A stretch of DNA of 64,000 nucleotides from the human T2T-CHM13v2.0 reference genome, Homo sapiens: the NCBI RefSeq assembly GCF_009914755.1, contig NC_060925.1. One strand, 5' to 3'. The position numbers and the translations under genes are program-made. Shown here piece by piece: positions 1 through 64,000 of the stretch. Each line of letters begins with the position of its first letter. The stretch's first letter is position 1. Under the pieces are notes generated by a model. The model was not told the origin of the DNA and did not search any database. It was given only the letters and a program-made list of their open reading frames with translations.

Positions 1-275
1 CAAACATTTCCAAATCCCCTCTGTATGCCAGGTGCTGCCTGGGGAGGCTGGTCAGTCCCCGGTTACCCCGAATCCCACTGCCTCTGGGAGCTCTGATCCC
101 AGAATCCTCCAGTGAAAGGGACTTGGAGGAGCACACAGTTCCCAAAACTCAGATTTAGAGAAAAAACTGAGGCCACGCCCCCAAATTTAGAGCAGAAAGA
201 AGTGGAGCTGCTCTGTTTGAAGTGAGGGTGGGCATTCTGGATCCTACCAGCCTAGCCTTCCCTCCCCTCCTGCAG

Positions 276-317
276 GCTCCGGAAAACATCACCTGATCAG
301 ACCTGGCCATGTCACAG
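276..317 (+). CDS. Putative internal exon A of a hypothetical spliced ORF (LRKTSPDQTWPCH)
   Basis: Pyrimidine tract plus CAG acceptor, CAG|GTGAGA donor; phase 2-2; no expression evidence. Confidence 0.2.
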
Positions 318-375
318 GTGAGAGTGGCAGAGACAGGTACAAATAAAACCATGAAGTCACAGGAAAAGGAACTGA

Positions 376-678
376 TTTTTTTTTTCTTTTTTTTTTTGGA
401 GACGGGATCTCGCTTTGTCACCCAGGCCGGAGTGTAGAGGCGTGATCACGGCTCACTGCAGCCTCAACATCCCGGGCTCAAGTATCCTCCCACCTCAACC
501 TACTGAGTAGCTGGGACCACAGGTGCATGCTATCATGCCCGGCTAATTTTTTAATTTTTTTGTAGAAACAGTCTTACTATGTTGTCCAGGCTGGTCTTAA
601 ACTCCTAGACTCAAGCAATCCTCCCACCCCAGTCTCCCAAAGTGTTAGAATCATAGCTGTGAAACACCGCACCTGGTC
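376..678 (-). mobile_element. Alu SINE (AluJ-like)
   Basis: Poly-T followed by reverse-complement Alu dimer (GCTCACTGCAGCCTC...CTCCCAAAGTG). Confidence 0.95.
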
Positions 679-1499
679 AAGAAATAAATTTTGATGGGAA
701 AGGCTTCTTCAAAAAAAGCGGGCTTGTTCTGGGCCAGAAAATCAGAGTGGGGGCACATTCCGGGCTCAGGCAAAGGTCTGAGGACAAAGCATTCTGGGAG
801 TGTTTACGGAGGACCAGCTCTGAGGGATGTGGGGATGGGGGCAGAGAGAGGGGTTGACGAAAGCTCGGCTTCAGTCACACCTCAGCCCACCTCCAGCATC
901 ACGCCCTAGCCACTCCAGGGCAGGCGAGGGCAGGACAGGGCAGGAGGGCTGGTGACCAGATGTTCACAAGCCCCAGCGTCCCAGACCTTGCTGCTTCCTC
1001 CGGGAAGCATTTGAAAAGCTGTTAAGAAATTGGAGACTTTCTCCTGCTCCAGGCTGACCTGGTTGTCCCGGGTAGGCCCAATCTAAAATTTCAGGGAACA
1101 AAGGAAAGGCCTGAAATGCCACCTTGGGAAGGTCAGGTGCCCCGTCCCAAGGCCTGGGATTCAGCCAGGTGAGAGAGGAATGCACCTTACTCCTGATGCA
1201 CACAGCAAACAGACCAGGAATGTCCAGGGCTGACACAGCCCCGGGAAGTCTCCAGAGAACACTCAGGGACTGGACTGAGGCTGAGCACCCTTAGGCCACA
1301 CCCCCTACTTCCCCTCCCACCTGCAGACCCAGCTTTCAGAGGAGCCCCAGGAGCAATGACCTGAAAAGGTAGAAATGATCAGAAGATGAAAATCCCTCTT
1401 TGCTCCTCATAATTGGAAGAAAGGGAGACAAAACGTTGGAGGCAGAGGGCATGTTTCACATCCAGACATTCCAAGAGCACCTTCTCACTTTGCTCTTGT

Positions 1500-1715
1500 A
1501 TGAGGCAGCAGAGGGCACTGGAAACAGCCCTGGACCTGGGGTAAACCTGCTGGGGTTTGAGCACTGCTCCCCAGCAGGTGACCTCAAGAAAGCCTCTTTC
1601 CCTTCAGATCCTGTTTCTTCCTCCAGAAGAGGGGACAATGGCATAGATTTCATGAGGTTCTTGTAAGGATCGCACTAGATAATGGATGTGACAGGGTCGT
1701 ATTAATGGTGCAGGG
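1500..1715 (+). mobile_element. MIR SINE fragment
   Basis: Degenerate MIR core (GTGACCTC...TCATGAGGTTCTTGTAAGGAT). Confidence 0.6.
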
Positions 1716-2094
1716 CTTTATACAGAGTCAAGCTCCCTGGAAACATCAGGTATTATTTGGAGGAGCACATAGAAAGTAGCCCCCCACATGGGGCCACCTG
1801 AATTCATGTATGAACAGCAGGACAATTCAACGCACCTGCAGCCACTTAAGACATGCCCCGTGGCAAGGCAGGTACTTAGAGGATGCTGACCTGGCCAAAT
1901 GCGTGTCATTACCTCTTATGGAGCCCTAAAGCTCTCTTTCTTAAAATGCCTAAGGTTTGAATCAGAACAAATGCAGACAGCATTTTAAACAAGCTCCCCA
2001 GTAACTGATGTGAAAGTCTGAGAATCACAGCTCCAGAGCAGCCCCCAAAAGACAATCCCTCTCCATTTAAGGGTAATTTGGAATTACATTGACT

Positions 2095-2280
2095 ACTGCT
2101 TAAAAAGCACCTACTGTGTGCCAGGTAGTTTACATACGTGATTTGGAAATACTCTTCTCAGTTTATAGATAAAAACCGGGACTCCAGAACAGTTGAGTGA
2201 CCTGCCCAAGGCCACACAGCTAATCAGGGGCAGGTCGGGATTCGAATCCAGGTCTCTCTGAAGCCACATCTCAGCCACTG
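2095..2280 (-). mobile_element. MIR SINE
   Basis: CACCTACTGTGTGCCAGG...GTGACCTGCCCAAGGCCACACAGCT...GGATTCGAATCCAGGTC is the reverse MIR core. Confidence 0.85.
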
Positions 2281-3820
2281 ACTACAATAGGTCACCATTT
2301 CTCTTCTTTGCAGTGTAATGGGAAGGCTTGGGGAGTTTCAGGTGAAAACTACTTCTGAGCAATCCCAGAAGCCTTCCTGGAAGGGGACAGGGAACTACCC
2401 AGGTCTTTGGGAACACCAAACTGTCCCCCTGCATCCCCAGGCAGTGCTGACCTGGCAAGGACGGACAACACCTCCGCCTGAACGTCCTCATTTGATCTTT
2501 GTCTCTTCCGCATGGATTTAAGATGCACCAACCCCAAGTGCTCCAGGGGGTTCATCTAAACACGATTAAACAGCCATTAGGCCTCTGCGATTGGGAAATG
2601 GAGATTTACAGACTTCCAAACCTCCATTTAAATGCAAATGCAGCATTTTCGCTGGGAACCAGGGATCTGAACAGCATTAAAGGCACTGTCTCCCCTTGCC
2701 TCTGCCGTCACTCCTGCCGGTTGGGCCACCTCCGGCTTGCAGCTAATCCGAGGGGTGCTGCGGGCACCTGATGGAGCCAAGCCAGGAGAGGACAGGGGCC
2801 AGGCCCGCTGCAATGGACGGTGAGTTGAAGTCCTGCCTTTCTTCATCTGCAGTTGCCCTTTCTGTCCTGGGCCGTGGTGCAGATGTTGACCTCTGGCCCA
2901 AGTCGGCACATCCTCATCAAGGTCACATGTACCACAGGGAAATCCTGGAGTCGGGACACTCAGACTCTACTCTGCCTGGCTCTGCAGCCCTAGGAAGGCC
3001 AGGCTCTGTTTTGAGTGGTGCACCCTTGCTCCTGGGACCTCCAAACAAAGGGCCTGGACATATTCACTGACTCAAATTAATAGGGGGTCAGGAAATAGTC
3101 ATTGAGCAGAAAGCAGAAAAGAACCTACTACTCAAATTAAGAGAATAACAACTGAGGCCTTTATCAAGCACCTACTATGTCCCAGGCAGAGAAAGTACCA
3201 TTTCATCCTCCCGAGACCCTAGGAAGCGGGTTTTAGGATCCCTTTTTTTAAAAAGGAAAAATTGAGACTTGGGAAGATGAATAGGATGTAGAGGTCACTT
3301 ACGGAGAAGGTACCAGAGTCAAGATTTGACTCTCAAATCCATCCTCCTAACTATCTCTCCAAACTCTGCCCCTAAGTTCCTGTGTGACCTTTGGTGAATG
3401 ACTTGACCTCCCTGAGCTTCTGTTTCTGGACCTAAAATGGGTATAAGAGAGTCAGGAGAGGAACAGCTGAAGAGTGGGAAGCAGAGTCAGGGAACTGTCC
3501 TTCCAGGCTGAGCTTGGGGGCCCTACTGAAGGGGCAGGGAGGCTGCAAGCCTTGGCTAGGGCTAGGCCTGGGCCACCAGAGCTTGAATTCCAACCTGGGA
3601 AGTAGAGACCATATTTTGCAGGTGATGGAAGCCCTAATGGGTTTGGCAGATTTTGGCCATGCACTGAATGTGGTGAGTGAGGAGGAAGAGGGTGCCAGGG
3701 ATGACTGTTGTGAGAACGGCCTTTTACTGAACATTCATGTGTCAGGGTGCTGTACTGAGTCAGTTTCACATCTGATCTTACTCGCTCCTCAGAACCCTCT
3801 TGCAAAGTTGGTTTTTATTA

Positions 3821-4206
3821 TGTTGGGACAACTAAATTCCTCTTCAAAGACTCAATTTTCTGATCATACATTGTAAACAATCCTACCCCTTCTTCAGTTA
3901 AGCCTAATTGTTTCTTCTTTGCCCTTCCCCCTTCACAAATTGCGTGTTTACCTTACTTGGAAAGTTTAAGTCTTAGCCAATCAGGATCAACTTAGATTGT
4001 GCGGTCCAACCCCAGCCACTCAGGGAAGGACACAGAAACAGGAACTGCGTTAGGGTTAAAAACCCCTTCTCTCCTTTGTTCAGTGTGCTCTTGTGATTAC
4101 AACTGGTGCAAGCAGCACCCTTCTGCAGAAGTAAAGGTGCCTTGCTGAGAAATTTTCTGTCTAAGTGCGAGTTTCTTTTGGCTATGCCGAGCACTTGTTT
4201 CCAACA
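3821..4206 (+). mobile_element. Solo ERV LTR (LTR18/LTR47-like) inserted in a MIR
   Basis: TGTTGG...CCAACA termini, CCAAT box, AGTAAA signal, TSD TTATTA at 3815-3820 and 4207-4212; subfamily recalled. Confidence 0.85.
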
Positions 4207-4393
4207 TTATTATTACATATGTTTCAGGTGAGTCAACAGTGGAAGTGTTAAGGACCATACCCAAGGTCACTTAGCCCTGGGGAGGTACAGCCAGGCTGCA
4301 GATACAGGAGGAAGCTCCTCTCCTCCCTCCTCCAGCACTGTCTCTCTCTGATGGTGAAATTTTCAGTCCAGGTGCTTGGAAGAAAGGGGACAC

Positions 4394-4509
4394 TGGGGTG
4401 ACCAACTATCCTGGCTTACTTGGAACAGTCCTGATTTTAAAACAGAGTGCCGTGTCCCTGGAAACCCCCTTGTCCTGAGTACACTGTAACGTGATGATAG
4501 CTCACCTTA
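4394..4509. mobile_element. MER81-like hAT MITE
   Basis: GGGTGACCAACTATCCTGG...TCACCTTA inverted termini, ~115 bp, matches recalled MER81 consensus. Confidence 0.75.
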
Positions 4510-5697
4510 GCAGTGACTCAGAAATGAGACAAAGGAACAAGGGTGTGGAAAGCTGGAAGGGAAATGGGTGGAGTTTTTGATGGGTTGAGTTAGGTCCCCA
4601 GGGAGTAGGCCCAGCCATTGCATTGGCACAAGGTCAGGCCAGAGAACCAGATTTGGGACTCACTCATAGAGGCCTGGGGACCCCCTGGGACCTGCCCAGT
4701 TGCCTGAGCCATGCATAGAGAGAGGGATCCCTCCCAAGGATGGGGTCTTCCTTCCCTGGACAGTGATGGCAGAAAAGAGCACTGGACTCAGAGTATTCCT
4801 TCCAGCTGGTCTTGCTTCTCTGGATTACATCTTAGCTCCTGACCCTCCCAGGACATTTGCTTGAGGGTTAGATGAGAGAAACCATGCTCACAGTGTGGGG
4901 ATTTCAGGCACCAGGACTTTCCCTTGTGGCTGGAATCTGCCCAGTCAACAAGTGGGAGCAGGCCTGTGCAATGGTGTTAAAGAGGAGAGAGGGAAACTGC
5001 CTTCTGTTTCTGTCTCCCTTCACTTCCTCCCAGCTCATGACCTCTGGCCACTGTTTGCTTCTGATGTTTGGCCTCAGAGATATATCCACAAGGCGTGATA
5101 GAAGCCCAGACCAGCTCTCTACATGGGGCAGTAGGACTCCCAGGAAAAGACCTGGGCTGGGGTTGATAAGGAAGAGAACAGCAGCTTCCTCTTCAGTGTC
5201 GGAGTGTAGGCACACTATTGGGGCAGGATGGGATGGCTTGTCGCTCACTTGGCCTGAGATTTGGGGGGAAAGAGCACAGGTCTGGAAGACACCAAACTGT
5301 AGGTCTAGTTCTGACTGTCACTGACTTGCTCTATGACCTTGAGCAAGTCACTTCCCCTCTTTGAGCCTCAGTTTACTCATCTGTCAAAAGAAGGCCATAG
5401 CTCCTCCTCTGCCTCGTGACAAGATGGTGCATGGCCAGAGGGCAGAATCTGGCCAAAAAACCCTATGGAGTAGTGTCCCAGAAAAGAAGAGATGAGGGGA
5501 CGGTGAAGGGCAGGGAGCAGAACAAGAGGGGTACAAATGAGTTAGCCAGAGGAAGGGGGCAGGCTGGGTGGAGATGACGGACAGATGGCGGAGGCAGGTG
5601 AGAGCATGTTAAAAAGGGGAGCCAGATGTGAGCTCATCAATCAGTTTTTATATCCCCTGCCTTTCCCTCCCACCCCTCCCCACCCCTCCCCGCCCCT

Positions 5698-6030
5698 GTG
5701 GATAATTACGAAGGACACCGATTAAGAGGACCTGGCCCCCTCAGCTTCTTTGTTTGAAGCCCTCCTGGTGAATTATGCAGGAGGCTGCTGGGAGAAGCAG
5801 GCGCTGGGATCGCTTCATTATTGATGAGAGATGACGGGCCCTCTGCTGACAGCCTGCCTAAGAGATATGATTAGCTTATAAAGAATTAATCACCATTTTC
5901 AGGGAGGACACAGATTAAAACCCCAAGGAGTGGTGTTATCAATGTTCCCTAATTTCAGGGGACTTTGAAAAGGTTTTAGCACAACTTGGAGAAGACAATT
6001 GTATTCAATTAGAATCACTAGTGCCGCAAT
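5698..6030. promoter_or_regulatory. Candidate conserved non-coding enhancer
   Basis: Repeat-free island with many TAAT/ATTA cores plus TCF (CTTTGAA), SOX-like (ACAAT) and FOX-like (TTTGTTTG) motifs; function inferred. Confidence 0.5.
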
Positions 6031-6565
6031 GTCACTCCCTGCCGTGAGGTGGGCCCTTGCAGGGGAGGTTTGAGGAAGGAGGGGACTGCAGGTGGCCATC
6101 GAGGAGGCCTGCCCGACGCACTGCCCTCTTTGGAGGCTCCTCCCACACTGTTCCCTCTCCAGGTGATCTCATGTTCACCTATGGCTTCATTTCCATCCAG
6201 ACTCCGATGACTCACACTTTTATGGCTCCAGCCTGGACCTCTCCCTGAAGCTCCCCATCCATTTACTGTATGCAGCTCCTGCTCAACTCCTTCTCTGGGA
6301 TGTCTCAAAGGCACCTCCAGACCACCACGTGTGACCCTGAACTCCCAAACACCCCCCACATTCCCTACCCTGGTGCCTGGTCCTCCTCCAAGATTCTCTT
6401 TCTTAATGAAGAGCACCAGCCTTAACAAAATCCATCACCAAGATCTGTCGATTTAACTCTTAAACATTTCAGGGATCCATTCACTTCCCCTGTCTCCCAT
6501 GCCACCGCCCTAGACCATGCCACCTTCCTCTCTCACCTGGATGACTACAGTGGCCTCCTCGCAGG

Positions 6566-7038
6566 TGTCAGACACTTCCTCCTTCTCCTCTCATCCTCTT
6601 GGCTTCTCCTCTGATTGCATCCCTGGCTCGAGTGGACGGCTCCCTGTGGGATATGATTCACTGCATTCTGATGTGGTCTGGTCTCACATGTGTGCCATAT
6701 TTGTCTTCTCTTTCTTCCTAAGATTCCTCTGATGTTTGGGGGGCCTGTGCTCATGGACAGCCCACAAATGAACACTCTGGAGGGAAATCCTCCTCCACCA
6801 GTGAAGGCAGGACTGATGGATAGCATTTGGCCCCCCCATTTAGGGTGGAAGGGCAATTCTGGGAGACCTTGTGTTGCTTCTCAGAAGGTCCTAGCAGAAT
6901 GGAGCCCCTGTTGCCTGGTACAGCAACCCAGAAATCCATGGTTCCTCACTCCTGCTCCCAGAGATTATTCCCAAATGAGCCACCTGCACCCAAGTCCTTG
7001 TCTCACTTCAGCTTTTTAATGATCCCAAGCTAAGACAT
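6566..7038 (+). mobile_element. LTR16-like ERVL solo LTR
   Basis: 3' end CCCAAGTCCTTGTCTCA...CCCAAGCTAAGACA typical of LTR16. Confidence 0.65.
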
Positions 7039-7357
7039 CCTGCTTTCACTCTTGCCCCTCCACTCTGCCCTCCCCACAGCATTACTGACCTCCACAAATA
7101 CACCTCTGATGGTGTCACCCTCCCACTTCAGTCCTTCCAGAACTTCCTGTTGCTCTCAGATAAAAGCAAAACCACAAACATGGTGATGGGGTTCAGGACA
7201 TGCTACTCCAAAATATGGCATCTAGACACTGGGGAAAATGGCAGAAGTAGAAAGGTCATTCTCACTTTCCCCCTGCCATTCTTCCCTGAAGCGGGCCATA
7301 CCACCTGGGAAGGACTCTCTGACCTTCCCCTAAAGCTGTTCATAAGACCGTCATTCA

Positions 7358-8285
7358 AGACCAGGTGCAGTGGCTCAAGCCTGTAATTTCAGCACTTTGG
7401 GAGACTGAGGTGTGAGGATTGCTTGAGGCCAGGAGCTCAAAACCAGGCTAGGCAACATAGTGAGATCCATGTCTACAAAAAATTTTTTTTAATTAGCCAG
7501 GCACAGTAGGATGCACCTATAGTCCCAGCTGCTCAGGAGGTTGAGGTAGGAGGACCACCTGAGACCAGGAGGTCAAGGTTGCACTGTCAGAGACATTCGA
7601 ATCAGAGCAACCCCATCTTGAATAGGCAAAATAAGGCTGAGACCTGCTGCACTGCATTCCCAGGAAGTTAGGCATTCTAAGTCACAGAACAAGATAGGAG
7701 GTCCACAGAACTGGTATCAGAAGATACAGGTCATAAAGACCCTGCTGATAAGACAGGATGCAGTAAAGAAGCTGGCCAAAGTCCATCAAAACCAAGATGG
7801 CAACAAAAGTGACCTCAGGTCCTCCTCAGTGCTCATTATACACTAATTAAAATGTATTAGCATGCTAAAGGACACTCCCACCAGTGCCATGACAGTTTAC
7901 AAATGCCATGGCAATATCCAGAAGTTACCCCAGATAGTCTAAAAGGGGGAGGAACCCTCAGTTCTGGGAATTACCCACGCCTTTCCTGGAAAACTCAAGA
8001 ATAATCCACCTCTTTTTTAGCATATCATCAAGAAATAACCATAAAAATAGCCAGTTAGCAGCCCTCAGAGCTGCTCTGTTTATGGAGTAGCCATTCTTCT
8101 ATTTCTTTATTTTCCTAATAAACTTCTGTTCACTTTACTCTGTGGACTCACCCTGAATTATTTCTTGGGCAAGATCCAAAAACCCTCTCTTGGGGTCTGG
8201 ATCAGGAACCTTTTCCAGCAATAGCACCACTGCACTCCAACCTGGGTGACAGAGCAAGACCATGTCTCAAAAAAAGAAACAAAAA
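7358..8285 (+). mobile_element. AluJ interrupted by MER41 LTR (Alu at 7358-7584 and 8224-8285)
   Basis: Alu right arm breaks at GGTTGCAC and resumes GCACCACTGCACTCC; degenerate TSD AAGACCGTCATTCA/AAGATCTTCGTTCA. Confidence 0.9.
7585..8223 (+). mobile_element. MER41B-like solo LTR
   Basis: TGTCAGAGACATTCGAATCAGAGCAACCCCATCTTGAATAGG start, AATAAA, CTCTTGGGGTCTGGATC end; 4-bp TSD GCAC. Confidence 0.9.
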
Positions 8286-8389
8286 GATCTTCGTTCAAAA
8301 GGGGACTTCCCTATATCCAGAGGAAAGGAACTTGCTTATCTCCAAAGACACTGGGACAGGGAGAAGAATCTGAATAAACAGGTCTTGCT

Positions 8390-8756
<367 letters not shown>

Positions 8757-8914
8757 TTATCCAATTATGCTTCTCTACAACTATTCACTTTTTAAATACA
8801 TAGGCTTACCATTTCTTTGGGTCTTTATTTCCCTTAAAACTTATAAGTATGCTTTTTTCTTGTTAATCTCTCTTTAGTTATAGAGGCCTCAGCCATGAAC
8901 CTAGCGATGGATAT

Positions 8915-9412
8915 GTAAACCCAAAAGTATGTGAGACAGGTCTCAATCAAGTTAGAAATTTAATTTTGCCAAGGTTAAGGTGCCAAGAATGCACCACTGC
9001 ACTCCAGCCTGGGCGACAAGAGTGAAACTCTGTCTCAAAACAACAAACAAACAAACAAACAAAATTCTGATTGGCAATCAATTAAAATAATTATTATCAA
9101 TAGGAAGGAATGTCTGGGTTACAATAACGGGTCATAGAGACCAAGGCTGTATCACGCAGAGCCTCCAGGTAGCAGGCTTCCAAGAGAACAGATTGCAAAT
9201 ATTTCTTATCAGACTTAAGGTCTGTGTTGATGTTAATGCTGGTCGGCTTTTCCTGAATTTCAAAAGGGAGAGGGGTTTAATGAAGCATGTCCTGCTCCCC
9301 CTTTCCATCATGGCATGAAGTAGTTTTTCAGGTTAACTTTGGAATGCCCTTGGCCGAGAAGAGGGTCCCTTTAGATGATTGGGGGGGTCTTAGAATTTAA
9401 TTTTTGGTTTGC
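8915..9412 (-). mobile_element. MER4-type LTR with internal deletion and an Alu 3' remnant (~8985-9064)
   Basis: Reverse complement of the ends of the MER4 at 15489-16419. Confidence 0.8.
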
Positions 9413-9497
9413 AGGTAGAAAACCTCTGCTCTACAGAGGCCTCCAAGAGCATGGATTGTCTGACTCCTCCAACCTTGCCTTCCACCATGCACTCCAT

Positions 9498-10041
9498 TAT
9501 AAGGAGGAAAAAGGGTTCCCTCTATCTTTCATAGTTGTTAACTGGGACTCCCTGTAACAAAAGACAGATTAACAAGAGAAAAACAAATAGAAGTTTATTA
9601 GCATGGATTACCTCCTTGTACACGGGAGAAAACTCAAATAAATGAGTCATTCCCTAGAGAAGATGTCAAAGAAAGAGCTTAAACTTCAGGCTTAAATACC
9701 ATCATTTTTCTGAAATGAAGGAAAAAAAGACTGTTGGGAAAAGGCCCTGTTGAGATGACCAAGAAGAACACATTAAACAAAGGCAAAGTTTGTTATGCAG
9801 ATGGAATTCGCTGCTTTCTTCATCATTTAAGAGTTTCTAGTGATTAAGTCAGCTTTTTCTCCCTGGTGCAGTCAGGAAGAGACTATTACAACTGGAGATT
9901 TTCTTTACAGATGTAAATTTCTCTTATAAAAGGGCAACTTTTGAGTTCCTTCTGTGTCTGCAGTTTTTCAAAATAGCCAGCTCAAAATAATTATTATGCC
10001 AAAGAGGTATATTTGGGGGTGGCATATTCTGGTCTCCTATA
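9498..10041 (-). mobile_element. MER34-group ERV1 solo LTR
   Basis: AAAAGACAGATTAACAAGAGAAAA...TTTGGGGGTGGCATATTCTGGTCTCCTATA reverse LTR motifs. Confidence 0.7.
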
Positions 10042-10476
10042 GTCACATTTTGGGGTGGTGTGTCCAGAGCCCTAGCACCACCTTCCAGAGCCTCATGTTC
10101 ACCATGCACCTCCCAGCCACAGGGCCTTTGTCCATGCCATGCCCTCCACCTGCAATCCTTTCCCAGCCTTCTTTGCTCCTCAGCTCATCTTTCAGATCTT
10201 GCCCAGTTGTGTTTGCTGGAAGTTTTCCCTGAGCCTCTCAGGGAGGTGAGATCCCTTCTCTTATGAATTCCCATTGCACCAGGCCCCTCTCCTTTTATTG
10301 CTAATTGGAATTACAATTTCACATATTTCGCATTTCTTTGTGGGATTATTTGATTAGCATCTGCCTCCATCATGTTGAGCGAGTGTCATGAAGACAGCCT
10401 GTGTCTGGTAATCCCGGAGCCAGCACAGGAATAGTTGATGGAAGAAGAAAGGAAGGAAGGGAGTGAGGGAGGAAGG

Positions 10477-11476
<1,000 letters not shown>

Positions 11477-11562
11477 CTTCCCTCAAAGCGATAAGGGAAA
11501 GGAGTCCACCTTGAGCTAATGACAAATCTTCCACTAGCCCACACTCTTCACTGCTTCCCCAG

Positions 11563-11720
11563 TGTATGTGGAGAGAAATCAAAACAACCTATTGAGGCTT
11601 TTAAGCCCGTCTGCTACAAACCCCAATTTATGTCCCACATTATTCCCCTTTACTCCATCCATGCATCCCAGAGTTCCAGCCAATCCAAGCTGCCTGCACA
11701 TCTCCATTTGGACCCCTTAG
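11563..11720 (+). CDS. Putative exon B (VCGEKSKQPIEAFKPVCYKPQF...HLDPL)
   Basis: CTCTTCACTGCTTCCCCAG acceptor, TAG|GTGAGT consensus donor, open frame, phase 2-1. Confidence 0.3.
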
Positions 11721-12054
11721 GTGAGTGCCCATTACAGTGTAAACTCCGTGAGCTGAGGGGCCTGGACACACACCGAGGGTTCCATGAAAGTTTGTTGACT
11801 GAGTAAAAGACCTTCCACATAGGCCCCCTCGTGCTGATTACCTTGCATCTGAAAAGCTACCAGCTTTGTGTCAGGTGTTCTGTAGAGCTATTCTGCACAC
11901 ATTCCTTGGCTCTTTTTATTTTACAGGTGAGAAGAATTGGGGTTCAGAGATGCAAGCCATTTGCCACAGTCACCCTGCTTGAGAGCAGCAGAGACGGATA
12001 TCATCCTGGGCTTTTCCCACAGGGCCCATTGTCCAAGCCCAACACCCATCATAT

Positions 12055-12718
12055 TGTAACCTCCCAGCAGGTTCTTCCTGCCCGCTACTCAAACAAAATC
12101 CATTCACCAAGACCATGGCATTGCAGTAAAGAGAGAGTATAATTGACACGAAGCTGGCCACGCCACAAGGGAGATGGAGTTATTACTCAACTCAGTCTCC
12201 CCGAAGGCTCAGAAGTTAGGAGTTTTTCATAGATAGTTTGGTGAGCAGGGGCCTAGGGTAGGGGCATGCTGAGTGATTGGGTTGGAGATGAAATCAGAGA
12301 ATCTCTTCTCTTTGGCTGAGTCAGTTCCTGGGTGGGGGCTCCAGGTGGAGCCATCATCGTCAGGAATGCAAAAACCTGGAAAGACATCTCAAAAGGCTAA
12401 TTTTAGGTTCTACAATAATGATGTTATCTGCAAGATTATTTGGGGAAGTTGCAAATCTCATGACCTCTGGAATAATGGCTAGTAATTATTTAGAATCCAA
12501 GACTCTCTCATCCTCTTAATTTGGTGGTCTTTCATTTGTCTTACAAGAACAGTTTAGTTTTGGGGAAAGGCTATTATCATTTAAACTATAAACTAAATTT
12601 CTCTCAAAGTTAGGTTGGCCCATGCCCAGGAATGAGCAAAGACAGTGAGGCTAGAAGCACAGTGGAATCAGCCATGTCAGATTTCTCTCACTGCCGTAAC
12701 TTTGCAAAAGCAGTTTCA
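12055..12718 (-). mobile_element. LTR26/LTR8-group solo LTR
   Basis: TGTAAC...TTTCA termini with perfect ATAT TSD; paralogous to 10477-11476. Confidence 0.85.
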
Positions 12719-12811
12719 ATATCTGGCATCCAAATTCTCACCATTCTTTTCAGTCCAGTTCAAATGCCACTGTTGGGGTTCAGAAACTGATATCCCAAAA
12801 TATGATGCTTT

Positions 12812-13277
<466 letters not shown>

Positions 13278-13843
13278 GACCCCAAAATATGATGCTTTGA
13301 CGCACTGAACTGAAGAAGCCTCAAGGTCTCTCTGACCTTTCCCTCCTGGCTCTCAATCTTCCATCTCTCCCAAAGCACAGGAGGAAGTTTTTCTCTGAAG
13401 TTCCTTTTTCTGCTTAAAGTCTGGACCTGCCAAAGAAGAAAACAGTAACCTCTGGTCCCTTCCCTGAGTTTTCATTAACGGAACTCATATCGCGGGAAGA
13501 AAGACTGAATTCTGCCAACCAACCTGGACAGACGTGTCACACACCATTGTCCGCTCTGCGGGTCCCACAGACTTTGTCCCAGGCCATTGTATGTTCTCCA
13601 TGCCCATTGAATTCCCCTCAAAATCATTTACCATCCCTCTAAAAATCATCCACAATTTCCCATCCCCCTTTCCCCTAAGAAAAAGAGCATATAACCCTCC
13701 ATACCCCATTGCGTGGTGGGGTAACCACTCTGCAATTCTCCCCCATGTGTGTCAAAAAATGCATATGCCTTTCCTTCTATGTATCTGTCTTTTGTCACTT
13801 TATTTTCAGTGAACCTTCAGAGGGTGAGGGAAAACTACAGTTT

Positions 13844-13861
13844 TGGCTCTGTGAGCAGGGT
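13844..13861 (+). other. Retroviral primer-binding site, tRNA-Ser(CGA)-like
   Basis: TGGCTCTGTGAGCAGGGT just after the 5' LTR; 16/18 to TGGCGCTGTGAGCAGGAT, the recalled complement of the tRNA-Ser-CGA 3' end. Confidence 0.7.
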
Positions 13862-14244
13862 CACCAAAGTCTCTCTGTTTGAAGCCGCAGTGAAGGAATC
13901 CAGGACCTGAAAAGCTGGCAGAAAGGAAAGAAATTCTTATCAGCCAGGCTTCCAGACTCTTTCTCTGTGGAACCTGTTTAAGCAGACAGTAAAAATCACA
14001 ATTTGTTCTTGTTTCTTCTCCAAAATCTTGATTAATGGGAAAAAAAGGATTTGCGTGACTAGTCCTGAGTATAGTGACTCTGGTGTACTTTTTGGTATGA
14101 ACATTCATATTGTTTGAGACATTTCCTCCCAGAAATAGTGTTTTTCTCTGTCTTTGTCTTTCTGTGTTGTTCTGTTATAAAGAGGGTACCATAGGGTAGA
14201 ACACAGGCCTAAAACCCCTATACGCCTGTTGTTCAAGCTGGCCC

Positions 14245-14920
14245 AGTCAGGGGCGTTTGAACAAGAGTGACTCCATCTTGAATACAGGGTGGTTAAAAAT
14301 AAGTCTGAGACCTACTGGGCTGCATTCCCAGAAGCTTAGACATTCTTAGACACAGGATGAGATAGAAGGTCGGCACAAGATACAGGTCACAAAGACTTTG
14401 CTGATAAAACAGGATGCGGTAAAGAAGCCGGCTAAAACCAAGATGACTATGAAAGTGACCTCTGATTGTCCTCACCGCTCACGATATGCCAATTATAATA
14501 CATTAATATGTATTGTCATGGCGCTGGGGGGTGATATGTTAATTATAATATATTAATATGTACTGTCACGGCACTGACACTCCCACTAGCGCCATGACAC
14601 TCCCGCCAGCGCTATGACAGTTTACAAATGCCATGACAATGCCAGGAAGTTACCTTACACATTCGAAAAAAAGGAGAGGGACCCTCAGTTCCAGGAAATC
14701 TCTGTCGCATTCCTGGAAACTCATGAATAATCCTCCCCTCGTTTAGCATAAAATCATACTCAGTTGAGCAGCCCCCACTGCTGCTCTGCCTATAGAATAG
14801 CCATTCTATTATTCCTTAACTTCCTTAGTAAACTTGCTTTTATTTTACTCTATGGCCTTGCCCCAGATTCTTTCTCGAACCCTCTCTTGGAGTCTCCATC
14901 TGAACCCCTTTCCAGGAACA
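14245..14920 (+). mobile_element. MER41(B-like) solo LTR nested in the provirus
   Basis: GTCAGGGGCGTTTGAACAAGAGTGACTCCATCTTGAATA start; homologous to 7585-8223; TSD GCCC/GCCG. Confidence 0.9.
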
Positions 14921-15476
14921 GCCGTATAGACTGGTCAGTTTCATGGTTCCATTCAGACCAGCAGTTAAGACAAATTTTGCTGTGGGTTCCCAAAATAAAA
15001 CAGGATAAGATTCCCTCTTGTCTTGTTTTATGTCCTTGAGAGCTTGACTTGTGACCAAGCGGGAGCACTCTCTCGGTCCCTGCTGTCCAGCGAGCATGAT
15101 TTTTGGATCATATCTGGTGGCCAGTCTGAAAATGGCTGGGAACCTGAGACACATACGACATTGAGCAGCACGCTTTTTGTTCCAAAGGTGTCAAGCTCTC
15201 AGGGGAGTTTGTCTTAATAAAAAGTCCCATGCACAAAGGGCTTTTGTTGTCTCAACCCCTGTTGTCTGGTTAGCCCTGGGGAAGCCCGATCCCAGGAGGG
15301 TCTGCTTGGTGTCATAGATTAACAGGTCTGTGACTGGTAGACCCCACCTATTTATGGGGTTCTGGAGACACCATACACACAAACACCATCCTCAACCATC
15401 TGTGGCAAGAGTCTTTTGCTATCTTAGCGTAAACCTTGGAGTGAATTTTTGGAGATCATGGGGACTTCCTCTTCTA

Positions 15477-16419
<943 letters not shown>

Positions 16420-18020
16420 CCAGGAACACCACTTACTTATATGGTAGAAACCTATTCTAAACCTAGAAAATTACTTCCTGGGCTTTCCATGAAGAGGTTT
16501 ATTGAATTGAGTCACTACTGGAATAAGTACACCATTGGAAATTATTTATGTAACTTTTGACTTTTGAGGGTACTCATTTGTTTTTGATCCTTTTTCCTTC
16601 CATGGACAGCTTTTGATTTCCTATCTCCCATCTGTAGGGCATATGGGCCGTTTGGACCTTCGTGTGTAGATGGTCAGCTGAGAAACTGAGGCCCTAGAGA
16701 ATATGGCAGGACAGAAACATGGATTGGACCCCGTTTGTGGCTAGTGAAACTTGCTTTTCTTTGAGCTATCTTTGGGGGTGGTTCTGGATCTTGTGAAGAC
16801 TGATTTGTACCTCTTTGTAGATGCCTAGTGCGTCCTTGGTCAAGTTATAACCTTAGTTAAGGCTTATTGGTTTGGTGAGTCATTTGGTAAGGTATCTTTT
16901 GTTTAAAAGCAAAAAAAAAAAATGTTCAAAAGCCAAGAATATTGGGTGTCCTGGCTGAAATCTGATAACAAATTTTTAAAAATTCTTTTAAAGATCTCTA
17001 TAGTCAGAAGTCAGCTTAATTAAAAGCTAATACTCAGGCTAGTATTTTTTTTAAAAAGGCTTTCTTGCTTTTTCTCCTCTGGATCCTATTGCTGGGAAGC
17101 TTTTTAGTTGATTGAAACCACTTTTTAATATATTTGGTCCCTCTGTTTGCTCCTTTTCTTGTTGGAATGACTTTTGCTGAGAAAAATGTCAAACTTCATT
17201 GGCATTTTAGAAAGCTTAAAATCTTCCCAAATTGGCTCCTCTAAGAATTGTCGTCTCATTTACTTCTACTTCTACTTCCTCTGTGCCATCTTTGATAGCT
17301 CATAAAGAAAGCTAGAGGTGATTTCTAGTGTCCCTGAGACCCCTTGAGGAACACAGAAAAAGGAAGACAGAAGACCCCACACACCCTTCTTGGGGTCTTC
17401 TGCCCTCCTTGCGTAGTCTCAAGATTTAACGGCAGTTTCCTCTCCAGTCTAAAGCTCTACTCTCATTTGCTAGTTATCTGATCTCTTTGGCCTTGGGGAA
17501 TACAGGGGTTACTTTGTACTGTACAAGAACACAGTCTTTGGGTGTACAGTGGCCAGAAAGTCACCTGTGAGGGATGCAGTTTTGGAAGTGGCTGACTGCA
17601 TTTGCAATGGATGGTTGTTACTACAGAGGGCTACTTGTTTCTTTGCCCATTTAGATAAGAAGGGCACAGTTTGAACACATGGAGACTGCAGGAACAGGCA
17701 GATTGTGTCACCCACCAGCCTCAGGAAAATGTCTTTGCAGCAACTGCACTGTGGAAGCATTGAGCAGCCTGTTTCCTCTTTTTGGGGGACCTGAGACTCA
17801 TTGTAAAAGTGAGATCTTTGATTTTTAATGATTTAAATTATCTGCTTTCCAGCTGCACCTACTTTTCATATATTTAAATATTAGCACCTGCAAGTCTCAA
17901 ATGCTTTGTTTGTTCTATTTGTTGATGAGCTCCACTCTGAGCTCCATGGTCCAGCTGGAAAACAGAGACTAAATGAGAAGCTACCTATCTAAATGAAATT
18001 GGTATTCTTATAAAATCCTA

Positions 18021-18325
<305 letters not shown>

Positions 18326-19596
18326 TATATTCTATGATGCATTCTTATGATTTTGTATTCCCTTGGCATCCATTTTTAATCTTCCTCTAAATAACAAACC
18401 CAGTTTCTATCTTGAAATAGCTTAAATTCTCTCTCTGCTTTGAGATATAAATTTTCTACCAGTTCTCTCTAAAACTTAGTAAGGGCTTCCACCGTGTAAA
18501 AGGGATTAACTTATTCCATTTACAGAGTCACCATTTCACCCAACTGTCCAGCCAGTGAGTTTTATCTGACTCAGGACTGAAAATTTAAAATCAATGCTAT
18601 AATAACTTTGCACCTGTCTGTATTTTATTTGTACATATCTGTATTTGTATATTGTCTACCTGGTACCAAATTGACTTATAAATAAATGAATACTCATAAA
18701 TTAATAAGCCCAAATGCTTTTCAAATTTATATGATGTTAGTTATCTTTCATGAATAACACTAGTTTTAAAATTGTTGGTAAAATAAAATATAATGTTTTT
18801 AGAATTTAAGACATTTTTGCCTGGGTGTACTGGTCAGACCAATTTATACTGTCTTTATGGGATGTTTTAGGGTCATATAACTGTGACTTCTATGATATTT
18901 TTGTATTTGTTTGATTTGTTTATGAGCTTATGCTTTGATTTTGACCCTTTGGATTCTGGGGTCTACACAAGTGGCCATGGTGAGGACTGGGGACATATGT
19001 GTGTCCCCACAGCCTGGACCGCATCCTCTCTGCCCCAGCTGTGCCTCTTGGTCATGCCTGGAAGGATCTAATCCCTTAGACATGGTCTTCACAGCTCTGT
19101 CCTCTGTCCTAGGCTCCAAGTCTGGTATATAACAACTCAAAATGCTTACTTCCTAGGTTTTTCACTAAAAATTACAGTTACTAAGAGTTAACATTGTAAT
19201 TAATATATATATATACAATTAAAACTACTAGCTGTAAGAGAAGCAATTCTATATGCAAAGTATATAATAAAAGTAGAATGTGTTTTTCATTTAAAAAAGG
19301 ATTATAAAAACATGAGAATGTGGTTTTTGTTAAAGGGAAAGTAGTTTTGCCTAGTTTAGAGGCTATTTACATGTTGTTTTAAATTGAAGGAATTTTTAAA
19401 ATGATAGATAAAACTGAATGGATATGAAATGCTTGGAAAAGAAAAAGAGAAAAATTGTAGGAGTTTATAAAAAGTTTATAGAAATCTTGCGTGGTCAATG
19501 CTGATTGAGATTGGATGGATATATTAATAAGGTTTTTTAAAAATTAGCTTTAGTATTAATAATACACTGATACAAGGGCAGAATTTGATTCTGTCT

Positions 19597-19895
19597 CTCC
19601 CTCTCTCTTTTTAGAAACAGGAGCTCACTTTGTCATCCAGGCTGGAGTACAGTGGCACAATTAGAGCTCACTGCAGTTTTGACACCCTGGGCTCAATTAA
19701 TCCTCCTGCCTCAGCCTCTCAAGTACCTAGAACTACAGACATGAGCCACCATGCTTGGCTAATTTTTAAAATTTTTTGTAGAGACAAGTTCTCACTATGT
19801 TTCCCAGGCTGGTCTCAAACTTCTGGCCTCAAGCAACCCTCCTGCCTCGGCCTCCCAAAGTCTTGGGATTACAGATAGAGCCACTGTGACCAGCC
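19597..19895 (-). mobile_element. Alu (AluJ-like)
   Basis: Reverse Alu dimer. Confidence 0.92.
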
Positions 19896-20434
19896 TGATT
19901 TTCTCTTTTGAACAAGATTTTCATGTAGTATTAATAAGAGGTAAAAGATTTTTGTTCGCCTTTTGAATAATCTGCAAAAAAGTACAGAAGGGGAGAGAGG
20001 GAGAGACAGATTCTGTTGCTGTCATAATGTCTTTATTAGGTGTTTTGATTGTTTGGAAAATTGAGTCTCCTCTCTATCAAAGAGCAACATTTTTGCTTTT
20101 TGAAATATTCGAATTATCACTTGGCTAAATAAATTACCTTTTTTTAACAGTGATCTATGATCCTGTTTTGATCAAGTGTTTTAAACTTTTCTCATTTTGA
20201 TATCAAGTGTGTTAAACCCTTGATATTTAACATGCTTCCCCAAATCAAATCTTAAATCCTAAAATTTAGACTTTTTGACCCCAAACTAATTTGGATATTC
20301 CATATAGGGTCACTGGAAGTCCAAGAGAAACATACTAGGCTTATTTGGTATGTTAAAATCACACCGGAATTATTGTCAAATAAGAAATGGGATTTGACTT
20401 TTTTTGAGTTCTACTTTTATGGATATGTTATTAA

Positions 20435-20563
20435 CCCATTTATGCCTGAGGTTGCAATTTTTTGAATTTTTGCAATCAGACCTTGGTGATGACCTTGAGC
20501 AGTATGATATAAATAACCCATGTGCTTAGTGTTCCAGTAATGGAACACTAGGCATAAATTGGT
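20435..20563 (-). mobile_element. MER85 piggyBac (PGBD3-derived) MITE
   Basis: TTAA flanks (20431-34, 20564-67), TIRs CCCATTTATGCCT / AGGCATAAATTGG, internal palindrome GTTCCAGTAATGGAAC. Confidence 0.92.
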
Positions 20564-23034
20564 TTAATATGTGTTCAAAAATTGCATGACATTTGTGGTA
20601 TGTCTTAGTATAGGCAGTAAATTGCTTTAGTTTGATGCTTTATTTTCTAAAAGCACTTGGCAGATCCTAAAGTGTTGAGTCTTCAAGGCAATTCATGGAA
20701 AGGAATCTGACAAGTAATCTTGAATACAGGTTTCCAATAACTTTGGAGATTATACTATTGGACTAGATAAAAACTTCCAGAACTGTAGTAAAAAGAAAAA
20801 CAAAACCTGATGAGTTCATGAAGATTCCTAATTCAAGATCAAGCAAAACTAGAATTAATTACATTGGATTGAACTGATAGAGAATTAAAATCATTCTTAT
20901 GGCTTTGGTTTGAAATATTGCGGATCCTTTTTGTGTTTTGTTTTCTAGAGTCAAGAAATTCTTTTTTTTCTTTTGAGCTATTTATAGCATATAGCAATTG
21001 TGTAAAATATACTTTTGTGAACAAAATTGAAACATTTACCCTCCTCTCTACCTGATTTCTCCAGAATTCAGGAATTATAAATATCCTTATTTTTTGGCAA
21101 TATAGTTACCTCCATAAATTCAATAAGGATCTATTTTCTTACATAATAGGACATGTTGGAAACACTGGTTATCTTACTAAAGTTTTGACTGAATATCATA
21201 TTTTCAAATATGAACAGACTGCTTTGAGGGATTAAGGTTGACTTTTTAAAGCCAATAGGCTTGGGAAAATATCGACCTGGTATCTTGTCTACACAGTTCC
21301 CTTACAGGATTCCTGACCTTGTGATAAATATGAAAATTTTTGACAGACCCATGAGCCTCAAAATATTTGGGGAACCTCAAGAAGAGAGGAATTTGCTCAA
21401 TTCATACAGGTTTTACAGGCATAGTCTGGGGGCAAATTTTTGACTTGGCTTTCTCTCAAGAGACTTCTAAAAGTCTAATCTGAGATTCGTTACAAGAAAG
21501 TTCCAGCAAACCCCACTTAAACAGAGCCTTTTTAAGGTTCTATATGGCCAACCACTATTCTTACCACGCTTTATGGAAATAATCAGGCCAAACATAATAA
21601 GACTAAAACTTATTGTGCAAATAAATTGGTCCTTCTATAATGTGTCTTTGGTAGAAATGGAAACTGAAGAGATAAAAATTATGTTTCAGAAGAAAACTAC
21701 AGTACACCTGTTATTGGATTCTAACCCTGACTATTTTTTTTTTGAGTTTGTATTATTTGCCTACAATTTGGACTGAATCCTGAATTTTTTCCTGTCTACA
21801 AGTCTCCAAACTGATGTTTCCAAATTTGTCTTCCATTTTCTGACTTGGACTCAATGAAATTGCTATTACCGTTTTTCCTGAGGCCCTGCAAGCTGAAGCT
21901 CATACATAAACAACTTGTGACATGCAAACTACAGATAAGAAAAGTATATCAGATGGCCACTGCCTACTTCCACATTAACTGAAGATGCTCCTAATCTAAC
22001 ATCAAGAAACCTCAACTGACTGCCCTCCAGGCTCTAAGGAAACAGGTTTTTAGATTGTTCCAAACATTAACCTCTGTTTTCTTTCTGAGATTCCGTCTGC
22101 AGCACCAGCTCCTGAAATGAAACAGGACTGGCCGATTCCCAGAAATGGGAGACTTTGCATACTCAACTCTTAACATGATTTTTCTCTCCACAGCCACAGA
22201 CTCAGCTTTTAGTGTGCAAAACTTCTAGGGAAGTTTCAGACAGGGGAATGTTGGGGCTTAGAAACCAAAACCCCAAAATATGGCACGTTGTTATGCTGAA
22301 CTGGAGAAGCAGCCTCAAGTTCTCTCTGACCTTTCCTTCTCTCCTGTCTCTTGATTCTCTGTCTCCTTCAAAGCACAGGATAAATTTTTTCTGTGAAGTT
22401 CCCTTTTCTGCCTAAAGTTTGACCCACCAAAGGAGAAAACAATTACCTCTGGTACCATCACTGAGTTTCACGATCAGAACTCATATGACAGAAAGAAAGA
22501 CTGAAGCCTGTCAACACCGCTGGACAGACATTTGTTACAAACCGTTGTCTGTTCTGTGGACCCAACAGATTTTGTCCCAGGCCATCATATGTTCTTCAAG
22601 CCCATTAATTCCCCTAAAAATCATATGTTATCTCCCTAAAATCACCCACACTTTTCCATCTTCCTTTCCCTTAAGAGGAGGAGTATATAACCCTTTATAC
22701 CACATTGAGTGGTGGGGATCACTCTGTGATTCTCCTCTGTGCACATTAATAACTGTGTGTTCCACTTCTATGAATTTCTCTGCTGTCAGTTGATTTTCAG
22801 TGAACTTTCAGAGGATGAAGGGGAAGTTTTCCTGTCGCCCCTACACCACCTCTTCCCAAGAGCCTGCTGTGATCAACCACTTCCTTGGCCATCACAAGTG
22901 TTCACTATGCTGAAAGGTCACCGGAGTCTTTGTTTTGGGGGTTTGGCTTTACTTTAAGAGTTCTATTGAGCTATAATCTACATATCATAAAAATTCACCT
23001 GTCCTAAGTATACAATTCGGTGATCAAGACTTTG

Positions 23035-23340
23035 GTTTTTCTGTTTGTTTGGTTTTTTTGAGATGGAGTCTCCTTCTGTCACCCAGGCTGGAGTGCAGTG
23101 GCGTGATCTCAGCTCACTGCAAACCTCCACCTCCCAGGTTCAGGGGATTCTCCTGCCTTAGCCTCCTGAGTAGCTGGGACTACATGCACACATCGCCACA
23201 CCTGGCTACTTTTTGTATTTTTAGTAGAGACAAGGTTTCACCATATTGGTCAGGCTGGTCTCAAACTCCTGACCTCATGATCCACCTTCCTTGGCCTTCC
23301 AAAGTGCTGGAATTACAGGTATGAGCAACCGCATTCAACC
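23035..23340 (-). mobile_element. Alu (AluS-type)
   Basis: Reverse Alu dimer. Confidence 0.93.
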
Positions 23341-23342
23341 CG

Positions 23343-23637
23343 TTTTGTTTTGTTTTGCTTTGTTTTTTGAGACAGGGTCTTGCTCTGTCACCCGGGCTGG
23401 AGTGCAGTGGTACGACCATGGCTCACTGCAACCTCCTCCTCCCAGGCCCAAGTGATCCTCCCACCTCAGCCTCCTGAGTAGCTGAGATTATAGGTACACA
23501 CCACCACACCTGGCTAGTTTTTGTATTATTATTTCTTGTTGCTGTTTGAGAGATGGTGTTTCGCCATGATGCCCAGGCTGGTCTCGAACTCCTGGGCTCA
23601 AACCATGATGACAGGCAGGAGCCACTGCATCCAGCCA
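23343..23637 (-). mobile_element. Alu (AluJ-like), tandem with the previous Alu
   Basis: Reverse Alu with a rearranged/deleted 5' end. Confidence 0.9.
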
Positions 23638-23849
23638 AGGTTTTGTTTTTCTACCTCAACCTGAACATATATTGATTTCTAGCTATGACCATTATTCACA
23701 CACCTCTCTCAGTTTCCTCTTGAGCTTGGGACCAGGGTATTCTCACCTCTGAGTTCCCCACTAGCAGGGCATGCATCCACCGGGTGCTGAGCAAGGTGGG
23801 TTCACACACACGTGCATTATTTCCCTTGGGGGAAAGAGCATTTGAGAAA

Positions 23850-24100
23850 TAATAAGAGCTGGCATTTCATAGCAGCTGCTAGATCCCAGAGCCTGTACAA
23901 AGTGCTCTACACGCACGACCTAGGCAAACAATCAGGAACCCCATGAGATGAGATGTATGACCCTTTTTTTACAGATAAGAATACTGAAGCACAGAAAAAG
24001 TCAATAACTTGCCCCAAGTCACACAGTTAGCAAGTAGCAGAGCTAGGCCTCAAACCAAGGGAGTCTGGCTCTAGACCCTTGCCTTTAACCAAAGTGCTCT
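23850..24100 (-). mobile_element. MIR SINE
   Basis: TTTTACAGATAAGAATACTGAAGCACAGA...TAACTTGCCCCAAGTCACACAG. Confidence 0.85.
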
Positions 24101-25310
24101 AATGTTAGGGTGACCCAACCCCATTAACAGGGCCTCTATGGGGCTGGAGTTTATCAGGACAAAGCCAACAGGAAAAGAAACTACAGGAGGAGGAGGAGGC
24201 AGCCCTTCTGCTCACTGTCAGCTTTCTGAGTAGCCGCAGCTATGAGCCTTCTCACATTGCCCATCTGCTCAGCGGGTCCCTGCCACTTACCAACTCATCC
24301 TAAGGATCTGGATAGTTTGCTAAGCAAGTTTGCATCCATTGTTTGATGGGAGCTCACAGCAGCCTGAGGAGCTGTGCAGGCTAGGAATGATTACCTTCAT
24401 TTTATCACCAGGAAACTCAGAGAGGTGTGGTAACTTGCCCAGAGTCACACAGCTTATTCACACAGCTTAAGAAGTGGCACAGATGTGGTTCACAATGAGG
24501 CCATCAACAGCATGCTCTTCACCACTCCTCCCCACTGAAGTGGGGGAATACAGCACAAGCCTTGGCCAGGCCTTGGGGCCAGCCTGGAGGCTTGGGGCTT
24601 CTGTAGAGGAATTCGTCCAACCTGAGATATAAGAGGATCAAACACACACTGAGGTCAGCCATGGAACTGCACAAATGTGGAGCAGTCCCGGAGAGATGAG
24701 CAACCCACTTTGAAAGCCAACTAACTGTGAATATTCAAGTTCCCAAATTAACTGAACCTAGATTTATAAAAGAAGTGCCCTCCTCCCATGGGCTCCTGCC
24801 CTCTGGGTTTCCAGTCCTTCCCCAGACTCATCATTTTGGGGGTGAGATTCTAGATTCCTACTCCTTCTGCCTCTGTGCTCTCACCCCCCAGAAACTTCCT
24901 TTCCTTCCTTGAACTTGCCTCTGGTAATAGCACCCAGGATACCGCATATGAGAACAATGTATGTGGCCAACACGTGTAGAGCAGCTCACAGGTAACTGTG
25001 TGCCAGGCACTGGGCTACGAACTTCTGGATGTTTTTCTCAGGAGTTCCACAACAATTCCTTCACATGTATTGTTACACAGACACGCCAGACACACAGAGG
25101 AGGCCTGCGGCTTAGGGTGTTGAGAATTTGCCTCCCTCCCTCGCTGACAGCTTCTGAATCCTCTTGGGACCCATCCTCAGGACAAGAGAAGGCCAATTCT
25201 TCTCCATCCAGATTATACAAGGTGGGAACCAGGAATCTGCATTTGTAGCAAGTCCCCTGGCCAGTCATTGTTCTCTCCCTGGGGAAACTGAGTCTTGAGG
25301 CAGGGGGTGG

Positions 25311-25660
25311 TGGTATGGTTTGGCTCTGTGTCCCCACCCAAATCTCATCTTGAATTGTACTCCCATAATTCCCATGTGTTGTGGGAGGGACCCAGTGGGA
25401 GATAATTGAATCATAGTGGCGGTTTCCCCCATACTGTTCTCATGGTAGTGATTAAGTCTCACGAGATCTGATGGTTTTATCAGGGGTTTCCATTTTTGCA
25501 TCTTTCTCATTTTCTCTTGCCGCTGCCATGTAAGAAGTGCCGTTTGCCTCCCGCCATGATTCTGAGGCCTCCCCAGCCATATGGAACTGTAAGTCCAATT
25601 AAACTTCTTTTTCTTCCCAGTCTCGGGTACGTCTTTATCAGCAGAAAACGGACTAATACA
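25311..25660 (+). mobile_element. THE1 MaLR solo LTR
   Basis: TATGGTTTGGCTCTGTGTCCCCACCCAAATCTCATCTTGAATTGTA...GGACTAATACA. Confidence 0.95.
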
Positions 25661-25682
25661 GGGAGGTTAAGAACCGACTCAG

Positions 25683-25981
25683 GGGGCAGGCACAGTGGCT
25701 CATGACTGTAATCCCAGCACTTTGGGAGGCCAAGATGGGCATATCACTTGAGGTCAGGAGTTCGAGACCAACCTGGCCAGCATGATGAAACCCCATCTCT
25801 ACCAAAAATACAAAAAATTAGCCAGGTGTGGTGGTAGACACCTGTAATCCCAGCTACTCGGGAGGCTGAGGCACGAGAGAATTGCTTGAATCCAGGAGGC
25901 AGAAGTTGCAGTGAGCCGAGATTGCATGACTGCACTCTAGCCTGGGCAACAGAGTGAGACTCTGTCAAAAAAAAAAAAAAA
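25683..25981 (+). mobile_element. Alu (AluS-type)
   Basis: Dimer; TSD AAGAACCGACTCAG/AAGAACCTACTCAG. Confidence 0.95.
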
Positions 25982-26799
25982 GAACCTACTCAGAGTCACC
26001 CAGCTTATAGGCTGCAGAGCTGAGGCTCAGAGGCCAAAGTCCAGCCCACCATCACCTGATGGCGACCTCATCTCCCATGCAACTGAGTAACAAGCACACG
26101 TGTGGTACCCAATTTTGGCTGGTCAGGAACTCCGGTGCTCAGGCTGGGAGGGCCAAGGTGAGAATCAGTGCTGCCCAGACCCTAACAGCAGGCTCAGGCC
26201 TAGATCTGAGTGCTGCATCCACTCCATCCTCCCAGAGGCAAAGAAGGCTGGAGGAGAACGACTGAGATCCACCTCCCAGAGCAGCCAGGAAGGAGGAAGT
26301 TTCATTTGCTGGAATTGGAGCAGCACCACCCACCTGCTTGAGGAGTTGCTAATAATGGCTGAGTTTCAATGAATTAGCAGTGACAATGTTACAGATCAAG
26401 GGTTCTCCTGGAACTGAGTGCATTAGCCAGAGATGGTATCCTGAGCATCTTTGCCTCAGGGCTGGGGAGAGGAGGCAAAACGAGGGAGGGAGAAAAGACA
26501 CCAAGGGTGGAGGTTTGCTACAAATGGGGGAGAGAGCTGAAAAGGAATCACTGGGCACTGAGAACTTTAGGCTAAGGGAAGCAGGACAGCAGAGAATCAC
26601 ACGCTCAGATTCCCAGGCTGCCACTTGACCTCAAACTGATATCCTCCATGTAGAATAAGATTAGCTGACAATAACAACAGCGATGAAATAGTGATAATGA
26701 CTGGCTTTTACTGAGCAATTGTTAGATGCCAAGCGCTGCTCTCAGTGCTTTCCATACATTAACTAATTTAACCTTCACAACAACTCTACAGGTGAGTAC

Positions 26800-27445
26800 C
26801 TGCAGCTATTATAAAACATGACTGCAGTCCAGGCACAGTGGCTCAAACCTGCAGTCCTAGCACTTTGGGACACTGAGGCAGGAGGATCACTTGAGCCCAG
26901 GAGGAGATTGAGGCTGCAGTGAGTCATGATTGCACTATTGCACTCCAGCCTGGGCAACAGAGCAAGAAGCTCTCTCTAAGTAAATAAATAAAACATGACT
27001 GCAAGTTCTTTTTCCTTTAGTCCACTGGGAGATATGGTCTCTGTAATTTTCCCTTGAGTCTGGGCAGGGCTATAACTAGTAGAATACAGTGGAAAGTGAT
27101 GTCATGTGACTTTCAAAGCTGGACAAGCAAAGGCAAAGCAGTTTCTGCCTTGTTTATGGGAGCACTGGCTTTTGGGGCCCTGAGTTTCCACATGAGAAGT
27201 CTCGCTACCCTGAGGTCACCATGCTGTGAGGAAGCTCAAGCTACATGGGGAGGCACTATATGAAGGTGCTTCTGTCCACAGTCCCCCAGGTGAAACTACA
27301 GACTACACAGAGCAGAGACAAGCCATCCCCACCATGCCTTATCCAAATTCCCATCCTGAAGAATCATTAGCATGATAAAAATGGGGGCTGTTCTATGCCA
27401 CAAAGTTTTGGGGTGGTTTTCTACACAGCAGTAGATAATCAGAAC
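26800..27445 (+). mobile_element. MLT1-type MaLR LTR containing an Alu monomer (FRAM-like, 26827-26990)
   Basis: MLT1 motifs (CACCATGCTGTGAGGAAGCTCAAGC; GCAGTAGATAATCAGAACA); monomer TSD ATAAAACATGACTGCA. Confidence 0.8.
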
Positions 27446-28090
27446 AGTATTATTATCATCTCCATTTCCTGGTTGAGGAAGCTGCTGCACCACAAATGAT
27501 AAAGATGACATCAAGCCCAGGTCTGGTCCCAGAATCCATGGGCTTAAAAGCCCTCAATAAATGATAGTGGTTATAATTACTACAGCCCTGTCATTATTCA
27601 TAATACTTTTGTGGCCTAATCGCAGAACCTATGTTGACTCCAAAAACCCACTTTGGCAGCTAGAGATAATTAAAAGTAATTACATTCTTTACCAAAGTCT
27701 CTCAAGGTGACTCAAAAATGTAGTCCCCAACCTTATTAACATCCTTTTCCCTCTCCCATCCACCTCCCTCATAGCCCACTCTCTCAGCACGCTTTTCAGA
27801 TTTACTCCCCATAAACCCTCCTCCTCTGCAGGCTGTGCCAGTCTCAGCTTCTCCTCCACCCAGCCCTCACCACCTTATTACCCAGGTAGAAAGGATTCTT
27901 CTGCCTTAAAAAATGGGTCCAGGACACATCGCCTGACAGTTCTGGAGTTCTCCACTACAAACAGGTGAAGTGTAGACAGTCTGGCAATGCTCCCACCTCT
28001 CACTTGGGCCATTTTTGTCCGCCTCCCCCATTCCTGGAAGACCCTGGCCTTTCTGGTAATTTCAGAAGCTCTGATGAATATCAAGAGTTC

Positions 28091-28385
28091 GGCCAGGCAC
28101 GGTGGTTAATGCCTGTAATCCCAGCACTTTGGGAGGCCGAGGCAGGTGGATCAGCTGAGGTCTGGAGTTCGAGACCAGCCTGGTCAATATGATGAAACCC
28201 TGTCTCTACTAAAAATGCAGAAATTAGCCAGGTGTGGTGGTGCACCCCTGTAATCCTAGCTACTCAGGAGGCTGAAGTGGGGGAATTGCTTGAACCCAGG
28301 AGGTGGAGGCTGCAGTGAGCCAAGATGGTGCCACTGCCCAGCCTGGGCAACAGAGCAAGACCCCATCTCAAAAAAAAAAAAAAAT
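28091..28385 (+). mobile_element. Alu (AluS-type)
   Basis: Dimer; TSD AAGAGTTC. Confidence 0.95.
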
Positions 28386-29198
28386 TAAGAGTTCCCCAGA
28401 AGCTCCCAGTTTTGGGTTAAAGAAGCCCCAGTATTCCAGGAAGGCAGTGGCTTTCAAAAGATGACATCTTTACCCAGTTGTTCCCAGAGGCATGAATGTT
28501 CAAATGTCCAAAATTGGAACTCCTCCCACCTCGTAGCTGACCAACCTCTCCCATGTCCCATCTCAGGGATAATGGCACCCCTCCACCCAGTCAATAACAG
28601 CAGCATCCCAGAGTCATGCCAGGGGCCTCTTCCTAAGCCAAGGTCCTGTGGGTTCTCCACCCACACATCTCTCGGATTCTTCCCCAATGCTCTGTCCCCT
28701 CTGTCCCCAGCATCCGCTCTCCCTTTCCACAGGTGCCCAAGCCAGGAATTCAGGTGTCCTCTTTCTCTCCTTCTCCATCACAATTCTGGTTGATTCTATA
28801 CCCTTAAAATCCTCTCCTTCCAGCCTCCTCTCTCCATCCTCACTGTCCCATTATCCAGGCCCTCACCTTCTCTGGCAGGTCTCCCAGCCTCTGGTGTCTC
28901 ACCTCCCCTGAGTCTTGCTTCAGGCCACTGGAAGGTGAGCACCCTGCTTGTCAGTTTATTGTTGTTTTCCTGGAGCCTAGGACAGCCTGCAGTGATGAAG
29001 CTGTGACTGCACTCAGCTCTGGTCCCATCCCAAGCCCACCATAGAGAGGTTGTGGTTCCCATCCCTAGAGCAGCTGAATCTCCATTTCCATATCTTCTGC
29101 ATCTGTGGATGCCTCGATGCCACCCTGATTCCTGGGTCCTGGATGTTGGGACCTTTCCCCAGAGTCCACTTCGCTGCCTTTGTTCTTTAGGAGCTTGA

Positions 29199-29722
<524 letters not shown>

Positions 29723-30012
29723 TCCCTTATTGTTTTTTAAAGAACATTTGTTGAGGCTCCTATATGCCAGGCACAAAGCAGGGTGTTTTCCCCATCATCT
29801 CCCTGAAATCCCCACCATTCCCCAATGAGGTTGACATTCTGATCCCCATTTACTGATGAGAGCATGGAGTTCCCTGGGAAATTCTGTGTTAATAAGAAAA
29901 TAAGGGGCATGCATAGGCAATTGGCCAAAGAAGGACTAGAAATGCCCAATCAACACATGAAATGGCATAAATCCTGTGTAGTCAGTGCAGGGTGGCAAGA
30001 GGTGCTTTATGA

Positions 30013-30328
<316 letters not shown>

Positions 30329-30446
30329 GAAGTGATTTAGTCTTTAAACTCCAAGACAGAGAGCCCTGGGCTCAAATCCCTGTTCACAGCACCATTTGGC
30401 TGTGCAACCTTGATCCATGTGTTTAACCCTTTATACCCAGGTTCCC

Positions 30447-30587
30447 CCACCTGTTAAACAGAGCCAATAATAGTACCTCCATGGGTAGAGCACTGCCTTC
30501 TACATGAAACTCAGTAAAGGATGACTTTAAAAATTGCATGTAATTGACACATAAGTAAATCTTCCATTAGCTGTTAGTCAGTAAACA
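30447..30587 (+). repeat. Likely source copy of a 141-bp local duplication (partner 32638-32778)
   Basis: Direct alignment GTACCTCCATGG...CACTGCCTTCTACAT...GCATGTAATTGACAC..AAGTAAAT...TAGCTGTTAGTCAGTAAACA. Confidence 0.9.
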
Positions 30588-32504
30588 AAGTCAGCAATAA
30601 TATCTTACCTTTTAGCTATCAGATCGATGGGGAAAATTAACATTGTACAGCTTTGGAAAGAGCTCAAAGGGGAGTGGCATCCTCTTTTGCTGTTGGTAGA
30701 CATGTAAATTGGCACCATGCTTCTAGAGAACAAATTTGCCCGTTTATATCAAAATTCTGTTATATACAATTTGCATTGTTTATTCTCTGTTACCTCCTGG
30801 CACCTGGGACTGGTTTCCTCATGGCTGTGACCCCTGTGCCTAGGATCATGCTTGGCATGTAAACAATTCTCAATACGTCTTGTTGAATGAATGAATGAAT
30901 GAATGTGCCAAATTGACTTAAGACTTCTGCTCCTAAGGATCAATCCCAAACCAGTAGGCAAAGCGGTAGGTGTGAAATACTTAATGAGCATGATTTATAG
31001 TAGCAAAAAAAATGGGAATGGCCTCCTGTCCACCCACCCACATGAGGGTACAGCCAAAAAGTCCTGTACAGTGGTCAAAAAGTGACACATGTCTACATTC
31101 ATTGATACCCAAGTTTCTCCGCTACCGTCAATGAATAAAAGAAGCAAACGGTCAAGCAGAGTTTAATTTGATGCAATTTGTGTAAAAGTGTGTGTGTGTG
31201 TGCGTGTGCGTGTGCGTGCACAGGTGTGTTTGTGTGTTTGAAGGTCTGGAATGGTAGTTACTTGTTTCTGGGTGACAGGATTCCAGGGAATAGTTTTTCT
31301 TTCTCATGCCTTTCTGAATCTTTTGATTTTTTTAAAATTGAGAATATGTAAACTTTGCAAGCAGATAAACTAAAAACAAATTAAAGGACAGAATATTAAA
31401 AGGGAAACAGAAGGAAAGGGAACAGAGAAGAGAAAGGTGAGATGCAGAAGCCAGGATATTGAAGCCTGAGGGGCATGCATGCAGGTCCAGCCCTGGGCAA
31501 GCTTTCTTGTCCCCACCCTTCCCAACTCTTGCCTGCCTTTCTCTCTCCCTCCTCAGGGTGGGGTGGGGGGTGGGGCAGCAGGGTCAGGGGTGCTGCTGCA
31601 GTTATTCCTGCCATGGGAAAGGCAAGGGCATCATCTATGGTGGAAATACAGCATCCACCTAATGCTCTACTTCCATCTCGTTTTTTAGAGGGAAGTGGGG
31701 AGCACCCCATAATCACCAGCATTATGGACAACTGAGGAAGGGACAGGACCACATGTCATAATGGCAACAGCAGCAATAACTGTAGAGTGTAAGCATGACA
31801 GGCACTCTAACAGGCATCGCATGCTTATTCTGTACCTGGCTGCAGGCTCTGCAGCATGCATTACCAAACCTAATGCTCACCACAACCCTTGTCGGGTGGT
31901 ACAGCTGTGGATATCTATTCAGTTGACTGTCATTGGCACGGCTAATAATGAAAACCATCAGCATGCCTGTGTCTATGATGGGCTTTATATCCTACATACA
32001 CATAAAGTGCCTTAGATGAATTAACTTAGGTGATTACTACAACTACCTATGAGATCCATACTATCATCCCCATTTTATAGATGAGGAAACTGACACACGG
32101 AGAGGTTTGACTTGCTCAAGGATATCAAACTAATAAGAGGCAGACATAAAAATCAAACCCAGGTTATCTAACTCCAGACTCCAGAATTGTGCCCTCTAGG
32201 CTGTACTGAATCTGAGGTTCAGGAACCATAAATTGGCAGCCAGGGTCTCACTGTCAGCAAAGCTGCAATGGATCGGAAACACCAGACTCAGGGCCTCTTG
32301 GTGCCTCTGTTTCACCAGTTTTCTCTGCAAGGCTGATTGCTCCCCTTACCCCACCTCCCGGTAGCGCTCAATCTAATTAATGCTTGTGAAGCTGCAGGGC
32401 AGTTTATTTAACAGGTGTTCCCAGAGCACAAATGTTTTCATCTTTCCTCCTCAAATGCTCCAGACAAGTAAGCACTTCCCAGCTCAGAAACGTGTATTAA
32501 CCAC

Positions 32505-33157
32505 CATATGTTCTTATTTTCTGTATTCTTGATGGTTTAACATCTTAAGGGTCTTGCCCAGCTGGGGAAAGACTACCCTTCCCAGGGCCAGCTAATTCCT
32601 AGAGATGAGTGTGCCTTTCATATGCAAACCAACGAGTCCACCTCTTAAGCAGAGATAGTAATGGTACCTCCATGGATAGAACACTGCCTTCTACATAGTA
32701 CTCAGTAAATGATGGCTTTAAAAAAATGCATGTAATTGACACGTAAGTAAATACTCAGTAGCTGTTAGTCAGTAAACATAAATGTACTGTGCCCAACTAT
32801 CTCCTTTATGGAGCTCACATTGGTCACCCCTGCCCTAATCACCCCAGGTAACAGGCAACTAAAGGCAGTTCATACACCTCAGAGCCTGCTGGAATTATTC
32901 AAATTAGCCGGTCCTAAACCAGCTTAGCCTGTTTACTCTGCCTCGCCCGTTCCTTCCTGGGAAAACCACAATAAAGGCTTTCACCCTTACTTTTCCCTCA
33001 CCCCTTCTGCCTCCTGGCTGACCCTGTGTCTCCCTGTGTGGCCCTGCAAAGGGTGGCATGCCCCCTTCTCCTGGGACCTGTGAGTAACAAACAGTCTTCT
33101 CAATGGCAGGCATCTCCTGGTCTGTTGGCTTCATCATATCTGAGTGATAGTGAGACA
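32505..33157 (+). mobile_element. ERVL LTR (MER54/MER74-group) carrying a 141-bp templated insert
   Basis: CCAGGGCCAGCTAATTCCTAGAGAT, ACCACAATAAAGGC, TGTGAGTAACAAAC motifs; subfamily tentative. Confidence 0.65.
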
Positions 33158-33658
33158 CATCCCAGCCTGCCTTGAGGAAGGGTGGCCTAGCCAGGGGGGC
33201 ACCTATGACATCATAAATCTCTACCTAGGAGTCCCCTCTCTCTATGGCCTGCAAAGTCCCCTTCTACCTAGCACAGCCCCTCAGACTCTGTTCTTCTTAT
33301 ATTTGCTTCAATGAGAGATTTTGCACCACGGTTGCTGAGAGTGTGGGTTCAAGGCCCTGCTGTGCCATTTCCAGGCTGCGCTCCCCTGGGCCAGTTGTTT
33401 AACCTCTCTGTACCTCAATTTCCCCATGTGTAAAATAGGAAAATAATTCGAACTGGGACTCCTGAGAAGGGAAGAAGGAACCAACATTGGTTAATACCTA
33501 TGACAAGCACCCTGTGAGGCAGGCATCAGCACCCTCATTTTGCAGGCAAAAGGACCAAAGTTCTGAGAGATGTATGTTTTCTGCAGGTCTGGCAGAAAGA
33601 AACAAATGGAGCCATAGTATAAGCCTATTTTATTGCATCTCTCTTCTCCCATTAACAG

Positions 33659-33745
33659 GGTTGGTACTAGGATGCAGCAAGCAGAATACTGGAGGTGCAA
33701 AATGTCAGAAGCCACTCACTCGCAGGTTTGAGCACTTGGGAACAG
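33659..33745 (+). CDS. Putative exon C (LVLGCSKQNTGGAKCQKPLTRRFEHLGT)
   Basis: CTCTCTTCTCCCATTAACAG acceptor, CAG|GTGTGT donor, phase 1-1. Confidence 0.25.
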
Positions 33746-33957
33746 GTGTGTGTGCTTAAATTTTAGACCCTAGATGCCTCGTCTGCCTCACTCTAACCCC
33801 TGCCCTGCCCACCGAACACTCATGCTAAGGCTAACTTTCTCTCCCAATCCTACCCCCAGTATAAGTCTGGGGAGCTCATCTTAACTAATCTACAGGGAAA
33901 GAGAGGGCCTCCTGGGAACAATCTTTTACTAAACAAAGAAAGCTAAGGCTGGGCTTG

Positions 33958-33960
<3 letters not shown>

Positions 33961-33998
<38 letters not shown>
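33961..33998. repeat. (TG)19 microsatellite
   Basis: Perfect dinucleotide run. Confidence 0.98.
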
Positions 33999-34000
<2 letters not shown>

Positions 34001-34499
34001 GCGGGGAGGCGATCTAATATTTCCAGGGCCCAGGAAGCAGTTGGGGGTCAGGGTGCTACAACAAAAGAGGGACCCTCCCTCCAACCTGTCAGCCCAGAAC
34101 TCTACCCACCACTAAGAATGGAAGTGCGGGTCCCAAGAGCATTTTCTCCATGCTTTTTCCCACTTCATCGTTGGGAAGAGTTCCTAATAATAATAGCTAC
34201 CCCTTGTTGCTGGCTTATGTGTGTAACCCTAGCACAATGGCAGCCCCCATGTTCTGGTCTCAAGGCAACATTATGGCTAAGGAACCCAGCCCAGCAATCA
34301 AAAAGGAATTTCAACATAACTCAAGTTCCCATGTGTATTTCTCCATCCACAGGATTCCTAGATCACAACAGCAATTCCTTTTTCTTTACCATCATCACCT
34401 CCTGAAGACTCCTGGGATCTCTCTTCTCCCCATGCCTCCTAGTGCCCCTTCTCCTAAATGGCTGAACCTTTTCCCTCTCTCTTTCCTCCCATTCCACAG

Positions 34500-34548
34500 C
34501 AAAGAAGCCCAAGAAATCAGTCTGGCCACTGCAGAGCCTGCCTCAAAG
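34500..34548 (+). CDS. Putative exon D (AKKPKKSVWPLQSLPQ)
   Basis: Long pyrimidine tract plus CAG acceptor, AAG|GTAGAG donor, phase 1-2. Confidence 0.25.
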
Positions 34549-34558
34549 GTAGAGTTTA

Positions 34559-34868
34559 GGCCGGGTGTGGTCATGCATGCCTGAATCCCAATGCTTAATC
34601 CCAGCACTTTAAGAGGCTGAGGCAGGAGGATCACTTGAGGCCAGGAGGAGCTCAAGACCAGTCTGGGGAACCTGGCAAGACCTCACCTCTACTAAAAATA
34701 AAAATTAAAAAATTAGCCGGGTGTAGTGGTGCATGCCTGAAGTCCCAGCTACTCCAGGGGCCGAGGTGGGAGGATCTCTTGAGCCCAGGAGGTCAAGGTT
34801 GCAGTGAGCCATGATCACACCACTGTGTTCCACCCTGGGGAACAGAGCAAGACCCTGTCTCAAAAAGT
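34559..34868 (+). mobile_element. Alu (AluJ-like)
   Basis: Dimer with a small 5' internal duplication (TGCCTGAATCCCA/TGCTTAATCCCA). Confidence 0.93.
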
Positions 34869-35237
34869 AACATTGAGCTTTAAAAGACTTTAACAGGTAC
34901 AGGCAGAATTCTCTGACAGATTGAAAACAAGCAGAGGTTAATAATTTCCACTTGTCACTCAAATGTACCCTCTTCATGTCTTTACAACAGACCAATTCCT
35001 ACTGCTGGTTACCCACTTCCATACAGGACAATGCCATCACCCAGCAGCTCAAGCCAAAACCCCAAGGAGTTTGATTCATCCGCTTCCCCACATCCTACAT
35101 GTGATATATCAGGACATCTGGCGCTTGTGCCTCCAAATATACTCTAATTGTGTGTCTACCTCTTGCCTTCTCTGCTGCTGCTGACAGTTATACTCCAGCA
35201 GCCTCTGTCACTGCAACAGCCTCCCCACTGGTCTCCC

Positions 35238-35794
35238 TGTTATCGGAAAAAGGGTCTTGATCCAGATTCCAAGAGAGGGTTCTTGGACCTCGTGCAGAAA
35301 AAAAATTCAAGGTGGGTGTCAGAGTACAGTGAGAAGAGATAGTTTATTGAAAGCTGCTTTGTTATAGAGTATAGCATCCTCCAAAAGCCGGCAGAGGAAT
35401 ACAATGTCTTTGGTGTAAGCTTTTCTTATATAGGGGTCTTGTCTATGTAAAGACTACGCTAAGCTGTGCCTACGTGCGGGTAAGTAGACAGCGTCACAAA
35501 ATGTGTTATTCTATTGATTTGAAGAAAACTATCCTTGACATTCCACTGTGTGAGTACATCAAAGCATAACTACAATTATCTTGAAGGAATATGTTGTTAC
35601 GGCTGTTAGGATGTGTGGACTTTCTGCTGTTGAGGGAGTGTGTCCTTGTAGGTATCTTTAGGTTGTTTCCTCAACTATAAACATCTTATGACCCTGAGTC
35701 GTGACTGGTAAAGAATGTGCCTCGCTAGTTTTAAGATGGAGTTGATTTTAAAATGGTGTCGCTCTGGCTCTCCTAGGCTCCAGCTTCCCTAACA
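35238..35794 (-). mobile_element. MER41C/D-like solo LTR inside an L2 fragment
   Basis: TGTTATCGGAAAAAGGGTCTTGATCCAGATTCCAAGAGAGGGTTCTTGG is the reverse MER41 3' end; ends CTTCCCTAACA. Confidence 0.8.
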
Positions 35795-35907
35795 TTTCTG
35801 CTTCTGCTATTTCCCACAGGTGGAGTCCATTGTACACACAGCAGCCATGGTGACTGCATACAAATGCAAATCAGAGCACGCCATTCCTCTGTTTAAAACT
35901 TTGCAAC

Positions 35908-36208
35908 AGGCCAGGCCCCATGGCTCATGCCTGTAATCCCAGCACTTTTGGAGGCTGATGTGTGCAGATCCCTTGAGCCCAGGAGTTTGAGATGAGCCTG
36001 GCCAACATGGCAAAACGCTGTCTTTACTAAAAATGCAAATATTAGCCAGGTGCAATGGTGCACGTCTGTAATCTCAACTACTCAGGAGGCTGAGGCATGA
36101 GAATCGCTTAACCCGGGAGGCGGAGGTTTCAGTGAGCCAAGATCACACCACTGCACTCCAGCCTGGGTGACAGAGCAAGATCCTATCTCAAAAGAAAAAA
36201 AAAACAAC
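35908..36208 (+). mobile_element. Alu
   Basis: Dimer; TSD AACTTTGCA. Confidence 0.94.
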
Positions 36209-37247
36209 AACTTTGCAGTAGCCTCCCATGTCCCCAGAATAAAATCCAACCCCCACCCCACAGTGAGCTACAAGGTTCTCCATGATCCAGATCCTTCCAG
36301 TTCCTTCCCATTCAAGCTTCCCCTCCAACGCTGCCTCCTCTGAGACCCCAGTCTGATGATTTCCTCTGATGCCAAGAATTCCCCTGCCATGGTGCCCTCT
36401 CGTTCCCTTGTGTATCACCCCAGTTTCTGTAGTCCCTGTCATTGATGGCTTTTGTTTTGTTTTGTCCCTCATTTACCACCTGTCTCCCCAACTAGAGAAT
36501 AAAGTCCATGTGAGAGCCCCTTCCTCACCTGATGCTGCCTTTCCAGTGCCCTAGTATGTTGTCTGGCCAATAATCACTTAAATACTTATTGACTAAATAT
36601 ATGAACACACAAATCAGCAATCCACTAAAAATACATTTGCATCAGTTTGCCTGCAGGAACAGAAAAGGACTCAGCCTGGCTTGAGCAATGAGGACTTTTT
36701 TTATTCCCCATAACAGGAGTCCAGAGGTCAGATGGGCTCTGAGTGTAGTATGATCAGGGCTCTGGCTCAATTTCTTTGTGGTTATCTCAGCTCTGTCTTT
36801 CTCCAAGTGTTAGATTTATCCTCAGACTGGCTGCTCTTATGAGCACACGTCAGCCACCAGGAGCAACTGGAGTAAGAGGCTTCACTGTTCCCATCCAGTA
36901 GGAGAGAAAAAAACCCTACCACCACCACCTGCCCCAGACAAGACGATTGGCCACCCACTTGGAATGCCATACACCGATTGGCTTAAGTCTGGACTCCTAG
37001 CCAATCACTGGCAATCCTGACCATGCTTGAGGACTCTAACTAGGATCATCCATCCTAGCCCTGGGGATAGATCCTGCTTCCCATATATGTAAATGGCTTC
37101 ATCAGGGAGGGGCGAATGCTTGAGCAAGACAGGAGTCCCCTTAGGAAGAAGGAATGGGGAGTGAGTGTCGCAAAGGTGCCCTACAAAATTATTATCCCCA
37201 TTTTACAGATGAGGGAGCCTCTGCCCAGAAAGGTTGGGTTATATGCC

Positions 37248-37653
37248 TGATATCGTTTGGATCTGTGTCCCCGCCCAAATCTCATGTCGAATTGTAATCC
37301 CCAACGTTGAGGGATGGGGCCTGGTGGGAGGTGCTTGGATCATGGGGGTGGATTTCCGCCTTTGGTGCTGTCCTCATGATAGACTTCTCACAAGATCTGG
37401 TTGTTTAAAAGTGTGTAGCATGCCCCCCAACCCCCCAGCAACTTTCTTCCTTCTACTCCAGCCATGTAAGACGTGTCGGCTTTCCCTTCACCTTCCACCA
37501 TGATTGAAATTTTTCCCGAGGCCTCCCCAGAAGCCATCAAGCTTTCTGTAAAGCCTACAGAACCATGAGCCAATTAAGCCTCTTTTTTTTTTTTTTTATA
37601 AATTACCCAGTCTGAGGTATTTCTTTATAGCAGTGCAAGAATGAACTAATACA
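37248..37653 (+). mobile_element. MST MaLR solo LTR inserted in a MIR
   Basis: TGATATCGTTTGGATCTGTGTCCCCGCCCAAATCTCATG...AACTAATACA; TSD ATGCC/GTGCC. Confidence 0.92.
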
Positions 37654-39430
37654 GTGCCCAAACTCGGAGTTCTTCTGCAAGGAAATCTAGATTTGAACCC
37701 AGACCTCCCTGACTCCAGGGCTTGTAGTGGCCAGGTTCGAAGCTCTCCAAGCCTGCTTGGATCAGCGTGCCCCTACTGGGGAATGGCCAAGGGGCATGCT
37801 GGGGAATGGCCAAGTCTGGTTTCCCAGTGATGCTGAATCACTAGAGGGGTCCAGTGGGGGTGGGATTAAGATTCCACCTCATCCTCCCAGGTTTTTTTTT
37901 TTTTAAATCCTCCCCAGTCCTGAAGGTCTGGTCTTGGTCCCCAGGTCCAGGGAACATCCACAGTCAACCCAGTCTTGAGGGTGTTCCCGCCTCTACGTTC
38001 CTAAGCTGCAGTCCCCTGACGTGGGATTCATCTCTGGGAGTAAACTCCCCATCCCCTGCCTCCCTAAGACTGCCACCTGTGTAAGGTAGAACCCACTGGG
38101 ATCCACCACAGCCTCCCTACTCACCACACTCCTCCTTGCACCTTCTGTTCCAGCCCGGCTCCCTCTCTCTCACCTCTGTGATTTTGCATGGGCTGACCAT
38201 TCCCTCTGCTTGATACACTATATCCCTGCTTCTCTTCTTTCTCTCCCCATTGCTCACCTCTTCATCATTGTCCCTCACTTCTTAGCTTATGACCCTACAA
38301 GTCACCTCCCTCTGCTTCAGTTTTCTTATCTGAGAAGCAGAATTAATAATAGAATTTTTGTGGAAAATAAATGAGAAAATGCACGTAACATGCTTAGAAC
38401 CCTGTTTGGCATGTAATCAAGTGTTTATGAAAAGTTTGCTATTATGATGATTATTATCTATCTCATCCTTTAGGTCTGAGTTTACACATCACTTCCTCCA
38501 GGAAGCCCTCTCTGAATACCTCTCCCAAGTCAAAGTTATTTGCCCTGCTCTCTGCTCATACACATCCTGTGTAGGACAAGAGGCTATCACTTGTCACACC
38601 AAAGTAATCATTTACTCATCCCTGGCAGCAGAGATGACAGTGTCTGTCTGGTTTACCCTTATGTTCTAGGTGCCTAACACATTGCCTGCCACACTGTCAC
38701 GAATAAATAGACACTTATGGGTAAGAAAATCAATGAACAACTGAAGTAGCAATAAGTCTCTGTACACCTGAGTCATTGGGCCACCAGTAGTTTCTCAACA
38801 GTGATGACAAGGATTTTCATCTGCTCTGAGAACTTCCTTTCCCTCCCTGCCCCCTGGTGAACACCAGCCCAGAGTTTAGCATTCAAGCCGTGATTAGTGC
38901 TTTCTCTTCTCCCCAGCCTGCCTTTCAGAACAGATGCCTCTCCCTCCCAATCAGTCCCCTCTACTGCTGCACCTGGTGTTTCATCAAAGGACCCTGATTT
39001 CCCTCCCGCCGCCCAAATCCATCAGACACATTTTGGCTGCCAATAGGGGCTGACCCTCCCCACCAAGGCCAGGCCCTACCCTGGCAGGGAAGCAAAACCT
39101 GGGCTCCGTGGCCCCACCACTCCTGTCCCTTCTGAAACCATGTGCACTGTTCACAGATACAGATAATCCATGCAGGCAAATGGGAAACCAGGCAAAGATA
39201 ATCCAAAACCAGCCGAGGATCCAGAAGTCATTTCTATTTGGCTTTGAAGTGCATTCAGTTAAACTTATTTTTCCCCTACTATAGATTTAACTTCTTAATC
39301 CTCTTTTACTTCAGCTAATATTGAAATGAGTTTGCCTGCCCTATGCACACACTGTGTGTGTGTGTGTGTGTGTATGGTGGGGGTTGGGGGACCCCAGGAT
39401 GCACCTAATGATTGCAAGCAATGCAATCAG

Positions 39431-39536
39431 AGATTTGAAGCTGGTCAATGCAAGGAGCCAGGCCTGCTGGAATCCAAGGACCTGGGGTGCAGCAACCCCA
39501 GATACAGACCCTGAAGAGGCCAACAGCGGTCAGCAG
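39431..39536 (+). CDS. Putative exon E (DLKLVNARSQACWNPRTWGAATPDTDPEEANSGQQ)
   Basis: Weak acceptor (CAATCAG), CAG|GTCAGC donor, phase 2-0 continues the frame. Confidence 0.2.
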
Positions 39537-39639
39537 GTCAGCCAGGCCTCTGCCCTGCTGTCTGACACGGGAGGCCCTCTGGCTGCACAGCAGTCCAGCC
39601 TCCAAAGAAACAAAGGGCGGCCCCTCTCCACCACCCCCA

Positions 39640-39881
39640 ACACATACGCATGCAATTACACACATACATATATACACACACATACACACATGCACATACA
39701 CACACACACGAGCACATATACACACACGTGCATGCACACAATACACATATGCACACACATACATACACGTGCACACATGCACACTCACACGCATACACAC
39801 ATACATGTGCATACATGCACACACACATGCACACACACACATACACATATGTGTGCACAGGTACACACATGCACATACACT
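39640..39881. repeat. Degenerate (CA/TA/TG)n alternating purine-pyrimidine tract
   Basis: ~240 bp of CACATACACACATG-type repeats. Confidence 0.95.
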
Positions 39882-41728
39882 GCACCAGCGTTTCCCAGGG
39901 TGGAAAAATTAATGCTTTTCTCAGGAAAAAAAGAAGTCAAAAATAACTTCTCATTTACTTGGGGGAAGTTCTCAGAATCCTGATCTATGACAGAATTCCC
40001 TGCATTCCTGAGAGGAGAGGAAGCTCCCAGTCACACCTCCACCCTCCCATCCTCCCGGCCACTGGGAACGCACCCTCTTTCTGGGTAGAAGGGGTGGGTT
40101 TGGAGGTAAAAGCTCATCCCCTGTCAAGCGGCTCACCTGGAGCACGCCATGTAACCTTTCAGAGTCTCAGTGCTGTTTGAATGAATGCTAATGCCTGGCG
40201 TGTTACCTGATCAGGTGCCTGTGGGGAAGTGTAGACAATGGCGTTGAATATGGAGTCACCTGGGGATGCCGTCTTAGTCGCCCACCACCATGATGGCAGA
40301 TGATGTTAGCTGAGTGCTTACTTAACTCCAGGCCCCATTCACAGAGTTTTGAGTAGATTAGCTTACTGAATGCTTCAACAACTTTACAACACAAGTATTA
40401 TTATTCTACTCTCTTTCTACAAATGCAGACATGAACGCTTAGAACACTTACTGAGCAGCCTCAGGTCCTCCAGAGCCAGGATTCCAACCCTTGCCGAGTC
40501 CTGGACCACAGTGAGATACAGCCATGTCCACAGGCCCACAGTGTAGTGGGGATGCAGGGATGAAGAGATGGATAGGACCCATCTGCTCCTAAGGAAACCA
40601 GCCCTGTCTTTGGAAATGAAAACAGCCAGGCTGCTTAGGCCAGCCAGGGAAGGACAGAATGCACACAGTGACCCCAATGATGACCCCAATAATCCTGATG
40701 ACCCAGACCTTAACAAGAAGGAGAAATCACCCAACTTTAGACAAACACGGGTACCTCATCCCTCGCTTTATCCCTATCTCCATCTGCCTTGGACATTCCT
40801 TCAGTCCTTTGACAAGCCTTCATTGGAGCCCTACTGTGTGCCAGGCCCTATAGGAGGTCCTGGGCACTGTCAGGCTCACCTGAAAATCACCTACCCCCTC
40901 CCTATCAACGAAACCAAGAAAGTCCCAACTGAGGCAACCAACACTCCCTGAACAGTTGGTTAGACTTGCCTGACCCCTGCCTCTAGTCCTAAGCTAAGCT
41001 GGGGGTTTTCAAGGGATGTGGGCATTGGGTCCTTCTGTGGGGGCAGCCCTTGCTGCCCCTCTGCAATGCCCTTCTCATGAGGAGCCAGCAGCAGATTGAG
41101 GCACGAGGCTGTGCCGCAGAGAGCAGCTGGGGAGGGCCTCCTGGTGGTGTGGTTTTAGTGCACGTAGGCGTGAGGAGTAAATTCTGTCTCCACAGGAGCC
41201 CTGGATGTCTCTCTTCAAAGTCATTCTTGACAAATAAGGGTCAAAGCCTCTTTTTCCAGCAGATGATTCTCCTTTCCTGATAACTTTGTTCCTCTTCAAA
41301 TCCCTTGTCAAACAAGATAATGGAGAGTTCAGGACAAGAAAGTCAAAAGATGTGTTTTAACATTGAATATGCCGCCAGTTAATTAACTGCGTAACCTTGA
41401 GGGAAAAGTCTTCTCGGGGCCTCAGTTTTCTCATCTGTGCAATCAGTTAGCAATGCCATGCCTCTTCCACGGCAGCGCCCAGGCAGGCACGCTAAAAGGT
41501 CATTTATTCATCCAGCAACTTTTATCATCACAGAGTATGCCCTATGTAGCAGGTGGTGTCCTAGGTACTGGAAATATAGTAATTTACAAGATAAAGAAGT
41601 TCTCTGCTTTAATAGAACTTGCATTCACTTTATTTGGATTCACTGAATCTAAATGTGGCCTCAGAGTCCTTCTGAACACAGCCTTCAAGGCAGCCTCTAC
41701 TAATTAGATTAGCATGAAAGAGAATCTC

Positions 41729-42680
41729 TGTATCAGTCAAGGTTCTGTTGTTTCCTGACGTTTTCCTCTGAGGGTTCTCCAGAGAAAGAGAACATTTCAT
41801 ATATAGAGAAAATGAGAGAGATGGATTTTAAGGAATTAATTCAGGCAGTGTAGGGGCTGGCAAGTCTGAAATTTTTAGGGCAGGCTGAAAACTCGGCAGG
41901 ATTTCCATGTTACAGTCTGAGTCTTGAGGCAGAATTACTTCTTCCTTTTTCCTTTTTTTTTTTTTTTTTTTGAGATGGCGTCTTGTTCTGTTGCTCAGGC
42001 TGGAGTACAGTGCTATGAGCTCAGCTCACTGCAAACTCCGCCTCCCAGGTTCAAACAGTTTCCTGCCTCAGCCTCCCAAGTAGCTGGGATTATAGACGTG
42101 TGCCACCATGCCCGGCTAATTTTTGTATTTTTAGTAGAGACAGGGTTTCACCATGTTGGCCAGGCTGGTCTCGAACTCCCAACCTCAAGCGATCTGCCCA
42201 CATTGGCCTTCCAAAGTGCTGGGTTTACAGGCGTGAGCCACCGCACCCAACCAGAACTACTTTCCTGGGAAACTTTGGTTTTGGTTCTTAAGACCCAGAA
42301 ATTCAGAGACTCAAGACAATAAAGTTTTATTCCTCTCTGATGTTACGTGTCTGCTGCAGGTTGGCAGGTGGCTCTGTCCCTGAGTCACTCAGGAACCCAG
42401 ATGGGTAGAGGGACTCTGAAGGATGCTATTATCTCAACTTCTAGAGTCTTTGTGAACATTTCAGAGAGATTGTGAAGAATTCACACATGCGTCTAACCGA
42501 TTGAATGAGAGCCCCCTACAATTACCCCATTACTGAGGGTAATCTGTACTTAAAGTCAACTGGCTGCAGGTGTTTATCACATCTACAAAATACCTTCATA
42601 GCAACATCTAGACTAGTGTTTGACCAGACAACTGGGCACTGTAACCTGGCCAAGCTGACACATAAAATTGAACCATCACA
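41729..42680 (-). mobile_element. MLT2 ERVL LTR containing an AluS (41946-42252, -) and a ~200-bp templated insert
   Basis: AGGGTTCTCCAGAGAAA...GCCAAGCTGACACATAAAATTGAACCATCACA; Alu TSD AGAA(T/C)TACTT. Confidence 0.85.
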
Positions 42681-42974
42681 GGCTCGTTTTCTCATCTGTA
42701 GGAATAACCTCTAAGCCAACATTCAGCACTGACAATCTAGGACTCGAAGTTTTTAATTCTGTATAGATCTTGGGGAGAGTACTGTCTGCTGGCAGTTGGC
42801 TGAATCATCAAAGAGTCCACTTAAGTCTCAACAAGAGAAGTTAGGAAAGCGTATTTCTGAGAGGACGATTTAGACAATCACCTCCACAGAACTCTCTCAG
42901 GATGCTTTGTTAAAATGATCTGTTATTATCAGCCAAGAGCACTTTCTTCTTGTTCAACTCAGAACTTGGGAATG

Positions 42975-44297
42975 CAAACTTGACAAAAACAAGCAATGGG
43001 GAAAGGATTCCCTATTTAATAAATGGTGCTGGGAAAACTGGCTAGCCATATGCAGAAAACAGAAACTGGACCCCTTCCATACACCTTATGCAAAAATTAA
43101 CTCAAGATAGATTAAAGACTTAAATGTAAAATCCAAAACCATAAAAACCTTAGAAGAAAACCTAGGCAATACCATTCAGGACATAGGCATGGGCAAAGAC
43201 TTCATGACTAAAACATCGAAAGCAATTGCAGCAAAAGCCAACATTGACAAATGGGATCTAATTAAACTATAGAGCTTCTGCACAGCAAAAGAAACTGTCG
43301 TCAGAGTGTACAGGCAACCTACAGAATGAGAGAAAATTTTTGCAAGCTACCCATCTGACAAAGGTCTAATATCCAGAATCTACAAGGAACTTAAACAAAT
43401 TTACAAGAAAAAACAACCCCATCAAAAAATGGGCGAAGGATATGAGGAGACACTTCTCAAAATAAGACATTTATGTGGCCTACAAACATGTGAAAAAAAA
43501 ATCATCAATGGTCATTAGAGAAATGCAAATCAAAACCACAATGAGATACCATCTCATCCCAGTCAGAATGGCGACTGGGATTTTTTTTTATTAAAAAGTC
43601 AGGAAACAACAGATGCTGGCAAGGTTGCAGAGCCATAGGAACATTTTTACACTGTTGGTGAGAGTGTAAATTAGTTCAACCATTGTGGAAGACAGTGTGG
43701 CGATTCCTCAAGGATCTAGAACCAGAAATACCATTTGACCCAGCAATCCCATTACTGAGTACATATTCAAAGGATTATAAATCATTTTACTACAAAGACA
43801 CATGCACACATATTTTAATGGCAGCACTATTTACAATAGCAAAGACTTGGCACCAACCCAAATGCCCATCAATGATAAACTGGATAAAGAAAATGTGGCA
43901 CATATACACCATGGAATACTATGCAGCCATAAAAAAGAATGAGTTCATGTCCTTTGCAGGGACATGGATGAAGCTGGAAGCCATCATTCTCAGCAAACAA
44001 ACACAGGAACAGAAAACCGAACACCACATGTTCTCGCTCATACGTGGGAGTGGAACAATGAGAACACATTGACACAGGGAGGGGAACATCACACACTGGG
44101 ACCTGTCGGGGGGTGGGGGCAAGGGGAGGGATAGCATTAGGACAAATACCTAATGCATTTGGGGCTTAAAACCTAGATGATGGGTTGATAGGTGCAGCAA
44201 ACCACCATGGCACATGTACACCTATGTAACAAACCTGCACATTCTGCACATGTATTCCGGAATTTAAAGTAATTTTTTTTAAAAAGACAAAACAAAG
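42975..44297 (+). mobile_element. 5'-truncated L1PA (ORF2 C-terminus remnant plus 3'UTR)
   Basis: ORF track peptide [24 protein letters not shown]; TSD AGAACTTG(G/A)GAATG (42961-74, 44298-311). Confidence 0.97.
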
Positions 44298-44498
44298 AGA
44301 ACTTGAGAATGTACAGCCCTTGGCCTTTTCAGAAGGCTCCATCTTAGAGCAAAAGGAACTTTCCAGGTCAGTGAAGTTTTCTCCACATTACCTGCCCTTT
44401 CTACATTGGCATGTGACTTACACTTCTCTGAGCCACTGAGGGAGGGGACAAGGAAAAAGCATAAGCCTCTGCCATAGACCAGGCCCTGTGCTTGGAAT

Positions 44499-44890
44499 GT
44501 GTATCGATCAGGAATAGCCTAGGGACAGATCAACCCAGAAATCTCAGGGACTCAAGGCAATAAAGTTTTATTTCTCTCTGATGTTATATGTCTGCTGCAG
44601 GTTGGCAGGTGGCTCTGTCCCAGAGTCACTCAGGGTCCCAGATGGGTAGAAGGACCCTGAGTGATGCTGTTATCCCAACTTCTAGAGTCTTCATAGACAG
44701 GTGAGGAAGAGTGTGAATAACTCACACATGCTTTTAAATGTCTTGGTCTGGAAGTGGCATATATTATAGCTGCTTGCATACCATTGGCTAGAACTAGTCA
44801 CATGACCCCCACATGACTGCAAAGGGGTCTGGGAAATGTAGTCATCTGTATGCACAGGAAGGAGAGAAGAATCAGATCTGCTGAGCATAA
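44499..44890 (-). mobile_element. MLT1-type MaLR LTR
   Basis: CCATTGGCTAGAACTAGTCACATGACC...AAGGGGTCTGGGAAATGTAGTC. Confidence 0.75.
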
Positions 44891-47639
44891 TTCTTCTTTA
44901 TTACAGTGCCTTTTAATCTGCAAATATTGCCTATTCTCATGCTTAACTCACAGCAATATTCAGCAGCAGATATTGTGCTTATTTAACAGATTTGGGGGCA
45001 TCTCCTATGATCCAAATGCAGGAGCTTTAGTGTGGGGATTTTCAAGGGCTACTTTTGGCAGCCCAAGATCTTTTATAAATTCATTCCTGGTTCTCACCTC
45101 TATTCTTGGCCAGTGGTTCTCAGTCTGGGTGCTATGACACGCCAGGAGGGTTCCCCAAAGATAGGATACCAAAAAATGCAAATTATTTGCTTTGTTAAAA
45201 AACAAACAAACAAACAAACAAAAAACAAAGCACAGACATTAGAGTGAGTTCAAGGTTAGCCCTAGAATAGCAACAGTCTGCGAGGGTACAAATGGAAAGG
45301 GTGTAAGAACAGGTACAAAGACACACGGAAATATTTTTCCCTCAGGAATTTGCATCTCATCAGACAAAAGGCTTAGGAGCCACTGCTCTTGGCTGTGGAA
45401 TTTTCCAGTCAAATGCCCCTTACAAAGCAGCAGAATTTGTATGTGACCATTTGAGGGGAGACAGCAACAGTCATTACATTGGATAGACCTGTGGTCTTCC
45501 TGCCACACCCATGAGGGAGCAGTGTGGGGCAGAGAGGGGAGCATGACCCGAGATTCAGGCTGATCTCAATCAGAACCGTGGCTCTGCTCAGCACCAATCC
45601 TGTGACCTGGCTCACTGACCTCCTGAGGCTTGGCTTCCCCCTCCTGTGAAATGAGGAGAACAGTGTCCATCTCCCAGATTGTCGAGGGAACTGAACAGGA
45701 AAGTGCGCAAGAATCTTCAAGCAGGTGCTTGGCTCTCTTTTTTACCCTCCCTTCCCCTGACAGATGGACATTTGGTGTGAGGGCCAGATGTGTTGGCATT
45801 TGCCACTACAAACCCAGAGGGAGCTGCCACATCCACCTTCACCTGCCAGAAGGTGTTTCAAATGCTGTACTGTGGGGGGAAAAGGAAATGAGTTAAATCC
45901 TCAAGTACAGGAGCTTGGTTAAATAAACTCATTCAGATTAATGAAGATTGTGTTGCCAAATGTTTACAAGAAACTTGAAGTAGCAAAGGAAATGTTTATG
46001 ATACAATTTGAGAAGGAAAAAATAGGACACAATATGGTGTATACAAAATGGTATCAACTATGCAAAAACAGAGTTCCTGGCCTAGGAAGAAGTCTGGAAA
46101 GATATACTCCATAATACAGTATGGGTCTACCAATGAGCATTATCCTTTTCTTTACATATTGGATTTAATTTTATGTTTATTTTTGTTGCAATTTCAATTT
46201 TTTGTATTTTAATCTCATTTAAAATATGATAAATTATTATGAGAAAGATCTCTTTTTAAAATAATGTGAATATGGAATTCCCAAAGGTACCAGTTGCACC
46301 AGTATGTCAGAGATCTGGCTTGTTAGGTGTTGCGTGTGATTGGGGCAAGCAGGGTGTTGCATAGAATGAGAAGCAGCAAGCACTTTGGGGAGAGCAGAGC
46401 TGAACTCGAATCCTGTCCTACTCCTTTCTAGCTCTGTGACCTTGTGCAAGTTGCTTCAATTCTGAGCGCCAGGATGCTCTCAGGTCAAATGAGGATGAAA
46501 ATTCTCACCTCATGGAGAACTCATATAAAGTCCCTAGCAAAAATCTTTGACACAATGTAGAAGCCTATAGCAGGGGCCCAGTAGATTCTAATTCTTTTTC
46601 TTCTCTACATCCAGTGGGCATTCTGGGGTGGGTTCCTGACCACCACCTAGGTTGGGACACTGGGAACTGCTGCCAAAGCCTCTTGCCCAAGATCAATGGG
46701 CAAGAACTGACTCACAAACTCAGAATCCCTCATCCGTCTCTACTTCCCCCCAACCAAGGCTGGTCCATGCATCCTGAGTGATTCCCCCACGACTCCGGAT
46801 CTCCTGAAACTTGTCTGCAACTCTCTGTGCAAGTCACGAAGTATTGCTGTCGACAGATTCCTCTTCAAAGGGACCTTGAGTTAAAGAGCAGCTTCTTCCT
46901 TTACTGAAAGCCTTTGAAGTCCAGGCCCTGGTAAGCAGAGTGATTAGGCAAGATGGCCTTGACAGGTTCCTTCCAACCCAAGGGTCTGAGATTCTCTTCC
47001 CGCTCCTTCATCATATGCTCTGAGAGGTAAAGTGAGCTGAGCTGGGCTGTTGGAAGCTGTTGCCATAGCCTGGGATGTCCACCTCCCTCCTGTGTACCCT
47101 CCAAGCACACAAGCAACTCCTCTTCTAGAAGCCCTCCTAACCTCACCACTCTCCTTCCAGATTGGCTGGAGCCCTCTCCCCTAATCCTATTCTGTATCCT
47201 TCTCAGTAGTGTAACTGCCTTGCAAATGACTGTCACCACTCTGGATGCTGGGCTTCTTGAGGGCACAGACTGAGTCTTGTTCATCTTCATATTCCACCCA
47301 AGGCAGGATCTGATGCAAGGCACTTGCTCAAGAGATGTTTGCTGAATTAATTAATCCCACTTGCCCCCAGAAATAAAGTCTCACCAATGAGGTTAAGGCT
47401 TAGTTGTGACCCCCTTAGAAGGAACTAGCATGTATGAGTGTATAATCTCTGTACTAGGCATCCTGCTAAACCTTTTTATTACCCCTTTTTAATTCCCAAA
47501 AGTACTCTAGGAGGTAGATGTTATTGTCCCCATTTTACAAATGAAGAAACTGAGGCCAAGAAAACTTAATTGACTTACCAAACAAGTGACCGAGTGGCAA
47601 CTCAATCCCTGGCTGTGGTCCAAAGATTGGGCTTTTGTT

Positions 47640-47945
47640 TTATATTTATTTCTTTATTTTGAAACAGAGTCTGGCTCTGCCACCCAGGCTGGACTGCAGT
47701 GTGCCGTCATAGCTCACTGCAGCCTCGACCTCCTGGTCTCAAGTGATCCTTTCCCCTCAGTCTCCTGAGTAGCTGGGACTACAGGTGCACAACACCAAGC
47801 CCAGCTGAATTTTGTTTTGGGTAAAGATGGGGTCTCATTATGTTGCCCAGGCTGGTCTCAAACTCCTGGGTTCAAGCAATCCTCCCACCTCGGCCTCCCA
47901 AAGTGCTGGGAGCCACATTACAGGTGTGAGCCACCATGCCCAGTC
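47640..47945 (-). mobile_element. Alu (AluJ-like)
   Basis: Reverse dimer. Confidence 0.93.
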
Positions 47946-48059
47946 AGATTGGCCTTTTCCACACTTTCTCTGTCACCTCCCTGTCAGAAGGTTAGAAGCT
48001 GTCTCCAAAAATTTCTTAATTATTTCCCTTTGAAGACCTGCTATGGTCTAAAAATATAT

Positions 48060-49480
<1,421 letters not shown>

Positions 49481-50064
49481 AGCGTATTTCTCCTCAAGCC
49501 ACAATATCACAATTGCTTTTGGGAGAAGACAAGAGGGGCTTATTTGGTGGGAAAACAGATCCAAGCATAAATCTTGGTTTTGCCACTTTCAGGGTCTGGG
49601 GTTTCAACAAATACCTTAAGGACTTGCCAAGAAAGGGACAGAGTGGCAACTCACTCCCTGGCTGTGGCTTCTGCCTTCTCTGCTGTTTCTGTCTTCTCTG
49701 CTTGCAGAGTAGTGATAATAACACTCTCTTGAAGGGCCGTGGTGTACATCGATTGCAATCATGCAAATAAAGCATCAGGCACATAGTAGGTCCTCATCTT
49801 TTATTTACTCAACAAGTTGGTATTGAGCCCCGTGTTGTGCTGGGCATGACTGCTGGAGCTGGGTAGACTGAGGGAACAAGGCAAACAGCCAAGCCCCTGC
49901 CCTCATGGAGCTTACATCCTAGAGAGGGAAACAAGACAATATGCAAACAACAAAGTAAATGTATGATATTACATCAGGAAGTGATAAGTATAAAATAAAG
50001 CAAGATGAGGGGACGGAGTGTGGCCAGGAGTGGGATGGAGCCCCCTTGGATAAGGTGGTTAGAA

Positions 50065-50525
50065 TATATTAGTTAGAAGACAGGTTTGTCTGAGTGTAAC
50101 AATAGTCCAGAATAACAGGGGCTTACACAAAACAGAAGTTTCTTCTTTCTCACTTATCACCAGGACTGGTTTGATGGCACCACTTCTCAAGGTTAATCAG
50201 GCACCCTGGCTCCTTCTAGAGTGTGGTTCTGACTCCCCTAGAGCACAGTCCGCCTCCATGCCACCTCGTCCACACTGCACAACGCAAGAGGGAGGAAGCC
50301 AGGAGAAGAGGCACACACCCTCCCTTCTGGAAGTGCCTGGAAGTTGCGCACATACCTTGCCCTCATATTCTATTGGCCAGCACTTAGTCACATGACTGCA
50401 TCTCACTGCAAGGGAGACTGGGAAATATACTCTTTATTCTGGTGCCCAGCCAGTCATCCAGCTAAAACTCAGGGGTTCTATCACCTAGAGCTAAGAGGGA
50501 GAAGATGTTTAAAGATATCAACTGT
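50065..50525 (-). mobile_element. MLT1-type LTR within an L2 fragment
   Basis: TATTGGCCAGCACTTAGTCACATGACTGCA..GCAAGGGAGACTGGGAAAT. Confidence 0.7.
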
Positions 50526-52724
50526 CTCTGCTATGGGTGGTCAGGGAAGATTCCTCAGAGGAGACTGCTGAGCAAAAACCCAGGTGAAGTGAAGAGGGGA
50601 GCCATGCAAGATTCTTGGGGGAGAGCATTCCACAGCAGAGGAAACAGTGGTTCCAATGTTCCTGAGTCAGGAGGAAGTGTGGAGTGTTGGAGGGAAAGCC
50701 GAGCTCAGTGCAATCCATGTCCCCCATGAGGCTGAGCAGGTGTTGAGGCATTGATTGAATCACTGTGTTGCTGCTGACTCTGGGTCAAGTCTTGCAATGT
50801 TTCTCCAGCCTCTGCCTGGACATATGCACACAGGCATATGCATGCGCACACATACACGCGGTCCCCTGGCCACTTTCCTCTGCTGGTTCTTCATTTCACA
50901 GTAGGAGCCCAGCAGGGGGTTCAGCCTGTCAGGCTAAAATAGCCACAACTCTATCATCTTCAAAGGAAGAGTATACTTTTCCATTAGTGGCGCACAGACA
51001 TCCAGAACTGCTTTTTGCACAGCGGGAGATTCTCTCCGAGCCGTCGGTTTAGCCTGCAGCTCTTGTTCCTATCAGCAATCCTTTGCAGAAGGAGGCTGTG
51101 GCATTTCCCGACCTTTGTGATGGGGGCTTGGGGATCGGGGGGCCCTCCTAGGGCACATTACGTTGCATGGTGCCTTGCACACTGGAGCTGAACAATAAAA
51201 GCATCTGGGAGTTCAGTGAATCTTCCCCAGATACCTGCTTTGCCTGGAAGTCTCCTTTCTGCCTAGAAGTCATTCTTCCCCTCAGGGATTGTATATCCTG
51301 GTGGTTTAGAGCAAGGGCCCTAGATCCAGACTGCCTGGGTTCAAATCCTAGCCTGACCCCTTACCAGCTTTCTGTCACTGGACAAAAACCTTAATTCCGT
51401 GTTCCTTCATCTTAATTCCATACATTTCCATCTCTTCATCTGTTAGACTGACGATCTTAAGAATACACAGCACAAAATATTCTAGTGATGATGAAGTGCT
51501 TGTGTTGGTGCCTGGCACATGTATTAAATGTTGAATGATAGTACTATTATGCTGATGAACTCTCTTTCTGAGACTGATCCTGACAGAACCCCTCTCTGCC
51601 TCTGTACAAACCACACGGTGTGTGTATTCATGTCTCCCTTTATTCATCATTCTATTTCAGGGTTTTTCATGACCTACTTAAACTTTGGTTTGCCTTCTGT
51701 GCTCAGCTTTTTCCACACTCCCTCTTTCTTTCTCTTCTCCAGCCACTCTGGCTCTCCTTTCTGCAGAAGTTATACTCCTACAGCAGGGCCTTTGCATATC
51801 CCTCTAAGTGGGAAGCTCTCTGCCCAAGAATAAGACATCTCGCTTATAAAAATGGCTGATATTTGTTAAGCTCTGACTTGCACTTGGTGTTTGATGCTAA
51901 ATATGTACATCTTCCATGTGTTCACTTGTGAATTCCTCACGACAATCCTAATGAGATAGATGCGATTATTGTTGACTGCAGTGGAGGCTGTGGTGTTCCA
52001 CGCCCCCACCCTCCCCTGACAAAGTTAGATCACCCCTTTCAGGGCCAAGACGCCTATTCCTTCAGCTGTCAGGAATGTTGTTAGCTCACAGCTGAGTCCC
52101 TCCCCAGGCTTCCCCTTAGCTTGGGAAGACCCTACCCTAAAGGCTACATCCTTTCCTCCAGGAAGCCCATCTCTAATGACCAGTCGGATCAGGGGCACAG
52201 ATGCTCAGCCCTTTTGCTTCAGTTTGGGATAAGCCTGCAGGGCCACCCTAGCATCATAGCCCCCTGGGAGGCAGGCTGAGGCCTCTATTAAGGCAGAGTC
52301 ATAGTTCAACTCCTCCTTCTGCCCAGTTCTACGTCCTTCACTCCCCTGACGGCTTGATCCAAAAGGCATTTCCCTGTAAACTAGTTGCTTTCTAAAGGAA
52401 TCCAATCTAGGAAATTGATGCCTCATGAAATGTAAGTAATTAGGCTAATACTTACATGAAATGTAAGTAATTAGGCAGAGCCAGAATTTGATCTCAGGTC
52501 ATCTGGCCTCAGAGACAAAACACTAATCCACTGCACCAACAGCCTCGCTCCTTCCTTCCTCTCTGTCATGGCATCATGAAACCCACCCTTAGGATACTTC
52601 CCTCAGGTGTATAAATATCCCACGAAGGTCTGTCTACCCCGGACTGTGAGCTCCATGAAGGCTGGACTGAAATCCATTTTGCCACAGCATTCCTGGTGCC
52701 CAGCATGTGATGAGCAATGCATAT

Positions 52725-52770
52725 TGAATGAATGAATGAATGAATGAATGAATGAATGAATGAATGAATG
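52725..52770. repeat. (TGAA)n microsatellite, L2 3'-tail derived
   Basis: About 11 TGAA units following L2 terminal motifs. Confidence 0.92.
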
Positions 52771-54152
52771 TCTATCTCTCTCTGCTATGTATGAGGTTTC
52801 CAAGAGCAAAGAATGTCTTTATCTCTTTATCCCCAGTGCTCCACAAAGTGTCCTGCAAGGGAAGTCATCAGTGTGCCCATTGAACGCAAACTGACCTGTC
52901 TTTCCAGCATGTTCACCAGACACGCTGCCTCCTGTGCCCACTCACACATACAAGTGACCAGCCATTCCCCTAGTACCCAGGTATGTTATGTCTCTATAAC
53001 TTGTTCATTCCGTTCCCACTTCCTAGAATTCCCTTCTGTCTTCTTCATCTACTGGAAACCTCTTCACATCCTTCAAGCCTGTGGGTAAGCAAGTCCTCTT
53101 CAATCCTCCCCTCCTGGGCAGATTTTGGGCTCTGTCCTTTGCACTCCATGGCATGTTTGTATCACTGGTTGTGCCCTACAAAATGGTAGTGTGGCTTATT
53201 TCCTGCTCAACCATGAACCTCCTGAGGGCAAGAGTCATGTCATATTCATTTCTACACCCCCAACCTGGAGGCCTGGCACCACGGGTTCCCAGAGGATGTG
53301 TAAGATGGAAGAGATGAATGAAAGAACAATATTACTGGGTAACCCTTTGAGCACTACGCAGGAGCAGGCACACTTCTAAGGTATTAACACACAGAATTCT
53401 CAGGAGGCAGGTACTGTTCTTAGTCCCATTCTACAAAGGAGAAAACAGAGGCACAGAAGTGTCTAGCAATTTATCAATGAATGAGAGAAGAATTCTCCCA
53501 ACTTGAGGGGCTGCTGTGGGTGTGAGTGTTGCCATCCTGAATGGCCTAGAGATTTGAGAGGAGTTGGAAGACACTAGTGTTGTTCTTCCTCTACTCTCTC
53601 TGCAGGTCATTCTCTGTTCAGAGCAGCGAGGAGAGTCCCTGCCAACCAGGAGCCTCCCACCCCACAAGCGGCCCTGCAGAAGAACACATCTCTCTGATGT
53701 TTCTCAGGTTGAGACTCCAGTGGCCTCCCAGCTGCTGGCACCAGAGCCTGCCTTTGTTTGTGGTGATAAGCAAATTCCCAGAGTGTGCAGCAGGAGCAGC
53801 TTGCTCTTGGGTGGGAATTTGGAGCTGGCCAAAAGGGCAGGGAAGGATTCCCAGGGAACGTGGCCCTTCTGGGACACCGAGGCAGCAGCTCACGTTCTGT
53901 CCTCGTGGAGGTGCTGAAGCCGGGAAAGCTCACCAGAGCATCCACGCCCGGATGATTCACAGGCCCAGGTGGACAGGGACGAGACCCTGATGGCCATGTT
54001 TTCAGAGTCTAAGCAGCTTCAGGGGAATCTGTGTTTTCTGCTGAATGATGTGGGGTGAGAGGGGACCAGAATTTGGAGAGCGATTATGGAAATGGGATTC
54101 AGGAATTGAGATCGCCAAGTTGAGTCTCTGCTTCCTAGAAATATGAGCCTGG

Positions 54153-55086
54153 CAACCTACAGAATGGGAGAAAAATTTTGCAATCTACCCATCTGACAAA
54201 GGGCTAATATCCAGAATCTACAAAGAACTTAAACAAATTTACAAGAAAAAAACAAACAACTCCATCAAAAACTGGGCAAAGGATATGAACAGACACTTCT
54301 CAAAAGATGACATTCATGCAGCCAACGGACATATGAAAAAATGCTCATCATCACTGGTCATCAGAGAAATGCAAATAAAAACCACAATGAGATACCATCT
54401 CATGCCAGTTAGAATGGGGATAATTAAAAAATCAGGAAATAACAGATGCTGGAGAGGATGTGGAGAAATAGGAATGCGTTTACACTATTGGTGGGAGTGT
54501 AAATTAGTTCAACCATTGTGGAAGACAGTGTGGAGATTCCTCAAGGATCTAGAACTAGAAATAGCATTTGACCCAGCAACCCCATTACTGGGTATATACC
54601 CAAAGGATTATAAATCATTCTACTATAAAGACACATGCACACGTAGGTTTATTGCAGCACTATTCACAATAGCAAAGACTTAGAACCAACCCAGATGTCC
54701 ATCAGTGATAGACTGGATAAAGAAAATGTGGCACATACACACCATGGAATACTATGCAGCCATAAAAAAGGATGAGTTCATGTCCTTTGCAGGGACATGG
54801 AGATGAAGCTGGAAACCATCATTCTCAGCAAACTATCACAAGAACAGAAAACCAAACACCGCATGTTCTCACTCGGAAATGGGAGCTGAACAATGAGAAC
54901 ACTTGGAAACAGGGCGGGGAACATCACACCCTGGGGCCTGTTGGGGGTGTGGGGCAGGGGGAGGCATAGCGTTAGGAGAAATACCTAATGTAAATGATGA
55001 GTTGATGGGTGCAGCAAACCAACATGGCACACGTATACTTAAGTAACAAACCTGCACGTTGTGCACATGTACCCTAGAACTTAAAG

Positions 55087-55118
<32 letters not shown>
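54153..55118 (+). mobile_element. 5'-truncated L1PA with (TAA)n tail
   Basis: ORF2 C-terminal peptide ([25 protein letters not shown]); TSD AGAAATATGAGCCTGG (54137-52, 55119-34). Confidence 0.97.
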
Positions 55119-55119
<1 letters not shown>

Positions 55120-55350
55120 GAAATATGAGCCTGGGACAAAGGGGTAGAGTAAACCAGGAGAAACAAAATGTGAGCAGCTTCTCCTGCACCTCCATTGACC
55201 CTCGGGCTCCATGGGAACACTTCCACTTTCCCGTGCCAGGCCCAGAAGCGGGCTCCTCCCCAGAGGAGGTGCCACTCGAGGGAACAGTGACAGAGTCTGG
55301 GGCCTCAGCCTGGCCCAAGTCCCTCCCCAATCACTTTTGCTCAACACCCC

Positions 55351-55859
55351 CGTGTGAGCTCCTGATTGCTACTGCTCCACGTTACTGTGGACTTACTGAC
55401 TCAAAACAACACTCTCTTACAGTTAGTTCTGGAAATCGGACGTCTGACATGGCTGTCACTGGACTAAAATCAAAGTGCCAGTAGGGCAGGGTTCCATTCT
55501 AGAGGATCTTGGGGAGAACCCATTTTCTGCCACTTTTTCCAGTTTTTTGAGGCGGCCGGCGTCCCGGGGCTCCTGGCTCCATCCTCTGTCTTCAGAGCCA
55601 GCAATGGCCGGCTGAGTCCCTCTCACATCTCATTACCGAGACAGACTCTCCTGCCCCTCCTTCTGCTTTTAAGGACTCCTGTGATCACACTGAGCCCCGC
55701 AAAACAACTCAGGACAGCCCCCCTGTTTTAAGGTCAGCTAATCAGAAACCTGTTTCCCACCTGAAGCCTTCATTCCCCTTTTCTGTGTAGCTGGACACAG
55801 TGTAGGTTCCGGGCATTAAGACATGAACATCTTTGCAGGGTCGTTACTCTGCTACCACA
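55351..55859 (-). mobile_element. MLT1-type MaLR LTR (MLT1C-like)
   Basis: TAAAATCAAAGTGCCAGTAGGGC...TTAAGGTCAGCT...CTGCTACCACA. Confidence 0.8.
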
Positions 55860-55974
55860 CCCCTCACCCCAGATCCAGTGACTATTCTAGGGACACCTCC
55901 TGTGTTCCAGGGACCTTCCCACACAGCCATCTCACTTCCTCCTCCCAACCACCCTGGCAGGTCAGGGATATTAC

Positions 55975-56189
55975 ACCAGACCATGTGTGATTTTCAGGGG
56001 CTCTGAGCACTTTTGCCTTGATTCATAAAAAGAAATTCTATTTTCCTACAGTGGTATAAACAAATATAATCTAGGCTGGATTATATTATTTTTTAGTTTC
56101 TGATTTTGAAAAGAAATTAAGACATTTCATTGGCCCCTAAAAGTGCCTCGGCCCCCAGTCGTGTGCCTGCTGTGGTCAATGTTGGCCCT
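55975..56189. mobile_element. MER96B-like hAT MITE
   Basis: GCACTTTTGCCTT...GGTATAAA..TATAATCTAGGCTGGATT...GGCCCCTAAAAGT...GGCCCTG matches recalled consensus. Confidence 0.65.
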
Positions 56190-57185
56190 GGGAAGAGGCA
56201 ATGTGACTGGCCCAGGCCAGCAAGAGGCAGAGCTAGGGCCATTCCCAGGGGCCCTGCCACTAGGACAGAGCTTACTTCACCAGCCACCTGCTGATCTTCA
56301 GCAACAAAACAGCTCCTGGCAGAATCAGACTCAGCCATGGGGACACTGGAGGTCATTTGGCCCAAGGCCCTTATCTTACAGATGAGGATCTAAGTGCTCA
56401 GAGATGGCATACTGCGCTCTTAGGGACACACAGCAAGTCAATACTGTAGCCAGGACCAGGACCTGGTCTCCTGATTGTCCATCTAGCACTCTTCCCTGCC
56501 CTCAGCTCCTCCCCTCTGCTCTGCACACACACACGCACACACACACCGTTCTCCCTGTCATATGCGTGCAGTGTCAATATTAACTTTGGTAACAGTTGTG
56601 TTGACTGTTCTCTACATCTGAGCTATTTAGGATCTACTCAGTGCACTTATTTTACAGGGGAAACTGAGGCTGGAACAGCAATGGCCTAAGCCAAAGCTAC
56701 TCAGCAGGTATGAGGAAAGTCAGGGCCCAGCCCAATTCTCCCGACTCCCGATCCTCTGCTGTTTCTGGCTCTGCCGCACCCTTGCCCACGCAGGTACAGC
56801 TGATCACAGATGTCAGCACCAGCCTCCCTTTTACTTCACCAGCCTACAGAGGCAGAAGACTGTGTGACTGGAAGGTTCTGGAAGAGCAGGTTCCACGTCC
56901 TCCTCGTCCAGACTTGGAACAGTGGCTGCCTCAGACTCAGATCTGGAGCAAGAAAAGCCAGTTCCAGGAGGCTGCTCTGGGGCTACTTGGGGTCACCTTC
57001 CAGCCTTTGACTTTAACTCTGCCATGGGGAGAGGCAGTGGCCGGGTGCCCAGGCTGGGTGAAGGGTTACTGGGTGGAGCCTGAGGTTCAGGCCTTGCACT
57101 GCAGAGGAGTGATGGCCCTCCCCTAGGTACTTCTGGTTTTTACTCTATGTCATTTAGCCCCTCTGAGCCTCATTTTTCCCACCTA

Positions 57186-57530
<345 letters not shown>

Positions 57531-58100
57531 AGTAATAATAACAACACCTCTCAGGGTTGTTGTTGAGCATTAAATGAGGTGCTTAGCACAGTGCGTGGCA
57601 CATAGTGAGGGCAAAATAAATGTTCGTGACAATTTTCATTGTTAGAATTAATAGTGATTAGTTGCAGGACACGAAGTAGCCAATGCTTGAACTGTCTCCA
57701 GAAGACCAAGAGGAATGGATGGCCTAGGAAAGGAATAGCACAGCCTCTTAGAGGAATGGTGTAGGAGCAGAAGCCAAGGCCAGAGGGGAAGCAGAGGATG
57801 GAACACTGACCAGAGAACCACTGCGTGGCCTCCAGCACCACAGAGAAGGACTTGATGGGGCCTCAAGGCGACAGAATCTTAGATCTCCACCCACCATCCT
57901 CTGCAGCTTCCCACTGGTGGAACATACATTCAGGATCTTGCATCACAGGAGAGAAACTTCCAATTCCCCACCCATTTTACAGATGGGGAAACTGAGACCC
58001 AGAGAACAGGACTCACTTATCCAAAAACACACAATGATTTCATGACAATGCCAGACCCCAGCCCTGCTTCCCCTGAGTTTTGAAGGAAATGATTGTTCAC

Positions 58101-58218
58101 TTTGTTTTTGGAGATTTCAAGTCTTCAAATCACTCAGCTATCCTAAGAACAGTTTTTCTTTTGTTTTTGGAGGTTTCAAGTCTTCAAATCACTCAGCTAT
58201 CCTAAGAACAGTTTTTCT
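58101..58218 (+). repeat. 59-bp tandem duplication
   Basis: TTTGTTTTTGGAG(A/G)TTTCAAGTCTTCAAATCACTCAGCTATCCTAAGAACAGTTTTTCT twice, one mismatch. Confidence 0.97.
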
Positions 58219-58313
58219 TTTCTTTTTGTTTTATTTCTAAGCCTTATCTGACATCTAACTCAACACAATCCACTTGACCCTGTAGCCCTGAGAACAGTTT
58301 TAAGAAAGAATAT

Positions 58314-58505
58314 TGTTCTCCTCCCTGTGTCCATGTGTTCTCATGGGGGGAAGAGCATTAGGGAAAAGAGCTAATGCATGCTGGGCTTAATACCTAGGTG
58401 ATGGGTTGACAGGTGCAGCAAACCACCATGGCACCTGTTTACCTATGCGGCAAACCCGCACATCCTGCACGTGTACCCCAGAACTTAACAAAATAATAAT
58501 TTTTT
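58314..58505 (+). mobile_element. Short L1PA 3' end with 5' inversion
   Basis: 58314-58344 is the reverse complement of L1 ATGAGAACACATGGACACAGGGAGG; 58345 onward is sense 3'UTR. Confidence 0.85.
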
Positions 58506-59451
58506 TTTTAATAAAGAATGGATTGCTCAGCTCAAAGACTGCAGCCAGCTCCACTCCGACAGCCCCTGCTCCAGCCACATCACTGACCTTCCAGCAAATG
58601 CAGCTGCTCATTCCTACCTCAGAGCCTTTGCTGGAGCTGCCCTCCCTCCCAGAAAGCCCATCCTCAGGAATCTCTCAGCAAAGCCACGTCCCCTCCCTCC
58701 AGATGTGGCCTCAGCACCTCCTCTGTCCCCTCCACCTTCCAGAGGTGGCCCTGATGGATCTTGGCCCTGATGACAACAGCTTGTAGCCTCTCGGAAATTA
58801 AACGAATGAAACTCTTTCTGTACTGCATTTATTTGCTCTTGTTGACAAGGCAATTTTTAAAGTGTCTCTCAGTCTATTCTCATTTATTCATTTATTTACT
58901 CAACAAATGTTTATTGGACCCCAAGTGGGAGCCAGACCGTGTCACACACACTGCTCGCCCTCATGCCTGTCACCTCCCTCCTCTGCGGAGGGCAGCCACT
59001 GAGAAGGGAATGATGTAGGAATCTCACTGCAGCTGCACTGGGTCCAGGAGCTCCGCCTTTGTCTCAGGGTGTCTTCCTAACCGACAACCTTGCAAGGTAA
59101 GAAAGGGTCTCTCCCATCATCACAGATGCTACCCAGAGATGAGGACTGGTTTCAGAACCATCTTGAATTCCCTACTGGGTGGCAGCAGGGCTCGGTGGAC
59201 AGCATGTGGGCTCTGGAGTCAGACAGATCAGCTTCAAATCCCAGCTCTGCCATCTCCAAGCTGTGGAACTTGGACAAGGTCACTTCCCAATTGGGCCTCA
59301 GTTTCTCCTTTGTGAAATAACACTGGGGCCTCCCAACTCATCAGTTTACTTTCGGCTGGGGTAGCAGCCGAGGGGAGCCTGCAGCCTACAAGCACGTGGG
59401 GGAGTGAGGACAGTTTGCAGAGCGCAGGGTCCTGAAGCTGACTTTTCAGTC

Positions 59452-59744
<293 letters not shown>

Positions 59745-59957
59745 TTCAGTCCCCTTTATGCTGACTGGGGGGTAAGTCACCCCTGTTGTCCCACCTTTGA
59801 TGTGAGAAAGTTGGACCAGGGCTCTCCAAGGCCTCTCTCAGCTCTGAGAAGCTCTGATTACCGGAAAAGCAAGCCGGCTGCCCAGAAACAGTGGAGGCCC
59901 AGGCTCTGCCTTGAAACACTTGAGCTTCACCTCTTCTCTGGGCTCTCAGGCAGTGGC

Positions 59958-60377
59958 TGTGTTAGTCTATTTTGTGTTGCTGCAAAGGAATACCTGAGGC
60001 TGAGTAATTCGTAACAAAAGGAGGTTTATTTGGTTCACAGTTCTGCAGGGTGTACAAGCATGGCACCAGCATCTGCTCAGCTTCTGGTGAGGCCTCAGGA
60101 AGCTTCCAATCATGGCAGAAGGTGAAGTGGGTACAGGCATGTCACGTGGCGAGAGACAGAGCAAAAAGAGAGAGGTAGGAGTTGCCAGGCTCTTTTTACA
60201 CAATCAGGTTCTAGTGAACGAATAGAAAAATAACTCACCCATTATCATGAGGACAACACCAAGCCATTCACGAGATATCCACTCCCGTGATTCAAACACC
60301 TCCCACTAGGCACCCCCAACAGTGGAGGTCACATTTCAACATGCGATTTGGAGGTGACAGGACATCCAAGCATATCA
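59958..60377 (-). mobile_element. MST MaLR solo LTR
   Basis: GGAATACCTGAGGCTGAGTAATT...GGAAGCTTCCAATCATGGCAGAAGGTGAAG...CATATCA. Confidence 0.92.
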
Positions 60378-61277
60378 GCGATGGAAACGGAAACACAGCA
60401 CCTCCGAAGACAGAGAATAAAATACGCAGCCTTCACCCATTGCCAATTAGACAGATGTGACTAAAACCATGTGACAAACAGCCCCACCTCCTTCCAGCAT
60501 AGTGCCCAGAGCCAGAGTACAGAGCTGGGACACGATCTTGCATGATGGAACCTGGGAAATCAGAGCTTGGAATGCAGACCACAGAAAAGAATTGTGCTCC
60601 CGCAGTGTGGAGGGACAAAATAATGGGGTTACACCTGGGGGACATAGACAATGAATCACACCGCTTAAGCTCCTCTCTCTCCAAACGTTCACTCTGTCAC
60701 TTCCTCCCGGTTCTTGGTGACTGCTGATGAGGGGAGCGACCAAGCTGGCATTATCTGGAATGTTCCAATCAAAGGAAGTCCTACCCAGATTCTTATCTCC
60801 ATCTTTCTTGTCTTAAATCCTACAATTCACTTGCTCTCCATGTGGAAATTTCTGGCCACTTTAACACCTCATTCCCTTTCTAGTGCTTAGAGCTCCGCCT
60901 ACGTGTAGACCTGTGCATTGTGGTCTCCAGCCCCAGAGCCCTTGTACCCAGTGGACTCTGCTTCCACTGCCTTTTCCCCACCTTGTCTCCCAGCCAAGTC
61001 CCTCAACTCAGCTCTAAGAGCCTTTCCCCAAAGCCCTAGTTCTTTCCTCCCTGTTTCCACAAAGCCCTCCGTCATGGTTCATTATAATTTGCTCTGATGT
61101 ATTCCCTCCGAGCTAGACTGTGGGTTTCTGGAAGGCTGGGAGTGGGCCTGATAAGGCAGATGGGAAGGTTCCATTGCAGATCTGAGGCTGAGCCTACCAA
61201 TTGGGTGAGTTTTGGCCTCTTGGAACCTCAGGGTTCCCATCTGCAAAGTGGGAACGATCACTTCCACCCAATGGAAT

Positions 61278-61640
61278 GTATATTAGTCCAGGAAATGGAC
61301 ACTAGCTTCTGCAACCAACAAACCCTGGAATCTCAATGGCTTAACCCAATACCAGTTTATTGTCACAATTGCTGGTGAACTGGGTGGCCCTGGTCCATCT
61401 GGGACATGTGGCCTCTAAGATCACCATGGCAGGGAGAGAGAGGAGGACGCAACACGCTCGTTCTTTACTTCCTGGATTCAGAAGCCACTGGTCACTTCTG
61501 CTTGCCCTTCCTAGGCCATAATTTAGCCAAATGCCACCCTTGCAACTTCAGGGGAGACTGGAGAATATAGCTTTACTGGGTGCCCAAGAAAAGGAAACTG
61601 AACCAGGGTTTAGTGAACACATAGCCTGTCTCCACCACAG
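61278..61640 (-). mobile_element. MLT1-type LTR
   Basis: TGTATATTAGTCCAGG...AATCTCAATGGCTTAAC...TAGTGAACACATAGCCTGTCTCCACCACA. Confidence 0.7.
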
Positions 61641-63249
61641 ATTTGTTATAAAGATGACATGCCAAGGAATGTGACGTTCCTAGCTGAGTGCCCCTCACAT
61701 AGTAAATGCTCGACAAAGCTGCTAATTCTCCATTTGTTTCTTCATCCCCAGGCCCAGGCTCTAAGGAATCTGACTCCTAACAGAGGCCGTGTGAATGCTG
61801 GGTGCTGCCCTCCAGTCCCGGGTCCAGGCGTACCTGGCTGTCTCACCCTGTAGCCTCCCCTCCCTCCTCCAGCTCTCTCCAGCCCTGGCTGGGGCAGCTC
61901 TCACCACCTTTTGCACCTGGGCGGCTGTCTCTTTTCAGAGCATTGATTTGTAATCGGCCAGCGCAGCTCTAATGGGCCCGCAAGACCCCTGGCTGCACTG
62001 TGTTAGCTCCATTTAGAGGCTCAGGGCTGTGGAACACAAACAAACCTCCCCTGCCTCTCTGGAGCCAGCACCGGCTCTGGAGTCCCGGGAGAGGCAAGAG
62101 TCAGATCAGTTCTGAGGGCTGCCTGCCGGGGCTCCTTACCCAGCAATGCCCACCCTCACTCCCTCCCACAGCCTGTCTCTCCTGGCTTGGGCAGAGAACT
62201 GGGAGCTGCAGCCACACTCAGCTAGGCTCTCAGTCCATCTGGGTCCCCCCTCCCCACTGAGGGTAGACAGTAGAGGGTCTCTGCTTCTCTTCCTATTGGG
62301 GGTCTCTTGAAAAGAGCACAGGACACAGGGGCCTAAAGGACAGTGTGGTCCTCAATGCACCTTAAGTCATTCCATCATCACTACAGCTTATATCAAAGTA
62401 GGTCTTATTGGCCCCATTTTACTGATAAAGAAATTGAGGCTTGCAGATTGCAAAGCAATGTTTTCTAAACATATTTGGCCAGACAACCCACCCACTTTTT
62501 TTTTGCATGGAGTAAACCCAAAGCACCCACTTCAAAGCATGCCAATCATGGCGACCTATTTCTCACCCACAGCTGATCCAACACATGCTTCCCGGGAGCC
62601 CAGTGTGTGCCCTCCTTTAGCTCAGGGGTTCTGAACCGGGACTTCAAAGGCCTGGGACCTTCCAGCATTCGCATGTGAAACATTATCTGAATGTGCATCT
62701 TTTCAGCAAGGGTCCATAACTTCCAGTAGATCCTCAGAGGCTCCTAGGACCTGGCATAAGTGAAGAGCCCTTGCCTCGGCTTGAGTCCCTGTAGACAAGG
62801 CCCAGTTTTGATCTGGGGTTTTGCAAAAGCAACCTGAATGGCAGAGATTCAGGGAAGAGCTCCATGAGAGTGGGAGAAATGGCCCGTGTTACAGCAGGGA
62901 CGAGAGGACAGTAAACCGATGAGCTTGGCTGGAGCAGAACAGGTGTTTTGTTTGGGAACAGTGACAAATGAGGCTGGCGCATCAAGGGGACCTCGGAGAA
63001 TGGGCCAAGGCATTTAGATTTGATTGGAGAGACCACGGGGAGCCACTGGCCATTCTGGAGCCAGCAAGTGGCAGATCGGGAATCAGGTTTGCAGGAAAGG
63101 CCAGCAGGAGTGTAGAGGGGTAATGTGCTATGAGGACGGCGCTCCATGGGCAACTGGATCCAGGGAGATTCCTGCTGCTTTAGGGGTAAAAGCAGGGCTG
63201 GTGACTGTCAGGAGTATTGCAACGGAGGAGAGAGCAGTGATGCCATGGG

Positions 63250-63490
63250 GAGACAGCACGGCTGGGAGCAAGGTCCTTGGATCTGAAGGCTCGTGGTTTG
63301 AATCTCAGTTCAGCTGTTTCCTAGCTGTGCAGCTTTGGGCAAGTAACTTATCCTGTCCTCTGTGCCTGGGTTTCTTCCTTATAAAACAAGGATAACTGTG
63401 CCTGCTTGGTGGTTGTGAACATTCACTTAAATGAGAGAAAATGCACCTGAAGAAGCCCTTAGCAAGCAGCAAGGCACAATCATCAGCACT
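63250..63490 (+). mobile_element. MIR SINE
   Basis: CTAGCTGTGCAGCTTTGGGCAAGTAACTT...TGTGCCTGGGTTTCTTCCTTATAAAACAAGGATAA. Confidence 0.85.
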
Positions 63491-64000
63491 TGACAACGGT
63501 GGGGTCTGTTATGACCCCTCAATCCATCCTGTAAACACTTACCAAATCCCTGCTAGGCACCAGGTGCCCTCCTGGACATCCTAGCATGTTTGCTGACTAT
63601 AACTCAATGAGATGGATGGCATCATGCCTACTTGACAGATAAGGAAACTGAGGCACAGAGAAGTTTTTTTCATAATCAGTAGTGACGTCTGTTAGGGTTG
63701 ATCCAGAAGCTCAAATGTTAAGAGGTCAGTGACAAAAGTGTGACCTCTCTCTGACCCAGGGTGAGAGAAAATGTGCTCTTGATGTTCAAGGTCATACAAT
63801 TGATTGATTCTTGGGATTGTGGGTGAATGGGGTGCTGATCCAGGCACTGACAGCATCTCACAAACTGTAACATGCCCAAGAATCACCGGGGATGGGATGC
63901 ATGTGAAAGTTCTGACCTTTTGAGGCTGGGGTGGGGCTCAAGACCCTGCATGCTAACCAGCTCCTAAGTGATGCTTCTTTTTTCTTTTTCTTTTTCTTTT

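What the first reader, a model, noticed from the sequence alone, without database searches (positions are those of the whole stretch)
7585..8223. MER41B-like LTR with intact tandem STAT1 GAS sites
Seen: TTCTGGGAA (7962-7970) and TTCCTGGAA (7983-7991), both perfect TTC-N3-GAA, starting 21 bp apart. Established: MER41B copies with these tandem GAS sites act as IFN-gamma-inducible STAT1 enhancers (e.g. the MER41 upstream of AIM2). Inference: this copy may be an active interferon-inducible enhancer.
Basis: partly seen in the sequence, partly recalled or inferred. Interest (0 to 1): 0.7.

Follow-up and report, generated by a model that had tools for sequence, protein, structure and literature searches.

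The report
Old MER41B-type solo retroviral LTR
This is an ordinary, roughly 50-million-year-old leftover end-piece (solo LTR) of an ancient primate retrovirus that still carries two interferon-type STAT1 binding motifs, but nothing here shows that it is an active switch.

Summary
TTCTGGGAA (7962-7970) and TTCCTGGAA (7983-7991) are present with starts 21 bp apart. 7585-8223 is exactly one 639-bp LTR: it starts TG, has a 4-bp flank repeat GCAC/GCAC, and sits inside an older Alu, so it is a solo LTR.

It belongs to a large dispersed family (at least 40 full-length copies at 80-82% identity). It carries the 43-base stretch holding both motifs, which 24 of 29 shorter relatives lack. Print gives that stretch as the MER41B versus MER41A difference. 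It is 80.9% identical over its length to a copy near IFI6 that print calls MER41B. Family in print: ERV1, HERVW9 group, internal part MER41-int.

Its own branch length is 0.103 substitutions per site, about 47 My at a recalled rate of 2.2e-9 per site per year. Print gives 45-60 My.

Keeping both motif cores is what neutral decay predicts: 16 of 52 relatives do, against an expected 0.29-0.31. Both sites lack a CpG inside the 9-mer. No gene lies within 37 kb and no RefSeq regulatory element overlaps. Enhancer activity could not be tested here, and print shows only a minority of such copies are occupied. Verdict: a known kind, of low interest.

The parts
7585..8223 (+). Solo LTR, 639 bp, MER41 family, B type
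   Evidence: Starts TG and is full-length against at least 39 other copies at 80-82%. Its ends are in register with relatives. It has 2 CpG against 28.7 expected.
7581..7584 (.). Left copy of the 4-bp flank repeat GCAC (target-site duplication)
   Evidence: In the family, 13 of 24 tested copies repeat their left 4-mer at the 3' end, against 0.98 in permuted flanks.
8224..8227 (.). Right copy of the 4-bp flank repeat GCAC
7952..7994 (+). 43-base stretch (LTR positions 368-410) that holds both motifs. It is absent from the shorter relatives (A type).
   Evidence: 24 of 29 copies picked on the 3' 210 bp lack it. 50 of 52 copies picked on the whole LTR or on the 5' 300 bp carry it. Print: PMC9963469.
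7962..7970 (+). GAS-type motif 1, TTCTGGGAA
   Evidence: The same 9-mer is in 14 of 52 relatives, and the core is kept in 32 of 52.
7983..7991 (+). GAS-type motif 2, TTCCTGGAA
   Evidence: The same 9-mer is in 11 of 52 relatives, and the core is kept in 30 of 52.
8005..8030 (+). Stretch matching 23 of 26 letters of the MEME motif M2 from STAT1-bound sites, which print says resembles MER41B
   Evidence: 0 expected by chance. The motif was read in PMC2897888 Table 1.
8041..8049 (+). A/T-rich TATA-like stretch, 50 bases after motif 2 (inferred promoter box)
   Evidence: The identical 9-mer is in 11 of 52 relatives and TAAAA nearby in 25 of 52. The role is inferred from usual LTR layout.
8117..8122 (+). 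AATAAA polyadenylation signal of the LTR; it fixes the + orientation
   Evidence: Kept at the aligned place in 35 of 52 relatives.
7355..7584 (+). Left piece of the host Alu that the LTR split
   Evidence: RefSeq repeat mask 7355-7585. It maps to positions up to 245 of a neighbouring Alu.
8224..8285 (+). Right piece of the same Alu, with its A-rich tail
   Evidence: It maps from position 259-262 of the same neighbouring Alu. About 12-16 Alu positions are absent at the junction.

Best explanation
This is a decayed solo LTR of the primate MER41 endogenous retrovirus. In print that family is ERV1, class I gamma-like, HERVW9 group, with internal part MER41-int. This copy is of the B type. A provirus integrated into an Alu about 45-60 million years ago and made a 4-bp duplication. 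Its two LTRs later recombined and left one LTR (inferred from the matching flanks). The LTR has since drifted neutrally and lost nearly all its CpGs. The two STAT1-type motifs were part of the family's U3 region. Their cores survived here by the roughly 3-in-10 chance that neutral decay allows. The copy is therefore a latent STAT1 docking site. If chromatin allowed it, interferon-gamma-activated STAT1 dimers could sit on the two sites two helical turns apart and recruit co-activators, as print shows for a subset of MER41B copies. At this gene-poor place the most likely state is an unused relic. My estimates, which are judgement rather than calculation, are about 0.25 that STAT1 occupies it in some stimulated cell type and under 0.1 that it regulates a gene. 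Shown here: family, type, bounds, solo state, age and motif retention. Inferred: the recombination history and any binding.
For: Family and bounds: (TG start in 40 of 52; 4-bp flank repeat in 13 of 24 against 0.98 permuted). B type: the 43-base stretch is present here and in 50 of 52 close relatives and absent in 24 of 29 short relatives. Print states that a 43-bp deletion removes the STAT1 motif from MER41A (PMC9963469). Print also gives a 21-bp spacing for the MER41B consensus (PMC2897888). The LTR is 80.9% identical over 606 columns to the LTR 18 kb from IFI6, a place where print names MER41B copies (PMC6292174). The printed M2 motif matches at 23 of 26 letters. Solo state: the same Alu lies on both sides with GCAC on both flanks. 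Age: star-tree branch 0.103 K2P, family median 0.097, which is 47 My at 2.2e-9. The host Alu sets a primate-age ceiling. Print gives 45-60 My. Neutrality: both cores are kept in 16 of 52, and in 8 of the 29 copies picked without regard to that region, against an expected 0.29-0.31. CpG count is 2 against 28.7 expected. Group names: PMC5753468 Table 4 and PMC4724089.
Against: No Repbase or Dfam comparison could be run, so B against the rarer D, E, F and G types rests on abundance and on likeness to print-named copies. Print gives MER41E the same 21-bp spacing. The AIM2 element, which a review calls MER41B, matches this LTR over only 60 bases at 73%. The SECTM1-upstream MER41 gives no significant match: the only hit at E <= 0.01 was a 39-base, 82% stretch about 4.5 kb from that pair. 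So printed names cover very unlike copies. The age depends on a recalled rate; slower rates give 69-86 My, and subfamily structure inflates star-tree branches. The flank repeat could be coincidence, because about 12-16 Alu positions are missing at the junction. Nothing here measures binding. The motif pair, the spacing and the strong family-wide induction in print (almost 20-fold more tags) leave real room for activity.
Confidence: 0.85

Rival explanations
1. One reading: this copy is an active interferon-gamma-inducible enhancer. STAT1 binds both sites cooperatively and raises transcription of a nearby gene.
For: Both cores are kept at the 21-bp spacing of the MER41B consensus. MER41B shows almost 20-fold more STAT1 ChIP tags after interferon-gamma in HeLa cells (PMC2897888). 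Deleting single copies lowers AIM2 and IFI6 induction (PMC9963469; PMC6292174). The lack of a RefSeq regulatory row is uninformative, because the two IFI6-side copies lack one too.
Against: Retention equals the neutral expectation. Neither site holds a CpG, while the top STAT1 motifs in print do, and motif 1 reads TTCT in one half-site. Print reports 292 STAT1 sites in MER41 against 7190 copies, and occupancy below 18% even for top-scoring sites. In cattle, 1071 MER41_BT copies have a motif but only 101 are inducible (PMC9435751). The nearest genes, IGSF21 and KLHDC7A, are 37 and 65 kb away; I recall neither as a classical interferon-stimulated gene.
Confidence: 0.1
2. It is a constitutive placental (trophoblast) enhancer bound by GATA2/3 and related factors, independent of interferon.
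For: Print: MER41A/B/C/D are enriched in placental H3K27ac enhancers, and those copies differ from the interferon-induced ones (PMC10069462).
Against: No gene is close. I did not scan for those factors' motifs.
Confidence: 0.04
3. 7585-8223 and the related LTR at 14245-14920 are the two ends of one provirus, and the 6 kb between them is its degraded interior.
For: They share orientation and family, are 76.6% identical, and both carry the motif pair.
Against: The first LTR has the same Alu on both sides and its own GCAC/GCAC flanks. The second has its own flanks, GCCC/GCCG. The outer flanks of the pair (GCAC, GCCG) do not match. The second LTR's best relatives are a different set of copies. The interval holds Alus and copies of another repeat.
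Confidence: 0.01

Closest known systems
MER41B LTR (ERV1; HERVW9 group; internal part MER41I / MER41-int)
   Same: About 630-640 bp with TG start and 4-bp flank repeats. It carries the 43-base stretch with two GAS-type motifs 21 bp apart and the M2-like stretch after them. It is 80.9% identical to a print-named MER41B copy near IFI6.
   Different: Nothing found that sets it apart. It shares a 12-base stretch (LTR positions 120-131) with only 22 of 52 relatives, so it belongs to a sub-lineage. The formal library match was not run.
MER41A LTR
   Same: The 3' 210 bp are 85-88% identical to the short copies, closer than the LTR as a whole is to any copy.
   Different: The short copies (about 530-550 bp) lack LTR positions 368-410 with both motifs, and also positions 250-287 (24 of 29). 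This LTR has both stretches.
MER41.AIM2, the element upstream of AIM2
   Same: A pair of TTCNNNGAA motifs 21 bp apart at the matching place of a MER41-like remnant.
   Different: Only a 60-base, 73% match to this LTR, and 15 of 30 family copies give any hit at E <= 0.001, over 32-92 bases. In T2T it lies about 0.5 kb from the RefSeq start of an interferon-induced gene (print says 220 bp). It overlaps a RefSeq 'active region' enhancer. Its function is shown in print, which I saw only through a review.
MER41B copies beside IFI6
   Same: Full-length alignment (positions 1-631) and a motif pair 21 apart.
   Different: They lie 18 and 23 kb from an interferon-stimulated gene, contact its promoter, and one was deleted with an effect (PMC6292174). 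The present copy has no such neighbour.
MER41_BT of cattle
   Same: A MER41-like LTR family with GAS motifs, a subset of which are interferon-gamma-inducible enhancers (PMC9435751).
   Different: A separate germline invasion in another mammalian order. Not compared by sequence here.

Membership tests
MER41 LTR family (ERV1) | Dispersed multi-copy element of LTR size with TG start and matching 3' end | tested here: met
   4237 first-look candidates. 40 were scored and all 40 match; 39 non-self copies span the LTR at 80-82%. TG start in 40 of 52. Ends are in register.
MER41 LTR family (ERV1) | Short (4-bp) target-site duplication, as retroviral integration leaves | tested here: met
   GCAC/GCAC here. 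13 of 24 relatives repeat the left 4-mer, against 0.98 (maximum 5) in 1000 permutations. Caveat: 12-16 Alu positions are missing at the junction.
MER41 LTR family (ERV1) | Likeness to copies that print names MER41 | tested here: met
   80.9% over 606 columns to the IFI6-side LTR (name from PMC6292174). The printed M2 motif matches 23 of 26 letters. Only weak matches to the AIM2 and SECTM1 elements.
MER41 LTR family (ERV1) | Best match to the Repbase/Dfam MER41B model (RepeatMasker call) | not testable with these tools
   No repeat library is on hand. RefSeq's mask carries no names and does not cover the LTR.
MER41B as against MER41A | Presence of the 43-bp stretch with the STAT1 motif (print: PMC9963469) | tested here: met
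   Present at 7952-7994. Absent in 24 of 29 short relatives. Present in 50 of 52 close relatives.
MER41B as against MER41A | Two GAS motifs 21 bp apart (print: PMC2897888; MER41E has the same spacing) | tested here: met
   It does not exclude MER41E, which covers 135 kb against 1069 kb for MER41B.
MER41 (age and host range) | Anthropoid-primate-specific, 45-60 My | tested here: inconclusive
   Branch 0.103 gives 47 My at a recalled 2.2e-9 and 69-86 My at slower rates. It is inserted into an Alu. No other primate genome is on hand to check the orthologous site.
Interferon-inducible STAT1 enhancer | Induced STAT1 occupancy and an active chromatin mark | not testable with these tools
   No ChIP or accessibility data here. 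No RefSeq functional row overlaps it, but the IFI6 copies lack one too.
Interferon-inducible STAT1 enhancer | An interferon-induced target gene within reach | tested here: inconclusive
   No annotated gene in the window. IGSF21 ends 37 kb upstream, KLHDC7A starts 65 kb downstream and PAX7 is 215 kb away. That none is a classical interferon-stimulated gene is my recollection, not a call.

The most novel reading that the evidence does not exclude
The two MER41-type solo LTRs 6 kb apart (7585-8223 and 14245-14920), each keeping a 21-bp motif pair, might together form a primate-specific interferon-responsive enhancer cluster. It would act on KLHDC7A, IGSF21 or an unannotated transcript in this gene-poor interval.
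Probability: 0.05. Interest if true: 0.35.

Novelty: already known. Interest (0 to 1): 0.1.

Why it matters
It matters little by itself. The family, its motif pair and its co-option by the interferon response have been in print since 2010-2016, and this copy adds no new feature. The useful result is a caution. A kept motif pair in a MER41B copy is what about 3 in 10 copies show by neutral survival, so the motifs alone do not mark an active enhancer. If binding data did show induced STAT1 here, it would be one more of several hundred such sites, of interest only if it could be tied to a gene.

Tried and rejected
Chance origin of the pair is rejected.

One provirus with the second LTR is rejected on the flanks.

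AIM2 element as a naming reference: fetched, but it matches only over 60-92 bases, so it cannot type this copy.

SECTM1-upstream element: it has a pair 21 apart at L074 5184/5205 but no significant match to this LTR. The only hit at E <= 0.01 was a 39-base, 82% stretch about 4.5 kb from the pair.

IFI6: print says a MER41B lies '~20 kb downstream'. I found none in the 40 kb on the gene's 3' side. I found two on the other side, 18 and 23 kb beyond the transcription start. I take these for the printed copies; the direction mismatch is unresolved.

ISRE-like GAAANNGAAA: none in the LTR on either strand.

RefSeq regulatory rows as evidence of inactivity: dropped as uninformative.

Literature link of MER41 to KLHDC7A or IGSF21: 16 papers hold 2 of the 3 terms. 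Of the 10 listed, none holds MER41. I did not see the other 6.

Chuong et al. 2016 could not be read. I know it only through citing papers.

Supplements are closed and I did not ask for them. The STAT1 peak lists of PMC2897888 (Files S1, S2) and the tables of PMC6292174 and PMC10069462 may list this very copy.

Rows dropped before counts:
- L012 and L023 were cut to their first 640 bases because a second copy adjoins them, and were left out of the flank test.
- 3 further copies whose match starts after position 3 were also left out of the flank test, so 24 of 29 were tested.
- 6 loci of the second sample were duplicates of the first and were counted once, giving 52 distinct relatives.

Full report
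**1. Observation**

The + strand reads TTCTGGGAA at 7962-7970 and TTCCTGGAA at 7983-7991. Single TTCNNNGAA matches are not enriched in the window: 29 seen against a mean of 23.85 in 100 shuffles, and 19 of 100 shuffles reach 29. Pairs with starts exactly 21 apart are enriched. There are 2 (7962/7983 and 14689/14710) against a mean of 0.002 in 500 block shuffles, of which 1 had one pair and none had two. Both pairs lie at matching places in two related elements, so they are inherited and did not arise by chance.

**2. Anatomy**

7585-8223 is one 639-bp unit.
- It starts TG at 7585. It ends at 8223, where its relatives end in the same register.
- GCAC stands just before it (7581-7584) and just after it (8224-8227).
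- The flanks are two pieces of one Alu. The left piece (7355-7584) maps up to position 245 of the Alu at 10779-11130. The right piece maps from position 259-262. The same order is seen against a second Alu. About 12-16 Alu positions are absent at the junction.
- The host Alu is only 71% identical to neighbouring Alus, which are 81-83% identical to each other. It is therefore an old Alu, and the LTR is younger than it.
- An AATAAA at 8117-8122 (kept in 35 of 52 relatives) and an A/T-rich box at 8041-8049 fix the + orientation. They place the two motifs in the U3 part, about 50-80 bases before the box. The U3/R/U5 reading is inferred from usual LTR layout.
- With one Alu on both sides and matching flanks, this is a solo LTR. 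That a provirus collapsed by LTR-LTR recombination is the standard inference; it is not shown here.

**3. Family**

The reference genome holds many copies.
- With the whole LTR as query there were 4237 first-look candidates. 40 were scored and all matched, and 39 non-self copies were at 80-82% over nearly the full length.
- TG starts 40 of 52 aligned relatives (9 do not reach the start).
- 13 of 24 tested copies repeat their left 4-mer at the 3' end, against 0.98 (maximum 5) in 1000 flank permutations. So the family makes 4-bp duplications, and most sampled copies are solo.

Print gives the following, all read as passages.
- Schmid and Bucher 2010 (PMC2897888) state that the MER41B consensus has two high-scoring GAS sites 21 bp apart centre to centre. 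MER41E has the same spacing; MER41A does not. MER41B gains almost 20-fold more STAT1 tags after interferon-gamma.
- Their MEME motif M2, said to resemble MER41B, matches 8005-8030 at 23 of 26 letters, with 0 expected by chance.
- A review (PMC9963469) says MER41A differs from MER41B by a 43-bp deletion that removes the STAT1 motif.

I tested that last statement directly.
- Of 29 copies picked with the 3' 210 bp alone, 24 lack 42-43 bases at LTR positions 368-410. That is exactly the stretch holding both motifs. They also lack positions 250-287.
- Of the other 5, 3 keep the stretch and 2 are fragments.
- Of the 52 copies picked with the whole LTR or its 5' 300 bp, none has a 42-43-base gap confined to 368-410; two lack part or all of the stretch for other reasons, one through a 66-base gap and one through truncation.
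- So this LTR is of the long, motif-bearing type, that is, B rather than A.

Raviram et al. 2018 (PMC6292174) name MER41B copies beside IFI6. I found two MER41-like LTRs 18 and 23 kb beyond IFI6's transcription start and none in the 40 kb on the other side. The nearer one aligns over positions 1-631 and is 80.9% identical over 606 columns. That is as close as this LTR's typical relative (median 82.8%).

Group names come from Kojima 2018 (PMC5753468 Table 4): ERV1, group HERVW9, internal part MER41I (MER41-int), with LTRs MER41A, B, D, E, F and G. Vargiu 2016 (PMC4724089) places it in the class I gamma-like supergroup HERVW9.

Not done: a match to the Repbase or Dfam models. B against the rarer D to G types therefore rests on abundance (MER41B 1069 kb against MER41E 135 kb) and on the likeness above. 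Naming did not need inner genes, and I read none.

**4. Age**

From pairwise Kimura distances among 53 sequences (1378 pairs), a star-tree least-squares split gives this copy a branch of 0.103. The family median is 0.097 and the range is 0.045-0.144, so this copy ranks 35th of 53. The transversion-only branch is 0.029 against a median of 0.030.

At a recalled neutral rate of 2.2e-9 per site per year the branch gives 47 My. At 1.5e-9 and 1.2e-9 it gives 69 and 86 My. The slower rates overshoot the ceiling set by the host Alu, because Alus are confined to primates (established knowledge).

Print gives 45-60 My for entry into anthropoids, or after the anthropoid-prosimian split (PMC9435751), and 83-91% likeness to consensus. 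That fits a branch of about 0.10. The LTR has 2 CpGs against 28.7 expected, the mark of long germline methylation.

Biases in this estimate:
- The relatives were picked for likeness to this copy.
- Subfamily structure inflates the branches.

**5. Are the motifs 'intact', and does that mean use?**

Among the 52 relatives the TTC-N3-GAA core is kept at site 1 in 32, at site 2 in 30, and at both (always 21 apart) in 16. Among the 29 copies picked on the 5' 300 bp, which does not include the motifs, both are kept in 8. With a branch of about 0.10, the chance that 12 fixed bases all stay unchanged is 0.29-0.31, and for 6 bases it is 0.54-0.56. Observed and neutral values agree. Retention here therefore carries no sign of selection.

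The exact 9-mers of this copy are shared by 14 of 52 relatives (site 1) and 11 of 52 (site 2). A CpG inside the 9-mer survives in only 4 of 52 (site 1) and 5 of 52 (site 2), and not in this copy. The top STAT1 motifs in print do contain one (M1 in both the complete and the repeat-filtered set). Site 2 still fits TTCC-N-GGAA; site 1 has TTCT in one half.

**6. Likelihood of activity**

- In stimulated HeLa cells, print reports 292 STAT1 sites in MER41 annotations, against 7190 copies in the genome.
- Sites above the score cut-off are occupied at under 4%, and the best-scoring sites at under 18%.
- In cattle, 1071 MER41_BT copies have a GAS match and 101 are inducible.
- There is no annotated gene in the window. 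IGSF21 ends 37 kb upstream, KLHDC7A starts 65 kb downstream and PAX7 is 215 kb away.
- No RefSeq functional row overlaps the LTR or lies within 5 kb of it. The same is true of both IFI6-side copies, while the AIM2 element does overlap an 'active region'. This absence therefore says little.
- My estimates, which are judgement rather than calculation: about 0.25 for STAT1 occupancy in some stimulated cell type, and under 0.1 for regulation of a gene.

**7. Verdict**

This is a real, correctly bounded, correctly named relic of a well-known family. The motif observation is confirmed. The enhancer inference is untested and, on priors, more likely wrong than right. It is a known kind of low interest.

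Noticed in passing
window 14245-14920 (+): A second MER41-type solo LTR (676 bp) lies 6.0 kb downstream in the same orientation. It has its own motif pair 21 apart (TTCCAGGAA at 14689, TTCCTGGAA at 14710), flanks GCCC/GCCG, an M2-like stretch at 14731-14756 and an internal 44-base direct repeat (14483-14526 / 14533-14576). It is 76.6% identical to the first LTR. Its best relatives are a different set of copies and match it in two pieces, because about 90 of its bases (positions 262-351) are missing from them.
   Followed up: partly
window 10603-11393 and 12180-12650 (+): Two copies of another dispersed repeat of about 490 bp, 74-88% alike, start about 1.58 kb apart. The first is split by an Alu (about 10793-11113). 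The genome holds many copies at 74-81% (2491 first-look candidates). The layout resembles the two LTRs of a small LTR retrotransposon. The family is not named.
   Followed up: partly
window 7585-8223 against the RefSeq mask: The RefSeq soft-mask rows cover the Alu up to 7585 but not the LTR itself, nor the second LTR. These old LTRs are invisible to that mask.
   Followed up: no
window 7704-7715 (LTR positions 120-131): A 12-base stretch is present in this LTR and in 22 of 52 long-type relatives. It is absent in 30 of 52, in all 25 sampled 3'-picked copies that reach that place, in the IFI6-side copy and in the second window LTR. It is a sub-lineage marker within the long type.
   Followed up: partly
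L033, L035, L044, L054 (copies on C16, C15, C2, C5): Four of the 29 copies picked on the 5' 300 bp stop matching at LTR position 527-530, just before the AATAAA. This is either a shared 3' truncation or a different 3' end.
   Followed up: no
L013 and L019 (C6:61419184-61419798 and C6:57184660-57185280): Two copies on chromosome 6 differ by only 0.03 and share the same 19-base 5' truncation and flanks. They are a duplicated segment, not two insertions.
   Followed up: no
L074 5184-5213 (C17, about 5.1 kb upstream of SECTM1): The MER41 element that print places 5 kb upstream of SECTM1 has a motif pair 21 apart. It is so diverged that this LTR gives no significant BLAST match at that place. Printed MER41 names cover very unlike copies.
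   Followed up: partly
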